Part shown: in pieces, positions 1-64,000 of the stretch
How positions within the stretch are numbered: the stretch's first letter is position 1
Layout of the letters: the number at the start of each line of letters is the position of its first letter
NCBI GenBank assembly: GCA_050948665.1
Contig: JBMNEH010000001.1
Coordinates: 1,891,079-1,955,078, forward strand
Length of the DNA: 64,000 bases
Direction of reading: 5' to 3'
Source of the DNA: Christensenellales bacterium
GTDB taxonomy: Bacteria > Bacillota > Clostridia > Christensenellales > UMGS416
Notes under the pieces: model-generated
Databases searched by the model: none
What the model was told of the DNA's origin: nothing
Seen by the model: only the letters and a program-made list of their open reading frames with translations
Program-made: the position numbers and the translations under genes

Positions 1-528
1 GCAGCGGAGGCCGCAGCCGCGGGACAGAATCCAGCATCGATTACCATAACAAGCTTTTACTGGATTAAAAACCTTTGGCAGCCGGATACTTTCATGGCTT
101 CGGTGATCCCCTCCTTCAGCAGTCTGTCTAAAATCTCCATATTTGCCAATGTGACTGACTATGACACAGTCATGGCTCCACTTATGGATCTTTATGCCAA
201 TGTGAAGAACGGCTACGCCATTCTCCCCATATTGGCGGGCACGACTTCCATCCTTTCCAGCATGGTAATGAATCCTCAGAAACGAAAGAAGAAGACACCC
301 CAAGAGATTTTAGCCGACAAGCCTGAAGATCAATCCGCAGCTACCGGCAAAATGATGCAGTATTTCATCCCCGTCATTTCCGTTATTTTCTGTTGGACCT
401 CCTCCGCGGCATTTGCCCTGTATTGGGTCACCAGCAACCTGGCTTCCATGGTGAATACACTGGTTATCAATTGGTTCCTGAAGCGGCAGGAACAGCGTAA
501 AGCGGAGCTTGAGGTTCAGAGCAACTAG
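1..528 (+). CDS. yidC: YidC/Oxa1 membrane protein insertase (5'-truncated by window)
   Basis: Frame open from base 1; FYWIKNLWQPD and C-terminal SAAFALYWVTSNL transmembrane motif; directly upstream of jag. Confidence 0.9.
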   Translation, partial: AAEAAAAGQNPASITITSFYWIKNLWQPDTFMASVIPSFSSLSKISIFANVTDYDTVMAPLMDLYANVKNGYAILPILAGTTSILSSMVMNPQKRKKKTPQEILADKPEDQSAATGKMMQYFIPVISVIFCWTSSAAFALYWVTSNLASMVNTLVINWFLKRQEQRKAELEVQSN

Positions 529-551
529 TTCGATTCAAAAGGAGGTACACC

Positions 552-1469
552 ATGGCATACACCGAATATATCGGGCGTTCTGTGGAGGACGCCATTGAGA
601 ATGCGAAAGCCCGTTTGGGTTTAACACAGGATGAAATAACAATCGAGATACTGGACCCAGGAAGCAAAGGCTTTTTGGGAATCGGCAATCGGCTTGCACG
701 CATCCGGGTCAAGGCTGCGAACGACGAAGAAGAGGACATTGACATCCTTCCCCGGGAGGATGCCAACAAAGAAACGCCCCCTATTCCCCCGCCTGCAGCC
801 CCGGTTATGGTTCCCCGGCAGGTGATACTCCCTAATCTCCCGAAAGAGGATAAGCCCCTGTCTGCCGAATCTGCGCCCATTATGAGGAGTGTTGCTGGTA
901 CAAAGGCTGGTACAAAGTCCGATCAGCCCGAAGAAACTTCATACGAAGAACCTGCCGGTACACTGCTTGACCCGGAAGAGGATAAGGAGGCTGCGTCGAC
1001 CATCGCTTTTCTGGGCTCCCTGGCCATGCTGATGGGCGCGGAAGGTTTAGAGTATCGAGCCTATGCGCAGGAAGACGGTACGCTGCGCATTGATGTTGCC
1101 GGTGACACCAACGGTATCCTGATCGGTCACCGTGGAGAAACATTGAATGCCCTTCAACTGATTGTCAATCTTGCCGCTAATCAGGGCTCAGATGAGGACA
1201 CCGGGGCCGAACGGCGACGTATTGCGATCGATGTTGGCGGCTACCGCCAACGCCGGGAAAAAACATTGGCTCGCCTTGCTCGCCGGTTAGCAATGAAAGC
1301 AATCCGTACCAAACATAAGGTATCTCTTGAACCGATGAACAGTTATGAGCGTCGCATTATTCACTCTGCGTTATCGGATATGCGAGATGTTACCACCCTG
1401 TCCCAGGGAGAAGACCCGAATCGTTTCGTGGTGATTTACCCCAAGCAACAGAACCGTCGTAGATACTGA
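552..1469 (+). CDS. jag: Jag/EloR (KhpB) RNA-binding protein, KH + R3H domains
   Basis: N-terminal Jag domain (GRSVEDAIE...ILDPGSKGFLG), KH GILIGHRGETLNALQ, R3H LEPMNSYERRIIH; AGGAGG RBS. Confidence 0.95.
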   Translation: MAYTEYIGRSVEDAIENAKARLGLTQDEITIEILDPGSKGFLGIGNRLARIRVKAANDEEEDIDILPREDANKETPPIPPPAAPVMVPRQVILPNLPKEDKPLSAESAPIMRSVAGTKAGTKSDQPEETSYEEPAGTLLDPEEDKEAASTIAFLGSLAMLMGAEGLEYRAYAQEDGTLRIDVAGDTNGILIGHRGETLNALQLIVNLAANQGSDEDTGAERRRIAIDVGGYRQRREKTLARLARRLAMKAIRTKHKVSLEPMNSYERRIIHSALSDMRDVTTLSQGEDPNRFVVIYPKQQNRRRY

Positions 1470-1478
1470 TTCTTTGCG

Positions 1479-1498
1479 CCGCCGGAAGGCGGTCTTTA
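1479..1498 (+). terminator. Probable intrinsic terminator after jag
   Basis: ccgcc-ggaa-ggcgg followed by tcttt. Confidence 0.5.
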
Positions 1499-1690
1499 AT
1501 TTCCGGGGAACTCTTCCCCTCTTTGGGAGGATGCTCCCCTATAGGCATGAAAAAGAGCGCTTCTTGCTGCGCCGGGCGCATCGGCATGTCGCTCTTTCTG
1601 TTTTACGCAGGAAAAACTAGTCTCCTAGGAGAAACGCCCCAAAAATAAGGTGTCGTTTTATGCGACCGTTGATTTTATCGAGTAGGCTGT

Positions 1691-3058
1691 CTACCCTTCC
1701 TTCCGGGCGATTCGCTCGGCTTTCTCCTCAGAGAAGCCCTCGGCGGATCCCTTTGTGAACACGATTTTCAGGGTCATAAGCAGCAGCTTTAAGTCCATAA
1801 AAAAACTATATCCTGTAATATATGCTAAATCCATCCGCAATTTATCATAGGCGGAAGTATTGTATTTCCCGTAAACCTGCGCAAAGCCGGTCAACCCGCC
1901 CCGCACCTTCAATCGGAAAGAAAACTCCGGAATCTGCCGGGAATACAGCTCCTGCAGTTCTACTCTCTCCGGACGAGGCCCGACAAGGGACATATCACCC
2001 ACCAAAATATTCCACAACTGGGGAAGTTCGTCCAGCCGTGTCGCCCGAAGCAACCTTCCAACTCTGGTTATCCTGGGATCATTTTCCATCCCAAGATGCA
2101 TTGCACCGTTCTTTTCGGCATCTACCACCATGCTTCGGAATTTCAGCATCCGAAACACCCTGCCGCCCAACGTGACCCTGTCCTGCGTGAAGAAAACACC
2201 GCCCCTATCCTCCAGATAAATCGATGCGGCTATCAAAAGCGTCAGCGGCAGGGTCATCAACATGCCAAGAGCGGCACAGATGATATCAGCACCCCGCTTG
2301 ATAATACTCTGCGGCAGCGGTATACCCTCGTTCCGGCACAGCACAAGCGGAGAATCAAAGAGGTTAACACTCTCTCCGCCGCGGATGATTACATCGGAAA
2401 TCTTAGGCGTCAGATATACCCGAATGGACTTCCCGTAACAGAATTTGAGCAGTTCATTCCGCAAATCAGCGGAGACATCCGAAAGAATGACGGAATCATA
2501 TTGCATAATCTGATCGTAAATCTTAGTTACACTTTCATTTACATTGACTATGGCGCAAATTTCATATTTTGCGCGGTAGGTGTCTATTTTTCGAATCAAT
2601 TCCTCCGCGGAATGCCCCCCATACACCAAAAGCATTCGCCTCGGAGGGTACTTCCGATAATAAATCCGCTCTGCTATAATGCTCCAAAGCAGGGCCGTTC
2701 CGATTTCCGCTACGGTAAGCAGTACCATCGGCAGCACCTGTACCAAATAACGGCTGATCAGCGATATTTGAAAGTACGTGAAAATATTTGTAATAAATAG
2801 TCCGAGGCAAAAGGCATATACCTGCTCCGCCCGGCGAAGATAACCTACACGAAATCCGCCGAACAAGTGTATCAGTACTGCAACAATACAGGCATATAAG
2901 GCGATTACCAGCATATTCCCCTTAAAAACGAAGGAGCGGTCGATTTTATCCCCGTAAAAAGCATACCATGTGATGCCATACTCTATTGAGAGCAACAGAA
3001 CAGCCACGATGCCGGCTCCCGTCGTCATCATACGGCGGCTTTTACCCCTTGCGGCCAT
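1691..3058 (-). CDS. Polyprenyl glycosylphosphotransferase (priming sugar transferase, WcaJ/CpsE family)
   Basis: C-terminal FRMLKFRSM, DPRITRVG, RLDELPQLWNILVGDMSLVGPRPE; N-terminal TM segments and CoA-binding-like domain; start moved to ATG 3058 behind RBS and promoter. Confidence 0.93.
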   Translation of the reverse strand: MAARGKSRRMMTTGAGIVAVLLLSIEYGITWYAFYGDKIDRSFVFKGNMLVIALYACIVAVLIHLFGGFRVGYLRRAEQVYAFCLGLFITNIFTYFQISLISRYLVQVLPMVLLTVAEIGTALLWSIIAERIYYRKYPPRRMLLVYGGHSAEELIRKIDTYRAKYEICAIVNVNESVTKIYDQIMQYDSVILSDVSADLRNELLKFCYGKSIRVYLTPKISDVIIRGGESVNLFDSPLVLCRNEGIPLPQSIIKRGADIICAALGMLMTLPLTLLIAASIYLEDRGGVFFTQDRVTLGGRVFRMLKFRSMVVDAEKNGAMHLGMENDPRITRVGRLLRATRLDELPQLWNILVGDMSLVGPRPERVELQELYSRQIPEFSFRLKVRGGLTGFAQVYGKYNTSAYDKLRMDLAYITGYSFFMDLKLLLMTLKIVFTKGSAEGFSEEKAERIARKEG

Positions 3059-3092
3059 ATTTTCCACCCTTTCCCGGAAACTACGCAATCTC

Positions 3093-3121
3093 ATTATACA
3101 CAGGCGGGCATCTGTTGTAAA
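3093..3121 (-). promoter_or_regulatory. sigmaA-type promoter of sugar transferase
   Basis: TTTACA-17nt-TATAAT on minus strand. Confidence 0.7.
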
Positions 3122-3273
3122 GGTAACCCCGTGCCTCTGAGGATGCCTGCCCGTCCTATGCGTCCGGAAATGTGCGCCGATCCCGGCATGGGGCACAGAA
3201 TGTCTGTATGAATGTCCTGCAATACACGAAATACCATAGGAAACCCTCTGCAATGCGTGAAAAACAAGAAGTT

Positions 3274-3302
3274 TTGACAACTTTCCCGCACAGTGATATA
3301 GT
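3274..3302 (+). promoter_or_regulatory. sigmaA-type promoter of pdxK
   Basis: TTGACA-17nt-TATAGT. Confidence 0.7.
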
Positions 3303-3327
3303 ATTCCATCGGATAGGAGGCCATGGT

Positions 3328-4176
3328 ATGGACAGGCAGAAAAGGATATTGGCGGTACATGATATATCCTGTGTAGGGCGGTGTTCACTGACGGTAGCGC
3401 TTCCTGTGCTGTGTTCTGCCGGTTTTGACACAGGTGTACTGCCTACGGCGGTTTTGTCCACTCATACGGGGGATTTTACCAACTACACCTATCGGGACCT
3501 GACAGAAGATATACTCCCGATACTCCGTCATTGGGAGCAACTGGATTTGCAATTTGACGCCATTTATACGGGTTACATGGTTTCCCCGGAGCAGGTGACT
3601 CTCGTGGAAATGCTGTTTGACGCCTTTCCGGACGCTCTGCGTTTCGTAGATCCGGTAATGGCAGATAATGGTCGGCTGTACAAGGGCTTTTCAATAGATT
3701 TCCCCGAAAAGATCGCCCGTTTATGCCGCCGTGCGCATTGGATGGTGCCGAATTTTACCGAGGCCTGCCTGCTTACGGGAATCCCATACCATGAAGGTTT
3801 ACAGACACCGGAAGAGGTTCGAGCCGTTTTGGCTGCACTCCTGGATATGGGCGCGCAAAATGCCGTTCTGACAGGCGTCAGCTATCAGCCCGGAATGCTG
3901 GGTGTCGCTGCTGCCGCAGACGGACAGATGTTGCATGCCTTTTCGGAATGGATACCAGGTACATTCCACGGCACGGGAGATGTTTTCAGCAGCGGGCTGC
4001 TTGCGGGGCTGCTTCATGAATTGCCCAAAGAAAAGGCATTGCAAACAGCGGTAGCCTTTACCTGCCGCAGCATACACCGAACGGTCGAGCTGGGGCAGGA
4101 AGTGCGTTACGGCGTGGCCTTTGAGACCGCTTTGCCCTTTCTCATACATGCCTTGGGGATGACAGCAGAAGACTGA
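3328..4176 (+). CDS. pdxK: Pyridoxal/pyridoxamine kinase
   Basis: LAVHDISCVGRCSLTVALP, VLSTHTG, DPVMADNG, GTGDVF; start at ATG 3328 behind AGGAGG. Confidence 0.92.
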   Translation: MDRQKRILAVHDISCVGRCSLTVALPVLCSAGFDTGVLPTAVLSTHTGDFTNYTYRDLTEDILPILRHWEQLDLQFDAIYTGYMVSPEQVTLVEMLFDAFPDALRFVDPVMADNGRLYKGFSIDFPEKIARLCRRAHWMVPNFTEACLLTGIPYHEGLQTPEEVRAVLAALLDMGAQNAVLTGVSYQPGMLGVAAAADGQMLHAFSEWIPGTFHGTGDVFSSGLLAGLLHELPKEKALQTAVAFTCRSIHRTVELGQEVRYGVAFETALPFLIHALGMTAED

Positions 4177-4243
4177 TGCTCCGTCCCCGGTTTTTCAAAG
4201 AACTGTAGCCGGACGCAGTAAACCGGCAATCCTGCCGGTCCTC

Positions 4244-4952
<709 letters not shown>

Positions 4953-5185
4953 AGTCTCTTTATTATAGTGCGGAACTGGAATAAAAGGCAAAAAAAGGGA
5001 TTGGCAAACATATCCTTCTTATTCTTAAACAACCGCCCGGATTCGCAGTGAGGGGGCGAAAAGCCGTTCATCCGACAGAGAAACGAAGCTTCGCTGACAA
5101 AACAAAGCCATCCTGGCTCCTGTGCTATCATACGGCGAAGTCGCTTTCGTCGTCCTTATGAAATCATCAACAAACCGGAGGATTC

Positions 5186-5896
5186 ATGTTACTTTACATC
5201 ATACGTCACGGCGCGCCGGATTACAAAAAAGACTGTCTTCTCCCGCGGGGAAAACTTCAGGCCGAAGCGTTGTCTCTCCGCCTTTGTCTGCAGGGATTTG
5301 ACAAGATTTACAGCTCTCCCATGGGACGGGCCCGGGAAACCGCCCGGCCCACCAGTGATATTTTAGGCAAGCCCATGGAAATCCTGGAGTGGACCAGTGA
5401 GGATCTGGCATGGCAGCAAATGTCTATTGAAGATCCGGTCTTCGGGCGGCGCTGGTGCTGGGGGCACACGGACCCATCCGGTTTTATCAATGATGATACC
5501 CTGTATAATAACCGGGATTGGTTCGATCTGCCCTGTTTCTCCGGTACCGATGTCAGGGGCTGCTGGAAACGGGTTTCCGAAGCATCGGACGATTTTTTGG
5601 AGGGCCTGGGATACAAGCATGACGGTGCATCCTACCGTATTCTGCGTCCAAGCGAGGAACGGGTGGCGGTATTCTGCCATGAGGGCTTCGGTACCGTTTG
5701 GCTGTCCTGGCTGTTGAATATTCCTCTCCATCTGTTCTGCATGTCCTTTGGCATCGCCTTGAGCAGTATCACTATACTGGACTTTAAGAATTTTGATAAC
5801 AGATGGACCTCTCCTCGCTGCCTCACACTGTCGGATACTTCTCACCTCTACGGCAGTCGGCTTCCTGTGGAACATAATAACGGCGTGAAACTATAG
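5186..5896 (+). CDS. Histidine phosphatase (phosphoglycerate mutase) family protein
   Basis: LYIIRHG catalytic motif, YSSPMGRARETA, VAVFCHEG. Confidence 0.9.
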   Translation: MLLYIIRHGAPDYKKDCLLPRGKLQAEALSLRLCLQGFDKIYSSPMGRARETARPTSDILGKPMEILEWTSEDLAWQQMSIEDPVFGRRWCWGHTDPSGFINDDTLYNNRDWFDLPCFSGTDVRGCWKRVSEASDDFLEGLGYKHDGASYRILRPSEERVAVFCHEGFGTVWLSWLLNIPLHLFCMSFGIALSSITILDFKNFDNRWTSPRCLTLSDTSHLYGSRLPVEHNNGVKL

Positions 5897-5994
5897 GAGA
5901 ACCTGCCGCGACTTCTGCGAGTGTATCCACATTGCCCGGGCGCAATTTTCGGTCCTTTCTGTATATTGCCAAGAGCGCTGCAGTGGCGGAAATA

Positions 5995-6022
5995 TTGACG
6001 GTTATCGCGGTTGTGATATAAT
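5995..6022 (+). promoter_or_regulatory. sigmaA-type promoter of nitroreductase
   Basis: TTGACG-16nt-TATAAT with TG upstream of -10. Confidence 0.6.
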
Positions 6023-6060
6023 TGATGCAATGAATCTATCATGTAATTTAGGAGGTGCCT

Positions 6061-6591
6061 ATGCAAAACGCTGTGTTGAACGCAATACTATCCCGTCGCT
6101 CTACTCGCAGATATACCCGTGAACCGGTCTCCCGCGAAGCGATCGAAACGATACTGCAGGCCGGTATTAACGCGCCCTCGGCCATGAATAAACAGGACTG
6201 GAAAATTGTGGCTGTTACCGACAGGGATTTTATCGGAAAATTGGACGCCGCCTGGGAAGCCCTCGGCAGTAACGGAAAGCCCTCCTCGGAAACGCGTTTC
6301 TATGACGCTCCCACAGTGATTTTTGTGTTTGGTCAATCCGATATAAATGCCGGAATGGCCATCGAGAATATGTGTCTGGCAGCCGAATCCTTGGGGTTGG
6401 GCACCGTGATCATCGGCTCGGTGAATGTGCTTTTGAATGAACCGGTCGGCGCACCGTGGAAGAAAGCGCTGGGTTGTCCGGAAGAGTACCGCCACACCTG
6501 CTGTATCTCCCTGGGACATAAGGCTGAATTCCCGAACGCGAAGCCCCGGGATGCCTCGAAATCCATTATAATGGACAAAATTACATCCTAA
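6061..6591 (+). CDS. Nitroreductase family protein
   Basis: RRSTRRY, APSAMNKQDW, ENMCLAAESLGLGT; AGGAGG RBS. Confidence 0.93.
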   Translation: MQNAVLNAILSRRSTRRYTREPVSREAIETILQAGINAPSAMNKQDWKIVAVTDRDFIGKLDAAWEALGSNGKPSSETRFYDAPTVIFVFGQSDINAGMAIENMCLAAESLGLGTVIIGSVNVLLNEPVGAPWKKALGCPEEYRHTCCISLGHKAEFPNAKPRDASKSIIMDKITS

Positions 6592-6662
6592 GGCAAGGCG
6601 GCGAATAACGCCGTTTTTTGTTCCCGCTTCACCCCCCATGATGTTATCTGCTTTTACACGAG

Positions 6663-6689
6663 GGAAGCCCGGAATCATCCCGGGCTTCC
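6663..6689. terminator. Hairpin terminator between convergent nitroreductase and oxidoreductase operon
   Basis: ggaagcccgg-aatcatc-ccgggcttcc inverted repeat. Confidence 0.6.
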
Positions 6690-6699
6690 TTTATTTGTT

Positions 6700-7233
6700 T
6701 CACACCAACTTTGCGCCAGCCTCCAGTGCCTTGCGGTTAATATCCCACAATCTAGCCCGTCTCTCTCCAAACACCTTTGTGAAGACCTTTCCCACAGTCT
6801 CAGGCTGTACGACACCGGTAAGCTTCAGTAAAGCGCCGAGCATGACCATGCCCGCAACCCTAACATTGCCAAGTTCCATCGCGATCTCATTGGCAGGGAT
6901 CCTGTAAACTCTCACATCCTTCCGGGCCACCTCCCGCTCAATCAGAGAACTATTGACCAGAACGATTCCGCTGGGTACCACACTCTTCTCAAAAGTATCC
7001 AGGGAAGGGAGGTTCATCGCCAAAAGGCAGTTGGGTTCCGTTACCACGGGAGAACCGACCGGCTCATCGGAAACAATGACACCGCAATAAGCAGCGCCGC
7101 CCCGCATCTCAGGACCATAGCTTGGCATCCAGGAAACCTCATTTCCCTCTTCCATGCCTCCGTAGGTCAGTAATTCACCCAAAGACATAATACCCTGTCC
7201 GCCGAATCCGGCTATCATAAACTCGTGCAGCAT
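6700..7233 (-). CDS. 2-oxoacid:ferredoxin oxidoreductase gamma subunit
   Basis: IAGFGGQG, PSYGPEMRGG. Confidence 0.95.
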   Translation of the reverse strand: MLHEFMIAGFGGQGIMSLGELLTYGGMEEGNEVSWMPSYGPEMRGGAAYCGVIVSDEPVGSPVVTEPNCLLAMNLPSLDTFEKSVVPSGIVLVNSSLIEREVARKDVRVYRIPANEIAMELGNVRVAGMVMLGALLKLTGVVQPETVGKVFTKVFGERRARLWDINRKALEAGAKLV

Positions 7234-7234
7234 C

Positions 7235-7972
7235 CTACTCTCCCTCCTTATAACAGCCCAGAGGATAATAGGGAATCATCTTCTCCTCCACCCAGTTCAG
7301 AGCTTCCTTGGGAGACATACCCCAGTTGGTAGGGCAGGTGGAAAGTACCTCAACAAGAGAAAAACCCTTCCTCTCCGCATTCCGCCGAAAAGATTTCAAA
7401 ATGGCCTTTTTAGCCCCCAACACATGCCTGGGATTATTCACTGCCACCCTCTCAAAATACTGAGGACCGTCCAGTTGGGAAAGCATTTCACAGATTTTAA
7501 TGGGCAGTCCTGCGGTCTCTGGATCCCGGCCATAGGGAGAGGTGGTTGTCACCTGTCCGGGCAGGGAAGTGGGTGCCATCTGGCCATGGGTCATACCGTA
7601 TACCGCATTGTTAATGAAAATAACCGTGATGTTTTCGTTCCGAGCCGCTGCGTGGACGATTTCCGCCGTGCCGATTGATGCCAGATCTCCGTCTCCCTGA
7701 TATGTGAATACGATGGCATCGGGATGGACACGGTGTATGCCCGTCGCTACCGCGGGAGCACGGCCGTGGGCAGCCTCCTGCATATCACAATTGAAATAAT
7801 TATAAGCAAACACGGCGCAACCCACCGGGGCAACCCCTATCGCCCGATCCTGCAGCCCCAGTTCTTCTATCGACTCCGCTACAAGGCGGTGAACAATGCC
7901 ATGGGTACAGCCCGGGCAATAATGGGTAGGGATATCCGTAAGCATCCCTGTCCTTTTGAACACAACTGCCAT
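7235..7972 (-). CDS. 2-oxoacid:ferredoxin oxidoreductase beta (TPP-binding) subunit
   Basis: YCPGCTHG, YQGDGDLASIG...NN TPP motif, CPTNWG. Confidence 0.95.
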   Translation of the reverse strand: MAVVFKRTGMLTDIPTHYCPGCTHGIVHRLVAESIEELGLQDRAIGVAPVGCAVFAYNYFNCDMQEAAHGRAPAVATGIHRVHPDAIVFTYQGDGDLASIGTAEIVHAAARNENITVIFINNAVYGMTHGQMAPTSLPGQVTTTSPYGRDPETAGLPIKICEMLSQLDGPQYFERVAVNNPRHVLGAKKAILKSFRRNAERKGFSLVEVLSTCPTNWGMSPKEALNWVEEKMIPYYPLGCYKEGE

Positions 7973-9036
7973 TACGCTTTCCCTCCCAGAATTTTCTTTA
8001 CTTCTTCCACGATTTCCCTGGGCGTTGGGATCATGCCACCGGTACGACCGTAGAAATCGACAGGCGCCCTGCCGTTCACCGCCAACCGAATGTCATCCAC
8101 CATCTGCCCGGCAGACATTTCCACTGACAGGAAGCGTTTTGCGCCGTCGGCGATTACTTTATCGAATGCCACATCCGGGAAGGGCCACAGTGTTTTGGGG
8201 CGAATCAGGCCGACCCTAATCCCTTCCTCCGCAAGTCTGGCAATCGCAGACTTTACGATGCGCGCGGTAGTACCGTAGGCAACCAATATCAGCTCCGCGT
8301 CCCGGGTACGATAATCCTCCCAATCGACCTCATTTTTCCTGATCGTATCATACACGGCGGACAGGCGCGCATTCACTCTCTCCAACTCAGCCGCCTGTAT
8401 ATAAAGAGAATTAATGATATTTGGCTTTTTGCGACCATGAAGCCCGGTGGTCGCCCAAGTCTTCTCCGGGAGCTTCCGGGGTATATAGCAACCCATTTCG
8501 ACCGGCTCCATCATCTGTCCCAGCATTCCGTCTCCGCAGAGTATGGTAGGAAGACGATATTGGTCCGCGATATCAAAGCCGAGCGCCACCATATCCACAG
8601 CCTCCTGTACCGTAGAAGGCGCCAATACAACCGTGCGATAATCGCCATGGCCGCCGCCGCGGGTGGACTGGTAGTAGTCACTCTGGGCCGGCTGTATGCC
8701 GCCTAATCCGGGGCCGCCTCTCATCATATTCACAATCAGGCAGGGCAACTCCGCACCACAGATATAGGATATACCCTCCTGCTTAAGGCTTATACCGGGG
8801 CTGGAGGAGCTGGTCATCACCCGGGCGCCTGCACCTGCCGCGCCGTAAACCATATTGATCGCCGCTACTTCGGACTCAGCCTGTATAAAGGTTCCCCCCA
8901 CCTGGGGCATACGCCTGGACATATACTCTGGGATCTGGTTCTGCGGCGTGATGGGATACCCGAAAAAGAAGCGGCAACCCGCCTGTATAGCGGCTTCGGC
9001 GATCGCCTCATTGCCTTTCATCAGTATTCTAGCCAT
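7972..9036 (-). CDS. vorB: 2-oxoacid:ferredoxin oxidoreductase alpha subunit (VorB-like, 3-methyl-2-oxobutanoate dehydrogenase family)
   Basis: MKGNEAIAEAA, FFGYPITPQ, QAESE, SSSPGISLKQE, RGGPGLG; start moved to ATG 9036. Confidence 0.92.
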   Translation of the reverse strand: MARILMKGNEAIAEAAIQAGCRFFFGYPITPQNQIPEYMSRRMPQVGGTFIQAESEVAAINMVYGAAGAGARVMTSSSSPGISLKQEGISYICGAELPCLIVNMMRGGPGLGGIQPAQSDYYQSTRGGGHGDYRTVVLAPSTVQEAVDMVALGFDIADQYRLPTILCGDGMLGQMMEPVEMGCYIPRKLPEKTWATTGLHGRKKPNIINSLYIQAAELERVNARLSAVYDTIRKNEVDWEDYRTRDAELILVAYGTTARIVKSAIARLAEEGIRVGLIRPKTLWPFPDVAFDKVIADGAKRFLSVEMSAGQMVDDIRLAVNGRAPVDFYGRTGGMIPTPREIVEEVKKILGGKA

Positions 9037-9041
9037 TTTCT

Positions 9042-9248
9042 CTACCTTTCTACCGTAATACATACATCCGGGCACATCAGCGCGCACTGGGAACATCCGA
9101 TACAATTCTCCGGCGCAACAACCGATGAAGGATTATAGCCCTTTTGATTGATTTCTTTTGTATCAAGAGCCAGTACGCCCCGGGGACAAACGTCCACACA
9201 AAGACCACAGCCCTTGCAGCGGTGAATATCAATGGTTACACCTGCCAT
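9042..9248 (-). CDS. 2[4Fe-4S] ferredoxin (delta subunit)
   Basis: CKGCGLCVDVCP and CIGCSQCALMCP motifs. Confidence 0.95.
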   Translation of the reverse strand: MAGVTIDIHRCKGCGLCVDVCPRGVLALDTKEINQKGYNPSSVVAPENCIGCSQCALMCPDVCITVER

Positions 9249-9279
9249 AGGATTCCCTCCCTCTTAAGTTTCCTATACC

Positions 9280-9319
9280 ATTCTACCACTTTACGAAAAG
9301 ATGTCAATATTGTATACAA
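9280..9319 (-). promoter_or_regulatory. Promoter of oxidoreductase operon with adjacent TTGTATACAA palindrome
   Basis: TTGACA(9302-9307)-16nt-TAGAAT(9280-9285) on minus; perfect palindrome at 9310-9319. Confidence 0.6.
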
Positions 9320-9596
9320 ACGGCGGGAGAGAGAACCGGTGTGTATCCTCGATTTTCTGAAAACAGGAAATCCCATGATATGGGTCGCAACCTTGGTCCG
9401 GCGTTCTTTCCCATTGCGGCCCCTCTTGCCGCAGTGCCGTGCAGCTTTATCCCGGGCAGCACGGATGCTCGATGCCGGATACGCAGACAAACCGGGGGTC
9501 TGTTTTCTTGGAGAGACTCTGCAAGTCGAACTTGTCAGGGCAGCCGGGAAATTTCCATAAACTGCTGCTTGCCTGCTGTATAAATAATTCGCCAAT

Positions 9597-9624
9597 AAAA
9601 AAGCCCCCGATAACGGGGACTTTT
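9597..9624 (-). terminator. Intrinsic terminator after sugar-phosphate isomerase gene
   Basis: minus strand gtcccc-gttatc-gggggc followed by tttttt. Confidence 0.6.
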
Positions 9625-9634
9625 CCGGAAATAC

Positions 9635-10384
9635 TCAGGTAATGTTTCTCAGATAACGGAGGCTCTCCGCAATATTATCCAGCAAATCATCAGCCTCAGC
9701 CTCGTATTCGATGGTATACCAGGTTACGCCGAGTTTCTTTCCTTTGGCTATGATCGCGGGAAAATCGATACAGCCCTGACCGACGGGCAGGTCCCCCGCT
9801 TCACCAACTCTTCTCAGTTCTTTAATATGGAGCAGACGGCAGTGCGCCGGATACTTCTCCATTACCGACAATGCGGATACACCGGCATTCTCTACCCAGC
9901 AGGTATCCAGCTGCATTTTTACAAAGACGGGATCCACGTTGTCAAAGAGGATATATTCCGGACAGGTATCCCCAACGGGGTCAAATTCATAAGAATGGTT
10001 ATGATAGCCGAACCACATGCCAGCATCCGCAACCTGTTTACCGATCTCATTAAATTCACCAGCAATACGGAACCACCCGGACGCCGCATCCTCGCCAGGC
10101 TTCGGTCGGGCGCCGGGGCATACGATATAATCCGCACCCAGTGTTTGAGAATAAGCGATCACATCCTCAAGGTTTTGTGTCAACTGATCATAACCGACAT
10201 GGCTTCCCGCGGTAACCAAGCCGATCTTATCCATTGCGGCTTTCAGTTCCCGGGCAGATAACCCGTCATAACCGGCAAACTCCGCGCCGTCATATCCCAT
10301 TGCCTTTACCTGCTTCAGCACAGGGATCATATTCCCCGGCGTAAGGGAACGTAACGAATACATTTGTAAAGCGATTTTTTCCAT
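9635..10384 (-). CDS. Sugar phosphate isomerase/epimerase (xylose-isomerase-like TIM barrel)
   Basis: IALQMYSLR, GYDGAEFAG, YHNHSYEF, QLDTCW, LHIKE; start at ATG 10384. Confidence 0.9.
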   Translation of the reverse strand: MEKIALQMYSLRSLTPGNMIPVLKQVKAMGYDGAEFAGYDGLSARELKAAMDKIGLVTAGSHVGYDQLTQNLEDVIAYSQTLGADYIVCPGARPKPGEDAASGWFRIAGEFNEIGKQVADAGMWFGYHNHSYEFDPVGDTCPEYILFDNVDPVFVKMQLDTCWVENAGVSALSVMEKYPAHCRLLHIKELRRVGEAGDLPVGQGCIDFPAIIAKGKKLGVTWYTIEYEAEADDLLDNIAESLRYLRNIT

Positions 10385-10537
10385 ATACTCCTCCTTCATA
10401 CCGGCGATTGCAGGCGTGGCGAACCTCGGCAACCATTTCCTATACCGGTTGATTATTCTGCAGATGACAGTTTTTCCCTTCCATACCGCCGGAAATAGGT
10501 GAAAGCCCCCGGCAGAGTCGGGGGCACGAAAGTGTAA

Positions 10538-11080
10538 TCAATAATTCTCAGCCTGCACCATGAAGTAGGCCTGCGGATGTTCACAGACGGGGCAAACCAG
10601 AGGCGCCTTCTTGCCAATGACCAGATGACCGCAATTGATGCACTGCCACATCACATCGCCGTCCTTGGAAAACACCAGGCCTTCCTCCAGGTTATCCAGC
10701 AGCTTCAGATACCGCTCTTCATGCGCCTTTTCTATTTTCGCGACCATCGTAAAGAGCGCGGCAATCTTATCGAAGCCTTCCTCTTTCGCTTCGACAGCAA
10801 AGCGGGCATACATATCCGTCCATTCGTAGTTTTCTCCGGCAGCGGCATCCTTCAGGTTTGCGGCTGTGTCCGGTATCTCGCCATCATGAAGCAGCTTGAA
10901 CCAGATTTTTGCATGCTCTTTCTCATTCTCGGCTGTCTCCATAAACAGATCCGCGATCTGTTCGTACCCTTCTTTTCTGGCTTTGGAGGCATAATACGTG
11001 TACTTCGTTCTGGCCTGGGACTCCCCCGCAAAGGCCTCCTTCAGATTAGCCTCAGTCTTGGTGCCTTTTAAATCCTTCAT
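10538..11080 (-). CDS. rbr: Rubrerythrin
   Basis: [30 protein letters not shown] diiron ligands, C-terminal CINCG...CPVCEHP rubredoxin site. Confidence 0.97.
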
Positions 11081-11110
11081 TTTCTCGTCTCCTGTTCCAT
11101 ATTTGAAAGC

Positions 11111-11280
11111 TGCGGCCATGCCGCACGCAATCAAGCAATATCCTCTGGTACAAACTTCATGCAGAGTCCGTTGAAAACCGTTCTACCGTTGGGTGAACTG
11201 TTTCGGCATCATCTTGTCAGCCGTACGATACCACTCCGCAGAATCCCGCCCACGGGGTCCTCTATGACATCTCTGCTTGC
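11111..11280 (-). ncRNA. Candidate structured 5' leader RNA upstream of rbr (unassigned)
   Basis: Lies between a 17-bp-spaced promoter and rbr; several complementary segments; matches no family I can identify. Confidence 0.35.
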
Positions 11281-11283
11281 ATA

Positions 11284-11312
11284 ATGTTATCAAAGCTTTA
11301 TTGATTTGTCAA
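11284..11312 (-). promoter_or_regulatory. sigmaA-type promoter upstream of rbr leader
   Basis: TTGACA-17nt-TAACAT on minus strand. Confidence 0.65.
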
Positions 11313-11560
11313 ACTGTGGTCCATACGCCGGCAAAACCAGATGCCGGCAAAAATCCCCCACGGTTTTTGAGAAAATACGGCTGCGGCAAATGGCTGCAAT
11401 CTCCCCAGGGGCAGATCTGCGCAGCCGACGATCCGGCATTTCCTGCGAACATGCGGAACAGGTCTTAAAATTGCTGCGTAAAAAATCCACCCTGCCGGGC
11501 AGTAGGACGGGTTGAGGTGCAGACAAATTATTTGCATGTCTACCTGAATAAGGTGCCTGT

Positions 11561-12337
11561 TTATGCCCGCAGTACATTTCCCGGTACACTTTCAGCCAAT
11601 GCTTCCGGGTAAAAAACCTCCATCATGTACAGCCCCTGGGGCGGAGCGGTGATGCCCGCTTTTCGCCTGTCCCCGTCTTTCATGATACTCGGCATAGCTT
11701 CCGGATTGATTCTTCCGCGACCTATGTCGATGATCGTGCCCACCATGATGCGCACCATATGATAAAGGAACCCGTTCCCATAAAAATCAAACACCCAGGT
11801 GTCGTTTTGCCTCACTAATGTCGCCTTATATAGGGTGCGGCAAGTATCAATGACCACACTTCCCGATGCCATAAAAGATGAGAAATCATGGGTGCCGGTT
11901 AATGCGTCAATCCCCGTCCGCATCGCTTTTTCATCCAGCGGTCCATATACCTGCCAGCAACGCCCCCGCCATAATGCGGAAGCAATTTTCCCATCCCGAA
12001 CCAGATAACGATAATGCTTCCCTACCGCGTCAAATCTGGCATTAAATTTTTCCGGTGCCTCCCCGGAAGCCAGTACACATATATCCGGCGGCAAAACATG
12101 ATTCAGCGCCAAATACCATTTCTCTGGCGGCACCTTGCCGTTGTGAAAGAAATTCGCCGTCTGCCCCAGGGCATGCACACCCGCATCCGTCCGCCCGGCG
12201 CCGTAAAGGGTCGTCTTCTCCCCGGAAATCTCCGATATCGCGTCCTCCAAAGCCTGCTGCACCGTCGGCAAATTCAACTGCCGCTGCCAGCCGGCATAAG
12301 CAGTTCCGTCATATTCTATCCGCAAGACTACATTCAC
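11561..12337 (-). CDS. truA: tRNA pseudouridine(38-40) synthase
   Basis: EYDGTAYAGWQRQ, AGRTDAGVHALGQ, GNGFLYHMVR. Confidence 0.97.
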   Translation of the reverse strand: MNVVLRIEYDGTAYAGWQRQLNLPTVQQALEDAISEISGEKTTLYGAGRTDAGVHALGQTANFFHNGKVPPEKWYLALNHVLPPDICVLASGEAPEKFNARFDAVGKHYRYLVRDGKIASALWRGRCWQVYGPLDEKAMRTGIDALTGTHDFSSFMASGSVVIDTCRTLYKATLVRQNDTWVFDFYGNGFLYHMVRIMVGTIIDIGRGRINPEAMPSIMKDGDRRKAGITAPPQGLYMMEVFYPEALAESVPGNVLRA

Positions 12338-13122
12338 AGGAACGCCTCGATCACGAGCCTGTCCAACATTATCCAGGCTACAGATAATAAACCGGTGAGC
12401 AAACCATAACAGTCAATGCCCGTAAACCGCAGTTCCTTCATCCGGGTACGGCCCACATCACCCCGGTAACATCGGGCTTCCATCGCTATGGCAAGCTCAT
12501 CCGCCCTTCGGAACGCGCTGACAAACAGCGGAACAAGCAAGGGAACAAGGGCTCTGGCTCTGCGAAAAAGATTTCCGGTTTCAAAATCCGCGCCCCGGCT
12601 TTTCTGTGCTTGAATGATCCTCTGCGCCTCATCCAGCAATATGGGAATAAACCGCAGCGCGATGCTCATCATCATAGCCAGTTCATGAACGGGGAAGCGC
12701 AGTCTCTTTAATGGTCTGAGCATTGTTTCTATTGCATCCGTTAACGCAAGAGGGGAAGTGGTAAGGGTCAGTAACTGGCTGCCCATTACCAGTAGCGCCA
12801 GCCTCCCCGCCATGGCAAACGCTTTTGCGATGTTCTCGCTTGAGAAACGGATAGAACCGTCCGTAAAAGTAAAAAGATTTAATATAAATGTCACCAGAAT
12901 GATAAATAGCATAGGCTTTAACGCCCGAAGTAAAAAGCGGATATGTACCCGCGAAAAAAACACAGCCATCGCAAGATAAAGTACAGCGCCCACGTACCCG
13001 AACCAGGTATGGATAAAGAACAAACCGATGATGTAGCCCAATGTAAGCAGCAGTTTTGTCCGGGGATCCATGCGGTGCACCGGAGAGGTTCCGGGAAAAA
13101 ACTGTCCGAATGTCATATTCAT
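12334..13122 (-). CDS. ecfT: ECF transporter transmembrane component
   Basis: MDPRTKL, ALRFIP, AQKSRG, AMEARCY; start at ATG 13122. Confidence 0.95.
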   Translation of the reverse strand: MNMTFGQFFPGTSPVHRMDPRTKLLLTLGYIIGLFFIHTWFGYVGAVLYLAMAVFFSRVHIRFLLRALKPMLFIILVTFILNLFTFTDGSIRFSSENIAKAFAMAGRLALLVMGSQLLTLTTSPLALTDAIETMLRPLKRLRFPVHELAMMMSIALRFIPILLDEAQRIIQAQKSRGADFETGNLFRRARALVPLLVPLFVSAFRRADELAIAMEARCYRGDVGRTRMKELRFTGIDCYGLLTGLLSVAWIMLDRLVIEAFL

Positions 13123-13979
13123 TGTCGCCCCTCCCCAATTCTGGAGAGTAACCATGCTGACATATCCTCTACTGTCAGCATGGGCAGAGGGCAATCCACG
13201 CCCTTGAGACGAAGACCCTCCGCCACCTGCGTCATGGTAGGCACGGCAAGATTCATCTCCCGAAGCGCATCTCCATGAGAAAAGATCTCCTCGGGGGTTC
13301 CATCCATCACAAGGCGGCCTTTATCCAATACGATTACCCGGTCCGCCACCATCGCCACTTCATCCATAGAGTGACTGACCATCAATATCGTGCAGCCGGC
13401 TTCCCGATGGATACCACGGAAGATCTCTCGCAGGCTTCTTCTTGCCTGCGGATCCATCCCGGCGGAAGGTTCGTCCAGTATCAGCACAGAGGGCTTCATT
13501 GCCAGTACACCGGCAATCGCAACCCGCCGTCTCTGTCCACCGGACAGATCAAAGGGCGAACTCTTCCCTATTTCCTCCGGGTCAAGATGCATCAGTTTTA
13601 AACTGTACTCCACTCTTGCCTTGATCTCTTCCGGTGGAAGACCCATATTCTTTGGTCCAAAGGCCACATCCTTTTCTACGGTTTCTTCAAAAAGCTGCTG
13701 CTCCGGGTATTGAAACACCAGCCCGACCCGCATCCTCAGCTGCCGCAGCTCAGACTTGGCTGTCGCCATGTCCACCCCCTCTACAACCAATGTACCGGAG
13801 GTCGGCTTTATCAGCCCGTTTATGTGTTGAATCAAGGTGGACTTTCCGGAGCCAGTGTGGCCGATGATGCAGACAAACTCTCCGTCTTGTATTTCTGTGG
13901 AAATGTCCGAAATAGCTGTCATTTGGTAGGGCGTACCTATAGAATAAATATGGGTCAGCTCTTTTATAACAACGGACAT
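13119..13979 (-). CDS. ecfA2: ECF transporter ATPase A2
   Basis: GHTGSGKST, FQYPEQQLFEETV, LSGGQRRR; start at ATG 13979. Confidence 0.95.
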   Translation of the reverse strand: MSVVIKELTHIYSIGTPYQMTAISDISTEIQDGEFVCIIGHTGSGKSTLIQHINGLIKPTSGTLVVEGVDMATAKSELRQLRMRVGLVFQYPEQQLFEETVEKDVAFGPKNMGLPPEEIKARVEYSLKLMHLDPEEIGKSSPFDLSGGQRRRVAIAGVLAMKPSVLILDEPSAGMDPQARRSLREIFRGIHREAGCTILMVSHSMDEVAMVADRVIVLDKGRLVMDGTPEEIFSHGDALREMNLAVPTMTQVAEGLRLKGVDCPLPMLTVEDMSAWLLSRIGEGRQ

Positions 13980-14818
13980 AATGCCCCTACCATCCCTTCC
14001 ACCGTCATTACATCCCAAGGGATCTGCACTCCCTGCTTTCGTAATGATTCCGCCAGCTCAACAATCTTGGGCAGTTCCATTCCCAGCTGGTGCAACCTAT
14101 CCGTTTGGGCAAACACCTCGGCCGGCGTACCTTCCAGCGCCACCCGCCCGTTGTCCATAACAAGAATTCTGTCGGCGCCCACAGCTTCATCCATAAAATG
14201 TGTAATCAGCAGCACCGTGATCCCCTCCTCACGGTTCAGTTTATGTGCCGTTGCAATGACCTCAACCCGCCCTGCCGGATCCAGCATGGCAGTGGATTCA
14301 TCAAGTATCAATATCGCCGGCTTCATCGCTAAAACGCCGGCTATCGCGATCCTCTGCTTCTGTCCGCCGGACAGGAGGTAGGAAGAATGATCAGCATACG
14401 CGGACATACCTACTGCTTCCAAAGCGGCATCTACTCTGCTGCGAATCTCATCCCGGGGTACACCCAGATTTTCGGGTCCGAAGGCCACATCTTCCTCCAC
14501 TACAGAGGCTACCATCTGATTATCGGGGTTTTGAAAGACCATTCCCGCGCGCTGACGTACCTGCCAAAGCAGGGCCTCATCCTTGGTGTCCATTCCGTCT
14601 ACCAGCACGCGGCCTTTATCAGGGATCAGCAAAGCATTGACCGTCTTGGCAAGGGTGGACTTCCCGGAACCGTTGTGCCCGATAATAGCAGTAAATGTGC
14701 CCTGCATAATGGAAAGCGTAATCCCGTCCAGCGCGGCATCAGGGGCCATACCGCCATTTTCTGTACTACCGTCAGGGTAGGTATAACGGACGTCCTCCAT
14801 TTGTATAATCGGTTGCAT
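13964..14818 (-). CDS. ecfA1: ECF transporter ATPase A1
   Basis: GHNGSGKST, FQNPDNQ, LSGGQKQR; start at ATG 14818. Confidence 0.95.
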   Translation of the reverse strand: MQPIIQMEDVRYTYPDGSTENGGMAPDAALDGITLSIMQGTFTAIIGHNGSGKSTLAKTVNALLIPDKGRVLVDGMDTKDEALLWQVRQRAGMVFQNPDNQMVASVVEEDVAFGPENLGVPRDEIRSRVDAALEAVGMSAYADHSSYLLSGGQKQRIAIAGVLAMKPAILILDESTAMLDPAGRVEVIATAHKLNREEGITVLLITHFMDEAVGADRILVMDNGRVALEGTPAEVFAQTDRLHQLGMELPKIVELAESLRKQGVQIPWDVMTVEGMVGALCPLL

Positions 14819-14858
14819 ATCCGTCCCCCTCCCTTCATGACGATGATATATCTGGTTT

Positions 14859-14887
14859 ATTATAACCAAAATGCGGGGCAGTGTAAA
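14859..14887 (-). promoter_or_regulatory. sigmaA-type promoter of ecfA1-ecfA2-ecfT-truA
   Basis: TTTACA-17nt-TATAAT on minus strand. Confidence 0.65.
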
Positions 14888-15091
14888 GGCTTTCCGATCC
14901 GTGCCATACTTTAGAACCGGTCTACCGAAAGTGTGCGCAGGATCTTCATGCCGAATTGCCGTCCAAAGGCTATTCCGTGTCATAGCATGCCAGTATCAAA
15001 ACACAATCGTTGTATCATCCCTTGTTTATGCGTTCGGTCCCGTTATCCGGCGTCACTGTCCAGGTATAAAATGACCCGTCATACTGTACAA

Positions 15092-15150
15092 AGAAAAAGC
15101 CTGCGAAAGCAGGCATAAAAATGACCGCTCCTGCAAACCGGAGCGGTCAT
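15092..15150 (-). terminator. Two tandem intrinsic terminators ending the alpha operon
   Basis: 11-bp stem atgaccgctcc/ggagcggtcat (15121-15150) + tttt, then gcctgc/gcaggc (15099-15114) + tttttcttt. Confidence 0.75.
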
Positions 15151-15154
15151 CTCA

Positions 15155-15667
15155 TCAGATCAGCTCAATGCGTACCATCTCCGCAGCGTCACCGCGACGG
15201 GGGCCCAATTTCAGCATGCGGGTATAACCACCGCGGGCGGTGCCTTCTTCATTACGCTTCTTGTACTTGGGGCCAATCTCCCGGAAAAGCTTCTCTACCA
15301 CAGGGTGGTTGATTTCCTTGGCGCGCTCTTTGTATTCGTCATCCTTTTCCTTCTCCAATCGTGTGGCAGGTACATTATACAAGTAACGCATTAGTTTTCG
15401 GCGGGCTGCCAGCTTGGTAGGAGCATCCACCGTAAAGGTGCGCTCGACTGTCTGCGCTCTTTCATTCAGCGTAGTAACCTTGCGTGTTGTATTATTATCA
15501 CACTCGGCTATCGCCAAGGTGATCAGTTTCTCCGCAATAGAGCGGATTTCCTTTCCGCGTGTAACGGTCGTCTCTATGCTGCCGTTATTCAGCAGCGCGG
15601 TGACCTGTCCGCGAAGAAGAGCTTTCCGTTGATCGGACGGTCTACCCAGTTTACGATGTCCCGGCAT
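15155..15667 (-). CDS. rplQ: 50S ribosomal protein L17 (long form)
   Basis: [38 protein letters not shown]. Confidence 0.97.
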
Positions 15668-15681
15668 GGGAATTCCTCCTG

Positions 15682-16632
15682 TTAGTCTTCTTTCTTCTTC
15701 AAGCTGAGTCCCAGACCCTGCAGTTTCTGAACAACTTCCTCTAGGGATTTACGCCCCAGATTCCGCACCTTCATCATTTCCTCTTCAGTGCGGTCGATGA
15801 GCTCAGCCACATTGTTGATACCGGCACGCTTCAGACAATTATAAGATCTAACCGTTAGATCCAAATCCTCGATCGTCATTTCGCTGATTTTGGTCGCAGC
15901 CTCGCCGTCGCTATCATCCGCGTGCGCTCTTTCGAGCTCCTCACCCTCTCCCATGCGAATGAACATCGCCAGATGATCGGTGAGGATACGGGCAGCTTGC
16001 CCCAAAGCGTCTTTGGGGGTCACAGAGCCGTCAGTCCAAACCTCCAAAGAGAGCTTGTCATAGTCCGTGCTCTGTCCGATACGGGTATCCTCAACGTTGA
16101 AATTCACCTTTCGTACGGGTGTGAAAATCGAATCGATCGGAATAACACCGATTGCCTGATCCGGTTCGCGGTTTGCTTCCGCGGATACATAACCTCTGCC
16201 TTTCACCATGGTAATTTCCATGTACAGGTGTGCGTCCTCATTCATCGTGGCAATATGCATATCGGGATTCAGAATTTCCACCTCGGGATCGGTTTTGATA
16301 TCCGCTGCGGTGACGACTCCGGGGCCTGTTTTATTGATAATAACTGTCTTGGTACCGGGTACGTGCATAATCGCAGTAAGACCCTTCAGATTCAGTATCA
16401 TCTCGGTAACATCCTCGGTTATACCGGGAATGGTAGAGAATTCATGGAGTACGCCGTCAATCTTTATTGAAGTAGGGGCGCAACCGGGAAGCATCGAGAG
16501 TAATACCCGGCGAAGGGAGTTACCCAATGTAACGCCGAAACCGCGTTCCAAAGGGGATACTTCAAATCGACCGTATTGATGCTTGTCGCTTTCTTCTACT
16601 TCGATAATTTTGGGCTCAATATTTTCTATCAT
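15682..16632 (-). CDS. rpoA: RNA polymerase alpha subunit
   Basis: [46 protein letters not shown]; start ATG 16632. Confidence 0.98.
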
Positions 16633-16724
16633 GGATCCAGCCTCCTCCTTTTCCATTGTGCTTGAAGCCGGTACCGTGAAAGCTTCTCTCCAGGGAAAGA
16701 GCGGCGGCTATGCCGCCTGCTGCT

Positions 16725-17351
16725 CTACTTGGAGTAGAACTCCACGACCAGGTGCTCGGACAGAGTAAGATCGATATCAGAGCGCTCGGGCTTCTGCAGG
16801 ATCTTGCCTTCGAGAGCGTCGGCATTCAGTTCCAGCCACTTGGGGATGGGGTGATCCGCACCTTCACGAAGAGCCTTGAAAATTTCAATGTCGCGGCTAT
16901 TTCCGGCAACCGTGATGACATCGCCCACTTGCAACTGCATAGAGGGAATGTTATTCTTCTTGCCATTCACCAGCAGATGGTTATGGGTCACCATCTGACG
17001 GGCCTGTGCGCGGGAAGCGCCAAAGCCGAGGCGATACGCTACATTATCAAAACGGAGTTCCAGCAACTGAAGCAGTGCTTCACCGGTGGGGATTCCGCGG
17101 ATACGAGAAGCTTTGGCGAAGGTTCCGGCAAACTGCTTCTCCAACATTCCGTAAGCGCGACGTACCTTCTGCTTTTCACGAAGATGCATTCCGTATTCAG
17201 TGACCCTCTTGCGGGACTGACCGTGCTGTCCGGGAGGAGACTGACGCTTGCCTAAAGCACACTTGGCGCTGTAGCATCGATCACCCTTCAGGAAGAGTTT
17301 TGTGCCCTCACGACGACACAGACGGCAGACCGAATCGGTATATTTTGCCAT
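16725..17351 (-). CDS. rpsD: 30S ribosomal protein S4 (Zn-binding form)
   Basis: CRLCRREG..LFLKGDRC...KC, LREKQK, LELRFDN. Confidence 0.98.
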   Translation of the reverse strand: MAKYTDSVCRLCRREGTKLFLKGDRCYSAKCALGKRQSPPGQHGQSRKRVTEYGMHLREKQKVRRAYGMLEKQFAGTFAKASRIRGIPTGEALLQLLELRFDNVAYRLGFGASRAQARQMVTHNHLLVNGKKNNIPSMQLQVGDVITVAGNSRDIEIFKALREGADHPIPKWLELNADALEGKILQKPERSDIDLTLSEHLVVEFYSK

Positions 17352-17365
17352 TGTTCGTTCCCTCC

Positions 17366-17767
17366 TTATACCCTTCTGCGTTTGGGCGGACGGCACCCGT
17401 TATGCGGAATCGGTGTCACATCCTTGATCAGCGTAATGTCCAGCCCGGCAGCCTGCAGGCTCCGGATGGCGGACTCACGACCGGAGCCCGGCCCCTTTAT
17501 ATAGACTTCCACGCTTCTCAACCCATGCTCCATAGCAGCCTTAGCGGCTGCCTCAGCCGCAGACTGGGCGGCGAAGGGTGTGCTCTTACGGCTACCCCGG
17601 AAATTTAAACTGCCTGAACTCGACCAGGCAATGGCATCGCCGTTGACGTCCGTAATGGTAACAATAGTATTGTTAAAGGAAGAACGGATATGTGCCGCAC
17701 CGCGTTCAATATTCTTTTTCTCGCGGCGGCGGCGCACAGCGCCCCTCCGGGCAGTACTTCTAGCCAC
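17366..17767 (-). CDS. rpsK: 30S ribosomal protein S11
   Basis: [38 protein letters not shown]. Confidence 0.98.
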
Positions 17768-17779
17768 TTCACTTCCCTC

Positions 17780-18160
17780 CTACTTGTTGTCCTTTTTCCT
17801 GCCGCCCACAGCCTGCTTTTTAGGCCCCTTGCGGGAACGAGCGTTCTGCTTGGTATTCTGTCCGCGGACGGGGAGACCCCTGCGGTGACGAATGCCTCTG
17901 TAGCTGCCTACTTCCATCAGGCGTTTAATGTTCATTGATACCTCGCGGCGAAGATCTCCCTCCACCTTGAGGTTGTGATCGATGTATTCGCTTAGTTTAC
18001 GAACCTCATTTTCTGTGAGGTCCTGTACGCGAGTGTCGGGACTGATTCCGGTTTCCTCCAGGACCTTCAAAGCGGTGGTATGACCGATCCCGTAAATGTA
18101 GGTCAAGCCATATTCCATTCTTTTTGTCCTGGGCAAATCAACGCCAGCTATACGAGCCAT
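17780..18160 (-). CDS. rpsM: 30S ribosomal protein S13
   Basis: [28 protein letters not shown]. Confidence 0.98.
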
Positions 18161-18290
18161 AAGTTGGTTGCACCTCCGTGTTGCATTTCTTGATTATGTT
18201 TTCTATATATGGACCACAGTCCCGTGAAACCCCGGAAAACCCGGGCAGCCGCGTCCACGAGTCTGGCGGTATCCGACCCGATCCGGGAAG

Positions 18291-18404
18291 TTAACCCTGG
18301 CGCTGTTTGTGCCTGGGGTTCTCACATATGACCATTACGCGCCCGTGGCGCTTAATGACCTTGCACTTTTCACAAATTGCTTTTACTGAAGGTCTGACTT
18401 TCAT
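18291..18404 (-). CDS. rpmJ: 50S ribosomal protein L36 (37 aa, below ORF-track cutoff)
   Basis: Manual translation [37 protein letters not shown]. Confidence 0.97.
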
Positions 18405-18420
18405 ATTATCCTCCTTTTGC

Positions 18421-18648
18421 CTACCCTCTGGGTTTTCCCCGCCAGGTAATACGGCCTCTGGTTAAATCATAGGGCGACAGCTCCAGAGTTACTTTATCGC
18501 CGGGGATGATTCGAATGTAATTCATACGTAGCCTGCCGGAAATATGGGCATGTATCTTATGACCGTTGCTGAGCTCTACAAGAAACTCCGCATTGGGATA
18601 GGCATCTATCACCGTACCTTCTACTTCAATGACATCCTGTCTTGCCAA
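18421..18648 (-). CDS. infA: Translation initiation factor IF-1
   Basis: [49 protein letters not shown] start behind AGGAGG. Confidence 0.97.
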
Positions 18649-18649
18649 A

Positions 18650-18955
18650 TTAACCCTCCTCCTTGTTGTCGAAAGCCGCTTTCCTGTTATATCCGAGTCT
18701 GGATAGTTCTTTCCGGAGATACGCGTCGGTTGCTCTCTTATCAGAGGGTACCTGTTGTCCTTCCGGAGGGATCTTATCTGGCTGCGGGACCAAGTGAAGG
18801 TTGTTCTTGCGTTTAGGACGCAAAACGCTCCTGCTCGTTCCGTTCGCCACAAGACAGAAACTGTCCAGCTTTTCCAGTACTACAAACGCAATGCCTTTAT
18901 CGCGCCCGGCGCGGGAAACCACCACTCTTCCCGGTTCGATGGGGTAGTTGCTCAT
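18650..18955 (-). CDS. KOW-domain RNA-binding protein (eL14-like)
   Basis: [13 protein letters not shown]...LVANG..R....PKRKN..HL pattern; usual clostridial position between map and infA. Confidence 0.85.
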
Positions 18956-18962
18956 GAGCGCC

Positions 18963-19709
18963 TCACAGCGCTGTGAGGATGATGGGGCCATCATCGGTTA
19001 CCGCTACGGTGTTTTCATAATGAGCTGAAAGTTTACGATCCCGGGTCAATGTAGTCCATCCGTCCTGCAGAAAATCCACTTCCCATGTTCCCAAGTTGAT
19101 CATAGGCTCCAGCGCTAAGACCATACCGTGCTTTAATTTTACATTGCTCCTGGAATCTACATAATTCGGCAAAGAGGGCTCTTCGTGCATTTTGGTTCCG
19201 ACGCCATGTCCGCACAAATCACGAACTACGCCGTAACCGTGGGCCTCCGCGTGCTCCTGTACCGCACGACTGATATCGGTAAGATAGTTGCCTACCCGCA
19301 TCATTGCGAAGCCTCTTTCAAAGCATTCCTTCGTGATAAGAATCAAATCTGCCGCTTCCTGTGAGATCTCTCCGACAGGGAACGTTCTCGCCATATCGCC
19401 AACAAAACCCTTGTAGGTTGCCCCAAGGTCAATGCTGATAATATCGCCCTCTATGATCACTCTGTCACCGGGGATACCGTGTACCACCGCTTCATTTACT
19501 GAGGTGCAAATGGTAGCTGGGAAACCGCCATATCCAAGGAAAGTGGGGGTCGCGTTGTTTTTACGAATAAATGCCTCTGCCGCCACATTCAACTCCCCGG
19601 TTGTAACACCGGGACGTATCAGGCTTGATACGATCTCCATACAGCCGGCGGTGATCCTCCCCGCCTCCCGTAACAAAGATATTTGATGTGTGTTGCGCAG
19701 ATGGATCAT
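18963..19709 (-). CDS. map: Methionine aminopeptidase type I
   Basis: SVNEAVVHGIP, DLCGHGVG..MHEEP, ALEPMI, SAHYENTV. Confidence 0.98.
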   Translation of the reverse strand: MIHLRNTHQISLLREAGRITAGCMEIVSSLIRPGVTTGELNVAAEAFIRKNNATPTFLGYGGFPATICTSVNEAVVHGIPGDRVIIEGDIISIDLGATYKGFVGDMARTFPVGEISQEAADLILITKECFERGFAMMRVGNYLTDISRAVQEHAEAHGYGVVRDLCGHGVGTKMHEEPSLPNYVDSRSNVKLKHGMVLALEPMINLGTWEVDFLQDGWTTLTRDRKLSAHYENTVAVTDDGPIILTAL

Positions 19710-20332
19710 TCAGCCTTCTCCAGGGCCCTGCGAATGTCGTTAAAAACCTCATCCACGGAATTCGAGCCATCAACCTTTGCTAGTATGCCTTTTCTGGCAT
19801 AATAATCAATCAGAGGCTGGGTTTTCTCATGATACACCACCAGGCGGCTGGCTACTGTTTCCGGCGCGTCGTCCACCCTGCGAATCAACTTTACACCGCA
19901 CTTCTCACATACTTCCTCTTTTAGGGTGGAAATATGGTAGGTGGCCTGACAGGAGGGGCAGGTTCTGCGGCCGGCCATACGGGATATGATCTCCTCGTCG
20001 GCCAGATCCACTAAAACCGCTTTTGTAATACCCGCAAAGGAAGCAAGGGCTTCAGCCTGTGCTACGGTACGGGGGAAACCATCCAGGATATATCCCTTCT
20101 TGCAGTCATCCTCAGCAAGACGTTCCTTTACGATGCTGATCACCAGATCATCCGGCACAAGCTTTCCAGCATCCATCAAGCTCTTGGCAGCCAAGCCCAG
20201 AGGCGTACCTTGTGCAATAGCTGTACGAAGCATGTCCCCAGTGGAAACATGGGGGATGTCCCATGCAGCGCTCACCCGCGCGGCCTGTGTTCCCTTTCCC
20301 GCTCCGGGCGGGCCTAAGAAAATAAGATTCAT
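19706..20332 (-). CDS. adk: Adenylate kinase
   Basis: GPPGAGKGTQA, STGDMLR, LDGFPRT, zinc LID CPSC/CEKC. Confidence 0.98.
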   Translation of the reverse strand: MNLIFLGPPGAGKGTQAARVSAAWDIPHVSTGDMLRTAIAQGTPLGLAAKSLMDAGKLVPDDLVISIVKERLAEDDCKKGYILDGFPRTVAQAEALASFAGITKAVLVDLADEEIISRMAGRRTCPSCQATYHISTLKEEVCEKCGVKLIRRVDDAPETVASRLVVYHEKTQPLIDYYARKGILAKVDGSNSVDEVFNDIRRALEKAE

Positions 20333-20341
20333 GAATACTCC

Positions 20342-21616
20342 TTACCTCAAAAAACCTTTGTAGTGCCGCATCAAAAGCTGCGATTCCAACGTCTTTGTGG
20401 TTTCCAACGCCACACTGACCATGATCAGCATCGATGTGGCGGCAAAGCCGCTGATACCGATCGCGGAATAAACCAGAGTGGGAAGAAGCGCCAAAATAGC
20501 CAGGAAGAGCGCGCTGAACAGGGTAATGCGACTGCTCACTCTCCCTAAATACTGACTGGTTTGAATTCCCGGACGAATACCGGGTATAAACCCGCCGTTC
20601 TGCTGAAGATTCTTGGAAATCTCAATCGGATTGAAAGCAATCGTAGAGTAGAAGTATGCAAAGAACAAAATCAGTATGGATAACGCCAATGCATACCATG
20701 GGCCGGTAAAACTCATAAATTTGTTATACGCCTCGGCGCCCTTGGGCCATACTAGGGAAAGAATGATGGCAGGGAACTGAAGCATGGTACTGGCGAAGAT
20801 CAGGGGCATCACGCCGGAGTTGTTCACCTTCATTGGAATATGCGTTGCCTGGCCGCCATACATTTTCCGGCCGACGACCCTCTTGGCGTACTGAATGGGT
20901 ATCCTGCGTTCCGCTCTGTCCACGAAGACAATGCCTACCAAAATAAGCGTGACGCCGATGACAATGACGGGGAGCCACCATCCGGAGACGGAGCCGCTTG
21001 AAATGCTCTTTCCGATGTCAATAATAGTGCTGGGAACGCGGGAAACAATATTAATAAAAATCAATAGGGAAATCCCGTTGCCGATACCCTTCTCGGTAAT
21101 ACCGTCTCCGATCCATATGCAGAAAGCCGAACCGGACATGGCGACGAGGGCGACGAAGACGTAATTATACCAAACGGGATTGATCAGCAATGTCTGCCCG
21201 TCCCCGCTGGAAGTAGAGCCATAGGTAAGCGCCAGTCCCAAGGAGGTTACAAATCCCATTGCCACGCCCACAATGCGAGTAATCCTATTTATCTTCTGCT
21301 TACCGGCCTCTCCGTCCTTGCTGATTTCTTCTAGCTTGGGAATTGCAATGGTCAGCAGCTGAATCACAATGCTGGCAGTAATGTAAGGAGATATGCCCGC
21401 GGCGAACCAGGTAAAGTTACCCAGCGCGCCGCCATTAAAGAGGTCCAGCATCTGGAGCAAACCGTTGCTCGCCACAATGCTGGCGATAACACCGATGTTT
21501 ACTCCGGGAATCGGGACAAAAGATCCGATTCGGAAAACCAAAATCATCAGCAAGGTATACAATATCTTCTTACGGAGATCCGGGATTTTCCACGCATTAC
21601 GAATGACCTCAATCAT
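20342..21616 (-). CDS. secY: Preprotein translocase SecY
   Basis: RIGSFVPIPG, ITEKGIGNGISLLIF, GGFIPGIRPG. Confidence 0.98.
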   Translation of the reverse strand: MIEVIRNAWKIPDLRKKILYTLLMILVFRIGSFVPIPGVNIGVIASIVASNGLLQMLDLFNGGALGNFTWFAAGISPYITASIVIQLLTIAIPKLEEISKDGEAGKQKINRITRIVGVAMGFVTSLGLALTYGSTSSGDGQTLLINPVWYNYVFVALVAMSGSAFCIWIGDGITEKGIGNGISLLIFINIVSRVPSTIIDIGKSISSGSVSGWWLPVIVIGVTLILVGIVFVDRAERRIPIQYAKRVVGRKMYGGQATHIPMKVNNSGVMPLIFASTMLQFPAIILSLVWPKGAEAYNKFMSFTGPWYALALSILILFFAYFYSTIAFNPIEISKNLQQNGGFIPGIRPGIQTSQYLGRVSSRITLFSALFLAILALLPTLVYSAIGISGFAATSMLIMVSVALETTKTLESQLLMRHYKGFLR

Positions 21617-21618
21617 AA

Positions 21619-22059
21619 TTACAACACCTCAATACTGCCCTTAGCTGCTTCGATCTTCTCCTTGGCAGTATCGGAGAATTTCGCAGCCTGCACAATCAAC
21701 GGACGGTTGATCTCGCCATTACCAAGAATCTTCACGCCGGCCTTAACCTTTTTCACCAGTCCGGTAGCAAGCAAAAGGGCGGGGGTTACAGTCGTACCAG
21801 CCTCAAAGCGGTTCAAATCACCCACGTTGACGCAGGCGTACTCGGTACGGAAGCGATTGGTGAATCCACGCTTGGGTATGCGGAGGTACAAGGGCATCTG
21901 ACCGCCTTCGAAGCCGGGACGTGTCCCGCCTCCGCTGCGTGCTTTCTGCCCCTTATGGCCCTTACCGGAGGTCTTTCCCAAACCGGAGCCGATTCCACGA
22001 CCCAGTCGGCGGCCAAGGGTTACGGCGCCGGGGGCGGGAGCGATTTCATGGATTTTCAT
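21619..22059 (-). CDS. rplO: 50S ribosomal protein L15
   Basis: [32 protein letters not shown]. Confidence 0.98.
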
Positions 22060-22262
22060 GCGTTTTCTCCTTCCTCCGCAGAAATCTCTTCCACGCTGAG
22101 CAAATGCTTTACGCGAAAAATCATCCCACGGATGCTGGGGTTATCATCATGAATCACAACTTGGCCGCGTTTGGTAAAGCCCAGCGCACGCACGGTGTCC
22201 CGCTGCAGCTTCGTGCCGCGAATCGTGCTTCCTGCCAAGGTGATGCGCAATTTGTTCGCCAT
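22056..22262 (-). CDS. rpmD: 50S ribosomal protein L30
   Basis: LRITLAGS...TVRALGF...[12 protein letters not shown]; start ATG 22262. Confidence 0.93.
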
Positions 22263-22272
22263 TTTCTGTCTC

Positions 22273-22791
22273 CTATTCGCCAAGGATTTCCTGGACGGTC
22301 TTGCCACGTGCCCGGGCTACCTGCTCCGCAGTACGGAGGGATTTCAAGCCTTCCAACGTTGCCTTTACGGTATTGGTTGCATTATTGCTGCCATATACCT
22401 TTGTGCGGACATCCGAGATGCCGGCCATCTCCAAAACCGCACGGACGGAGGAACCGGAAATAACACCGGTACCTTCTTCAGCGGGAAGCAAAAGCACGGA
22501 GCCCTTACCGAATTTACCAATCACCTTGTGGGGAATCGTGGTACCATCCCGGGAAACGGTGATCATATTCCGCTTAGCAGCTTCCACACCCTTGCGAATT
22601 GCTTCAGGTATCTCGGAGGCTTTTCCGCTTCCGACGCCTACGCGGCCCTTGCCGTCACCGACTACCATCAGCGCGCTGAAGCGGTAGTTGCGGCCTCCCT
22701 TAACGGTTTTGGCAACACGGTTTACAGCTACAAGGCGTTCGGTGAATTCACTCTGCTCTTCTCTATTCTGTCTGTATGAACGCTGTTCCAT
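22273..22791 (-). CDS. rpsE: 30S ribosomal protein S5
   Basis: [26 protein letters not shown]. Confidence 0.98.
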
Positions 22792-22806
22792 AAGATCCTC
22801 CTCACC

Positions 22807-23175
22807 TTAGAACTCGAGACCGCCCTCCCGGGCACCCTCTGCAACCGCTGCAACGCGGCCAGTATAGATATAGCCACCGCGGTCGAATACCACGGTCTTG
22901 ATGCCGTTTGCCTGGGCGCGCTGTGCAACCAGCTTGCCAACCTCCTTGGCAGCGGCAACTTTATTGAGCGAATCCGCCTGTTCCTTCATGCCGGCTTCCA
23001 TGGTAGAGGCACTGACCAAGGTGTTGCCGGCGGTGTCGTCAATCACTTGGGCATATATATGGTTCAAAGAACGGTAGACATTTAGCCTTGGGCAGTCGGG
23101 AGTACCCTTTACCTTCTTGCGCACCCGGTTGTGACGAGCCTTACGCAGCGTATTCTTATCTTCTTTGCGAATCAC
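22807..23175 (-). CDS. rplR: 50S ribosomal protein L18
   Basis: [32 protein letters not shown]. Confidence 0.98.
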
Positions 23176-23195
23176 GGGTTTTCTCCTTTCACTGC

Positions 23196-23741
23196 TTATT
23201 TGGCAGCCTTGCCGGCCTTGCGGCGTACTATTTCATCCGCGTAACGGATGCCCTTGCCCAGGTAGGGTTCAGGGGGACGAACCTTGCGAACATTAGCGGC
23301 GATTTCACCAACCATTTGCTTGTCAATTCCCTTAATGATAATGGTGTTCACCGCGGGGGTTTCGAACTCGATTCCCTGGGGGGGATCAAACTCCACAGGG
23401 TGCGAGAAACCGATGTTCAGAACCAACTTCCTGCCCTGCACCTGGGCACGGTATCCGGTGCCGACGATGGTCAGAGTCTTGGTGAATCCGGCGCTCACAC
23501 CGATTACCATGTTGTTTACCAGCACGCGATACAGACCGTAACGCGCATTGGCATTTCTATCAGTCTCCGCGTTGGAACAGGTCACGTAAAGGGTTCCCTC
23601 TTCCTGCTTGAAGGCGATATCGGGGGATACCTGCTGCTCCAGAGTGCCCTTAGGGCCCTTTACTGTCACCTTATTATTTTCATCCACGGTGACTGTCACG
23701 CCGGCGGGTAAAACAACCGGCAATTTTCCAATTCGAGACAT
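23196..23741 (-). CDS. rplF: 50S ribosomal protein L6
   Basis: [27 protein letters not shown]. Confidence 0.98.
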
Positions 23742-23768
23742 GTCATACCTCCGTTTTTCTTCGCCGGA

Positions 23769-24167
23769 TTACCATATGTAGGCCAGCACTTCGCCACCTA
23801 CACCGTTGGTACGAGCCTGCTTGTCCGTCATCACACCTTTGGAGGTGGAAATGATCGCAATGCCCAAGCCGCCCAGCACCTTGGGAATCTGGTCATTTTT
23901 GGCATACACGCGAAGGCCCGGACGGCTGACACGCTTCAATCCTTGGATAACCTTCACGCCGTTCGCATCATACTTAAGAGACACGCGAATTTTGTTCTGC
24001 TTATCATCGGTGATGACACGGTAATCTTTGATATAGCCTTCGTCAAGCAAAATCTTGGCGATAGACTTCTTCATATTGGATGCGGGAATCTCAACCACAT
24101 CATGACGCGCAACCAGGGCATTACGGATGCGGGTGAGCATATCGGCAATAGGATCGATAATATACAT
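23769..24167 (-). CDS. rpsH: 30S ribosomal protein S8
   Basis: [30 protein letters not shown]; start ATG 24167. Confidence 0.98.
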
Positions 24168-24184
24168 TCTGCTAACCTCCTCCG

Positions 24185-24370
24185 TTACCAACTGGCCTTG
24201 CGAACACCGGGAATCTGGCCGTTATGCGCCAGGTTCCGAAAGCAAATGCGGCATACGCCATACTTGCGAAGTACAGAACGCGGTCTTCCACAAATACGGC
24301 AACGGGTATAAGCCCGTGTCGAGTACTTAGCTGGACGCTGTTGCTTGACAATTAAGCTTTTCTTAGCCAC
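24185..24370 (-). CDS. rpsZ: 30S ribosomal protein S14 type Z (Zn-binding)
   Basis: [23 protein letters not shown], 61 aa. Confidence 0.98.
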
Positions 24371-24385
24371 TTTGGTTAACCTCCG

Positions 24386-24931
24386 TTAATTGTTCTGGGC
24401 GAAAGGCATACCCATGAGCTTTAACAACTCGAAGGCTTCTTCGTCCGTCTTCGCCGTGGTCACGAAAATAATATCCATGCCGCGTATTTTTTCTACATCC
24501 GAGTAGTTGATTTCGGGATAAATCAACTGCTCCTTCACTCCCATAGCATAATTACCGCGGCCGTCAAAGGACTTGGTGGGAAGGCCCCGGAAGTCCCTTA
24601 CCCGAGGGAGCGCGATGGACATAAGCTTGTCCATATACTCATACATCCGGTCGCCGCGAAGGGTTACTTTGCAGCCGACTTTCATTCCCTGGCGAAGCCT
24701 GAAGTTTGCGACGGACCTCTTGGCAGTGGTCGTAACCGCCTTCTGTCCGGCAATCTTTGTCATTTCATTGACTGCCTGCTCAAGGGCGCGGGCGTTTTCA
24801 CGGGCGTCTCCGACACCCGCATTCAGCACGATCTTCTCCAACTTGGGCACCTGATTGACATTCTTGTAACCAAAGTGCTGGATCAGAGCGGGGATCACTT
24901 CATCCTTGTACTTGTCTTTTAATCTGGGCAC
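24386..24931 (-). CDS. rplE: 50S ribosomal protein L5
   Basis: [34 protein letters not shown]. Confidence 0.98.
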
Positions 24932-25022
24932 GTTAGGCCTCCTTCAAAGTTTGGGTCGTAGAACCCTGTTCGCCTTGCCATCGGTGTGCATCCGATACAA
25001 GGCCCTCCGGGATCAGCGAAAA

Positions 25023-25346
25023 TCAGAAGGTTTCGCCACAGTGTTTGCACACACGGAACTTGACACCGTCATCGCTGATTTTTTTGGCGGGACGGGTGGG
25101 TTTATCGCAATGGGGACATACCGTCATCACTTTGCAGGCATAAATAGGGGCAGCCTGTTCGATCCGTCCGCCGGGCTGCTGTGCGCTCCGGGGCTTCACG
25201 TGCTTTGTGATAATATTGACGCCTTCCACAATGATTTTGCCCAACGCAGGCTTTGCGCTGAGAACCTTGCCGCGCTTACCGGCATCCTTGCCGGACAGCA
25301 CCACAACGGTATCGTTCTTCTTTACATGCAGCTTCTTCACAGTCAC
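25023..25346 (-). CDS. rplX: 50S ribosomal protein L24
   Basis: KKNDTVVVLSGKDAGKRG, VEGVNIITKHVKP. Confidence 0.98.
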   Translation of the reverse strand: MTVKKLHVKKNDTVVVLSGKDAGKRGKVLSAKPALGKIIVEGVNIITKHVKPRSAQQPGGRIEQAAPIYACKVMTVCPHCDKPTRPAKKISDDGVKFRVCKHCGETF

Positions 25347-25351
25347 ACCTC

Positions 25352-25720
25352 CTACAGGACTTCGGGCGCCAGGGAAATGATCTTCATGTAGTTGGCTTCA
25401 CGCAGTTCCCGCGCCACGGGCCCAAAGATACGGGTGCCGCGAGGCTGCTTCTGGTTATCAATAATCACGGCGGCATTGTCATCGAAACGGATATAAGTGC
25501 CGTCGGGACGACGGGTACTCTTATGAGTGCGGACGATAACTGCCCTGACCACTTCGCCCTTCTTTACTACACCGCCGGGGGAAGCGCTCTTGACCGACGC
25601 CACAACGACGTCACCGATTCTTGCATACCTGCGTAAGGAACCGCCCAACATGCGGATGCACATGATTTCCTTCGCGCCGGTGTTATCAGCTACCTTTAAA
25701 AGGGTTTGAGGCTGAACCAT
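25352..25720 (-). CDS. rplN: 50S ribosomal protein L14
   Basis: [28 protein letters not shown]. Confidence 0.98.
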
Positions 25721-25731
25721 GTTATTCCTCC

Positions 25732-25992
25732 TTACTTTGCTTTCTCAATAATTTCCACAAGACGCCAACGGACGGTCTTGGACAGGGGACGGGTTTCCAT
25801 TACGCGGACCCGATCGCCGATACCGCATTCGTTCTTCTCGTCATGCACCTTTAAACGCTTGGTAAGATTTAGGGTTTTTCCGTAAACGGGATGCTTCACA
25901 CGATTACGAACCTCCACAACACGGGTTTTCTCCATCTTGTCGCTTACCACGATACCTACGCGGGTCTTCCGCAGATTACGCTCTTCAGACAC
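25732..25992 (-). CDS. rpsQ: 30S ribosomal protein S17
   Basis: [24 protein letters not shown]. Confidence 0.98.
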
Positions 25993-26010
25993 GGTTGTTC
26001 CTCCTTCCCC

Positions 26011-26211
26011 TTACTGTGCAGACTTGAGCTCACGCTCACGTAAAATGCACTTAATCCGGGCGATATCACGCCGGCACTCACGGATTACCAGGGGATTATT
26101 CAGCCCGCCGGTGGCCTGCTGGAAGCGAAGGTTAAACAATTCCTCCTTCAGTTCATCCAACTTGAGGGTCAACTCCTGAGTCGTTGACTCACGCAGCTTT
26201 GTTGCCTTCAT
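26011..26211 (-). CDS. rpmC: 50S ribosomal protein L29
   Basis: [22 protein letters not shown]. Confidence 0.97.
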
Positions 26212-26645
26212 TATGCGTCACCACCCACTTCCTGGTCTTTGTTCGCCTTGACAATACGGGTTTTCAAGGGGAGCTTATAAGAAGCCAGGCGAAGGGCCTC
26301 GTACGCATCCTCCTCTGCTACGCCAGCGATCTCAAACATGATACGGCCGGGCTTTACAACGGCAACCCAGTACTCGGGAGAACCCTTGCCGGAACCCATT
26401 CGGGTCTCAGCCGGCTTCTTGGATACGGATTTATGCGGGAAAATCTTGATCCAGACCTTGCCGCCGCGTCTGATGTACCGGGTCATGGCGATACGGGCTG
26501 CCTCGATCTGGTTACTGGTTACCCATGCGGGCGACAAGGCCTCCAAGCCATATTCGCCGTTGGAGACGAAATTGCCGGAATGCGCTCTGCCCTTCATACG
26601 GCCGCGCATTTGCTTGCGGTACTTGACTCTCTTGGGCATTAACAT
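26211..26645 (-). CDS. rplP: 50S ribosomal protein L16
   Basis: [32 protein letters not shown]. Confidence 0.98.
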
Positions 26646-27406
26646 TAGCGTCTTCCTCCTTCCGTATTGGATCGGCGGGCGGGGCGTTGTCGGCGATCAC
26701 GGGCGGGACGACGTTCGGGGCGGGGATCGTTACGCTGCACGGGTGCTTCGGAGCGCATCTGTGCGCGGAAAGTCTTGGGCATGATCTCGCCCTTGTAGAT
26801 CCAAACCTTGCAGCCCAAACGGCCGTAGGTGGTACGGGCTTCCGCAAAGCCGTAGTCGATATCGGCACGAAGCGTCTGCAGAGGGATAGAACCTTCATGA
26901 TAGCTTTCGGTCCGGGCAATCTCCGCGCCGCCGATACGGCCGGAAACAATGCACTTGATGCCCTTCGCACCGGACCTCATCGCCCGCATGATGGATTGCT
27001 TAACGGCACGGCGGAAAGAAATCCGCCGCTCCAGCTGCGCGGCAATGGACTCCGCAACGAGTTGCGCGTCCGCATCAGGCGTTCGTACCTCATAGATATT
27101 CAGAGTGATCTGCAGCTTGAAGCGCGCCTGGAGATCCTTCTTGATTTCCTCGATCCCAACGCCGCCTCTGCCGATAATAATGCCGGGCTTGCCTGCGGTA
27201 ATATTGATCGTAGCCTTTTCAGGCTCGCGGCGCTCGATCTCAATACGAGAAATCCCCGCGTCATACAATTTCTTCTTCAGGTAGATCCGGATTTTGTTAT
27301 CCTGCATCAGGTAATCGGCAAAAACCTTCTTCCCGGCGAACCAACGGGCATCCCAATCCTTAATGATGCCAACACGTGCGCCATGCGGGTGAACTTTCTG
27401 ACCCAT
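26645..27406 (-). CDS. rpsC: 30S ribosomal protein S3
   Basis: [39 protein letters not shown]. Confidence 0.98.
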
Positions 27407-27419
27407 TCCTTATTCCTCC

Positions 27420-27809
27420 TTACTTAGTCGCGGTATCCAGCACAACGGTGATATGGCTGGTACGGTGGAGATAGGGGTGCACCATGGAGCGGGATACGAT
27501 CCGCATGCGCTTCATCTGCGGGCCCTGATTGGCATAAGCCTCGGCCACATACAGGCTGTCGCGGTCCAATTCCAGGTTGTTCTCCGCATTGGCAATTGCG
27601 GAATTCAGCACCTTTTCCACGATGGGAGAAGCAGCTTTTGGCGTAAACTTTAAAATCGCCAACGCCTCGTCAACCTGCTTGCCGCGGATCAGATCCAGTA
27701 CGATACCCACCTTGCGGGAAGAAATTCGCATATACTTTGCGGTGGCTTTGGCCCGCTTGTCGGCGTTCTGCTGGCGAGCGGCGGACTTCTCTCTTATTCT
27801 GGTAGCCAT
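27420..27809 (-). CDS. rplV: 50S ribosomal protein L22 with divergent tunnel hairpin
   Basis: [39 protein letters not shown]; operon position. Confidence 0.97.
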
Positions 27810-27819
27810 CTAATCCTCC

Positions 27820-28095
27820 TTAACCCCTGGTGGTTTTGCTTCCGGCGTGTCCGCGGAAAGTACGGGTGGGAGCAAATTCGCCCAGCTTATGGCCGACCAT
27901 ATCCTCTGTAATATAGACCGGGACATGCTTACGACCGTCATGTACGGCAATAGTGTGCCCTACAAAGTCCGGAAAAATGGTGGAAGAGCGAGACCAAGTC
28001 TTGAGAACCCTCTTCTCATTCTTCTTATTCATATCCTCTATTCGGGCCAGAAGGCGCTTTTCTACATAGGGTCCCTTCTTCAGTGAACGACTCAT
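27820..28095 (-). CDS. rpsS: 30S ribosomal protein S19
   Basis: [32 protein letters not shown]. Confidence 0.98.
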
Positions 28096-28107
28096 ATCAA
28101 TGCCTCC

Positions 28108-28938
28108 TTACTTACCGGAGCGACGTTTAATAATATACTTATCGCTTTTGTTCTTGGGCTTCCGGGTCTTGCGGCCCAGTGTGGGCTTACCCCAGGGAGT
28201 CAATGGGCTGGGCATACCGATGGGACTCTTGCCCTCTCCTCCGCCATGGGGGTGATCCACGGGGTTCATGACCACACCGCGGACAGCCGGCCTCCAACCC
28301 ATGTGGCGTTTACGTCCCGCTTTACCCAATGATATATTGGAGTGATCCAGGTTACCGACCTGACCGATCGTTGCCTTGCTGCCGACCGGCACCATCCGCA
28401 CCTCACCGGAGGGAAGACGTAGCTGCGCAAATCCGCCCTCGCGGGCAAGCAGCTGGGCTGAGGTGCCAGCGGAACGGCACATCTGACCGCCTTTGCCGGG
28501 CACCATCTCCACATTATGTACCATTGTGCCCATAGGAATATTGGCTAGGGGCAGGCTGTTGCCCACCTTAATATCCGCGTCGGTACCGGACATAATGCTG
28601 TCCCCTACCTTCAGGCCCAAAGGCGCCAGAATGTAGCGCTTCTCGCCGTCCGCGTAGAACAGAAGGGCGATATTGGCGGAACGGTTGGGATCATACTCAA
28701 TGGTGGCAACCTTTGCAGGGATACCGTCCTTGTTGCGCTTAAAGTCAATAATACGGTAGGCGCGGCGGGCGCGGTTTCCGCGGTGACGAACGGTTATACG
28801 GCCGGAAACATTACGGCCAGCCTTACCGCGTAACTCAGTAGTCAGAGACTTTTCTGGAGTTTTTGCGGTAATCTCCTCAAAGCTGGAAACCGACATTGAC
28901 CTGCGCGCCGGGGAAGTAGGCTTATATTTCTTAATCAT
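28108..28938 (-). CDS. rplB: 50S ribosomal protein L2
   Basis: [29 protein letters not shown]. Confidence 0.98.
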
Positions 28939-28953
28939 TCTTGCCTCCTACGC

Positions 28954-29247
28954 TTAAGACAGGGTGTCGAAGACCGCAATGGGCTTACTGTCGGGTGACA
29001 GCTTTACAATCGCGCGCTTGGTGGCGGAGGTATAACCCTCGCTGCGACCCATGCGCTTGGGCTTGCCTTTGCGGGTCTGGGTGCAAACTTGGATAACCTT
29101 CACCTTAAAAATCTTCTCCACGGCGGTTTTGATCTCGGTTTTATTGGCCTTGGGTGCCACTTCAAAGGTGTATTTGTGCTCGGCGGCATTTTCATAGCTC
29201 TTTTCGGTACGCACCGGGCGAAGAATTACATCATAGAGGTTTTTCAT
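28954..29247 (-). CDS. rplW: 50S ribosomal protein L23
   Basis: [33 protein letters not shown]. Confidence 0.97.
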
Positions 29248-29867
29248 TCTGCATAGACCTCCTCAATGCGCGCTACGGCTTCCTTTGTGATAACACAGGT
29301 ATCGTGGTTCATCAGGTCATACACATTGATGGTGTTTACCACCGTTGTGTTAACACCGGGTATGTTGCGGGATGCCAGGATGACGTTGGTGTTGGGCTCA
29401 CTGGTCACGATCAGGGCCTTTTTCTCAGCCTTGAGAGCGTCCAGCGCCCGCACCATGTTCTTGGTTTTCGCTTCCATCTCCAGGGCATCTACCACGATGA
29501 ACTGCTGTTCCGCTACCTTGCTGGACAGCGCGCTGTACATCGCCAAACGGCGAACTTTCTTATTTACGGACTTCTTAAACAGGCGGGGTTTGGGCGCAAA
29601 GACAACACCGCCATGCCGCCACTGGGGAGCGCGTGTGGAGCCATGCCGGGCACGGCCCGTGCCCTTCTGACGCCATGGCTTTCTCCCACCGCCGGCAACT
29701 TCACTGCGGGTTAGGGTGGACTTGGTGCCTTGCCTCGCATTTGATAATTGTGCGATAATCACCTGGTGCATGGCGGATTCGTGAATTTCAGCGCCGAAAA
29801 TGTGATCGCTGAGTTCCAACTCCTCCACCTGCTCGCCCCGGATGTTATATACTGCAACCTTAGGCAT
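29244..29867 (-). CDS. rplD: 50S ribosomal protein L4
   Basis: [28 protein letters not shown]. Confidence 0.98.
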
Positions 29868-29883
29868 TTTATCTCCCTCCTTG

Positions 29884-30519
29884 TTACTGCTTCACCGCGT
29901 CACGGATGAAGACAAGCGAACCTTTTGCGCCGGGGATGGATCCCTTGATCAGAATCAGATTGCGCTGCGCATCCACACGCACGATCTTCAAGTTCTGTAC
30001 AGTAGCCTTCACCGCGCCGTACTGACCGGGCATACGCTTATTCTTAAACACACGGGATGGAGAACTGTTGGCGGAAAGAGCGCCCAAGCCGCGATGATAT
30101 TTAGAACCGTGCGTCATAGGGCCTCGATGCTGATTCCAGCGCTTGATAGTACCGGAGAAGCCGTGACCGCGGGTGATCCCGATGGCATCCACAAGGTCCC
30201 CATCAGCGAAAATATCCGCGGTAATTGAATCGCCCACATTATAAGAGGAGCAGTCCTCCAGCTTCAGCTCCCGAATATTGCGGCATACAACGGCGTCTGC
30301 CTTGCCAAACTGGCCCTTGTGCGGGTTATTGGCCAACTTCTCGCGGATCGGATCAAAGCCCACCCGCAGGGCATCATAGCCTTCCCGCTCGGTGGACAGT
30401 TTTTGCAGCACCACACAGGGGCCGGCCTCCACAACAGTCACGGGAATCACGATGCCGGTATCGGAGAAAATCTGTGTCATTCCGATTTTCTTACCGAGAA
30501 TCGCTTTTTTCATCATCAT
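29884..30519 (-). CDS. rplC: 50S ribosomal protein L3
   Basis: [26 protein letters not shown]; exact Met of MMMKK uncertain. Confidence 0.97.
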
Positions 30520-30525
30520 CCCTCC

Positions 30526-30834
30526 TTACACCTTGATCTCGATATCCACACCGGCGGGCAACTCCAGGCGGACCAGCTGATCAAGTGTCTTTGGAGTAGG
30601 AGCCAGAATATCGATCAAGCGCTTGTGTGTGCGGCGCTCAAACTGTTCACGGCTGTCCTTGTGTTTGAAAGGAGAACGCAGTATCGTGATGATCTCCTTC
30701 TCCGTGGGCAGCGGTACAGGCCCTGATACCTGAGCGCCGCTGCGCTTAGCCGTATCCACAATACGCTCGGCGGATTTGTCGATCAGGTTATGATCGTACG
30801 CCTTGAGCTTGATACGGATTTTCTGTCTTGCCAT
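30526..30834 (-). CDS. rpsJ: 30S ribosomal protein S10
   Basis: [33 protein letters not shown]; start ATG 30834. Confidence 0.98.
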
Positions 30835-30886
30835 TTTTTTACCTCCTTGTTTTTGCCGGGTCATGTACACGCTTCCGTGTGTGCCC

Positions 30887-31010
30887 CAGCCAAAAAGCCG
30901 CAAAAAAGCCCCTTGGCTGCTCCTGACCCGTCGCCCGATTATCGGACCCTTGTCCACGGAAGTGACCCGGATGGCTTTCCGGCAATCTCCCGCTTCATCC
31001 CGTTCAGGAT
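30887..31010 (-). promoter_or_regulatory. S10-operon structured leader (Firmicutes S10-leader-like)
   Basis: Minus strand GATGAAGCGGGAGATTGCCG...TTCCGTGGACAAGGGTCC...GGGCGA resembles the leader I recall before rpsJ in Firmicutes; distal cagccaa/ttggctg stem. Confidence 0.55.
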
Positions 31011-31043
31011 TCTGCTGCCCTTTTGCCAGCAACGATGCAAACT

Positions 31044-31083
31044 GCAGCCTGCCCATAATACAGGAAACGGGCAGGCTGCGCAA
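31044..31083 (-). promoter_or_regulatory. S10-operon promoter embedded in an 11-bp inverted repeat
   Basis: TTGCGC(31078-31083)-17nt-TATTAT(31055-31060); arms 31044-31054 and 31069-31079. Confidence 0.55.
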
Positions 31084-31138
31084 GATTCCGGAGAAATTTC
31101 TCTATATCTTATATATATTTTTCATTATTTTGTGCATT

Positions 31139-32944
31139 TTATACATATTTTTCTTCTTCCTCCTCTTCCGTCGCCGGGTTTTCTCTCGCTGCAGTGTCAT
31201 CCTTGGATAATTGCTCCCCGGCAAGCCTGGCGAAGAAACCGCCTCTTTGAATCAGGTCGTCGAATTTACCCTCCTCAGCAACCTTTCCGTTCTGGAGAAC
31301 CAGTATGTGATCCGCCTTCCGAACGGTCGTAAGGCGATGAGCAATCACCAAAATAGTGCGGGTTCCTGCCAATTTATCAATGGAATCCTGTATCTGCGCC
31401 TCTGTCTCGGTATCTACGGAGGAGGTCGCTTCATCCAATATCAGTACCGGCGTTTTTCGCAGAATTGCCCGTGCGATCGAGATTCTCTGCTTCTGTCCGC
31501 CGGAAAGACGAAGGCCTCTCTCACCCACAAGGGTATCATATCCCATTGGCATGACCCTTATAAAGCCATCCGCACCGGCGGCAACCGCGGCCTCCCGTAT
31601 CTCCTCGGGAGTCGCCTCAGGCACACCGTAAGCAATGTTCTCGGCGACGGTACCGTGGAAGAGAAACACATCCTGCAGTACTATGGATATCTGCCTTCGA
31701 AGAGAGGCAAGAGTCAACCCCCTGATATCTTTTCCATCCAGCAGTATCTGCCCAGAAACCGGGTCAAAAAAACGTTCGATCAGTGAACAGATCGTACTTT
31801 TCCCCACACCAGTCGGGCCGACCAATGCCAACATTTGCCCCGGGCGGGCCGTAAAGGAAACATCCTGCAGCACAGGCTCGGAAGGATCATAGTGGAAGGT
31901 CACATGAGAAAACGTTACTTCTCCCCGACACTCCGCAATCTCCTCGGCGTCAGGGGCATCGGTAATTTCAGATTCGGCGTCCAGTATCTCAAATACACGG
32001 ATCGCACCGGCATATGCCATCTGCACATCCTCCACCAAACGGGCCAGCACCGCCAGAGGAGCGTAAAAAAGGGATAAGTACATCATAAAGCCCACGATAT
32101 CCGAGACGGACATCTCTCCCCTAAGAGAAAGCAGTCCCCCCAGTCCGACCACGATCACGGTACCCATGGAGGTCAGGAACTCCACCGAGGGATGGAAAAG
32201 GGCGTTGACGAAATTGGCATGGATATTCACCCGGGCATACTCCTCCCGGCGAGCATCCATACCCATGTACTCCCTCTCCTCCTGCCCGAAAGCCTGGATC
32301 TCCCGCATACCCGACAGTTTTTCCTGCATCGCGCCGCTTAACTCCCCGAACACCTTCTGGTTGATACGAAACAACGGCGCTACCTTTTTTGAGAATCGGC
32401 TGCCTACCCATACCACCAGCGGCACTGGTATAAGGGTTATCAGCGCAAGCACGGGATTGATGACAAAAAGCATCACGCCTACCGAGAGTATAACCAATAC
32501 ATTGCTGCATAGATCGGGCAGGGCATGGGCGATCAGGATTTCCAGCTGCCGGGTGTCGTTCAGCGCTCTTGCCATGATTTGTCCTGTCTGTTTATCCTGA
32601 TAATACCTCATGGAAAGAGTTTGCAGCTTATCATACACCATCAGCGTCAGATCAGAGACAAACCTCCAAGCCGCCAGATGACTCACCGACATGTTTAAAA
32701 AGCGGCAGAAAGCCCGCAGCAGGTAGGCGGACGACAGCACCGCCACAAAAATCAGCAGCGCCTTCGGGGTCAGCGTTTTTATCTCCATTGAGGCGATCAG
32801 ACGGCGGATGATTTCCGGTGTGACAAGGTTCAGCAAAGCAGCGCCCAGCACCCCCAGGGCAGCAATGGCAATCTTTCCCCAATGCTTCCTGGCCATGATC
32901 AACAGGCGGTAACCAAGCTTCATTCTATCCCTCCAGGAAAGCAA
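31139..32944 (-). CDS. ABC exporter, fused permease + ATPase (MsbA/MdlA family)
   Basis: TM domain, GPTGVGKST, LSGGQKQRISIARA, LILDEATSSVD, IAHRL. Confidence 0.95.
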   Translation of the reverse strand: MLSWRDRMKLGYRLLIMARKHWGKIAIAALGVLGAALLNLVTPEIIRRLIASMEIKTLTPKALLIFVAVLSSAYLLRAFCRFLNMSVSHLAAWRFVSDLTLMVYDKLQTLSMRYYQDKQTGQIMARALNDTRQLEILIAHALPDLCSNVLVILSVGVMLFVINPVLALITLIPVPLVVWVGSRFSKKVAPLFRINQKVFGELSGAMQEKLSGMREIQAFGQEEREYMGMDARREEYARVNIHANFVNALFHPSVEFLTSMGTVIVVGLGGLLSLRGEMSVSDIVGFMMYLSLFYAPLAVLARLVEDVQMAYAGAIRVFEILDAESEITDAPDAEEIAECRGEVTFSHVTFHYDPSEPVLQDVSFTARPGQMLALVGPTGVGKSTICSLIERFFDPVSGQILLDGKDIRGLTLASLRRQISIVLQDVFLFHGTVAENIAYGVPEATPEEIREAAVAAGADGFIRVMPMGYDTLVGERGLRLSGGQKQRISIARAILRKTPVLILDEATSSVDTETEAQIQDSIDKLAGTRTILVIAHRLTTVRKADHILVLQNGKVAEEGKFDDLIQRGGFFARLAGEQLSKDDTAARENPATEEEEEEKYV

Positions 32945-33875
32945 TTTGTTCAGGCGTCAGTTTTCGCTCCAACACTTCTATATTCTCTTCCAGCGCCTCC
33001 CGGCGCCGGGTGGAAAATATGGGGAATACATTCATGGGCGATGCCAAGGTATACGCCAGCGCTACCTGGTTGGCCGTCATTCCCAGATTCCCCGCCAGCT
33101 CCTCCGCACGGGCAAGGCGGCGAAAATTAATCGGATCATGGAAAGCTTTCGACGCAAAGGGGCCCAGTATCTCCCTTGCCTTTTCCGGCTCGTCGGGACG
33201 AAATCTGCCAGAGAAAAAGCCGGACGCCAGAGAGGAATACGCAAACACCGGCGTTTGCGTGCTGACATACCATTCTCTTTCCTCAGCCATGGCTTCCCCT
33301 GTCAGTGTGACGCAACGCCAGCCCCAGGGATCCCGCACCGTCACGGCCAGTGAATATTGCGGGCTTGACAGCGTAAAGGACGTCAGCCTTTTTTCCCTGG
33401 CGTATTCATTGGCCTCCCTGATACGAGCAGCTGTCCAGTTAGATCCGCCATACGCCCCGATTCTTCCCTGCTCCTTCAGGCTGTGAAGCAGCTCCACGAT
33501 CGTCCCAACGGGCTGAGTGGGGTCATCCCTGTGGAGAAGGTACAGTTCCACCCGTTTGCGTCCCAGTTTGGCAAATGAAGTGGAAAGATCGCTCATTAAA
33601 TCATAGGGAGTGACCCGTTCCCGCCAAGATGTGGGGTGGCAGCCCTTTGTCAGGACATTCACCTCCTCCTCCAATCCCCTGCGCCGTATCCAGTCTCCGA
33701 GGGCGGCTTCGCTGTCCCCATACACAGCCGCTGTATCAAATGTATTGATCCCGGCGGCAAACACAGCGTCCAGTATTTCATCGGCGGGCTTGCCCTGGTT
33801 CATGGGCGCGAATGCGGTACCGAAGACCAACCGGGAAACCGGCAGTTTCAGCCCCTCTATTCTTGCGTATTCCAT
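32925..33875 (-). CDS. Aldo/keto reductase
   Basis: SRLVFGT, NTFDTAAVYGDSE, TKG, LYLLHRDD, GGSNW. Confidence 0.93.
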   Translation of the reverse strand: MEYARIEGLKLPVSRLVFGTAFAPMNQGKPADEILDAVFAAGINTFDTAAVYGDSEAALGDWIRRRGLEEEVNVLTKGCHPTSWRERVTPYDLMSDLSTSFAKLGRKRVELYLLHRDDPTQPVGTIVELLHSLKEQGRIGAYGGSNWTAARIREANEYAREKRLTSFTLSSPQYSLAVTVRDPWGWRCVTLTGEAMAEEREWYVSTQTPVFAYSSLASGFFSGRFRPDEPEKAREILGPFASKAFHDPINFRRLARAEELAGNLGMTANQVALAYTLASPMNVFPIFSTRRREALEENIEVLERKLTPEQIAFLEG

Positions 33876-34932
33876 CTTTCTTCCTCTCTTTGTGTGTCAG
33901 CCGTTTTCTGGGCCGGACAGCGATTCTCCCTGCCTCCAGCGTATGCCGCAAAGACATCGCCATATCGGGTACGGTCCAGCACATCCCGCAATATTGCGGA
34001 AAAGTAAGGAGTACCGACCTTCCCCGCGGCATCCAGGAAATACTCCCCTTCGCCATCGGCAATATACAGCCTCTCGCCGCCGCCTCGGGCAATATCAACA
34101 TATTTCCGCATCTCGATATATCCTTCGGTGCAGAGGACCAGCGTCCGTCCGTCGCCCCAGGCGGACAGGCCGGGCGGGGTGAACCAATCCACCCTGCAGT
34201 AGCCGGATACGCCTCCGGGCGACAGCAGGTTCATCTCTCCGAAATCCTCCAGCCCAGGATACTGCGGATGATGCAGATTCACCGCCCTGGCGTACCGCAC
34301 CTCCTCGGTTTCTATTCCGGCATAGGCAAGAAACTGCTCTGCCTGATGGCATCCGATATCCGCCAGGATCCCGCTGTACCGGTGCTTTTGAAAAAAACCA
34401 CGGCTCCCGCGTTTCCGGCGAAAGCCGGTGGGGACCCCAACCTATGATCTGTATCACTTTCCCGAGCGCACCGGTTCGCAGGATCTCTCCTGCCCACATC
34501 CCGGCCTCGATGTGCAGCCGTTCGGAGTAGTACACATAATACTTCCGTCCGGTAGCTCTCACGGAGGTTTCGATGGCGTCGGCTTGTGAAAGCGTGATAA
34601 ACGGCGCCTTGTCACAAAGAAATCCTTGCCCGCCTCCATACATTGAACCGCCCATCCGGCGCGGTCGACCGGTATGGCGGCACAGACTGCCAGCTGAACG
34701 CTTTCGTCTCCCATCAGCGCGTCCGGGGAAAAGTACGTCCTTGCCTCGGGGAATATCCTTTGAAAGACGGCAACCTTCCCCGGGTCTTCATCCCATACAC
34801 CTGCGATCTCCCCCGCCTGCCTGTGTCAACGCACCGCACATACCGCAGATATGACCATGCGCCAGCCCCAATGCTGCTGCCCGCACTGCGCCCCGGGGAA
34901 CGGTAGCCGGCGAGGTTCGTATCGCTTCTCAA
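33857..34932 (-). pseudogene. Gfo/Idh/MocA-family oxidoreductase broken by 5-6 single-base indels
   Basis: Stitched reading: AAALGLAHGHICGMC..EIAGVWDEDP..AAIPVDRA..EAGKDFF[C]DKAP..YSERLHIE..GWGPHRL..GILADIGCHQAEQF..EDFGE..GTEGYIEMRKY..RTDMAMS. Confidence 0.8.
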
Positions 34933-34959
34933 GCGTATCGATCCTTTCCTCCCGTGAAA

Positions 34960-34983
34960 GAAAAGCGGCGGTTAAACCGCCGC
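34960..34983 (-). terminator. Intrinsic terminator after ureidoglycolate-lyase-like gene
   Basis: minus strand gcggcgg-tttaa-ccgccgc followed by ttttcttt. Confidence 0.7.
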
Positions 34984-34994
34984 CACAACAAGTC

Positions 34995-35498
34995 TTATCC
35001 GATGACCTCCACCTGCTCCTCCTCGGACAGCATTTTAAAGACAATGTCGTTTCCGAAGGTTCGCTCCGTCAGCATGATGAGAATATGGGCTTCCGGCTTG
35101 CTGCAGAATTGGGTCCCATGGATGATGTAGCTGTTCAACCTGACAAATGTACCCTTAGGGATACGAAAAGCACGCAGATTCTCGGTAGACAACTCCCGGC
35201 GGTAAAGCGTACCCACGTAGATCACAATATCGTCGTCCAAGGGCAGCATACCCTCGCAGGTATTCCTGTGGTACTCCAGAAAGCGTATGACACGCTTGTC
35301 CTGTTTTTTTACCGTAGCCACCGAAATGGTGGGCAGGGCAGCGGGGGAGAAATGCATGTAAATCAAATCGGGAGCAAACCCTCCCGCACCGTTAATGGAT
35401 GCCGCGGCAATCGCCTCATTGTCCACCAGGCTTTGGTATACACCGAATTTCCGAAAAGACTCCGGGGACAGTTCTTCAACGGGAATGTTTTTCATCAT
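34995..35498 (-). CDS. Ureidoglycolate lyase (AllA)-like cupin
   Basis: IPVEELSPESFRKFG, FLEYHRNTCEGMLPL, RAFRIPKGTFVRLNSYIIHG; start ATG 35498 behind GGAGG. Confidence 0.75.
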   Translation of the reverse strand: MMKNIPVEELSPESFRKFGVYQSLVDNEAIAAASINGAGGFAPDLIYMHFSPAALPTISVATVKKQDKRVIRFLEYHRNTCEGMLPLDDDIVIYVGTLYRRELSTENLRAFRIPKGTFVRLNSYIIHGTQFCSKPEAHILIMLTERTFGNDIVFKMLSEEEQVEVIG

Positions 35499-35643
35499 AT
35501 ACCTCCAAGACCATATCCGTGATACCGTTATTATACATCCCACTGTCTGTCCATTACCAGTAAGAAGACTTCCAATTTTTCTTCGGAATTTTCCTTGAGT
35601 TACACAAAACTCCCGTTTTTCGCGGAGATTGTGTTTCAAAAAC

Positions 35644-37089
35644 TTACCGGGGGATCTGGGAGAAGGCAGGAGTGTAACGGTATTCCGTCAGCGTCATTGT
35701 GATCGTACCAGACTGGATACCCCGAATAACGGAGAATACCAGAACATCTCCGGGAGAATGGGAATTCAATATCCCGGTGACTTCATCTCCCGTGAAGACC
35801 GCCACACCGTCCACGGCGGTGATGCAATCCGCTATCTCGAATCCGGCTCTGGCAGCATCGGAGCCTTCATCCAAATCAAAGACGTAGACACCTGTCTGGT
35901 TGACCCGGTACAAACGGGCCATCTGGCTGGTGGTGATATCCAGAAAAGTGAAGCCGGGGCGAATCCGTCCGGAAATGTACCCCTTTTCCATCAGTTCCTC
36001 CACGATCCCTTTGACAATGTTGGAGGGGATCGCGTAACCGAGTCCCTCTAACTCCGTACCCACGGTCTTAGCTTCCACGATGCCGATCAGCTCGCCCCTG
36101 TCGTTAAAGAGTCCGCCGCCCGAGTTCCCGGGGTTAATAGCCGCATTTGTCTGCAGCAGCACTCGGGTCGTATCACCCACTGTCATCTCCCGGCCCACGG
36201 CGGAGATAATACCATCCGTTACGGTTCCGCCGAGAGTCCCTAACGGGTTGCCGATTGCCACCACATAATCACCGGGAACCAGCGTATCCGAGTCGCCGAA
36301 GGTAGCGGGCGTTAGCCCCTCAGTATCGATCTTCAGTACTGCCAGGTCAGATTCCGGGTCGGAGCCTATCAGCGCGGCCGTATAGATCTCCTTATTGTTC
36401 AGACGCACGGCAATGGTGCTGGCATCCTCGATCACGTGGTGGTTGGTGACAATATAGCCCCCGGAGGTGAGGATCACCCCGCTGCCGGCGCTCTCCGATA
36501 CTGAGGCTCCTCCCCAGTAGCTGGCAGTTACGATTTGTGTCTGAATCTCCACAACAGAATCCAGATTTTTCGCGGCAATACCTCTGGCGTCCAGTGTTTC
36601 CCCTCCCTCCTCCGCAATCTGCAGCGGAGAAGCGGTTTCCTCAGGAGCTGGAACATCGGTAACGGCCGGCGCTTCCGTAGTGACGCTTTCATCTGTAAAG
36701 CCGGTAGAAAATGCGGAACCGGCGGAGGAAATCGATTCCGTCGCAGCAGGCAAAGCAATCTGAAGGGCAGCTCTCCGTGCCAACCAACTGCCGAAGAAGC
36801 CGATCAACCCTGCCGCTACCAGGCCCACAGCCAGCCATATTCGAAGACCGCCCCTGCTTTTCTTGGGAGGCTGAGGGGGAATGGGCGGCGGGGATGCGCC
36901 GGTACTGTCCCCGGTATGGTAGTAATAAGTATAAGACCCTGAAGCCGCATTGATCTCCTCACGGGGAGCCCCGTCATCCGTCTTCACGGTCTGTTCTTTC
37001 GCGGTATCTTCCGTCCCTGCGGCCGATGTCCAGGTGGGACCATCCTTCTCCGGATTCGCGCGGTAACCGTCATTTTTATAATCGTTCAT
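35644..37089 (-). CDS. htrA: HtrA/DegP-family membrane serine protease with PDZ
   Basis: TM anchor, GSGVI, VTNHHV, DLAVLK, AAINPGNSGGGL, C-terminal PDZ. Confidence 0.95.
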   Translation of the reverse strand: MNDYKNDGYRANPEKDGPTWTSAAGTEDTAKEQTVKTDDGAPREEINAASGSYTYYYHTGDSTGASPPPIPPQPPKKSRGGLRIWLAVGLVAAGLIGFFGSWLARRAALQIALPAATESISSAGSAFSTGFTDESVTTEAPAVTDVPAPEETASPLQIAEEGGETLDARGIAAKNLDSVVEIQTQIVTASYWGGASVSESAGSGVILTSGGYIVTNHHVIEDASTIAVRLNNKEIYTAALIGSDPESDLAVLKIDTEGLTPATFGDSDTLVPGDYVVAIGNPLGTLGGTVTDGIISAVGREMTVGDTTRVLLQTNAAINPGNSGGGLFNDRGELIGIVEAKTVGTELEGLGYAIPSNIVKGIVEELMEKGYISGRIRPGFTFLDITTSQMARLYRVNQTGVYVFDLDEGSDAARAGFEIADCITAVDGVAVFTGDEVTGILNSHSPGDVLVFSVIRGIQSGTITMTLTEYRYTPAFSQIPR

Positions 37090-37107
37090 TGCGACTGCCT
37101 CCTTATC

Positions 37108-37121
37108 ATTGATTAATCAAT
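37108..37121. promoter_or_regulatory. Perfect 14-bp palindrome ATTGATTAATCAAT just upstream of htrA RBS
   Basis: Seen directly; operator function inferred. Confidence 0.4.
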
Positions 37122-37186
37122 ATAAATATGCGCTCCGTTGATGAAAAAGACATGAACCCGGAATGAAATAAGTATGAAACCGGGTG

Positions 37187-37897
37187 TCAGATCCGGGTTC
37201 CCAGCGAAGAGCGTATGTCCTGTATCAGTCCCTGCCCGTTAAAGCTGAAGAAGTCCTCGCCGGAAAAAATCATATGGTCCAGTACCGGTATACCGATACC
37301 ATCCAATACGGAAATCATTCGCCTAGTAAACTGCACATCCTCCGCGGATGGCTCCGCCTTTCCGCCCGGATGGTTATGAGCAAACACAACTGCCGCGCAG
37401 CCGGACCGGAGTGCCGTTGCCACCAATCTTTGCGGATCTACCCGGGTTTCCGTCGCAGTGCCCTCCGCTACACATTCGCTTTGAAGCAGCCGCTGCGCCG
37501 CATCCAGGCAGAGCAGATAAAAACATTCCCCCTTCCTGTCTTGGAACAGCGGGCCGAGATATGCCGCGATCTGTAACGGTGTGCACATTTCCATCTGCGA
37601 CGGCTGTTCTTCCAAGCGGAGCCTTGTATGCAGCGGCAGTATCATTTCAAGAAGAGAAGCGGTATGCTCCCCCACTCCCTCTACCAACATAAGCTCCTCC
37701 CGGGAAGCGGAAAAAACACCCCGCAGGGAACCAAACCGCCCCAACAGGGTATGAGCCAGGACATTGGTATCCTTCCGTGGCACAGCATAGAAAAGCAGCA
37801 GCTCCAACACCTCGTGGGGGGCGAAGCCTTCCAGACCTTGCCGGAGAAAGCGTTCTTTCATCCGGCTGCGATGACCCCGGTGGGGCTGTCCGTCCAT
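37187..37897 (-). CDS. radC: RadC/JAB-domain protein
   Basis: HRGHRSRMKERF, ELLLFYAVPR, HNHPGG..EPSAED, VLDHMI. Confidence 0.95.
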   Translation of the reverse strand: MDGQPHRGHRSRMKERFLRQGLEGFAPHEVLELLLFYAVPRKDTNVLAHTLLGRFGSLRGVFSASREELMLVEGVGEHTASLLEMILPLHTRLRLEEQPSQMEMCTPLQIAAYLGPLFQDRKGECFYLLCLDAAQRLLQSECVAEGTATETRVDPQRLVATALRSGCAAVVFAHNHPGGKAEPSAEDVQFTRRMISVLDGIGIPVLDHMIFSGEDFFSFNGQGLIQDIRSSLGTRI

Positions 37898-37900
37898 ACG

Positions 37901-38845
37901 TTATCGCGCCTCCCTGTCATAAGGCATTGATAAAGCGGCCGGCGCTGCCACGACCTTCCGGTCTTTGCCTCCAAACCGGCCGGTTACTACGATAAGCACC
38001 AACACTGTCGCAATATAGGGTAACATGGAGAAAAAGGCGATGGGTACATTCACCCCCAGCGCCTGAAGGCGGAAACCCAGTATGGAAATAAAACCGAACA
38101 GATAGCTTCCCAAAATTGTCCTGAGCGGTTTCCAGGTAGCGAAGATTACCAATGCCACGGCGATCCATCCCTGGCCGGCAGTGATGGTATCCACCCAGGT
38201 GGAGTTATACGCAAGGGAAAGATAGGCACCTCCCAATCCGCAAAGCGCCCCGCTGATGAGCGTCGCGCCGTAACGAATCGCATTGACATGAATGCCCGCA
38301 GCGTCGGCTGCGCCGGGATTTTCCCCCACTGCCCGAAGCTTCATACCCAACCGGGTGCGAGTGAATACGAACCAGCAGAGGATCACCAGCAATATCGACA
38401 GATATACCAGCAGATTTTGGCTGAAAAAGGCCTCGCCCAATACCGGGATCTTGCTGAGCAGGGGGATTTCCATTCCCTGAAAACCGGCCGCCCGGGTAAC
38501 GCCCACATATTTTCCGCCGATAAAGTTAGCCAGACCAACGCCGAATATGGTCAGCGCCAGACCGGACACCACTTGATTGGCTTTTAAAGAGATACATAAA
38601 ACACTATGGATCAAGGCTATGGCCGCGCCGGCCAGCACAGCCGCCAGCACCCCCAGCAACAGAGAAGAGGTGGCTTGCACTGCCGTAAACCCGGCAATGG
38701 CCCCCACGATCATCATGCCCTCCACACCAAGGTTGGACACCCCCGATTTCTCGTTGATAATGGCGCCAAGGGAGGCGATCAGCATTGCTGTTCCCGCGGA
38801 AACGGTCGCCGCCAGTGTGCTTGAGATAAAATCGAGTATATTCAT
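37901..38845 (-). CDS. Nucleoside/sugar ABC transporter permease (NupC/YufQ type)
   Basis: EKSGVSNLGVEGMM, RAVGENPGAADAAGI, GQGWIAVALV. Confidence 0.9.
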   Translation of the reverse strand: MNILDFISSTLAATVSAGTAMLIASLGAIINEKSGVSNLGVEGMMIVGAIAGFTAVQATSSLLLGVLAAVLAGAAIALIHSVLCISLKANQVVSGLALTIFGVGLANFIGGKYVGVTRAAGFQGMEIPLLSKIPVLGEAFFSQNLLVYLSILLVILCWFVFTRTRLGMKLRAVGENPGAADAAGIHVNAIRYGATLISGALCGLGGAYLSLAYNSTWVDTITAGQGWIAVALVIFATWKPLRTILGSYLFGFISILGFRLQALGVNVPIAFFSMLPYIATVLVLIVVTGRFGGKDRKVVAAPAALSMPYDREAR

Positions 38846-39924
38846 GCCTTTTTCTCCTCCCGGCGTTTCACGACCAGCTTATACCGGGTAACAAAGTCCA
38901 GACCGAGAACAAAAAACAAAATAACTCCTTCGATGACTTGGGACAGCGCAGCAGATATGCCCATAGCCCGGAGGTATACGCCGCCGGTAAGCAGCGCGCC
39001 CATCAGCAGGGACATAGCCACCAGCGCCACAGGATTCAATCGGGCCAGCCATGCAATGATGACGGCTGTAAACCCGTAGCCGCCGGATATGCCGCTCTCG
39101 ATTCGCTGGGAAACACCTGCTAGCTCGCTTACTCCAGCCAGCCCGGCAATGGCGCCGGAAACGGCCATTACAACCAATATCTGCGATGTCACATTCATGC
39201 CGGCATAGCGGGCGGCTTTGGGGCTTTCCCCGATTGCCCGCACCTCATACCCCCACTTGCTCCAGTTGATGAATACGGCGAACAACACCACAAGTATCAC
39301 ACCCACAAGTAAACCAAGGTGGATATCTGTACCCGGCAGTTTTGGGAACCAGCCGTTTTTCGATATCTGCGCAGCCATGGGGAAGGCCTTCTGCGCTGGA
39401 TCTCTCCACGGGCCCGTAATCAGATACTGCAGCCATAAAGCGGCCACGTAATTGAGCATCAGGGTGATGATGGTCTCATTCACGCCCCAAAGCGCCCGGG
39501 GCGCAGCCGCCAGCAGTCCCCAAAGCGCTCCGGCTGCCATGCCGGCCGTCATCATCAGAGGGATCAGCAGATATGCCGGCAATGCGGGGAACAGCATGCA
39601 AATGCCGGTAGCGGCAAAGGCGCCCATAGCAATTTGCCCTTCCGCGCCGATATTCCAAAGCTTCATTTTAAAGGCGACGGCTACGCCCACTGATGTAATA
39701 ATCAGAGGGGTAGACTTGGCGATCGTATCCAATATGCCATATTCCGTAAATATCGGGTTGATAAACATGGTTTTCAGGATCTGCGCCAGCTTCTCCCCAT
39801 AACCAAGCGCCCATAAAAGCAGGGCCGATACCCCTACAGAGACAGCCAGCGCAAGCAGTCTCATCCCAAGGATCGAGCCGGAGGTCCCCTCCATCCTTTT
39901 CTCAAAAGTGACTGTATATTTCAT
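38842..39924 (-). CDS. Nucleoside/sugar ABC transporter permease (NupB/YufP type)
   Basis: LWNIGAEGQ, NETIITLMLNY, GYEVRAIGESPKAARYAG, GYGFTAVIIAWL. Confidence 0.9.
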   Translation of the reverse strand: MKYTVTFEKRMEGTSGSILGMRLLALAVSVGVSALLLWALGYGEKLAQILKTMFINPIFTEYGILDTIAKSTPLIITSVGVAVAFKMKLWNIGAEGQIAMGAFAATGICMLFPALPAYLLIPLMMTAGMAAGALWGLLAAAPRALWGVNETIITLMLNYVAALWLQYLITGPWRDPAQKAFPMAAQISKNGWFPKLPGTDIHLGLLVGVILVVLFAVFINWSKWGYEVRAIGESPKAARYAGMNVTSQILVVMAVSGAIAGLAGVSELAGVSQRIESGISGGYGFTAVIIAWLARLNPVALVAMSLLMGALLTGGVYLRAMGISAALSQVIEGVILFFVLGLDFVTRYKLVVKRREEKKA

Positions 39925-41434
39925 ACGCCGCCTCCTTCTGCCTGCTGGTACCCATCATCATCATGCCGATATCTGTTATCTTGGCCTCTTTACGAGGTAC
40001 AAGGCCATTAATGCGTCCTCTGTACAGCACCATGATCCGGTCTGAAAACCGCAGCAACGCATCCAAGTCCTCGGAAATGAACAACACGGCGCAGCCGCTA
40101 TCCCGCTGTTCTACCATCAGACGGTAAATATGCTCTGTAGCCGCCATATCCAGGCCGCGGACGGGGTAACTCAGTATGATTACTTTGGGGTTTAGCCGGA
40201 TCTCCCTTGCGAGCAACAGCTTCTGCAGGTTGCCGCCGCTCATAAGGCGGACCGGAGCCTGTAAGGATGCCATCGATATATCATATTCCTTTACTGCGTC
40301 TTCGGTACGCTTCTTGGCCTCCTTATACCGCAGGAAGATCCCTTTGCTACGGTAATAGTCCCGGAGCATCATGTTGTCCACGGCATCCATATTCCCGATA
40401 AGGCCGGTCCCCAACCGATCCTCCGGCACAAAGGAAACACCTGCATTCAACCGCGCCCGGGGAGACAGTCCGGTAATATCCCTGTGATTCAGGAGTATCC
40501 TGCCTGCATGAGAAGGTTTCAGGCCGGCCAGCGCTTCTCCCAACTCCCGCTGTCCATTGCCGGCCACACCAGCGACGCCCAGTATTTCTCCTGCGCGAAG
40601 TGAAAAAGATACATCATCCAGCGCAGGCAGGCCGCCGACGGAAACTACAAGGTTTTCCACCTCCAGCATGGTTTCACCCATACGCCTGTCGGTATCGGCT
40701 TTGTTCTCCGCCGCCTTGGCTTCGCCCATCATCATCGCGGACAGGGCTGCGTAGTTGATATCATTCCCCTCAACCGTTCCGATGATTTTTCCTCGCCGCA
40801 TGACCGACACCCGGGCAGCGATATCCACTACCTCGGTAAGCTTATGGGTGATAATAATGATCGTACAGCCCTGCAACGCCATCTCCCTGAGGGTGTCGAA
40901 AAGCTGGGCGGATTCCTGGGGAGTTAGCACGGCGGTAGGCTCGTCAAGCACAAGGATACCGGCGTCCCTGTACAAGGCTTTCAATATCTCTACCCGTTGT
41001 TGCTCGCCAACGGACAGCCGGCCCACCACGGCGGAGGGGTCCACCTCAATATTGTACCGTTCACTGAGCTTTCGGATTTTCTCGCTCATGGATTTCTTCC
41101 CCAGTATAAAGGGATTCCTGGCATCTCCGAGGATGATATTTTCTGCAACGGTAAAAGCGTCCACCAGTTTAAAATGCTGGTGGATCATGCCGATGCCCTG
41201 CGCAATGGCGTCTCTCGGGGCAAAGAACCGCACCTCCTTTCCCCTTATCATCATCGTGCCGCTGTCGGGCTTGTATAAACCGGAAAGGATGTTCATCAGG
41301 GTAGACTTGCCCGCACCGTTTTCTCCCAGCAGCGCGTGCACCTGACCCGGATAAACATCCAAATCAATATGATCGTTGGCAATGACGCCGGGGAAAACCT
41401 TTGTCATACCACGCATGGATATAATCGGCTCCAT
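39902..41434 (-). CDS. Nucleoside/sugar ABC transporter ATPase, two NBDs (NupA/YufO type)
   Basis: HALLGENGAGKSTL, LSVGEQQRVEILKAL, GVAGNGQ, SGGNLQK; start ATG 41434. Confidence 0.93.
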   Translation of the reverse strand: MEPIISMRGMTKVFPGVIANDHIDLDVYPGQVHALLGENGAGKSTLMNILSGLYKPDSGTMMIRGKEVRFFAPRDAIAQGIGMIHQHFKLVDAFTVAENIILGDARNPFILGKKSMSEKIRKLSERYNIEVDPSAVVGRLSVGEQQRVEILKALYRDAGILVLDEPTAVLTPQESAQLFDTLREMALQGCTIIIITHKLTEVVDIAARVSVMRRGKIIGTVEGNDINYAALSAMMMGEAKAAENKADTDRRMGETMLEVENLVVSVGGLPALDDVSFSLRAGEILGVAGVAGNGQRELGEALAGLKPSHAGRILLNHRDITGLSPRARLNAGVSFVPEDRLGTGLIGNMDAVDNMMLRDYYRSKGIFLRYKEAKKRTEDAVKEYDISMASLQAPVRLMSGGNLQKLLLAREIRLNPKVIILSYPVRGLDMAATEHIYRLMVEQRDSGCAVLFISEDLDALLRFSDRIMVLYRGRINGLVPRKEAKITDIGMMMMGTSRQKEAAYEIYSHF

Positions 41435-41556
41435 TCGTCTCTCCCTGTCCCGCGGACTAGTGTCCGCGGTAAATACCTTTTTATTATGCCACAAAATTCG
41501 TCTGATAGCTATACTTCCCTAAAGATTTTCAGAACAACGAAATAATTTTCGGAAAC

Positions 41557-41588
41557 AAAAGAGCCGAAGTCAGCGGCTTCGGCTCCAG
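41557..41588 (-). terminator. Intrinsic terminator after proS
   Basis: gagccgaag/cttcggctc stem followed by ttttgttt on minus. Confidence 0.75.
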
Positions 41589-41599
41589 CGTGGCGGGAA

Positions 41600-43045
41600 T
41601 TAATAGGCTCTGGCCCAGTAGACCAGGTTTTTCGCTTTGCCGCCACAGCAGACGCAGGTATCGCCTATGCTTTCATCGGAAAAAGGTATGTTCCGGGCGG
41701 TGGCGGAGAACTTGTCTTTGATGGCATCCTCACAGGCCCGGTCACCGCACCACATGGCGCGGACATAGCCTTTGCCGTTGTCCAGCCGTTCCTCCATCTC
41801 CTCCAGGGTATGGACGTCATAGGTGTGGGCAGCAAGATAGTCCTCAGCCTTGCGGAGCATTCCCATATGTATATCATCCAACAGGGCGGGAATGCTCTCC
41901 GCCAGCCTCTCCAAGGGGAGGGTTGTCTTCTCTAGAGTATCCCGGCGCATGATGGTAGTTACGCCGTTTTCCAGGTCCCGGGGACCGATCTCCAGCCGCA
42001 GCGGAACGCCCTTGAGCTCCCACTCATTGAACTTATAACCGGGAGAAACCGTATCCCGGTCATCCAGGTGGATGCGGACACCGGCGGTCTTCAGCGTATC
42101 GGCAACATCCCGGCAGGCTTCCGTCACTCCTCCCTTGTGGGCGGCAATGGGGAGGATGACCGCCTGTATCGGTGCGATACGGGGAGGCACCACAAGGCCG
42201 CGGCCGTCTCCGTGTACCATGACCACAGCACCGATCAGCCTGGTGGTAACTCCCCAACTGGTCTGGTAGCCATACTCCAGCTTACCCTCTTTGGTCTGGA
42301 ACTGGATATTGAACACCCGGGAAAAATGCTGCCCCAGGTTGTGAGAGGTGCCGGCCTGCAACGCCTTTCCGTCCTGCATCAGCGCTTCGATGGAGTAGGT
42401 CGCGGCAGCGCCGGCAAACTTCTCTTTTTCGGTCTTCTGACCGGTAACCATAGGAATCGCCAGCACGTTCTCGGAGAACTCCCTGTAGACCTCCAGCATA
42501 CGGAGAGTCTCTTCCTGCGCTTCCTCTGCGGTGGCATGCACGGTGTGCCCCTCCTGCCACAGGAACTCGCTTGTGCGGAGAAAGGGGCGGGTCGTTTTCT
42601 CCCAACGAACCACATTCGCCCATTGATTAATCAGCACCGGTAGATCCCGGTAGGATTGTATCCATTTCTGGTACATTGAACATATGATGGTTTCACTGGT
42701 GGGACGGATAGCGATCCGTTCGGTCAATTGCTCATTCCCGCCCATGGTGACCCAGGCCGCCTCTGGCGCAAAGCCCTCAACGTGTTCAGCCTCCTTCATC
42801 AGAAAGCTCTCAGGAATGAACAGCGGAAAATAGGCGTTCTGGTGGCCGGTGGCCTTGATCCGATCGTCCAATTGACGCTGGAGATTTTCCCACATGCCGA
42901 AGCCGTAGGGACGGATGACCATCGTACCCTTCACGGGACCGTAGTCCACAATTTGTGACTGAAGGATCACATCCGTATACCACTGAGGAAAGTCCACCTC
43001 GGGATTTGTCAATACAGTGACAAACTGTTCATTTCTTTTTGCCAT
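41600..43045 (-). CDS. proS: Prolyl-tRNA synthetase (archaeal/eukaryote-like ProRS type common in Clostridia)
   Basis: FPQWYTDVI, GHQNAYFPLFIP, HVEGFAPE, RPTSET, FLRTSEFLWQEGH, QAGTSHNLGQ, C-terminal Zn CGD..C/CVCC, WARAY end. Confidence 0.97.
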   Translation of the reverse strand: MAKRNEQFVTVLTNPEVDFPQWYTDVILQSQIVDYGPVKGTMVIRPYGFGMWENLQRQLDDRIKATGHQNAYFPLFIPESFLMKEAEHVEGFAPEAAWVTMGGNEQLTERIAIRPTSETIICSMYQKWIQSYRDLPVLINQWANVVRWEKTTRPFLRTSEFLWQEGHTVHATAEEAQEETLRMLEVYREFSENVLAIPMVTGQKTEKEKFAGAAATYSIEALMQDGKALQAGTSHNLGQHFSRVFNIQFQTKEGKLEYGYQTSWGVTTRLIGAVVMVHGDGRGLVVPPRIAPIQAVILPIAAHKGGVTEACRDVADTLKTAGVRIHLDDRDTVSPGYKFNEWELKGVPLRLEIGPRDLENGVTTIMRRDTLEKTTLPLERLAESIPALLDDIHMGMLRKAEDYLAAHTYDVHTLEEMEERLDNGKGYVRAMWCGDRACEDAIKDKFSATARNIPFSDESIGDTCVCCGGKAKNLVYWARAY

Positions 43046-43057
43046 TTCTGCCTCCTG

Positions 43058-43270
43058 AAAAATAAAACCGCCCCGTAAAAGGGACGATTCTCATCGCGGT
43101 ACCACCCAATTTGGCATTGCTGCCCACTCGGGATCCGTAACATGGATCACACGCCGCCGTTGCTACCCGGCGGGGCTGGGATAGGTGGGATGAAGCGGCT
43201 CCGGAAGCGCTTTCACCTTCCGCGCCCTCTCTCCGCCGGAGATCCGCCGCAGTTTCCTTCCTGCGCCGAT
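43058..43270 (-). promoter_or_regulatory. T-box riboswitch (probable Pro specifier CCC) with terminator
   Basis: AATTGGGTGGTACCGCG (43095-43111), AGAGAG and GGTGAAAG stem-I motifs, terminator aatcgtccc/ggggcggtt + U-tract. Confidence 0.88.
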
Positions 43271-43275
43271 AACGT

Positions 43276-43304
43276 ATCCTACCACAGATAAGATCAAAAC
43301 GCAA
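43276..43304 (-). promoter_or_regulatory. Promoter of T-box/proS
   Basis: TTGCGT-17nt-TAGGAT on minus strand. Confidence 0.55.
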
Positions 43305-43684
43305 GTGCCTGAATCTGCCGGCAGACAATATCAAAACATCCATGATCCGCGCTCCGGCTGAACAGAGAAAAATGCCGAGTGAGAATTGTCCATCATCTCA
43401 TACACGAAATCGCCGGAAATGATATTCCCAATTTTTAAAAATGCCTCCCTGCTCTGCCGGCAGATCAATCCCAATGGTTGAGGCACGGGTTCAGCGCATT
43501 GCTTCCGGCTTTCCATACCCCGCACGGGAAAGTGCCGTTCGCGTTTTCCGACTTTTAGCGAGTTCTCCCCTGCTGTTTACGGCTTTCTCGGGCATCAGTT
43601 CTATCAGACCGTCACCCCGATCCCGCGCTTTACTTTATGCGACGGGGAGTATATGCTAAAGAGGAAAGGAGGAAAGGAGCCGCA

Positions 43685-44269
43685 ATGTCGGGTACAGATA
43701 AGAAAAACAAGGGCATCGTTCTGTGGAAACTCTTTATCAGCACATTGTATATCAGCGCCTTTACCTTCGGCGGAGGCTTTGTGATCGTTACCTTTATGCA
43801 GCGAAAATTCGTTGATGACCTGCATTGGCTGGAGAAGGACGAGATGCTTGATCTTGTCGCGCTGGCCCAATCCAGTCCTGGTGCCATTGCCGTAAACGCC
43901 GCAATCCTGGTAGGCTGGCGGATGGCCGGCTTTGCCGGAATGTTAGCGGCGGTCTTTGGTACCATACTGCCCCCGATGCTGATTCTTACCGTGATTTCCT
44001 TTTTCTATGAGGCTTTTGCCGAAAACCGGTATGTGGCTCTGGTACTCAAAGGAATGCAGGCCGGTGTGGCGGCTGTCATACTGGATGTGGTATGCCGTCT
44101 CGGCTGGGATGTGCTCAAAATGAAAAAGATCCTGCCGATCGTGTTGATGCTGGCTGCCTTTGTAGCCACCTTCGTGTTTCGTATTAATGTCATATACATC
44201 ATATTGGCTGCGATAGCAGTGGGCATCCTGCTGGAAATATGGAAGCGGCGAAAGGAGAAACTGGTATGA
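43685..44269 (+). CDS. chrA: Chromate transporter (short-chain CHR, subunit 1)
   Basis: FTFGGGFVI, AQSSPGAIAVN; start ATG 43685. Confidence 0.92.
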   Translation: MSGTDKKNKGIVLWKLFISTLYISAFTFGGGFVIVTFMQRKFVDDLHWLEKDEMLDLVALAQSSPGAIAVNAAILVGWRMAGFAGMLAAVFGTILPPMLILTVISFFYEAFAENRYVALVLKGMQAGVAAVILDVVCRLGWDVLKMKKILPIVLMLAAFVATFVFRINVIYIILAAIAVGILLEIWKRRKEKLV

Positions 44270-44832
44270 ACTACATTCAGCTGCTGTGGAGTTTTCTCCA
44301 AATCGGTCTGTTCAGTGTCGGCGGCGGATACGCCGCCATGCCCCTTATCCAAAGTCAGGTCGTTGATAAGTATCATTGGCTCACAATGAGTGAATTCACC
44401 GATCTTATCACCATCGCGGAGATGACGCCGGGGCCGATTGCGATCAATTCCGCCACCTTTGTAGGGCTGCGTATCGGCGGCATATTGGGCGCTGTGATCG
44501 CCACTCTCGGCTGTATCCTTCCCTCCTGCGTCCTGGTTTCCCTGATGGCCCGGGTCTACTTTCGTTACAAAAATGTCTCGGCGATGCAAAATGTGCTGGG
44601 CAGCCTCCGTCCGGTCGTGGTAGCGCTGATTGCCGGTGCCGGTCTCTCCATATTTGTACTGGTAGCTTTCGGCGGCGCGCCGGTTAGCTGGCAAAGCCTT
44701 CGTTGGGAGGGGCTGATGCTGTTCGCCTGCGCCTTCGCCGTATTGCGGGCGTTCAAATGGAATCCCATTCTGACTATGGCGCTTTGCGGCGCCGCCTCTC
44801 TGTGTTTCGGACTGCTTTCCGGAGCTGTTTAG
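44266..44832 (+). CDS. chrA: Chromate transporter (short-chain CHR, subunit 2)
   Basis: FSVGGGYAAMP, AEMTPGPIAINSATF; ATGA overlap with subunit 1. Confidence 0.92.
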   Translation: MNYIQLLWSFLQIGLFSVGGGYAAMPLIQSQVVDKYHWLTMSEFTDLITIAEMTPGPIAINSATFVGLRIGGILGAVIATLGCILPSCVLVSLMARVYFRYKNVSAMQNVLGSLRPVVVALIAGAGLSIFVLVAFGGAPVSWQSLRWEGLMLFACAFAVLRAFKWNPILTMALCGAASLCFGLLSGAV

Positions 44833-44845
44833 AAGCAAAAAACAC

Positions 44846-44880
44846 GCCCTTTTGACGAGAATTCAAAAGGGCTCTCTTTT
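44846..44880 (+). terminator. Intrinsic terminator after chr pair
   Basis: gcccttttga-cgagaat-tcaaaagggc followed by tctctttt. Confidence 0.6.
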
Positions 44881-44882
44881 GC

Positions 44883-44911
44883 TTGACAGAGCTTGACACA
44901 TACGTTATAAT
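44883..44911 (+). promoter_or_regulatory. Consensus sigmaA promoter of rpoB
   Basis: TTGACA-17nt-TATAAT, with a second TTGACA inside the spacer. Confidence 0.85.
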
Positions 44912-45073
44912 TGATTGCTGACTTACACTGGGTCAGTATGCAGTTGATTACTTTCCCTTCGCATAAACGCTTGCGAAAAGATGTGTCACCCGGCCGCTGC
45001 GGAGGATGATTTCTAAGTTCTCCGGGAAATGTGAAAATCCTGCTCACCAATAAAGAAAGGGTGTAAAACAGGA

Positions 45074-48000
45074 ATGCAAAGTACCATTCATCCGGTCACC
45101 TATGGAAAACGCACACGCATGAGCTTTTCCAAGGTGAAAGAGATCCTGGATATTCCGGATCTAATCGAGGTGCAGAAGAAGTCGTATCAGCATTTTTTGG
45201 ATGTGGGGCTGCGCGAAGCGTTCAATGACATCTCCCCCATTCAGGATTACATAGGCGCCCTAAGCCTGGAGCTGGTTGACTACCATCTGGACAAGGAACC
45301 GAAGTACTCCGTAGAGGAGTGCAAGATTCGCGATGCAACCTGGTCCGCTCCGATGAAAGTCAGAGTGCGGCTGAAGAACAACCTGACCGGGGAAATAAAA
45401 GAGGCTGAGGTCTTCATGGGGGAGTTCCCTTTGATGACTGATCAGGGCACCTTTATCATCAACGGCGCAGAGCGCGTCATCGTTTCCCAACTGGTTCGCT
45501 CTCCCGGTGTGATTTTCGGGACTAGTGTGGATAAGAACGGCAAACTGCTGGCGAATACTACTGTGATCCCCAACCGCGGTGCCTGGCTTGAGTACGAGTC
45601 CGACAGCAATTCCGTACTTTGGACTCGTGTTGACCGTACTCGAAAACAGCCGGCGACTGTGCTGCTCCGCGCCCTGGGCTACGGCACCGACCAGGAGATC
45701 ATCGAACTGTTGGGCGAGGAGGAACATCTTCTGGCTACCTTGGAGCGCGACACCGCGAAGACCAAGAGGGACGGTCTTCTGGAGATTTACCGCAGGCTGC
45801 GTCCCGGCGAGCCTCCCACGGTGGAATCGGCAGAGGCGTTGCTGACCTCACTATTCTTTGACACCCGCCGGTACGATCTGGCGGCCGTAGGCCGGTATAA
45901 AATCAATAAGAAACTGTCGCTAGCAACCCGTATCACCGGACAGACCCTCGCAGAGGATGTGATCAGTCCTTACACGGGCGAAATTGTCGCTGAGGCCGGT
46001 ATCTATGTGGACGAGCAGCTAGCGGCTAGCATACAGCAGTCCGGTGTCCGATCGGTGGATATTGCGCTGGACAATCATGTACTCAGAGTGGTGGGCAACC
46101 AATTCGTAGATGCGCAGCCCTACCTCCCCGAGGGTGTAACCGAAGAAGAGTTGGGCATCACCGAAAAGGTGCATTTCCCCACGCTCATGAGTATATTTGC
46201 CCGGTACAGCGATCCCGCCGAGCTGAAAGAAGCGCTCCGTCTGAACGTGGACGCTCTGGTTCCCAAATATATCTATCGTGATGATATCGTTGCAGCTTTG
46301 AGCTACCAGTTGGGTCTGTACTACGGCATCGGTCGCCGGGATGATATCGACCATCTCGGAAACCGCCGCCTTCGCAGCGTCGGTGAATTGCTGCAGAACC
46401 AGATTCGCATCGGTCTTTCCAGGCTGGAGCGTGTTGTGAAGGAGCGTATGGCCATTCAGGATCTGGATAATCTGACTCCCCAGGCACTGATCAACATCCG
46501 CCCGGTTACCGCGGCGATCAAGGAATTCTTTGGCTCTTCACAGCTGAGCCATTTCATGGATCAGACCAATCCTCTGGCAGAATTGACAAATAAGCGCCGT
46601 CTGTCAGCTTTGGGTCCCGGCGGACTGAACCGTGACAGGGCTACCTTTGATGTCCGGGACGTGCACGCCTCCCATTACGGCCGTATCTGCCCCATCGAAA
46701 CACCTGAAGGCCCTAACATCGGCCTTATCGGCTCCCTCTCCATCTACGCCCGTATTAATAAATACGGCTTTATCGAATCTCCTTACCGGCGTATCGACCC
46801 GGTCACCCATTGTGTGACAAATGAGGTCCGCTATATGTCCGCCGATGAAGAGGATCAATATATTATCGCGCAGGCGAACGAGCCTTTGGACGAGCATGGC
46901 CGCCTGCTCAACGACATGGTCACCGTGCGTGCCCGCGGCGAGATCGTTGAGGTAAACCGTGACCGGGTCGAGTGGATGGACGTGTCACCCCGGCAACTGG
47001 TTTCTGTTGCCACCGCAATGATTCCTTTCCTGGAGAATGACGCTGCCAACCGTGCCCTGATGGGATCCAACATGCAGCGCCAGGCAGTACCCCTCCTTAT
47101 GCCCGAAGCTCCGCTGGTCGGTACCGGCATGGAGTATAAGGCCGCTCTGGATTCCGGCGCTTTGATCATCGCAAGAGAAAATGGCGTCGTAGAAAAGGTG
47201 GATGCTACCTGTATCCAGGTTCGCGAGGAAAGCGGTGAATTATATAAGTATAACCTGTCAAAGTTCGTCCGGTCCAACCAAGGTACCTGCATCAACCACC
47301 ATCCCATTGTTGTGTCGGGAGATAAGGTCACCAAGGGTGATGTGATCGCCGACGGACCTTCCACCGATATGGGCGAGATTTCTCTGGGTCGGAACATATT
47401 GATGGCGTTCATGCCCTGGGAGGGCTACAACTACGAGGATGCCGTGCTGATCAGCGAAAAGCTGGTGAAGGAAGATATCCTTACTTCCATCCACATTGAA
47501 GAATACGAGTGCGAATCCCGGGATACCAAACTGGGACCGGAAGAGATTACCCGGGAAGTACCCAATGTGGGCGAAGACTCCCTGAAGGATTTGAATGAGC
47601 GGGGTATTGTCCGCATTGGCGCCGAAGTCACCGCGGGAGATATTCTGGTAGGCAAGGTCACACCCAAGGGTGAGACCGAACTGAACGCCGAGGAGCGCCT
47701 GCTTCGGGCGATCTTCGGTGAAAAGGTGCGGGAGGTGCGGGATACCTCTCTCCGTGTTCCTCATGGTGAAAGCGGCATCGTTGTGGATGTCAAGGTTTTT
47801 AACCGTGAGAATCACGATGATTTGTCCCCCGGTGTAAACGAGACTGTCCGGGTCTATGTTGCCCAACGGAGGAAAATAAGCGTCGGCGATAAGATGTCCG
47901 GTCGTCACGGCAACAAGGGTGTTATCTCCCGGATACTTCCCGAGCAGGATATGCCTTTCCTTCCGGACGGCACACCCCTTGAAATCGTGCTGAATCCTCT

Positions 48001-48841
48001 GGGCGTACCCAGTCGGTTGAACATCGGCCAGGTGCTGGAGGTGCATTTGGGCATGGTGGCCAAACTGAAGGGCTGGCATGTTTCTTCTCCCGTATTCGAC
48101 GGCGCTTCCGAAGATGAAGTACTAAACCTGTTAAAAGAACAGTCTTGGGGCGAAGACGGAAAGGTGTGGCTCCGGGACGGACGCAGCGGCGAATACTTTG
48201 AGAATCCCGTTACCGTGGGTTACATGTATATGCTGAAGCTCCACCATCTGGTGGACGATAAGATCCACGCCCGTTCCATCGGTCCCTATTCTCTGGTGAC
48301 CCAGCAGCCTTTAGGCGGCAAAGCCCAGTTCGGCGGCCAACGGTTCGGCGAGATGGAGGTTTGGGCTTTGGAGGCCTACGGCGCCGCCCATACGCTCCAG
48401 GAAATTCTCACCGTCAAGTCCGATGACGTGGTGGGCCGCGTAAAGACCTATGAAGCCATCGTCAAGGGCGAAAATGTTCCAGAGCCCGGGGTACCCGAGT
48501 CTTTCAAGGTGCTGATCAAGGAACTGCAGTCCCTGGCGTTGAACGTAAAAGTTCTCAACGACGAGGAAAAGGAAATTACTATACCGGACTCCTCTATCGA
48601 GGATGAGGTGGGTGATTTGAGCATTACGCTGGAGGGAGATCTGGATTTGAGTGACGTTTTCGGTACGGATACCTCGGATGAGGATTCCGAGCTGGACGAC
48701 GATTTAAGTTTGGATATAGACTTGGAACTGGATGGTCTTGCCGATCTTCCCGGTCTGAGCGAGTTAGGCAGCGATTTGCCCGACTTTATAAGCACCTCTG
48801 ATGACAACAGCGAGGATCCCGATGATCCCGACGATCTGTAA
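45074..48841 (+). CDS. rpoB: RNA polymerase beta subunit
   Basis: [55 protein letters not shown]. Confidence 0.99.
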
Positions 48842-48878
48842 GTGACCGGCATTACGCCACAGAAGGGAGAGACGCTCA

Positions 48879-51800
48879 TTGTTCGAGCTTAATAATTTCG
48901 ATGCGATTCAAATCGGTTTGGCTTCCCCTGAAAAAATTCTGGAATGGTCCTATGGCGAGGTACTCAAGCCTGAGACCATTAACTACCGTACACTCAAACC
49001 CGAGAAGGACGGTTTGTTCTGTGAGAAGATTTTCGGACCCAGCAAGGACTGGGAGTGCCACTGCGGGAAATATAAACGTATCCGCCATAAGGGCATCATC
49101 TGCGATAAGTGCGGCGTAGAGGTGACCCGATCGAAAGTGCGCCGAGAACGCATGGCGCATATTCAACTTGCCGCTCCCGTATCCCACATATGGTACTTTA
49201 AAGGCGTACCCAGCCGTATGGGTCTGCTATTGGACATGAGTCTGAAGCTCTTGGATCGGGTGCTGTATTTCACTGCGTATGTGGTGACTGACCCCGGAGA
49301 TACACCCCTGACGCACAAGCAGGTGCTGACCGATGCTGAATACCGGGAGGCCGTCGACCGGTACGGCGACAGATTCAAAGCCGGAATGGGCGCCGAAGCC
49401 GTAAAAGATTTGCTGATGCAAGTAGATCTGGAAGCCGTGTCCGAAGAGCTTCGGGAGATATTGGAAAACGCCACCGGCCAAAAGCGGGCGAAAGCCATTA
49501 AGCGGCTGGAAATCATAGAAGCCTTCCGGAAATCCGGTAATAAGCCTGAGTGGATGATACTGGACGTGGTTCCCGTTATTCCTCCGGAATTGCGGCCTAT
49601 GGTACAGTTGGACGGTGGCCGTTTCGCCACCAGCGACCTTAACGACCTGTATCGCCGTGTCATTAACCGGAATAACCGACTGAAGCGCCTGCTGGAGTTG
49701 GGTGCACCGGAAATCATCATCCGAAACGAGAAACGCATGCTGCAGGAATCGGTGGACGCGCTGATCGATAACGGCCGCCGTGGTCGCCCTGTTACCGGTC
49801 CCGGAAACCGCGCTCTGAAATCCCTTTCGGATATGCTGCGGGGTAAACAGGGACGTTTCCGTCAGAACCTTTTGGGCAAGCGGGTCGACTACTCCGGCCG
49901 TTCCGTAATCGTCGTCGGCCCCGAGCTAAAGCTCTTCCAGTGCGGTCTTCCCAAGGAAATGGCGCTGGAGATGTTCAAGCCCTTTGTCATGAAAAAATTG
50001 GTGCAGGACGGCATGGCTCACAATATCAAATCCGCGAAACGCATGGTAGAACGGATAAAGCCCGAGGTATGGGATATCCTGGAAGAAGTGATAAAAGAAC
50101 ACCCCGTGCTGCTGAACCGCGCCCCGACTCTGCATCGTTTGGGTATACAGGCCTTCGAACCCATCATGGTGGAAGGCCGCGCCATTAAGGTACACCCCTT
50201 GATATGTACCGCCTTTAATGCGGACTTTGACGGTGACCAGATGGCCGTACACCTCCCCTTGTCTGTGGAAGCGCAGGCAGAAGCCAGATTCCTGATGCTG
50301 GCCACCAACAATATCCTCAAGCCCCAGGATGGCAAGCCTGTTGCCTCTCCCACCCAGGACATGGTCATGGGATGCTACTACCTGACGCTTGAGATCCCCG
50401 GCGCCAAGGGCGAAGGCCGCTGGTTCTCCGATATGGACGAGGCTGTCATGGCGTATGAGGCCGGCCAGATCACTCTGCATTCCAAGATCCATGTACGGAT
50501 ATTCCGGACAATCGGCGGGCAGGTGAAGGGCCAGGTCATCGAGACCACCGTAGGCAAGCTGATCTTCAATTCCGTCATTCCGCAGGATTTGGGGTTTGTA
50601 GACCGTTCCAATCCGGAAGATGCCTTCCGGCTGGAGGTGGATACCCTCGTCAAGCGCGGAACCCTCGCGCAGATTGTGGACCGTACCTACCGTGTTTATG
50701 GCAATATCCGCACTTCTGAGGTGCTGGATGCCATAAAGGCACTGGGTTTCAAGTACTCTACAAAGGGCGCTGTCAGTGTCGCGGTATCCGACATGGTCAT
50801 CCCCACGGAGAAGAAGGAGTACCTTTCCAGCGCCAACGACCGTATCAGGATGGTAGAGTCCAGCTATCGTGACGGCTTGATATCCGATGACGAGCGTTAC
50901 CGCGCCGTGGTGGAAACTTGGCAGAACACCACAAACAAGGTCACCAAAGCTCTGGAAAACGCATTGGATGTCCTGAACCCCATCTATATGATGAGTAATT
51001 CCGGTGCCCGGGGCAACATGAACCAGGTGCGTCAGTTGGGCGGTATGTGCGGATTGATCGCAGATCCCTCCGGCCGGATCATCGAGGTGCCTGTTCGTTC
51101 CAACCTGCGGGAGGGCATGTCCGTACTTGAATACTTCATCTCTTCCCACGGTTCCAGAAAAGGATTGGCCGATACCGCTCTGCGCACCGCAGACTCAGGT
51201 TATCTGACGCGCCGTCTGGTAGATGTTTCTCACGATATGATCGTCCGTGAGTCTGACTGCTTCGCAGCACGGGGCGAGCCCCCCAGAGGTATGACCGTAG
51301 CCGCCATCTATGACGAGTCCCGGGAGATCGAGAGCCTCAGTTCCCGTATTTGGGGGCGAACGATTATCGGCGATGTCATCCATCCCGCGACCGGTGAGAT
51401 ACTGGCCAAAGACAATACGATACTTACCGTTGATCAGGCCGATGCCATTGAAAAGGCCGGAATAAAGGAAGTCACCATCCGTACCGTTCTTACCTGTCGG
51501 AACGAAACCGGCGTCTGCGCAAAGTGCTACGGCATCAACCTGGCCACCGGACGGCCCGTTCACATCGGCGAGACCGTGGGCATCATCGCTGCCCAAGCCA
51601 TCGGCGAGCCCGGCACCCAGCTGACAATGCGTACCTTCCATACCGGTGGCGTCGCTATGTCAGAGGATATTACCCAGGGTCTTCCCCGTGTCGAGGAGAT
51701 CTTTGAGGCCCGCAAGCCCAAAGGACAGGCCGTTATTACGGAAATTGCCGGTAAAGTCTCCATGACAGAGGCTAAAAAGAAGCGCGAAATCACTGTCACC

Positions 51801-52451
51801 GGTGATGACGGTGAATCAAAGGTCTATTCCATCCCCTTCGGTTACCGCACAAAGGTATCCGACGGCGATGTGATCGAGGCGGGCGACAGCCTGACCGAAG
51901 GCCCCGTAAACCCCCATGACATTCTGAAAATAAAGGGGATCCGGGGTGTACAATCCTACATGCTCCGGGAGGTATTGACAACCTACCAGTCCCAGGGCGT
52001 CAACATTGCTGACAAACACCTGGAGGTTGTGATCCGGCAAATGCTTCGCAAGGTCCGTATTGAGGATTCCGGTGATACCGATATGCTGCCCGGCGAGTTG
52101 GTGGACATCTTTGACTTCGAGAAGAAGAACGAAGCCGTACTGCAGAACGACGGCCAGCCGGCCATCGCAAAGCGCGTGCTTTTAGGCATCACAAAGGCTA
52201 CTCTGGCTATCAACTCCTTCCTCGCCGCCGCTTCCTTCCAGGAAACTACCCGCGTACTCACTGAAGCTGCCATCAAAGGGAAGATCGACCCTCTTCTCGG
52301 TTGCAAGGAGAACATTATACTCGGCAAGCTGATTCCCGCCGGAACAGGCATGAAATGCTATAAATCCCTGAGGATCAATACCGAGAGTGAGGATGCTCCC
52401 ACGACGGTGGCCATTCCCATGACATTGGAAGATGTCGCTATGGACACCTGA
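48879..52451 (+). CDS. rpoC: RNA polymerase beta' subunit
   Basis: [14 protein letters not shown]...[32 protein letters not shown] start. Confidence 0.99.
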
Positions 52452-52464
52452 TATCACGATTATG

Positions 52465-52492
52465 CCCCGGCTCGCAGGAGCCGGGGATTTTG
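52465..52492 (+). terminator. Intrinsic terminator after rpoC
   Basis: ccccggctc-gcag-gagccgggg followed by atttt. Confidence 0.7.
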
Positions 52493-52667
52493 TCGTATTG
52501 TCAAATATCGTAATTCTTCCCTGTGAGATGCAGGGCCGTTCGAAAAGCAAGGTGGAAACCACCTCTGCCGCCATAGCCTTCCGTTTCTTCCGCGCTGAGA
52601 ACTCCGGGGCAAGCATCCGGAAAACATGATTATTATCGAACTTTTCAGGCTTTTTGATGAATAATCG

Positions 52668-52696
52668 TTGACATTACAAAATGATGATGATAAAAT
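52668..52696 (+). promoter_or_regulatory. sigmaA promoter of str operon
   Basis: TTGACA-17nt-TAAAAT. Confidence 0.8.
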
Positions 52697-52862
52697 AATT
52701 GGCGTGTGTTCCGACGAGGACGCAGACCATCCCGCATTTCGGTTGCTCGGAATCGGGAGGAGCAGCCCATGCTCATGGTCGGTCATCTGTCGGAGCTCCA
52801 TTTGTCTGCCGGCCCCCGGGGTTGCGGAGGCGGCCGACGCAAGAGAAAGGAGGTGCAGCGAA

Positions 52863-53243
52863 ATGCCTACCATTAACCAGATCGTGCGTATGGGCAGGGA
52901 GCGGAAGACCTATAAATCCAAGTCCCCTATCCTGAAGTCCAATCCTCAGAAGCGCGGCGTTTGCTTGGTCGTGCGTACTTTGACTCCCAAAAAGCCGAAT
53001 TCCGCACTCCGTAAAATCGCCCGCGTCCGCCTGACAGACGGCTCCGAGGGTACCTGCTATATTCCCGGTATCGGTCATAATTTGCAGGAACACTCTGTCG
53101 TTTTGATTCGCGGCGGTAAAGTGCGCGACCTGCCGGGTGTACGTTACCACATCATCCGCGGTACTTTGGACGCCTCTGGTGTTGCCAACCGTAAGCAGGG
53201 TCGTTCCCGTTACGGCACCAAGCGTGCCAGGAGCACTCGCTAA
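52863..53243 (+). CDS. rpsL: 30S ribosomal protein S12 (divergent)
   Basis: [39 protein letters not shown]; start ATG 52863 behind AAAGGAGG. Confidence 0.98.
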
Positions 53244-53379
53244 GAAGTGATTTTCCGGTCTTTTGATATTGCATAACCGCTTTCCAACGGAGGAACGCCC
53301 ACGGGAGCGTGCATGGATCTTGAATTGGCCGTATGGGTTAATATACCCGTTTTTGTAAAATTTTTTAGGAGGAAATCTC

Positions 53380-53850
53380 ATGTCAAGGCGCGGAGGAATT
53401 CCGAAACGTGATGTGCTCCCCGATCCCAAGTTTAACAGCGTTGTTCTCGCAAAAGTGATCAACCAAATTATGCTTGACGGTAAAAAGGGGGTAGCGCAAC
53501 GCGTCGTATATGATGCTCTGGATATCGTCGCCGAAAAAACCGGCAAGGATCCCATGGAAGTTTTTGAGCAGGGTCTGAATAATATCATGCCCATACTGGA
53601 GGTTAAAGCCCGCCGGGTCGGCGGCTCCACTTATCAGGTACCTATAGAAGTGCGCCCTGAGCGTCGTCAGACGCTGGGTATTCGTTGGCTCACCGAGTTC
53701 TCTCGCAATCGCGGAGAGAAAGTTATGAGCCAGCGCTTAGCCGCCGAAATCATGGACGCCGCCAACGGCGCCGGGAACGCGGTAAGGCGCAAAGAAGAAA
53801 TGCATCGTATGGCGGACGCTAACAAGGCCTTTGCCCATTATCGTTGGTAG
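53380..53850 (+). CDS. rpsG: 30S ribosomal protein S7
   Basis: [36 protein letters not shown]. Confidence 0.98.
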
Positions 53851-53922
53851 TGTTTTTATCTGTTTTTATATGTTTCAAAGTTTCATCCCCATACTATCAA
53901 GCAAGGAAAGGAGGAGCGTAAC

Positions 53923-55995
53923 ATGCCAAGAGAATATCCTTTGGAAAAGTGTCGGAATGTAGGCATTATGGCACATATTGATGCCGGAAAAACCACAACC
54001 ACCGAACGTATCCTTTTCTATACCGGAAAGGTCCACAGGCTGGGAGAAACCCATGAAGGCGATGCCACAATGGACTGGATGACGCAGGAGATGGAGCGGG
54101 GTATCACTATTACATCCGCCGCTACAACCACCTATTGGCGCGGTTGTCTGATCAACATCATCGATACACCCGGACATGTGGACTTTACCGTGGAAGTGGA
54201 GCGCTCCTTGCGAGTGCTTGACGGTGCGGTCGCCGTATTCTGTGCCAAAGGGGGCGTTGAACCCCAGAGCGAGGCGGTCTGGAGGCAGGCCGACACGTAT
54301 GGTGTCCCCCGTATCGCCTATGTAAACAAAATGGACATTATGGGCGCCAATTTTCAGCGGGTCGTGGATATGATTCGTGACCGGCTGCATGCCAATCCCA
54401 TACCCGTTCAACTCCCCATCGGCAGAGAGGACGACTTTAAGGGTCTGATCGATCTGGTTCATATGAACGCCGTTTTCTATTCCGATGAGGATCAGGGAAG
54501 GGAATTGGATGTGGAGGAGATTCCGGCAAATATGTTGGAATCTGCCAAAGTGGCCCGTCAGGAATTGCTTGAAGCCGTCATCGAGACCGATGACACGCTT
54601 ATGGAAAAATATCTGGATGGAATCACGATCACTCCCGAGGAAATCATTGCCGGACTTCGGGCAGCAACCATAAAGAGTGCTCTGGTACCCGTTCTCTGCG
54701 GCAGTTCCTATCGGAATAAAGGCGTACAGCCCCTGTTGGATGCCATGGTGGACTATCTCCCCAGCCCTATCGATATACCGGATGTAACCGGTACCGACCC
54801 TGAGACGGGCGAGGATATTTCCCGCCCCTCCAGTGATGATGCGCCTCTTTCCGCCCTGGTGTTTAAAATTATGACCGATCCCTTTGTGGGTAAGCTGGCA
54901 TTCGTACGGGTATATTCCGGAAAAATCGCCTCCGGCGCGGGCGTGTATAACCCCTCCACACAAAAACATGAGCGGATCGGCCGTCTGCTGAAGATGCATG
55001 CCAATCACCGCGCTGAGGTAGAGGAAATCATTGCCGGAGATATTGCCGCGGTTGTCGGACTGAAGCAAGCCACTACCGGGGATACCCTCTGCGATGATCG
55101 TCATCCCATCATATTGGAAAGCATGGATTTCCCGGAACCCGTCATACAAGTTGCTATTGAACCCAAAACCAAGGCCGGCCAGGATAAGATGGCCGTAGCA
55201 TTGGTGAAAATGGCGGAGGAGGATCCCACCTTCCGCGCTTATACGGATTCGGAGACCGGGCAGACCATTATCGCCGGCATGGGAGAACTTCACCTGGAAA
55301 TCATAGTAGACCGCATGCTACGTGAATTTAAGGTGGAGGCTACAGTAGGCAAGCCCCAGGTTTCTTACCGGGAAACGGTACGTACGGCTGCCAGGGGCGA
55401 GGGGCGTTTCGTCCGTCAAACAGGCGGCCACGGACAGTACGGTCACGCCATTATCCAGGTACTTCCCGGCGAACCCGGTTCCGGTATCCAATTTGAAGAT
55501 AAAACCGTCGGCGGATCCATTCCCAAGGAGTTCATCAAACCCACCGAAACGGGTATCCGCGAAGCCATGTCCAACGGTCCTTTGGGCGGTCATGAACTGG
55601 TCGACTTAAAGGTTGAACTGCTGGACGGCAGCTATCATGAGGTTGATTCCTCCGAGATCGCCTTTAAGGTCGCCGGTTCCATGGCCCTGCGGGATGCCGT
55701 CGCGAAGGCCGATCCGGTACTGCTGGAACCCATTATGAGCGTGGAGATCGTCATCCCGGAGGATTATCTGGGAGATGTTATCGGCAACCTGAATGCCCGC
55801 CGCGGGCAGATCGAAGATATGGACATGGTGACAGGCTCTCGCCTTGTACGGGCCCACGTTCCCCTGTCTGAAATGTTTGGCTACGCAACGGATTTGCGGA
55901 GCCGTACTCAGGGACGCGGAGCGTTTACCATGCTCTTCTCCCATTACGCAGAAGTTTCTCCCGGAATCGCCGCAAAGATTCTGGGGAAAGTATAA
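53923..55995 (+). CDS. fusA: Elongation factor G
   Basis: [44 protein letters not shown]. Confidence 0.99.
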
Positions 55996-56026
55996 GCTTT
56001 ACTTGAGCTAAGGAGGAAAAGAACCA

Positions 56027-57238
<1,212 letters not shown>

Positions 57239-57243
57239 GACGA

Positions 57244-57285
57244 CACACAAAAGGCACCGGCCATCAGGCCGGTGCCTTTTGTGTG
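57244..57285. terminator. Bidirectional terminator between tuf and GH2 gene
   Basis: Perfect 19-bp inverted repeat cacacaaaaggcaccggcc-atca-ggccggtgccttttgtgtg. Confidence 0.8.
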
Positions 57286-57330
57286 ACCCCCCGGTGGGAT
57301 GGGCTCCCGCTTCCTCAATATGACGGCGTC

Positions 57331-59733
57331 TTACACCTTTACGGTATGGAATACGGTCTTACAGCCCTTTAACCCCTCCACCGAAGCAGTTACGGTGACC
57401 CTGCCGGGCTTCCCGGTGCTACGAAGCACCATAAATGCCTTCCCCGCGTAGGTCAGGCAGGTGTCAGTACGCAAAGGCTCCGCGTTGCAGGGGTCCGAGG
57501 AATCCACGCCCAATATCTCCGCGGGACCCTTCACCGTGAAGTTTATCCGCAGCCCGTCTGCCGTGGGTACAAAATGACCCCGGCTGTCCAGCACCGTAAA
57601 GGCAATTTGCGCCACGGAACGCCGGTCCGCGGGAATAGCGTCTCCATACACCTCTGCCGTAAGCTGCACGGGCTTCTCGGCGGTATGCATTGTATAGCGG
57701 CAGGCCTCCAACCCGTCATTATACGCCACGACCTCCAGTTTCCCCGGCGCATACGGCACATCCCAGCGCAAGAACATATCATTGGTGGTCGCATAGGGGA
57801 CAGGGCGGTCATAATGCATATACCGCTCGGTCATACCAAATTCCGGGAAACAGGAGGCTTTCCGTCCCAGAGAGCGGCCGTTCAGGAAAAGTTCCGCTTC
57901 CTGACAATTTGTAAAGCACAGTACGGGAATCCATTTTTCCCGCTCGGAAGTGATATTCCAATGGGGGACCAGATATGCCATAGGTTCCTTCGTCCAGGCT
58001 GCCTGATAAAAATAGTAGCCCTCCTTCGGAAAACCACAAATGTCGATTACCCCGGCGCTGCCCACACGAACCGGCCAGCGTGATTCGCCCAGGTAGTCGA
58101 TTCCTGTCCACATATAGTCGCCGATTACCCAGTCCCGTGTCTCGGTAAACTGCAAGAGTTTCCCCACCCGCACGGGCATGCTCCAGTAAGGTGCTGCCCA
58201 GTAGGCATTCTGCCTCTCCATCTCAAGAATCGGTTTGCACCGGTGTCCCCCAAGCCCCAGATTCTCCGTGCCGATTTGCAGCCAATCCGGGTGGGATATC
58301 TTGTCGGCGTCATACATGGTCTCCGCCCGCTCACGCCACCGGGTGGTGTAATTGTAACCCACCAAATCCAACGTCTCCAGAAAAGCCAGCGACGCGGCAT
58401 GCGGCTCAGCGGCCAGCTGATCGTTTGCCTGAGTACAGGGACGTGTACCGTCAAGCTTGCGGCAGATGCGCATCAGCATTTTTGCGGTGTCCGGCCCGTC
58501 TTCCGCTGTCTGGTCGGGCACTTCATTCCCAATAGACCAAATGATGACACTGGGGTGATTCCTGTCCCGCAGCACCATGGTGGCGCAATCCGCCCGTCCG
58601 CAGCGCTGGAAATATTGGGAATATCCCCTGCTCTCGTCGCTGTTTGATCCGGCGGCCTTTGATTTCAAAATACGCCACTCATCAAAGGCTTCGTCCATTA
58701 CATAGATACCCAATTCATCGCAAAGGTCCAGCACTGCCGGATCAGGGGGGTTGTGAGCGCAGCGCAGGCTGTTGGCGCCCATTGCCTTCATCGTTTCCAG
58801 CCGCCTCCTCCAGATTTCGGGAGGCACGGCGGCGCCCACGCATCCTCCATCATGATGAGCGCAAAACCCACGGAGCTTGGTATGCACACCGTTAACAAGC
58901 AGTCCCTTTATCGGATCAAACTCTAAAGAGCGCACGCCAAACCGGATCGTTTCCTCATCGGAAGCTGCCTCCCCCGTCATCAGACGCACCTTTGCCGTAT
59001 ACAACACAGGATTGTCCGCCGACCACAGAAAAGGCTGCTGTATCACGCTTTGAAACACCAGTCGTCCTTTTCTTTCCTTTGGCAGTGCGAGGGTTTCTTT
59101 CAGCACAATGCCGTCAGAGGAAGTGACCGTCAACACCGCTATCCCCTCTGCCCGGGCAGGATTCTCAAAGTCAACCTGCGCCTTCAATACTGCCCGCTCC
59201 TTTGACACGTCGGGTGTTGTAATGAATACGCCGTATTCCGGGATATACGGCGATCCGGTACGCCGAAGCCATACATTCCGGGTGATGCCGGAGCCGGTAT
59301 ACCACCTGGAATTGGGCTGCGCTGAATTGTCCACCCTCACTGTCAGCAGATTTTCCTTTCCGGGCTTTACATACCGGGTTATATCGAAGGAAAAGGGCGT
59401 ATATCCATAAATATGGTTCCCCAAATTCCGCCCGTTTAACCAGACGGTTGTGTTCATATACGCGCCGTCAAAGCGGAGCAGCAGTCTCCCTTCCTCGGGG
59501 TCCTCCGGAACGAACAGCTTTTTATACCAGCCCACGCCTGTACGGGCATATCCGCCCGAACCGGAAGAGGGAGCATCCCGGGTGAAGGGATATTCTACGC
59601 TCCAGTCATGGGGCAGTTGTACCGGCCGGAAGCCTGCGAACTTCCTGTCCCCCGGCGCGCATTCTCCATCCAACCGGAAAAACCAATCAAAGCCAAAAAA
59701 TTTTTCTTTACGGCATGTATTGGAATTTGTCAT
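57331..59733 (-). CDS. Glycoside hydrolase family 2 (beta-galactosidase-like, DUF4982 C-terminus)
   Basis: LPHDWS, RWYTGSGITRNV, HHDGGCVGAA, RCAHNPP, RDRNHPSVIIWSIGNE, WTGIDYLGE. Confidence 0.95.
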   Translation of the reverse strand: MTNSNTCRKEKFFGFDWFFRLDGECAPGDRKFAGFRPVQLPHDWSVEYPFTRDAPSSGSGGYARTGVGWYKKLFVPEDPEEGRLLLRFDGAYMNTTVWLNGRNLGNHIYGYTPFSFDITRYVKPGKENLLTVRVDNSAQPNSRWYTGSGITRNVWLRRTGSPYIPEYGVFITTPDVSKERAVLKAQVDFENPARAEGIAVLTVTSSDGIVLKETLALPKERKGRLVFQSVIQQPFLWSADNPVLYTAKVRLMTGEAASDEETIRFGVRSLEFDPIKGLLVNGVHTKLRGFCAHHDGGCVGAAVPPEIWRRRLETMKAMGANSLRCAHNPPDPAVLDLCDELGIYVMDEAFDEWRILKSKAAGSNSDESRGYSQYFQRCGRADCATMVLRDRNHPSVIIWSIGNEVPDQTAEDGPDTAKMLMRICRKLDGTRPCTQANDQLAAEPHAASLAFLETLDLVGYNYTTRWRERAETMYDADKISHPDWLQIGTENLGLGGHRCKPILEMERQNAYWAAPYWSMPVRVGKLLQFTETRDWVIGDYMWTGIDYLGESRWPVRVGSAGVIDICGFPKEGYYFYQAAWTKEPMAYLVPHWNITSEREKWIPVLCFTNCQEAELFLNGRSLGRKASCFPEFGMTERYMHYDRPVPYATTNDMFLRWDVPYAPGKLEVVAYNDGLEACRYTMHTAEKPVQLTAEVYGDAIPADRRSVAQIAFTVLDSRGHFVPTADGLRINFTVKGPAEILGVDSSDPCNAEPLRTDTCLTYAGKAFMVLRSTGKPGRVTVTASVEGLKGCKTVFHTVKV

Positions 59734-59794
59734 ACCTATCCCCTCCTCATAGCGTTCTTATGTGATATTACCATTCACTACAGTCCCCTGTCTA

Positions 59795-59823
59795 TGGACA
59801 AAACCTACTCCTTATGGTATTCT
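59795..59823 (+). promoter_or_regulatory. Promoter of coaE-lspA-rluA
   Basis: TGGACA-17nt-TATTCT. Confidence 0.45.
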
Positions 59824-59857
59824 TTTTGTGTCCGCTTTGCGGAGAAAGGACAGGCGT

Positions 59858-60475
59858 ATGATCGTTCTCGGGCTCACCGGCGGCATAGCCACCGGAAAAT
59901 CCACTGTAAGCAGGGTTCTGGCCGCCTGCGGCGCCGCTATATGGGACGCCGACGAAACCTCCCGGAAGGTCGTGCAGCCGGGGCAGGAGGGCAATGAAGC
60001 GCTACGCCGGGAGTTTGGTGACGATTATTTCTTTCCGGACGGCTCTCTAAAACGGGCCGTTCTGGCGAAGGCGGTGTTTGACGACCCAAAAAAGCTGCTA
60101 CGCCTGAACGCGGTTATCCATCCCTATATCCTTAAGGACATGTGTCTGACGGTAGCCCGATGGCGGAAGGAGGGTAAACCGGTCTGCGTGATCGACGCGC
60201 CTTTGCTTTTTGAAACCGGCGCTGACAAGGTCTGTGATGTTATCTGGGTCACCGCCTGCGGTGTGGACAAGCAGATATCCCGCCTTATCAAAAGGAACCG
60301 CCTTACCGAGGAGGAAGCCCTTGCCCGCATCAACGCGCAAATGCCCGAGAAGGAACGCGCCTCACGGGCAAACAGGGTGATCGACACCTCGGACGATAAA
60401 GAGCGTACCGCTGCCTTTGTCCGTGTGTTGTACGAAGAGCTTATGGAAGAAGCCCAAACTTCCGGAGGAAATTAA
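59858..60475 (+). CDS. coaE: Dephospho-CoA kinase
   Basis: GLTGGIATGKST, DAD, IHP, DAPLLFE, RINAQMP; start ATG 59858. Confidence 0.96.
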   Translation: MIVLGLTGGIATGKSTVSRVLAACGAAIWDADETSRKVVQPGQEGNEALRREFGDDYFFPDGSLKRAVLAKAVFDDPKKLLRLNAVIHPYILKDMCLTVARWRKEGKPVCVIDAPLLFETGADKVCDVIWVTACGVDKQISRLIKRNRLTEEEALARINAQMPEKERASRANRVIDTSDDKERTAAFVRVLYEELMEEAQTSGGN

Positions 60476-60476
60476 C

Positions 60477-61082
60477 ATGCTGTTGATCGTATTTAGCGTT
60501 GCCGCGGCAGTGGTTGCCGTTGACCAGGCCGTAAAGCTATGGGCAACCTATGTGCTGCAGCCACAGGGAGACCTTCCGCTGTGGGAAGGGGTCTTCCACC
60601 TGACCTATGTGCAGAACGAGGGTGCCGCCTTCGGTATGCTGGACGGCGCCAGATGGATCTTCGTTGCCGTTACAGCAATCGTCATACTCGGAAGCATTAT
60701 CTGGCTGGTGCTTCGGCGCAACCGGCTTACATCCTATATGGCGCTGACAGCCGGGCTGCTTCTGGGAGGCGCCGGAGGCAATCTGATTGACCGTATCGCG
60801 CATGGATATGTAACGGATTTATTCTACATTAAGCTCATCAACTTTGCCGTCTTTAATGTAGCGGATGCCGCTATGGTCATAGGAGTTCTCCTTGTCGCCG
60901 TTTATATTCTTTTTGTTCATAAGGAGACGCCGAAAAAACCGACAGTTGCTCCCTCTGTTTCAACGGCGAAAGCTGACGCCGCCTCCCCGGCCGGGAATTC
61001 CGTCCCTGCCTCATCCGACCATGGATCCTCTCCGGAGAAGGAGACAACGCATGCGAACACTTCGCCTGATACCTGCTCCTGA
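60477..61082 (+). CDS. lspA: Lipoprotein signal peptidase II with long C-terminal tail
   Basis: DQAVK, NEGAAFG, GNLIDR, VTD, FAVFNVAD; start ATG 60477. Confidence 0.96.
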   Translation: MLLIVFSVAAAVVAVDQAVKLWATYVLQPQGDLPLWEGVFHLTYVQNEGAAFGMLDGARWIFVAVTAIVILGSIIWLVLRRNRLTSYMALTAGLLLGGAGGNLIDRIAHGYVTDLFYIKLINFAVFNVADAAMVIGVLLVAVYILFVHKETPKKPTVAPSVSTAKADAASPAGNSVPASSDHGSSPEKETTHANTSPDTCS

Positions 61083-61989
61083 GGATGCGGGTACCCGGTT
61101 GGACGCATGGCTGGCTGCCCATACCGAACTGTCCCGCTCCCGTGCCGCAGCGCTGTTGGCGGATGGGTGCATTACAGTGAACGGAGCTCCCGCAAAAGCC
61201 TCTCTGCGCCTTTCCGGCGGGGAGGTTATTTTATGTGCCCTGCCGGAGGCGGTGCCTATGGAGGCCCGGCCGGAAGCCATCTCTCTGGATATTGTATATG
61301 AAGACGAGGCTATATTAATCATCAATAAGCCCCGGGGAATGGTAGTGCATCCGGCTGCCGGAAATACAACCGGTACATTGGTCAATGCCCTGCTGTACCA
61401 TTGCCATAATCTATCCGGTATCGGGGGGGTGCTGCGGCCAGGGATCGTTCACCGGATCGACAAGGACACCACGGGGCTGCTGGCCGTGGCAAAAAATGAT
61501 GAAGCGCATCGGGTTCTGGCCGCGCAGTTAGAGAACCGCTCCATGTTCCGTCGGTATACCGCCTTGGTAGAGGGGGCGCTCAAGCCGGAGGAGGGCGAAG
61601 TGGAGGCACCCATAGGCCGTAATCCGGCGGACAGGAAATCCATGGCCGTCGTGCAGAGAGGAAAGCCGGCAGTTACACACTGGCAGGTCCTGCAAAGATT
61701 TCCGGACTATACGCTAGTAGCCTGCCGCCTGGAAACCGGACGCACCCACCAGATCCGGGTACATATGAAGTCTCTCGGGCATCCTGTGGCGGGAGACCCG
61801 ATATACGGCAGTAAAAAAAATCCTCTCCGAGCGCCGGGGCAGTTGCTACACGCGGAGAAACTGACGCTGCGTCATCCGATAACCGGGGAGCAAATGACCT
61901 TTCAGGCTCCCCTGCCGGAAGACTTTCGCCAGATCCTGGATGCGCTTTCCCGTAAAGCCGGCTTTTTTGCAGAAAAAGATCCTAAATAA
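61051..61989 (+). CDS. rluD: RluA/RluD-family 23S rRNA pseudouridine synthase
   Basis: S4-like RLDAWL, NKPRGMVVHP, RPGIVHRIDKDTTG, ETGRTHQIRVH; start ATG 61051. Confidence 0.95.
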   Translation: MRTLRLIPAPEDAGTRLDAWLAAHTELSRSRAAALLADGCITVNGAPAKASLRLSGGEVILCALPEAVPMEARPEAISLDIVYEDEAILIINKPRGMVVHPAAGNTTGTLVNALLYHCHNLSGIGGVLRPGIVHRIDKDTTGLLAVAKNDEAHRVLAAQLENRSMFRRYTALVEGALKPEEGEVEAPIGRNPADRKSMAVVQRGKPAVTHWQVLQRFPDYTLVACRLETGRTHQIRVHMKSLGHPVAGDPIYGSKKNPLRAPGQLLHAEKLTLRHPITGEQMTFQAPLPEDFRQILDALSRKAGFFAEKDPK

Positions 61990-62039
61990 ACACAACAAAG
62001 ATCCATGATGCCATGAAGCCAAAATGAACGCATAGGCAG

Positions 62040-62088
62040 AACGCTCCCCTGCCCGGCGACCGGCGGAGCAGGGGAGCGTTTTAAAAAA
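62040..62088 (+). terminator. Hairpin terminator after rluD
   Basis: aacgctcccctgc/gcaggggagcgtt 13-bp stem. Confidence 0.65.
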
Positions 62089-62186
62089 GACGCAGGGGAA
62101 GCAGGGTCCTGCGCTTTAATGCCGCCTTTTCTCCGGCGCCTGTGTTTACTCCGCTACAATATGGTTCGAGCACTATCAGGGCAATA

Positions 62187-62215
62187 TTGACACCGGCAGA
62201 CCGGAGTGTTAAAAT
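62187..62215 (+). promoter_or_regulatory. sigmaA promoter of dapA-dapB
   Basis: TTGACA-17nt-TAAAAT. Confidence 0.75.
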
Positions 62216-62252
62216 AACGACATATCCGACTCCATTGAAGGGGGCAGTCAAC

Positions 62253-63131
62253 ATGAAGATTTTTCGCGGGGCAGCTACTGCGCTGGTAACGCCCTTTGAC
62301 CACCGGGGAGAGGTGGATTTTGAGGTTTGGGAGCAGCTGGTAAAGAGGCAGATATCCTCCGGCATATCCGCGTTGATCGTCTGCGGCACAACGGGGGAAC
62401 CAAGCACCCTAACCACGGACGAGAAACAGCGCCTTATTTCTTCTGCCATAAGAATCGCCGAGGGCCGGCTTCCGGTCATCGCCGGAACGGGCGGTAACAA
62501 CACAAAAAAAGTCATTGAGGACTCTATAGCCGCCGAGGATTTGGGTGCGGATGCCCTGCTAATCGTGACTCCCTATTATAATAAAACCTCTCCGGACGGC
62601 CTTACCGCCCATTACCATGCCGTTGCCGATCAAGTGAAGCTGCCGATCATCGTGTATAATGTTCCCTCCCGCACCGGGCTGAACGTGACGCCCTCCCAGC
62701 TGGCATCCATTGCCACCCACCCCGGGATCACGGCAATGAAGGAAGCTTCCGGAGATATAAAGCAATTGTTGGAGATGAAACGTCTCTGCCCCGATATGGC
62801 CTTCTATTCCGGTACGGATGAGGTGAACCTTCCCCTGCTCGCCTGTGGCGGCGACGGTGTGATCTCCGTGGTCTCCAATGTAGTGCCCCGGCAGATTGCA
62901 CGGTTGTGTGACAGTTTTTTTGCTGGCGATCTGGCGACAGCGCTGGAGATCCAGCTTTCCCTGATGCCTCTGATCGCCGCCCTCTTCTCTGAAACCAACC
63001 CCATACCCGCGAAGGCTGCTCTTTCCGCGATGGGTCTTTGCGAAGATGTGCTGCGCCTGCCGTTAGTACCTATGTCTGATGCGAAAAGGGCAGCATTGCT
63101 TGCGCTGCTTAAGGACGGGAGGCTCATCTGA
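62253..63131 (+). CDS. dapA: 4-hydroxy-tetrahydrodipicolinate synthase
   Basis: ALVTPF, CGTTGE, GTGGNNT, PYYNK, YNVPSRTG, KEAS, ETNPIPAK; start ATG 62253. Confidence 0.97.
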   Translation: MKIFRGAATALVTPFDHRGEVDFEVWEQLVKRQISSGISALIVCGTTGEPSTLTTDEKQRLISSAIRIAEGRLPVIAGTGGNNTKKVIEDSIAAEDLGADALLIVTPYYNKTSPDGLTAHYHAVADQVKLPIIVYNVPSRTGLNVTPSQLASIATHPGITAMKEASGDIKQLLEMKRLCPDMAFYSGTDEVNLPLLACGGDGVISVVSNVVPRQIARLCDSFFAGDLATALEIQLSLMPLIAALFSETNPIPAKAALSAMGLCEDVLRLPLVPMSDAKRAALLALLKDGRLI

Positions 63132-64000
63132 TGATTCGGGTGCTTCTGCAGGGTTGTATGGGAAAAATGGGTCAGTGTATCACCCGCCTTTGTTCTCTTC
63201 GTGACGACATGGAGATCGTAGCCGGAGTCGATATCTTCCTGCCGGAAAAATCTCCCTACCCGGTATACAGCACTCCCGCCGAGGTCACGGAGGAAGCTGA
63301 TGTTGCCATGGATTTTACTCGGCCTGAGGGCGTCGACGCATTGCTTCCCTATTGTTTGGAAAAACGGCTCCCCCTGCTGTTGGCCACCACCGCCATTACC
63401 GGAGAAAGGTTGGAGCGTATACAAGCCGCGGCATTGAAGATCCCTGTTTTCATGGCCAGCAATCTTTCCTTGGGGATCACCCTACTGCGAAGGCTGCTGC
63501 CGGAAGCCGCCCGCACTCTGGCGGGGTATGACGTGGAGATCATCGAGCGCCACCACAACCAAAAGTCGGATGCTCCCAGCGGTACCGCACTTACCCTGGC
63601 GAAGGTGTTGGAAACTGTGCGGGAGGACAGCTATCCGGTCTTTGGGCGGCATGGTGGTCAGGCAAAACGCCGATCCGGTGAGATCGGCATTCACGCCGTG
63701 CGCGGTGGAACTGTCGCGGGGGACCATGAGGTAAGCTTTTACGGGCATGACGAAGTGGTGACTTTTTCCCACCATGCTGCGTCCCGGGAAATATTCGGCA
63801 CCGGCGCCTTGGCCGCGGCGTTCTTTCTTGCAGGAAAACCGGCCGGCTTCTATGATATGGATAATTTGCTGCAGGAAGTGTCCGAAAAAGGCCGGGCGGA
63901 GATCCTTCCTCATTTGGGGCAACTGGTTTTCTCCGGGACGGACGAGCAGCCTGCCGTGGCGTTGCCGAAGCTTCCCGTAGTGGATACATTTTTTTCTGAG
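63131..64000 (+). CDS. dapB: 4-hydroxy-tetrahydrodipicolinate reductase with C-terminal extension (runs off window; absent from ORF track)
   Basis: Manual translation: GCMGKMG, DFTRPE, ASNLSLG, EIIERHHNQKSDAPSGTA, HAVRGG, GDHEV, SREIFGTGA; no stop through base 64000. Confidence 0.93.
   Translation, partial: MIRVLLQGCMGKMGQCITRLCSLRDDMEIVAGVDIFLPEKSPYPVYSTPAEVTEEADVAMDFTRPEGVDALLPYCLEKRLPLLLATTAITGERLERIQAAALKIPVFMASNLSLGITLLRRLLPEAARTLAGYDVEIIERHHNQKSDAPSGTALTLAKVLETVREDSYPVFGRHGGQAKRRSGEIGIHAVRGGTVAGDHEVSFYGHDEVVTFSHHAASREIFGTGALAAAFFLAGKPAGFYDMDNLLQEVSEKGRAEILPHLGQLVFSGTDEQPAVALPKLPVVDTFFSE

Follow-up and report, generated by a model that had tools for sequence, protein, structure and literature searches.

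A clade-level variant of ribosomal protein uL22 that breaks the near-universal glycine of the exit-tunnel hairpin tip

The beta-hairpin of ribosomal protein uL22 forms, together with uL4, the constriction of the ribosomal exit tunnel. We describe a uL22 from a Christensenellales bacterium that is very likely a working protein, the tip of whose hairpin was remodelled by serial in-frame substitutions in the ancestor of four genera and has since been held by purifying selection, with consequences for the tunnel that are predicted. On the sequence comparisons given below, it is a variant form of a familiar protein, shared by a whole clade, that stands out for the loss of a glycine found almost universally.

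Sequence and authenticity of the hairpin tip

We analysed a window of 64,000 nucleotides (the whole stretch of DNA under study), in which rplV occupies 27420..27809 on the minus strand and encodes a uL22 of 129 amino acids. The protein matches the Pfam Ribosomal_L22 family (PF00237, Ribosomal_L22p/L17e) across profile positions 1-103 of 104, with an E-value of 5.6e-38 and a score of 129.7 bits (the curated cut-off is 28 bits). A genome-wide search of the one-contig, 2.38-Mb genome returned this single uL22 match, and no second, canonical copy of rplV was found there. The gene lies directly downstream of rpsS (uS19; 27820..28095, minus) and directly upstream of rpsC (uS3; 26645..27406, minus), and the surrounding open reading frames follow the order uL3-uL4-uL23-uL2-uS19-uL22-uS3-uL16, as in a normal, intact S10 operon. 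The variant-tip protein is very likely the organism's working uL22.

Further along the window, a minus-strand gene for a family 2 glycoside hydrolase of 800 amino acids (beta-galactosidase/glucuronidase-like; 57331-59733) adjoins tuf and is followed by genes for CoaE, signal peptidase II, an RluD-type pseudouridine synthase and DapA; these open reading frames at 57-63 kb do not include yidC.

The long beta-hairpin that lines the exit tunnel comprises residues 86-126 (27432..27554, minus), as judged from DSSP on the model described below and from an ungapped alignment. HMMER aligned residues 19-125 gap-free to the solved uL22 proteins of Listeria, Enterococcus, Staphylococcus and Lactococcus; the hairpin is therefore of standard length, contains no indel, and can be numbered directly after E. 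coli. The ascending-strand anchor, GPQMKRMR (E. coli 79-86; 27501..27524, minus), is conserved and keeps the MKR motif, and the descending-strand anchor, RTSH (E. coli 99-102; 27453..27464, minus), is conserved as well. The translated tip between them corresponds to residues 104-115 (E. coli 87-98; 27465..27500, minus). Its substitutions, in the E. coli numbering used from here on for the tip, are P87I, R88V, A89S, K90R, G91S, R92M, A93V, D94H, R95P, I96Y and K98H, with L97 the same.

The protein thus resembles canonical uL22 (E. coli RplV and the proteins of B. subtilis, Listeria and S. aureus; e.g. 7nhn_V and 3j9w_BV) in its fold, hairpin length, anchors (GP.MKR/RTSH, including K83-R84 and R99-T-S-H) and operon position, and is 52-58% identical to the uL22 of solved Firmicutes ribosomes. 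It differs in that P87-R88-x-x-G91-(R)-A93 has become I-V-S-R-S-M-V and D/N94-x-I96-x-K98 has become H-x-Y-x-H, with two fewer positive charges. Counted from the sequences, the net charge of residues 84-99 is +4 (plus two His), as against about +6 in relatives, E. coli and B. subtilis. All four of the most conserved tip positions are replaced together: isoleucine, valine and valine stand in place of Pro87, Arg88 and Ala93, and serine in place of Gly91. The serine codon is TCC in 5/5 clade genomes, two nucleotides away from the GGN of relatives.

An earlier note on this DNA had placed an indel-free change at 27465-27500, with loss of the Gly, the Pro and two Arg. The coordinates are exact (residues 104-115 map to 27500..27465), the alignment to solved uL22 chains is indeed without gaps, and P87, R88, G91 and R92 are all gone. 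The same note had stated that all 12 tip residues differ from the usual sequence, which is correct relative to B. subtilis (PRAMGRASQINK; 12/12) and incorrect relative to E. coli (PRAKGRADRILK; 11/12, L97 being the same) and to the nearest canonical relatives of the same family (PRSRGMANPILK; only 7/12). Its description of the tip as ‘completely rewritten’ is overstated, since the changes are in-frame point substitutions and five of the 12 residues (S89, R90, M92, P95 and L97) are held in common with canonical-like relatives from genera g4 and g9 (RPRSRGMANPILK).

A block of 12 changed residues between conserved anchors is the classic appearance of a pair of +1/-1 frameshifts, and we therefore checked for a compensated frameshift. 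This was excluded: in a codon alignment S89, R90, M92, P95 and L97 are in register with relatives, the changes are all nucleotide substitutions, and the remaining two reading frames encode unrelated peptides. The earlier note had also raised the prospect of disagreement between the data and the assembly. Contigs from four separate metagenome studies show 0 differences over 27300-27900, and the identity of these four independent assemblies across the tip excludes an assembly error. An 801-bp stretch around rplV was present at 100% of sampled words in at least 14 public metagenome runs, drawn from many studies of anaerobic digesters and bioreactors, and the exact uL22 protein occurs on 34 contigs of a protein collection. 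With the gene single-copy within an intact S10 operon, and no support for an artefact found in the checks made, we dismiss errors in the assembly or consensus, compensated frameshifting and a pseudogene copy as exceedingly improbable sources of the variant.

Rarity, distribution and descent of the variant

We compared the tip with hairpins from a phylum sample of 401 genomes, drawn evenly, of which 263 matched an anchor-only pattern (G79-P80, K83-R84, R99-T-S-H); residues were counted in 150 translated matches, those listed of the 263. Gly91 is present in 149 of these 150 listed hairpins, the sole exception being this genome, while P87 is present in 134, R88 in 140 and A93 in 142. I87, V88 and Y96 are exclusive to this genome among the same 150 listed hairpins. 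Position 93 is less strict, with valine in 4-6 of the 150 listed, and M92 is found throughout the family as well as in 17 of the 150 listed. Loss of R92 is, in these comparisons, not specific to the clade, and A93V also occurs elsewhere.

Another, metagenomic clade of Clostridia, from the same broad group (P0125-P0136), resembles the variant in having a natural A93V and in having lost R92, but differs from it in retaining G91 and the I96/K98 face. The hairpin of that clade reads V-S/A/K-F-R-G-R-G-G-V-D-T-I-I-K-R-T-C-H, with P87 replaced by F, R92 by G and A93 by V.

A wider search gave a similar result for the glycine. Among 150 representatives of 50%-identity clusters (1.84 billion proteins), Gly91 is present in all 84 of 84 clean hairpins. 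Cluster representatives that appeared to lack it proved to be frameshifted or truncated, without the RTSH anchor, and were discounted. The only intact hairpins without Gly91 came from this genome and its own clade. Positions 85, 86, 89, 90, 92 and 94-97 vary widely across bacteria; because residues 85-90 and 94-97 are naturally variable, part of the apparent rewriting of the tip is ordinary drift. What sets this tip apart, as far as the sequences compared here go, is that Gly91 is gone and that all four conserved positions have been replaced together. The tip is thus extremely unusual in broad comparison, which took in some 400 hairpins, and the possibility raised in the earlier note that it might be a common variant is not borne out: the state is rare globally, though fixed and evidently well tolerated in its clade.

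Among 61 relatives, the variant hairpin (R-I-V-S-R-S-M-V-H-[P/A]-Y-x-H-R-[T/L]-S-H) was found in five genomes belonging to four genera (g1, g2, g6 and g8) of one family. A back-translated S-R-S-M-V-H-x-Y-x-H pattern matched 5 of the 401 genomes of an order sample (173 genera, 42 families), which were the same five, with 0 control matches, and a hairpin-restricted search of a collection of 5.8 billion proteins/clusters returned about 12 clusters with the variant tip. In a maximum-likelihood tree built from uS3, uS19 and uL22, with the hairpin columns left out, the five variant genomes form a clade (support 97/91). The monophyly of the clade on this hairpin-free tree indicates a single origin of the variant tip.

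Sequences within the clade have diverged considerably, with uL22 identity between its genera only 72-80% overall. Eight of the 12 tip residues (I87, S89, S91, M92, V93, H94, Y96 and H98) are nonetheless invariant in 12 distinct clade sequences, which conform to the pattern I-[VA]-S-[RK]-S-M-V-H-x-Y-x-H, with variation at positions 88 (V/A), 90 (R/K), 95 and 97. Synonymous codon differences among the five genomes occur at I, V88, R90, V93, H94, Y96 and H98, where the residues themselves are unchanged. Invariance of these eight residues, combined with turnover of synonymous codons, points to purifying selection on the new state and indicates, at the level of sequence, that the tip is being maintained and is not decaying.

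The family contains two further tip states. One is the canonical-like state of g4 and g9 described above. The other (RAGSRGMAKLYKH), found in the sister genera g3, g5 and g7 (L014, L016, L018, L022 and L030), follows the pattern R-A/P-G-S-R-G-M-A-K-L/K-Y-x-H-(Y/R)-T-S-H and looks like an intermediate. These tips are similar to the variant in having lost R88 and, mostly, P87 (replaced by A87; one g5 genome, unlike the other sister-clade tips, retains P87) and in having M92, Y96 and H98, and are different from it in retaining G91 and A93. Tyrosine replaces even the first anchor residue, R99 of RTSH, in g3 and g7. The data do not reject joint monophyly of the intermediate-looking clade with the variant one (delta lnL 0.96, p-AU 0.34), and G88 (GGN) is one nucleotide step from V88 (GTN), whereas R88 (CGC) is two steps from valine. 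Because the grouping is not rejected and the change from G88 to V88 requires a single step, a stepwise route to the variant tip via an intermediate-like state is plausible.

Predicted hairpin structure and the rest of the tunnel wall

We modelled the protein with AF2 using an alignment of 84 sequences. The model has a pLDDT of 93, and DSSP assigns strands at residues 86-105 and 109-126 (protein numbering), indicating an intact hairpin. Target-normalised TM scores against the uL22 of solved ribosomes are 0.87-0.90, and the top 50 Foldseek hits are all uL22 chains. The model predicts a 3-residue turn, S106-R107-S108 (E. coli 89-91; 27486..27494, minus; assigned by DSSP on the AF2 model), as opposed to a 5-residue loop at 105-109 in a control model of a canonical relative (RPRSRGMANPILK) made from the same alignment; this difference is small, and canonical sequences make up most of the alignment behind both models. 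If the models are read literally, the beta-ladder would be one pair longer in the variant, with V88 placed opposite M92 and I87 opposite V93. The models suggest that the four changes at conserved positions amount to the exchange of two cross-strand pairs for beta-branched or hydrophobic residues, and such an exchange could offset the loss of the turn glycine.

The remaining components of the tunnel constriction appear ordinary. The uL4 gene, rplD, lies at 29244..29867 (minus; Pfam PF00573, E 2.9e-75), and its tunnel loop, which the earlier note had called canonical, is confirmed as such at 29675..29637. Variant and non-variant genera have the same loop core; the residues just after it vary (H/Q/V) and do not track the state of uL22, so that no co-variation of uL4 with the uL22 tip was seen in this comparison across genera.

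The genome carries three copies of 23S rRNA outside the window (genome C1:250032-252909, 306502-309379 and 772482-775359), which differ mutually at 2 alignment columns. At and next to the 23S residues that the earlier note had singled out, we found the same nucleotides as in E. coli (745-753, comprising the H35 loop with A751; A1614; and 2057-2062), and the same is true of 2451, 2503-2506, 2585 and 2608-2611; the PTC nucleotides, too, are unchanged. Differences from E. coli at the listed tunnel positions are delta-C490, A792G, U1781C, U1782C and U2586C. C2586 and C1782 are common to relatives that keep the Gly tip, many of them in the order, and U1781C is also found in several non-variant relatives. 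None of 27 23S positions unique to this genome relative to 13 other sequences is a listed tunnel nucleotide, a weak comparison for rRNA co-variation in that a single variant-clade genome has a full 23S sequence. With the uL4 loop and the 23S tunnel nucleotides either unchanged or common to non-variant relatives, the change is confined to the uL22 face of the tunnel.

The rRNA also lacks the usual marks of macrolide resistance. Target-site resistance via 23S was sought at A2058, A2059 and C2611, which are unchanged in all three rrl copies. The genome contains a single RrnaAD-family gene, which is of KsgA type, and hence no erm methyltransferase.

Interpretation and significance

A 2026 bioRxiv preprint describes Gly91 as ‘nearly invariant across bacteria’ and Arg92 as the main determinant of constriction width, proposes that the feature conserved in this region is a dynamic gate, and asks for comparison of phylogenetically diverse ribosomes (10.64898/2026.03.10.710814). 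The arrest peptide SecM hydrogen-bonds to the backbone of K90, G91 and A93, with waters bridging to R92, A751 and A1614 (PMC10951299), and substitutions at Gly91 or Ala93 relieve arrest by SecM or TnaC (PMC3022528, PMC10951299). The alleles named are Gly91Ala and Ala93Ser in the first of these reports, while the second refers to substitutions at Gly91 and Ala93 without specifying residues. In the case of CliM, an arrest peptide from Clostridia, Tyr61 stacks on Arg92 and arrest is lost when the uL22 loop is shortened (PMC13183943). G91D accompanies macrolide (azithromycin) resistance in H. influenzae (PMC9199433), and isogenic P. aeruginosa strains with indels in the uL22 loop have higher macrolide MICs (PMC11484784).

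A literature match for G91S with SecM arrest was sought and none was found, and we do not equate S91 or V93 with any specific published suppressor allele. The variant resembles the E. coli Gly91/Ala93 and H. influenzae G91D mutants in that positions 91 and 93 are changed here too. However, laboratory and clinical uL22 mutants carry single, recent and often costly changes, whereas at least seven substitutions are fixed here across four genera. The E. coli delta-MKR mutant of uL22 is erythromycin-resistant; the MKR motif is intact in the uL22 described here.

We propose that in-frame point substitutions, in the ancestor from which a small group of anaerobic-digester Clostridia descends, remodelled the hairpin tip, turning the P87-R88...G91-x-A93 motif into I-V...S-M-V and the descending strand into H94-x-Y96-x-H98. 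Cross-strand pairs I87/V93 and V88/M92 would thereby replace P87/A93 and R88/R92, giving a hairpin predicted to close on a 3-residue S-R-S turn and to be tighter, more hydrophobic and, probably, less flexible. Such a hairpin would leave the ribosome without two features that define and gate the constriction in model ribosomes, the flexible Gly91 and the mobile side chain of Arg92. Nascent-chain contacts would be expected to change, arrest of the SecM, TnaC or CliM type would fail, and susceptibility to macrolides and streptogramin B may be modestly reduced. A stiffer, less cationic constriction with an altered response to macrolides and arrest peptides is plausible in the light of work on E. 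coli and B. subtilis; these predicted consequences are extrapolated from the genetics of those two species and of H. influenzae. We hold as rather doubtful the bolder form of this argument, in which the constriction would be ‘gate-less’, insensitive to known arrest peptides and less macrolide-sensitive, in a multiply target-resistant lineage without acquired resistance genes. Were it true, a stiff, hydrophobic I-V/M-V clamp and a His-Tyr-His face would stand in for Gly91 and Arg92, in a family already fixed for the RpoB and uS12 states considered below.

The leading competing account, which we regard as possible but not probable, is near-neutral drift of the lineage, by which a tolerant tip would have moved to a functionally equivalent sequence through compensated substitutions, leaving translation and drug response the same in practice. 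E. coli survives deletions of the uL22 loop, and much of the tip (positions 85, 86, 89, 90, 92 and 94-97) varies widely across bacteria. The stepwise character of the change, with an intermediate-looking sister clade whose joint monophyly with the variant is not rejected (p-AU 0.34), and the lack of co-variation in the uL4 loop and rRNA are likewise compatible with drift. However, the jointly changed positions 87, 88, 91 and 93 are the most conserved of the tip (89-99% of the listed phylum hairpins), and the new state is itself strongly conserved in the face of synonymous codon turnover. Furthermore, changing residue 91 or residue 93 by itself produces a measurable phenotype in model organisms (PMC10951299, PMC9199433).

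A second account, adaptive intrinsic resistance, would have the tip selected by tunnel-binding natural products (macrolides, streptogramin B or peptides) in a digester, sediment or gut niche, reflecting a habit of target-site resistance in the family. We consider it rather unlikely. G91 substitutions are associated with macrolide resistance (PMC9199433), changes in the uL22 loop raise macrolide MICs in isogenic strains (PMC11484784), and the genome, with KsgA as its only RrnaAD-family gene, is without an erm-type methyltransferase. Point substitutions at the uL22 tip usually give low-level resistance only, and A2058/A2059 are unmodified in sequence, which both weigh against this account.

The family habit that it invokes concerns two other genes in the window. 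The rifampicin-resistance-determining region of rpoB (46532-46612, plus) has His (CAT) at 46550 and Asn (AAT) at 46589, corresponding to Q513H + H526N. This pair was found in 18 of 18 sampled genomes of the family (g1-g7 and g9, with no rpoB match for g8) and was absent from the 8 other families of the order that were sampled, indicating a state fixed at the level of the family and not a strain mutation. In rpsL (plus; gene start 52863), the motif at 53109-53138 encodes uS12 with K88R (RVRD), which is present in 14 of 14 family genomes with the motif recovered (g1-g8) and in two other families. The PKKPNS motif of uS12 (K43) is canonical, and R86K was seen only in this genome among those sampled. 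We take RpoB Q513H+H526N and uS12 K88R to be classic rifamycin- and streptomycin-type states.

Both states are family-wide, whereas the uL22 state belongs to one subclade; they therefore did not arise together, which counts against adaptive resistance as a shared explanation. Judged by this distribution, the uL22 change came after the RpoB and uS12 states. The two older states lend some colour to the notion of a lineage prone to target-site resistance, and would not amount to proof.

We think it improbable that the tip has instead co-evolved with a clade-specific nascent-chain regulator, such as an arrest peptide or an abundant protein dependent on the constriction. Arrest peptides are patchy in distribution, species-specific and dependent on uL22 tip residues (PMC10987492, PMC13183943, PMC10951299), in keeping with such a history. 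A relaxed KYxIW scan of all six frames of the genome for a CliM-like arrest peptide (K/R-Y/F-x-I/V/L-W near the C-terminus) nevertheless gave nothing plausible, and no candidate partner was found.

On the reading that we favour, of a working uL22 remodelled in a four-genus ancestor and kept by purifying selection, the clade would provide an evolutionarily stable, natural ribosome without Gly91 and Arg92, in which the uL4 and rRNA walls are unchanged and which therefore isolates the contribution of the uL22 tip. As these two residues are regarded as near-invariant determinants of the constriction, the clade may serve as a natural test case for the role of the tunnel ‘gate’. It bears on the extent to which the tip underlies the action of macrolides, the sensing of arrest peptides and the early dynamics of nascent chains, and on whether I87/V93, V88/M92 and H94/Y96/H98 compensate for the loss of the glycine. 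Should the tip prove to have no phenotype, its value would be more modest, in showing the extent to which a ‘universal’ residue may drift. The variant also bears on how common intrinsic target-site resistance may be in uncultured anaerobes.

What the first reader, a model, noticed from the sequence alone, without database searches (positions are those of the whole stretch)
46550..46591. RpoB rifampicin pocket carries both Q513H and H526N
Seen: FFGSSQLS-H(CAT 46550)[13 protein letters not shown](AAT 46589)[11 protein letters not shown], 13 codons apart as expected for E. coli positions 513 and 526. Known: Q513 and H526 contact rifamycins. Substitutions at either give resistance, and N526 is the natural state in intrinsically resistant Mollicutes and some Firmicutes. 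I do not recall natural H513. Inference: strong intrinsic rifamycin/rifaximin resistance, with His apparently relocated from 526 to 513.
Basis: partly seen in the sequence, partly recalled or inferred. Interest (0 to 1): 0.63.

Follow-up and report, generated by a model that had tools for sequence, protein, structure and literature searches.

The report
Clade-fixed RpoB His513/Asn526 pocket variant
The only RNA polymerase beta subunit of this gut Clostridia bacterium has two changes in its rifampicin-binding pocket that are fixed across its whole family and arose together in at least six other lineages, which predicts reduced rifamycin sensitivity but is a twist on a known kind of natural variation.

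Summary
rpoB (45074-48841, +) reads [33 protein letters not shown], with CAT at 46550 and AAT at 46589. These are E. coli positions 513 and 526.

- It is the only rpoB in a 2.38 Mb single-contig genome.
- It is not an error or a strain mutation. All 20 scorable genomes of the same family in Christensenellales carry H513+N526, with synonymous codon variation.
- None of the other 41 families sampled in the order carries the pair. Six scattered genomes there have Q513+N526, and none has H513 with H/D/Y526.
- Over the whole protein only 7 columns separate the family from 10 sister families: 513, 526, the neighbouring 577, and four others.
- The same pair occurs in at least six other lineages: Brevinematia, two Patescibacteria groups, UBA660-like Bacilli, a Chloroflexota MAG and a Zixibacteria MAG.
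- Natural H513 also occurs with the canonical H526 in Candidatus Hydrogenedentota. The "relocated His" is therefore a recurrent tendency, not a rule.

Natural N526 is already documented in about 3% of species. H526N alone gives only low-level resistance in M. tuberculosis. "Strong" resistance is therefore unproven.

Verdict: a real, lineage-fixed target-site variant that probably lowers rifamycin binding. It is a new variant of a known kind, of moderate interest.

The parts
45074..48841 (+). rpoB, the sole RNA polymerase beta subunit gene of the genome (1255 aa)
   Evidence: Translation. NCBIfam TIGR02013 and NF001616 equivalogs well above cut-off. Only one full-length match in the 2.38 Mb genome.
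46526..46624 (+). Rifampicin-resistance cluster I (E. coli 505-537): [33 protein letters not shown]
   Evidence: Alignment to E. coli K-12 RpoB.
46550..46552 (+). Codon CAT = His at E. coli position 513 (canonical Gln)
   Evidence: His in 18/18 family sequences against Gln in 10/10 sister families. CAY in 20/20 family genomes.
46589..46591 (+). Codon AAT = Asn at E. coli position 526 (canonical His)
   Evidence: Asn in 18/18 family sequences against His in 10/10 sister families. AAY in 20/20 family genomes.
46742..46744 (+). Codon ATC = Ile at E. coli position 577, three residues past Rif cluster II. This is a third family-diagnostic change (sister families have Thr).
   Evidence: one of only 7 fixed differences over the whole protein; the change is specific to this family and is not shared by the other H513/N526 lineages.
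48879..52451 (+). rpoC (beta' subunit), immediately downstream in the same operon
   Evidence: Translation. TIGR02386, 1799 bits.

Best explanation
This is a lineage-fixed target-site variant of the single housekeeping RNA polymerase beta subunit.

**Origin.** On the stem of one family of Christensenellales, two single-nucleotide transversions changed two rifamycin-contacting residues. The family consists mostly of uncultured gut, rumen and digester bacteria that NCBI labels Christensenellaceae, Christensenellales or Eubacteriales, and it includes Ca. Parachristensenella avicola. The changes were CAR to CAY (Gln513 to His) and CAY to AAY (His526 to Asn). Both states have since been kept by purifying selection.

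**Likely mechanism (inferred).**
- Asn526 removes the imidazole that hydrogen-bonds the ansa hydroxyls of rifamycins. It is the main cause of lowered drug affinity.
- His513 replaces the Gln that hydrogen-bonds the naphthol end. It is a coupled second change that either adds to the loss of affinity or compensates for the functional cost of losing His526. The pocket also lines the path of the 5' end of the nascent RNA.
- The expected result is intrinsic reduction of rifampicin/rifaximin sensitivity, of unknown magnitude, in the whole family.

**Shown here:** the residues, single copy, clade fixation, recurrence of the pair, and N-first order in one lineage.

**Inferred:** reduced binding, the resistance level and the epistasis.
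For: - **Identity and copy number.** A bona fide rpoB and the only copy.
- **Fixation in the family.** 18/18 family sequences from 9 genera are H/N, while 10/10 sister families are Q/H. In an order-wide sample of 401 genomes (42 families, 173 genera), H513+N526 is in 20/20 scorable family genomes and nowhere else. H513 with H/D/Y526 is in 0/401.
- **Monophyly.** The family is monophyletic with 100% local support, with Q/H sisters.
- **Age.** Synonymous codon variation at both sites shows the states are old and under purifying selection.
- **Concentration in the pocket.** Only 7 fixed differences separate the family from sister families over about 1250 columns. They include 513, 526 and 577.
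- **Recurrence.** 37 GTDB species carry the pair, in at least 7 unrelated lineages.
- **Relatives of the other lineages.** Brevinematia: 8 H/N against 33 Q/H. Patescibacteria: 4 H/N against 21 Q/H. Neither has intermediates near the H/N clade. The UBA660-like Bacilli H/N genomes sit among 16 Q/N relatives, so N came first there.
- **Parallel change.** Across the four lineages, only 513 and 526 change in parallel within E. coli residues 361-680.
- **Background frequency.** N526 is in only about 3% of genomes (13/401 in this phylum; 546/18,127 species in PMC12337354).
- **Literature.** Q513 and H526 contact rifamycins (PMC13404664, PMC12844990). 526N is on the curated panel of resistance substitutions and marks intrinsically resistant clades (PMC12337354). 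Compensation within the pocket is documented, for example T563P rescued by D516N (PMC9177976).
Against: - No phenotype is available for any member of the family.
- H526N alone is a low-level, "disputed" mutation in M. tuberculosis (PMC12844990).
- Natural N526 does not make Bifidobacterium bloom under rifampicin (PMC12337354).
- Q513H is not an established resistance substitution. The one occurrence I read was combined with a deletion.
- H513 coexists with H526 throughout Candidatus Hydrogenedentota, and Q513+N526 is common. Neither residue therefore strictly needs the other.
- 16S-level "Christensenellaceae" and the R-7 group decrease under rifaximin in two human studies (PMC8326398, PMC8339250). 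Those labels mostly cover the Q/H families of the order and do not resolve this family.
- The counts of H/N and H/H lineages come from different collections, so the enrichment of H513 on N526 backgrounds is only semi-quantitative.
Confidence: 0.6

Rival explanations
1. Phenotypically silent for antibiotics. Under this reading the pair is neutral or was selected for a transcription property, and the bacteria remain essentially rifamycin-sensitive. Candidate properties are contacts with the 5' end of nascent RNA, promoter escape, pausing, or NAD+/cofactor capping.
For: - Natural N526 in Bifidobacterium and 518D in Francisella do not give the predicted phenotype (PMC12337354).
- H445N is low-level or disputed in Mtb (PMC12844990).
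- Every Rif-pocket substitution tested altered NAD+ capping in vitro, and Q513/T563 mutants alter promoter clearance (PMC5737558, PMC9177976).
- These anaerobic gut and rumen lineages have no obvious exposure to actinomycete rifamycins (inference).
- 16S "Christensenellaceae" fall under rifaximin (PMC8326398, PMC8339250).
Against: - 526N was recovered as a resistance mutation in several species and marks clades with experimentally known intrinsic resistance, such as Mollicutes (PMC12337354).
- Two of the few direct drug-contact residues are changed at once.
- Three of the 7 family-diagnostic positions of a 1255-aa protein lie in or next to the pocket.
- The 16S data do not resolve this family from the Q/H majority of the order.
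Confidence: 0.3
2. The pair is an adaptive response to natural inhibitors that bind the Rif pocket (rifamycin- or sorangicin-like compounds) in the habitat. It was selected repeatedly as a low-cost, high-level resistance solution.
For: - The same pair arose independently at least 7 times.
- The family also carries the classical streptomycin-type uS12 K88R.
- The survey authors propose ancestral exposure for resistant clades (PMC12337354).
Against: - No producer or compound is known in these habitats.
- No resistance level has been measured.
- uS12 K88R also occurs in three sister families that have canonical RpoB, so the two traits are not tightly linked.
- I did not look for rifamycin-modifying enzymes.
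Confidence: 0.2
3. Artefact or special copy. Under this reading the finding is a sequencing or assembly error, a recent laboratory or clinical resistance mutation in one strain, or a second drug-resistant rpoB paralogue of the kind found in Nocardia.
For: None found.
Against: - There is a single rpoB in the genome.
- The same residues occur in 20 family genomes with synonymous codon differences, in 22 GTDB species of the family and in about 27 metagenomic 90% clusters.
Confidence: 0.01

Closest known systems
Natural RpoB Asn526 of Mollicutes, Erysipelotrichales and Bifidobacteriales (survey: PMC12337354, PNAS 2025)
   Same: Clade-fixed Asn at the His526 position of the only housekeeping RpoB. 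Predicted, and for Mollicutes established, intrinsic rifampicin insensitivity.
   Different: Those clades keep Gln513. The UBA660-like Bacilli relatives checked here are mostly Q/N. This family adds His513 and Ile577, and lies in Clostridia (Christensenellales). The survey's main text does not mention 513H.
Acquired H526N (M. tuberculosis H445N and its equivalents)
   Same: The same substitution at the same drug-contact histidine.
   Different: Acquired H526N is a recent, strain-level mutation with low-level, "disputed" resistance (PMC12844990) that usually needs a partner mutation for a high MIC. Here it is an ancient, fixed state paired with Q513H.
Natural Asn531 of Spirochaetia and many Actinomycetes (PMC12337354)
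   Same: A lineage-wide natural substitution of a rifamycin hydrogen-bonding residue in cluster I.
   Different: A different residue is involved. This family keeps Ser531. The Brevinematia that share the H513/N526 pair also keep Ser531.
His513 with canonical His526 in Candidatus Hydrogenedentota
   Same: Natural, clade-wide His at position 513.
   Different: His526 is retained and residue 508 is Arg: [13 protein letters not shown](I/T)NPLAELT-H-KRR in 120/120 best clusters. This shows H513 does not require N526.
Duplicated rifamycin-resistant rpoB paralogues (Nocardia rpoB2, Actinomadura/Nonomuraea rpoB(R); from established knowledge and PMC12337354)
   Same: Several RRDR substitutions, including position 526.
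   Different: Those are second copies beside a sensitive housekeeping gene. Here there is one copy only.

Membership tests
Natural (intrinsic) target-site variants of housekeeping RpoB in the rifampicin pocket | The gene is the orthologous bacterial rpoB | tested here: met
   TIGR02013 scores 1720.8 bits (cut-off 801) and NF001616 scores 1699 bits (cut-off 896). The gene lies in an rpoB-rpoC-rpsL-rpsG-fusA-tuf context.
Natural (intrinsic) target-site variants of housekeeping RpoB in the rifampicin pocket | It is the only rpoB copy, so the variant enzyme does all transcription | tested here: met
   One full-length match in the 2.38 Mb single-contig genome, which is 94.8% complete.
Natural (intrinsic) target-site variants of housekeeping RpoB in the rifampicin pocket | A residue that contacts rifamycins carries a substitution documented to confer resistance | tested here: met
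   N at E. coli 526. 526N is on the curated 57-mutation panel and is natural in 546 species (PMC12337354). H at 513 is at a contact residue (PMC13404664), but I did not find it documented as a resistance substitution on its own.
Natural (intrinsic) target-site variants of housekeeping RpoB in the rifampicin pocket | The state is inherited and clade-wide, not a strain-level mutation | tested here: met
   20/20 scorable family genomes and 0 of about 380 genomes from 41 other families of the order. Monophyletic clade. Synonymous variation at both codons.
Natural (intrinsic) target-site variants of housekeeping RpoB in the rifampicin pocket | The organism or its RNAP is phenotypically rifamycin-insensitive | not testable with these tools
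   No MIC or enzyme data exist for any family member. The 16S-level rifaximin studies do not resolve the family.
Resistant rpoB paralogue systems (rpoB2 / rpoB(R)) | A second, divergent rpoB copy beside a canonical one | tested here: not met
   Single copy.
Epistatically coupled (compensatory) residue pair | The two changes co-occur more often than expected and arise repeatedly together | tested here: inconclusive
   The pair occurs in at least 7 lineages. There are no intermediates in 3 of the 4 lineages examined. Only these two columns change in parallel. However, H513+H526 and Q513+N526 both exist, and no single collection gave the full 2x2 table.

The most novel reading that the evidence does not exclude
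Q513H + H526N would be a recurrent, epistatically coupled "amide-imidazole swap": (Gln, His) becomes (His, Asn). It would evolve as a unit in the rifamycin pocket of RNA polymerase. By keeping one imidazole and one carboxamide lining the nascent-RNA path while destroying the drug's hydrogen-bond geometry, it would give substantial rifamycin resistance at little or no cost to transcription. That would explain why at least seven unrelated lineages reached exactly this pair, and why whole families keep it.
Probability: 0.25. Interest if true: 0.6.

Novelty: new variant of a known kind. Interest (0 to 1): 0.38.

Why it matters
- **Gut ecology.** If the prediction holds, a whole family of gut and rumen Christensenellales would be naturally less sensitive to rifaximin and rifampicin. 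The same would apply to several uncultured lineages in Brevinematia, Patescibacteria and Mollicutes-like Bacilli. Their sister families would remain sensitive. This bears on how microbiome shifts under rifaximin are read.
- **Isolation.** These mostly uncultured bacteria might be isolated on rifamycin-containing media.
- **Limits of prediction.** Genotype-based resistance prediction has known failures: N526 alone is an unreliable predictor.
- **Epistasis.** The repeated co-occurrence of the two substitutions is a natural experiment on epistasis inside one of the best-studied drug pockets. It can be tested directly with an isogenic allele series in laboratory strains.

Tried and rejected
1. **Sequencing error or strain mutation.** Rejected by the family-wide survey.
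2. **Second resistant paralogue.** Rejected, because there is one copy.
3. **Strict coupling ("H513 only with N526").** Rejected. A metagenome scan found 82 contigs with H513+H526, mostly Candidatus Hydrogenedentota.
4. **Intermediates on the family's stem.** None found. The Q513+N526 proteins among close hits (P0032, P0044-46, P0059) branch in other families. H513+H526 is absent from 401 genomes of the order.
5. **Further convergent positions.** None beyond 513 and 526 in four H/N lineages. Position 577 is specific to this family.
6. **Representative-library search with the 66-aa RRDR piece.** The best 150 representatives hold no H513 at all: 136 Q/H, 9 Q/N, 2 Q/S and 3 unscored. This shows rarity but gave no new lineages.
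7. **General 513 x 526 table for the phylum.** The tool lists only the first ~150 matches, so the table stayed incomplete.
9. **Supplementary tables of the PNAS survey.** Not held, so I could not check whether 513H is on its panel.
10. **Rifaximin trial literature.** It reports only 16S "Christensenellaceae", which is not specific to this family.
11. **3D distance between residues 513 and 526.** Not computed, because no coordinates are accessible.

Full report
**1. The observation**

The ORF at 45074-48841 (+) encodes a 1255-aa protein. It scores far above the curated cut-offs of the rpoB equivalogs: TIGR02013 at 1720.8 bits and NF001616 at 1699 bits.

Residues 485-517 read [33 protein letters not shown]. 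His493 is CAT at 46550-46552 and Asn506 is AAT at 46589-46591.

Aligned to E. coli K-12 RpoB ([33 protein letters not shown]), these are positions 513 and 526.

All other classical pocket residues are canonical: R143, V146, Q510, L511, F514, D516, R529, S531, L533, P564, I572 and R687.

The genome is one contig of 2.38 Mb and holds a single rpoB. The variant enzyme therefore does all transcription.

**2. A family trait, not a mutation**

Among 30 relatives, all 18 genomes of the same family (9 genera, RpoB 70-80% identical) have H513+N526. All 10 readable genomes from other families of the order have Q513+H526.

I then sampled the order evenly: 401 genomes, 42 families, 173 genera.
- Asn526 occurs in 26 genomes.
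- Twenty of these are family members, which is every member whose rpoB was assembled. All twenty have CAY (His) at 513.
- Six are scattered genomes of four other families, and these have CAR (Gln) at 513.
- H513 with H, D or Y at 526 occurs in 0 of 401.

Within the family both synonymous codons are used at each site (CAC 13 / CAT 7; AAC 15 / AAT 5). The states are therefore old and maintained at the amino-acid level.

A FastTree of 89 RpoB sequences gives the family as one clade of 53 rows with 100% local support. Its sister families are Q/H. The Q513+N526 proteins found among the closest database hits branch in other families.

Record titles of the matching GTDB genomes identify the group as Christensenellales. 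The labels include "Christensenellaceae bacterium", "Christensenellales bacterium", "Candidatus Parachristensenella avicola" and "Eubacteriales bacterium", and nearly all are MAGs.

**3. How focused the change is**

Over the whole protein only seven alignment columns separate the 18 family sequences from all 10 sister families. They are E. coli positions 70, 188, 513, 526, 577, 896 and 1039.

Two of these are drug-contact residues. Position 577 (Thr to Ile, window 46742-46744) lies three residues past Rif cluster II.

**4. Distribution beyond the order**

A codon-pattern scan of one genome per GTDB species found the H513+N526 pair in 37 species. The window's own record and near relatives are withheld from this scan.

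About 22 of the 37 belong to this family. The rest fall in unrelated lineages:
- Brevinematia (Spirochaetota)
- a Patescibacteria group
- Dojkabacteria
- UBA660/UBA1423-like Bacilli
- one Chloroflexota MAG
- one Zixibacteria MAG

I examined the relatives of three of these lineages.

| Lineage | H/N | Q/H | Q/N |
|---|---|---|---|
| Brevinematia | 8 | 33 | 0 |
| Patescibacteria | 4 | 21 | 1 (a different RRDR context) |
| UBA660-like Bacilli | 3 | 7 | 16 |

In the Bacilli lineage the H/N genomes sit among Q/N relatives, so Asn526 came first there.

I compared H/N genomes with their nearest non-H/N relatives over E. coli residues 361-680 in four lineages. Only 513 (4 of 4 lineages) and 526 (3 of 4; already Asn in the Bacilli) change in parallel.

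The background frequency of Asn526 is about 3%. It is 13 of 401 genomes in this phylum, of which only the window's genome has H513, and 546 of 18,127 species in PMC12337354.

His513 is rare in general. None of the best 150 representatives of a 1.8-billion-protein library has it.

**5. The coupling is not absolute**

A metagenome scan for H513 with H/D/Y526 returned 82 contigs. Most share the sequence [13 protein letters not shown](I/T)NPLAELT-H-KRR.

A homology search from one of these contigs gave 120 of 120 best clusters with H513+H526. Those that carry an organism label are nearly all Candidatus Hydrogenedentes/Hydrogenedentota.

Natural His513 therefore exists as a clade-wide state with canonical His526, and Q513+N526 is common. 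About 5 RRDR types carry H/H and at least 7 lineages carry H/N, against a 3% background of N526. This suggests that His513 arises preferentially on, or together with, Asn526. The two counts come from different collections, so I treat this as suggestive only.

**6. Mechanism**

- Q513 side-chain contacts with a bound rifamycin are seen crystallographically (PMC13404664).
- His526 (Mtb H445) hydrogen-bonds rifampicin, and its substitutions reduce binding (PMC12844990).
- 526N is a curated resistance substitution and the natural state of Mollicutes, Erysipelotrichales and Bifidobacteriales (PMC12337354).

The most likely effect is therefore lowered rifamycin affinity.

The magnitude is open:
- H445N is low-level or "disputed" in M. 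tuberculosis, and high MICs came with partner mutations (PMC12844990).
- Bifidobacteria with N526 do not rise under rifampicin (PMC12337354).
- Q513H was found only in clinical M. tuberculosis reports. In the one I read it was combined with a deletion.
- From memory, and not verified here, Q513H is absent from the saturating E. coli rpoB mutation sets. That would fit a modifier rather than a resistance mutation.

The pocket also guides the 5' end of the nascent RNA. All tested pocket substitutions change NAD+ capping (PMC5737558). Q513P impairs promoter clearance, and pocket mutations can be compensated by other changes in RNAP, some of them within the pocket (T563P by D516N; PMC9177976).

The pair changes (Gln, His) to (His, Asn), keeping one imidazole and one carboxamide. 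A compensatory role for His513 is therefore plausible but untested. I could not compute the distance between the two side chains.

**7. Comparison with what is known**

Natural RRDR variants occur in about 8% of species and are well described (PMC12337354). This case belongs to that kind.

It differs in three ways:
- it is in Christensenellales;
- Asn526 is combined with His513 and Ile577;
- exactly this pair recurs across phyla.

I found no mention of natural 513H in the survey's main text. Its supplements were not available.

Human rifaximin studies report that 16S "Christensenellaceae" and the R-7 group decrease. This fits the Q/H majority of the order and says nothing specific about this family.

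Other notes report Q513T+H526N and Q513K+H526D in other genomes. These hint at a broader 513-526 coupling, which I did not test.

**8. Verdict**

- The feature is a real, ancient, family-fixed target-site variant of the sole RpoB.
- It probably reduces rifamycin sensitivity, with about 0.6 confidence in the overall explanation.
- The "relocated histidine" is a recurrent evolutionary tendency, not a rule.
- It is a new variant of a known kind, of moderate interest.

Noticed in passing
window 52860-53243 (rpsL); codons at about 53049-53126: uS12 reads [10 protein letters not shown], which is R86K plus the classical streptomycin-type K88R. Arg at position 88 is present in all 15 other family genomes that matched. 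It is also present in three sister families (f2, f9, f11) that have canonical RpoB, so it is not tied to the RpoB pair.
   Followed up: partly
window about 48557-48838 (RpoB residues about 1162-1255): RpoB carries a C-terminal tail of about 94 aa that is very acidic (D/E/S/L-rich), beyond the end of the NF001616 model, which matches residues 14-1161. Relatives have similar total lengths (1237-1303 aa).
   Followed up: no
window 41600-45073: rpoB is not preceded by rplKAJL. Upstream lie two adjacent ChrA-like half-transporter genes (43637-44269 and 44239-44832, +) and proS on the minus strand (41600-43045). Downstream the order is canonical: rpoC-rpsL-rpsG-fusA-tuf.
   Followed up: partly
G274, G166 (f9 g103), G241 (f9 g134), G172 (f22), G037 (f20), G192 (f25); loci L150-L155: Six Christensenellales genomes outside the family carry Q513+N526. 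Asn526 has therefore arisen several more times within this one order, each time at about genus level.
   Followed up: partly
L068-L147 (metagenome contigs); P0274-P0393: Candidatus Hydrogenedentota RpoB carries His513 with canonical His526 and Arg508 ([25 protein letters not shown]) in all 120 best clusters. This is a clade-wide natural H513 that I did not see described.
   Followed up: partly
L041 (JAEZKH010000311.1): A MAG labelled "Actinomycetes bacterium" has an RpoB that nests inside the Christensenellales family (70% identical to the window's RpoB, H/N state). The label is probably wrong, or the bin is contaminated.
   Followed up: no
G810:C8:457657-457709 and 461535-461587; G911 (same genus g389); G687: Three genomes of the phylum sample show two RRDR matches each. 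In G810 the two are only 3.9 kb apart on one contig, both Q/H. This may be an rpoB duplication in that genus.
   Followed up: no

Follow-up and report, generated by a model that had tools for sequence, protein, structure and literature searches.

Natural K88R in ribosomal protein uS12 (gene rpsL) is already known. In a screen of 15,721 species for rpsL resistance variants, Ngo, Letten & Engelstadter (2026; bioRxiv 10.64898/2026.06.09.731231) found a variant of their panel in 7.57% of the species, with 88R in about 70% of the carriers (~830 species); the carriers include all 70 Planctomycetia and 472 Sphingomonadales. The same work describes the fitness cost of K43R and K88R as low or none, and reports that position 86 is Arg in 99% of species, its codon being CGT in 60% and CGC in 16%, and that 86C is the only variant of this position in the resistance panel (10.64898/2026.06.09.731231). 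For R86K together with rpsL, a literature search found no paper.

The rpsL gene analysed here lies in a window of 64,000 nucleotides (the whole stretch of DNA that was analysed), and its product differs from the common RVKD motif at both of these positions. The preliminary description of the window read codons 86-88 as AAA GTG CGC, giving KVRD, and stated that Lys43 within PKKPNS is intact, that the RimO site Asp89 is present and that K88R is among the classic substitutions for resistance to streptomycin. All of this holds on re-examination, and the residues concerned are the following, with positions given in window coordinates.

52863..53243, + strand: rpsL, encoding ribosomal protein uS12, 126 amino acids (translation and TIGR00981 profile)
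52989..52991, + strand: codon 43, AAA, Lys (K43, wild type), inside TPKKPNSA (translation)
53046..53057, + strand: codons 62-65, E-G-T-C, in which EGT is an order signature and not species-specific
53118..53120, + strand: codon 86, AAA, Lys (R86K), the sole species-specific change in the motif (read directly)
53124..53126, + strand: codon 88, CGC, Arg; this K88R state is the usual one in the family (read directly)
53127..53129, + strand: codon 89, GAC, conserved Asp at the position that RimO methylthiolates (translation)

Against the NCBIfam profile TIGR00981 (rpsL_bact, 124 positions), the product scored 212.3 bits over residues 1-123, the cut-off being 112.95. This score, the str-operon context and the conserved motifs place the protein in bacterial uS12 (TIGR00981, Pfam PF00164), and a search of its own genome found a single rpsL copy. 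The protein aligns collinearly with E. coli S12, at least through residue 96, and is numbered here accordingly, with Met1 counted. Both the GG-x-V-x-DLPG loop, with D89, and PKKPNS, with K43, are conserved in the translation, and codon 87 is GTG, giving Val. The sequence of residues 56-69 is also as earlier described; however, the EGT found there, where E. coli uS12 reads EVTS in place of E-G-T-C, is common to the uS12 of 28 of 29 relatives as part of RLTxxxEGT (here RLTDGSEGT) and occurs also in Clostridia KVRD loci. Judged from these sequences, EGT is a clade signature.

If the KVRD codons were a sequencing or assembly artefact, or private to one strain, independent assemblies would be expected to disagree with them. 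The rpsL gene was base-for-base the same, AAA GTG CGC included, in 10 of 10 independent assemblies read, which come from different samples (among them SRR31066035, ERR6170126, JGI 3300060680 and GCA_046128195.1), the 3.4 kb around it are 99.9-100% identical across these assemblies, and the exact protein is recorded in 39 blocks of a public assembly collection. An artefact is thereby refuted at the assembly level; nothing was found in its favour, and we give this explanation practically no chance. Because rpsL is identical in the 10 independent assemblies, we take KVRD to be a fixed allele; Arg at E. coli position 88 is thus fixed in the species, as in the natural 88R alleles.

The surroundings of the gene are those of a standard str operon, in the order rpoC - rpsL - rpsG - fusA - tuf.

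48879-52451: rpoC (open reading frame list)
52452-52862: spacer between rpoC and rpsL, 411 nt
52465..52486, + strand: terminator-like hairpin directly 3' of rpoC (consensus match only)
52668..52696, + strand: site resembling a promoter, TTGACA-17-TAAAAT, its -10 element extended by TG; rpsL begins ~166 nt downstream (consensus match only)
53380..53850, + strand: rpsG (uS7), the next str-operon gene after rpsL (open reading frame; Pfam labels on identical contigs)
53923-55995: fusA, after rpsG (open reading frame; Pfam labels on identical contigs)
56027-57238: tuf, after fusA (open reading frame; Pfam labels on identical contigs)

The promoter-like site matches 11 of 12 consensus bases plus the TG, where one such site was found and 1.4 were expected in shuffled sequence; if used, it would give rpsL a leader of ~160 nt. 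An Rfam search of both spacers flanking rpsL (52300-53500) returned no match at E <= 1, and the rpoC-rpsL spacer is without an L7Ae-type gene. A 35-amino-acid open reading frame (52769-52876 of the window), called on identical contigs, overlaps the start of rpsL and is probably spurious.

To account for the two substitutions, the preliminary description proposed a compensated reciprocal swap, likely to bring intrinsic streptomycin resistance and a change in decoding fidelity or RimO recognition. On this reading R86K and K88R would be epistatically coupled, each making up for the other so that V87 has one Lys and one Arg at its sides, and the pair would have a phenotype of its own in decoding or in recognition by RimO. 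The uS12 of close relatives bears on this directly. We read the protein from 29 genomes, 21 of them of the same family, and the motif was RVRD in 21 of the 21 family members, including the nearest genome (G005, 91% identity), while those from other families of the order showed RVKD, RVRD, one RIKD and one KVKD. The uS12 of this nearest relative (protein P0002, 91-92% identical) shares with ours the operon and the stretch of residues 56-69, and differs in reading RVRD (AGG GTT CGG) where the genome here reads KVRD (AAA GTG CGC). The same picture emerged from a collection of 5.8 billion proteins, in which the 120 nearest uS12 clusters comprise 93 RVRD, 15 KVRD and 11 RVKD; RVRD is also the motif of the two clusters nearest of all, at 92% and 89% identity. 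Codon 86 of the nearest relatives is AGG or AGA, both Arg, and AAA is one G->A transition away. Since RVRD is found in every same-family relative read and in the closest relatives, K88R long predates R86K; the two changes were not simultaneous, which speaks against a reciprocal swap.

One relative in this set, G023 (L030 and G023:C12:52211-53512), had its uS12 and rimO matches each reported with one in-frame TAG; in the uS12 match this is the natural stop, overrun by a longer query.

The relation between the two positions was then examined at greater depth in an order sample of 146 genomes, drawn evenly, with the motif found in 136, and a phylum sample of 401 genomes, likewise drawn evenly, with the motif found in 340. 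All four Lys/Arg combinations occur in the order (RVKD 82, RVRD 40, KVKD 10, KVRD 4), while the Arg88 states of the phylum sample are 17 RVRD and one KVRD, the latter being the genome described here. Arg88 is therefore present in 44/136 genomes (32%) of the order against 18/340 (5%) of the phylum sample, an enrichment of about six-fold. Within the order sample, Lys86 accompanies Arg88 in 4/44 genomes (9%) and Lys88 in 10/92 (11%), with an odds ratio of 0.82 and Fisher p = 1.0, so that Lys86 shows no preference for the Arg88 background such as a coupled pair would display; KVKD is in fact commoner than KVRD (10 vs 4). KVRD was seen once each in four families (f1, to which the genome here belongs, f9, f16 and f167), all otherwise RVRD, which indicates that R86K arose several times on an Arg88 background. 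In four other families (f13, f18, f19 and f181; e.g. L022 = G040:C27:3609-3977), KVKD is the sole uS12 state seen, and Lys86 is thus tolerated without Arg88. These results do not sustain the reciprocal swap.

Elsewhere in the phylum, a single family, f33 (G045, G096, G178, G247, G278, G305, G331 and G383), supplies 8 of the 17 RVRD genomes of the phylum sample, from which it follows that natural Arg88 is clade-clustered there too.

The codons used at these two sites offer a simple account of how easily they change. Of the 122 order genomes with Arg86, 86 spell it AGA or AGG; Arg88 is AGR in 27 of 44, and Lys is AAR; with Arg mostly AGR and Lys AAR, each change between Lys and Arg in the order is a single transition. 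By the genetic code, no single change turns the Arg codons CGT or CGC into a Lys codon; two or more are needed. The use of AGR codons plausibly explains why Lys86 makes up ~10% of the order when Arg86 is found in 99% of species. Arg88, for its part, is spelled CGC, CGT, CGG, AGG or AGA across lineages of the order, and, with five different Arg codons in use, it looks old.

As the preliminary description had proposed, uS12 was also surveyed across GTDB. One genome per species was scanned for codons encoding GGKVRDLPG, and 120 matches were listed, ~13 of which are chance matches outside rpsL; at least ~107 species, from at least seven phyla, have a genuine uS12 KVRD among these 120. The matches listed include many Clostridia MAGs (Christensenellales, Pullichristensenella, Faecivicinus, Catabacter, Aristaeellaceae, Acutalibacter and Defluviitaleaceae), Chloroflexota (SAR202, Dehalococcoidia and Anaerolineales), Planctomycetota (Fimbriiglobus, Gemmatales and Brocadiales), Sphingomonadales (Sphingopyxis yananensis, Altererythrobacter and Erythrobacteraceae), and also Patescibacteria, a Vermiphilus MAG and Armatimonadota. 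Found as a genuine uS12 state in so many taxa, the KVRD "swap" is a recurrent natural variant. This recurrence in many phyla speaks for a coupled pair, as do the facts that the KVRD of Sphingomonadales and Planctomycetia falls on clades reported as 88R and that Arg86 is otherwise 99% conserved.

A coupled pair with altered RimO recognition can further be confronted with the enzyme itself. The same genome encodes a clear rimO equivalog (TIGR01125), which scored 431 bits (cut-off 357) and stands apart from two paralogues with scores of 283 and 236 bits; the protein thus has Asp89 and its genome the enzyme, as expected of a RimO substrate. In 39 of 40 relatives, covering RVKD, RVRD, KVKD and KVRD, rimO also scores above the cut-off, and the one relative in which it does not is a 75%-complete genome. 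With rimO kept whatever the motif, the suggestion of altered RimO recognition gains no support. Taking into consideration the RVRD of the family, the independence of the two sites and the retention of rimO in all four motif states, we regard the compensated swap as very improbable.

The other streptomycin-target routes, loss of rsmG and 16S rRNA changes at 523, 526 and 912-915, were looked for in the genome itself and none was found. The rsmG gene is present and intact (138 bits, cut-off 99.5). Each of the three rrs copies has the canonical 530 loop, GTGCCAGCAGCCGCGGTAATAC, and the canonical CAAA at positions 912-915, and neither the 5' end (U13, U14) nor the 1490 region departs from the canonical sequence; the three copies (L155, L156 and L157) gave the same result at every site examined. 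Thus, the checks of rimO, rsmG and 16S rRNA suggested in the preliminary description found both genes present and the target sites canonical. The sole nearby 16S difference from E. coli is A923G/U1393C.

This difference reads AAACTCAAAGGAATTGGCGG (A923G) and GCACACACCG (U1393C) in the 16S copies of the genome (G000:C1:248289-249810 and two others); it puts a compensated G-C pair in place of the A-U pair that helix 28 has in E. coli, and lies outside the streptomycin contacts. The fetched loci L155 and L156 differ somewhere, and those comparisons of the three copies that were made showed identity over the whole gene.

Taken together, we consider it highly probable that this is an ordinary single-copy uS12 in which Arg88 was inherited and Lys86 is one further conservative change fixed in the species, with sites 86 and 88 switching independently. 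In the whole family, and in about one in three genomes of the order, Arg88 would be the standing state; Lys86, within reach by a single AGA->AAA transition, would be a conservative change that is fixed in the species; and each site would switch between Lys and Arg on its own, the codons being mostly AAR or AGR. Insensitivity to streptomycin at the level of the ribosome is plausible: a ribosome with Arg88 should respond poorly to the drug, like K88R ribosomes of E. coli, mycobacteria and others, and its accuracy should be little affected. R86K exchanges one basic residue for another and is probably close to neutral, and Asp89 would still be methylthiolated by RimO. R86K may nevertheless not be fully neutral, given that Arg86 is 99% conserved across species and that R86C confers resistance.

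The biology of the host is relevant to what such an allele could be for. The named homologues are from Christensenellaceae, Clostridia and Butyricicoccus MAGs, and from these the host is likely a strict anaerobe, a Christensenellales-like member of the Clostridia that lives in the gut or in another anaerobic habitat. Members of Christensenella and Catabacter (Christensenellaceae) are strictly anaerobic (PMC8289216), and aminoglycoside uptake needs a respiratory chain, anaerobes being intrinsically resistant to all aminoglycosides (PMC5745468). Since anaerobes do not take up aminoglycosides, the whole cell would be resistant with or without Arg88, and any drug phenotype of the allele would be redundant in a strict anaerobe.

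This weighs on a different reading of Arg88, namely adaptive resistance, in which the allele was selected by streptomycin or by natural aminoglycosides. Such selection would fit with K88R being a classical high-level, low-cost resistance substitution and with the roughly six-fold excess of 88R in the order over the phylum sample (44/136 against 18/340). However, Arg88 is family-wide and old, being spelled by five synonymous Arg codons, which leaves no room for a recent sweep, and both rsmG and the 16S rRNA are wild type. Moreover, rpsL K88R is not expected to explain gentamicin resistance. In disc tests, strains of a cultured member of the Christensenellaceae, Luoshenia tenuis, were resistant to gentamicin as well as to streptomycin (PMC12325933), and the lack of aminoglycoside uptake in anaerobes also counts against selection by these drugs (PMC5745468). 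Adaptive resistance is accordingly unlikely in our judgement. Because the whole cell would be resistant with or without Arg88, drift of an allele of little or no cost is a likelier explanation than selection by streptomycin.

A further proposal starts from the frequencies themselves, which are 32% for Arg88 and 10% for Lys86 in the order against ~5% and at most 1% elsewhere. This order of anaerobic Clostridia might be an unreported hot spot in which either basic residue beside V87, at 86 or at 88, is free to change between Lys and Arg by drift; behind this could lie a relaxed constraint on the decoding loop and the streptomycin pocket where no aminoglycoside reaches the inside of the cell. We think this doubtful; if it were true, KVRD ribosomes could differ measurably from RVRD ribosomes in accuracy or in RimO efficiency. 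For the preferred reading, of an inherited Arg88 joined by a conservative Lys86, codon accessibility offers a simple reason for the fairly frequent Lys86, as Arg86 is usually AGR here and CGT or CGC in 76% of species.

The significance of the allele for biology at large is little. For the reading of genomes, it illustrates that rpsL residues that look like resistance are often the ancestral state of a lineage, and that a K88R flag, as long as relatives have not been looked at, is uninformative on drug exposure. With the Christensenellales-like order, one more clade joins the published map of natural 88R.

Compared with the described systems, the allele is closest to the published natural 88R alleles, for which intrinsic streptomycin resistance is predicted and in which Arg88 together with a wild-type K43 is the normal clade-wide allele, as it is here. 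It differs from them in that the 88R clusters named in the preprint are Sphingomonadales, Rickettsiales, Devosiaceae, Coriobacteriia and Planctomycetia, whereas the Clostridia order described here, with 32% Arg88, is not named, and in that the panel considers only 86C at position 86, and not K86, while the genome here has Lys86. With the K88R mutants (K87R in mature numbering) of E. coli, M. tuberculosis, Thermus thermophilus and Erwinia it shares the same residue change, in the loop beside D89. Those laboratory and clinical mutations, however, arose under drug selection and in an RVKD background, whereas here Arg88 is inherited and joined by R86K, in what is likely an anaerobe.
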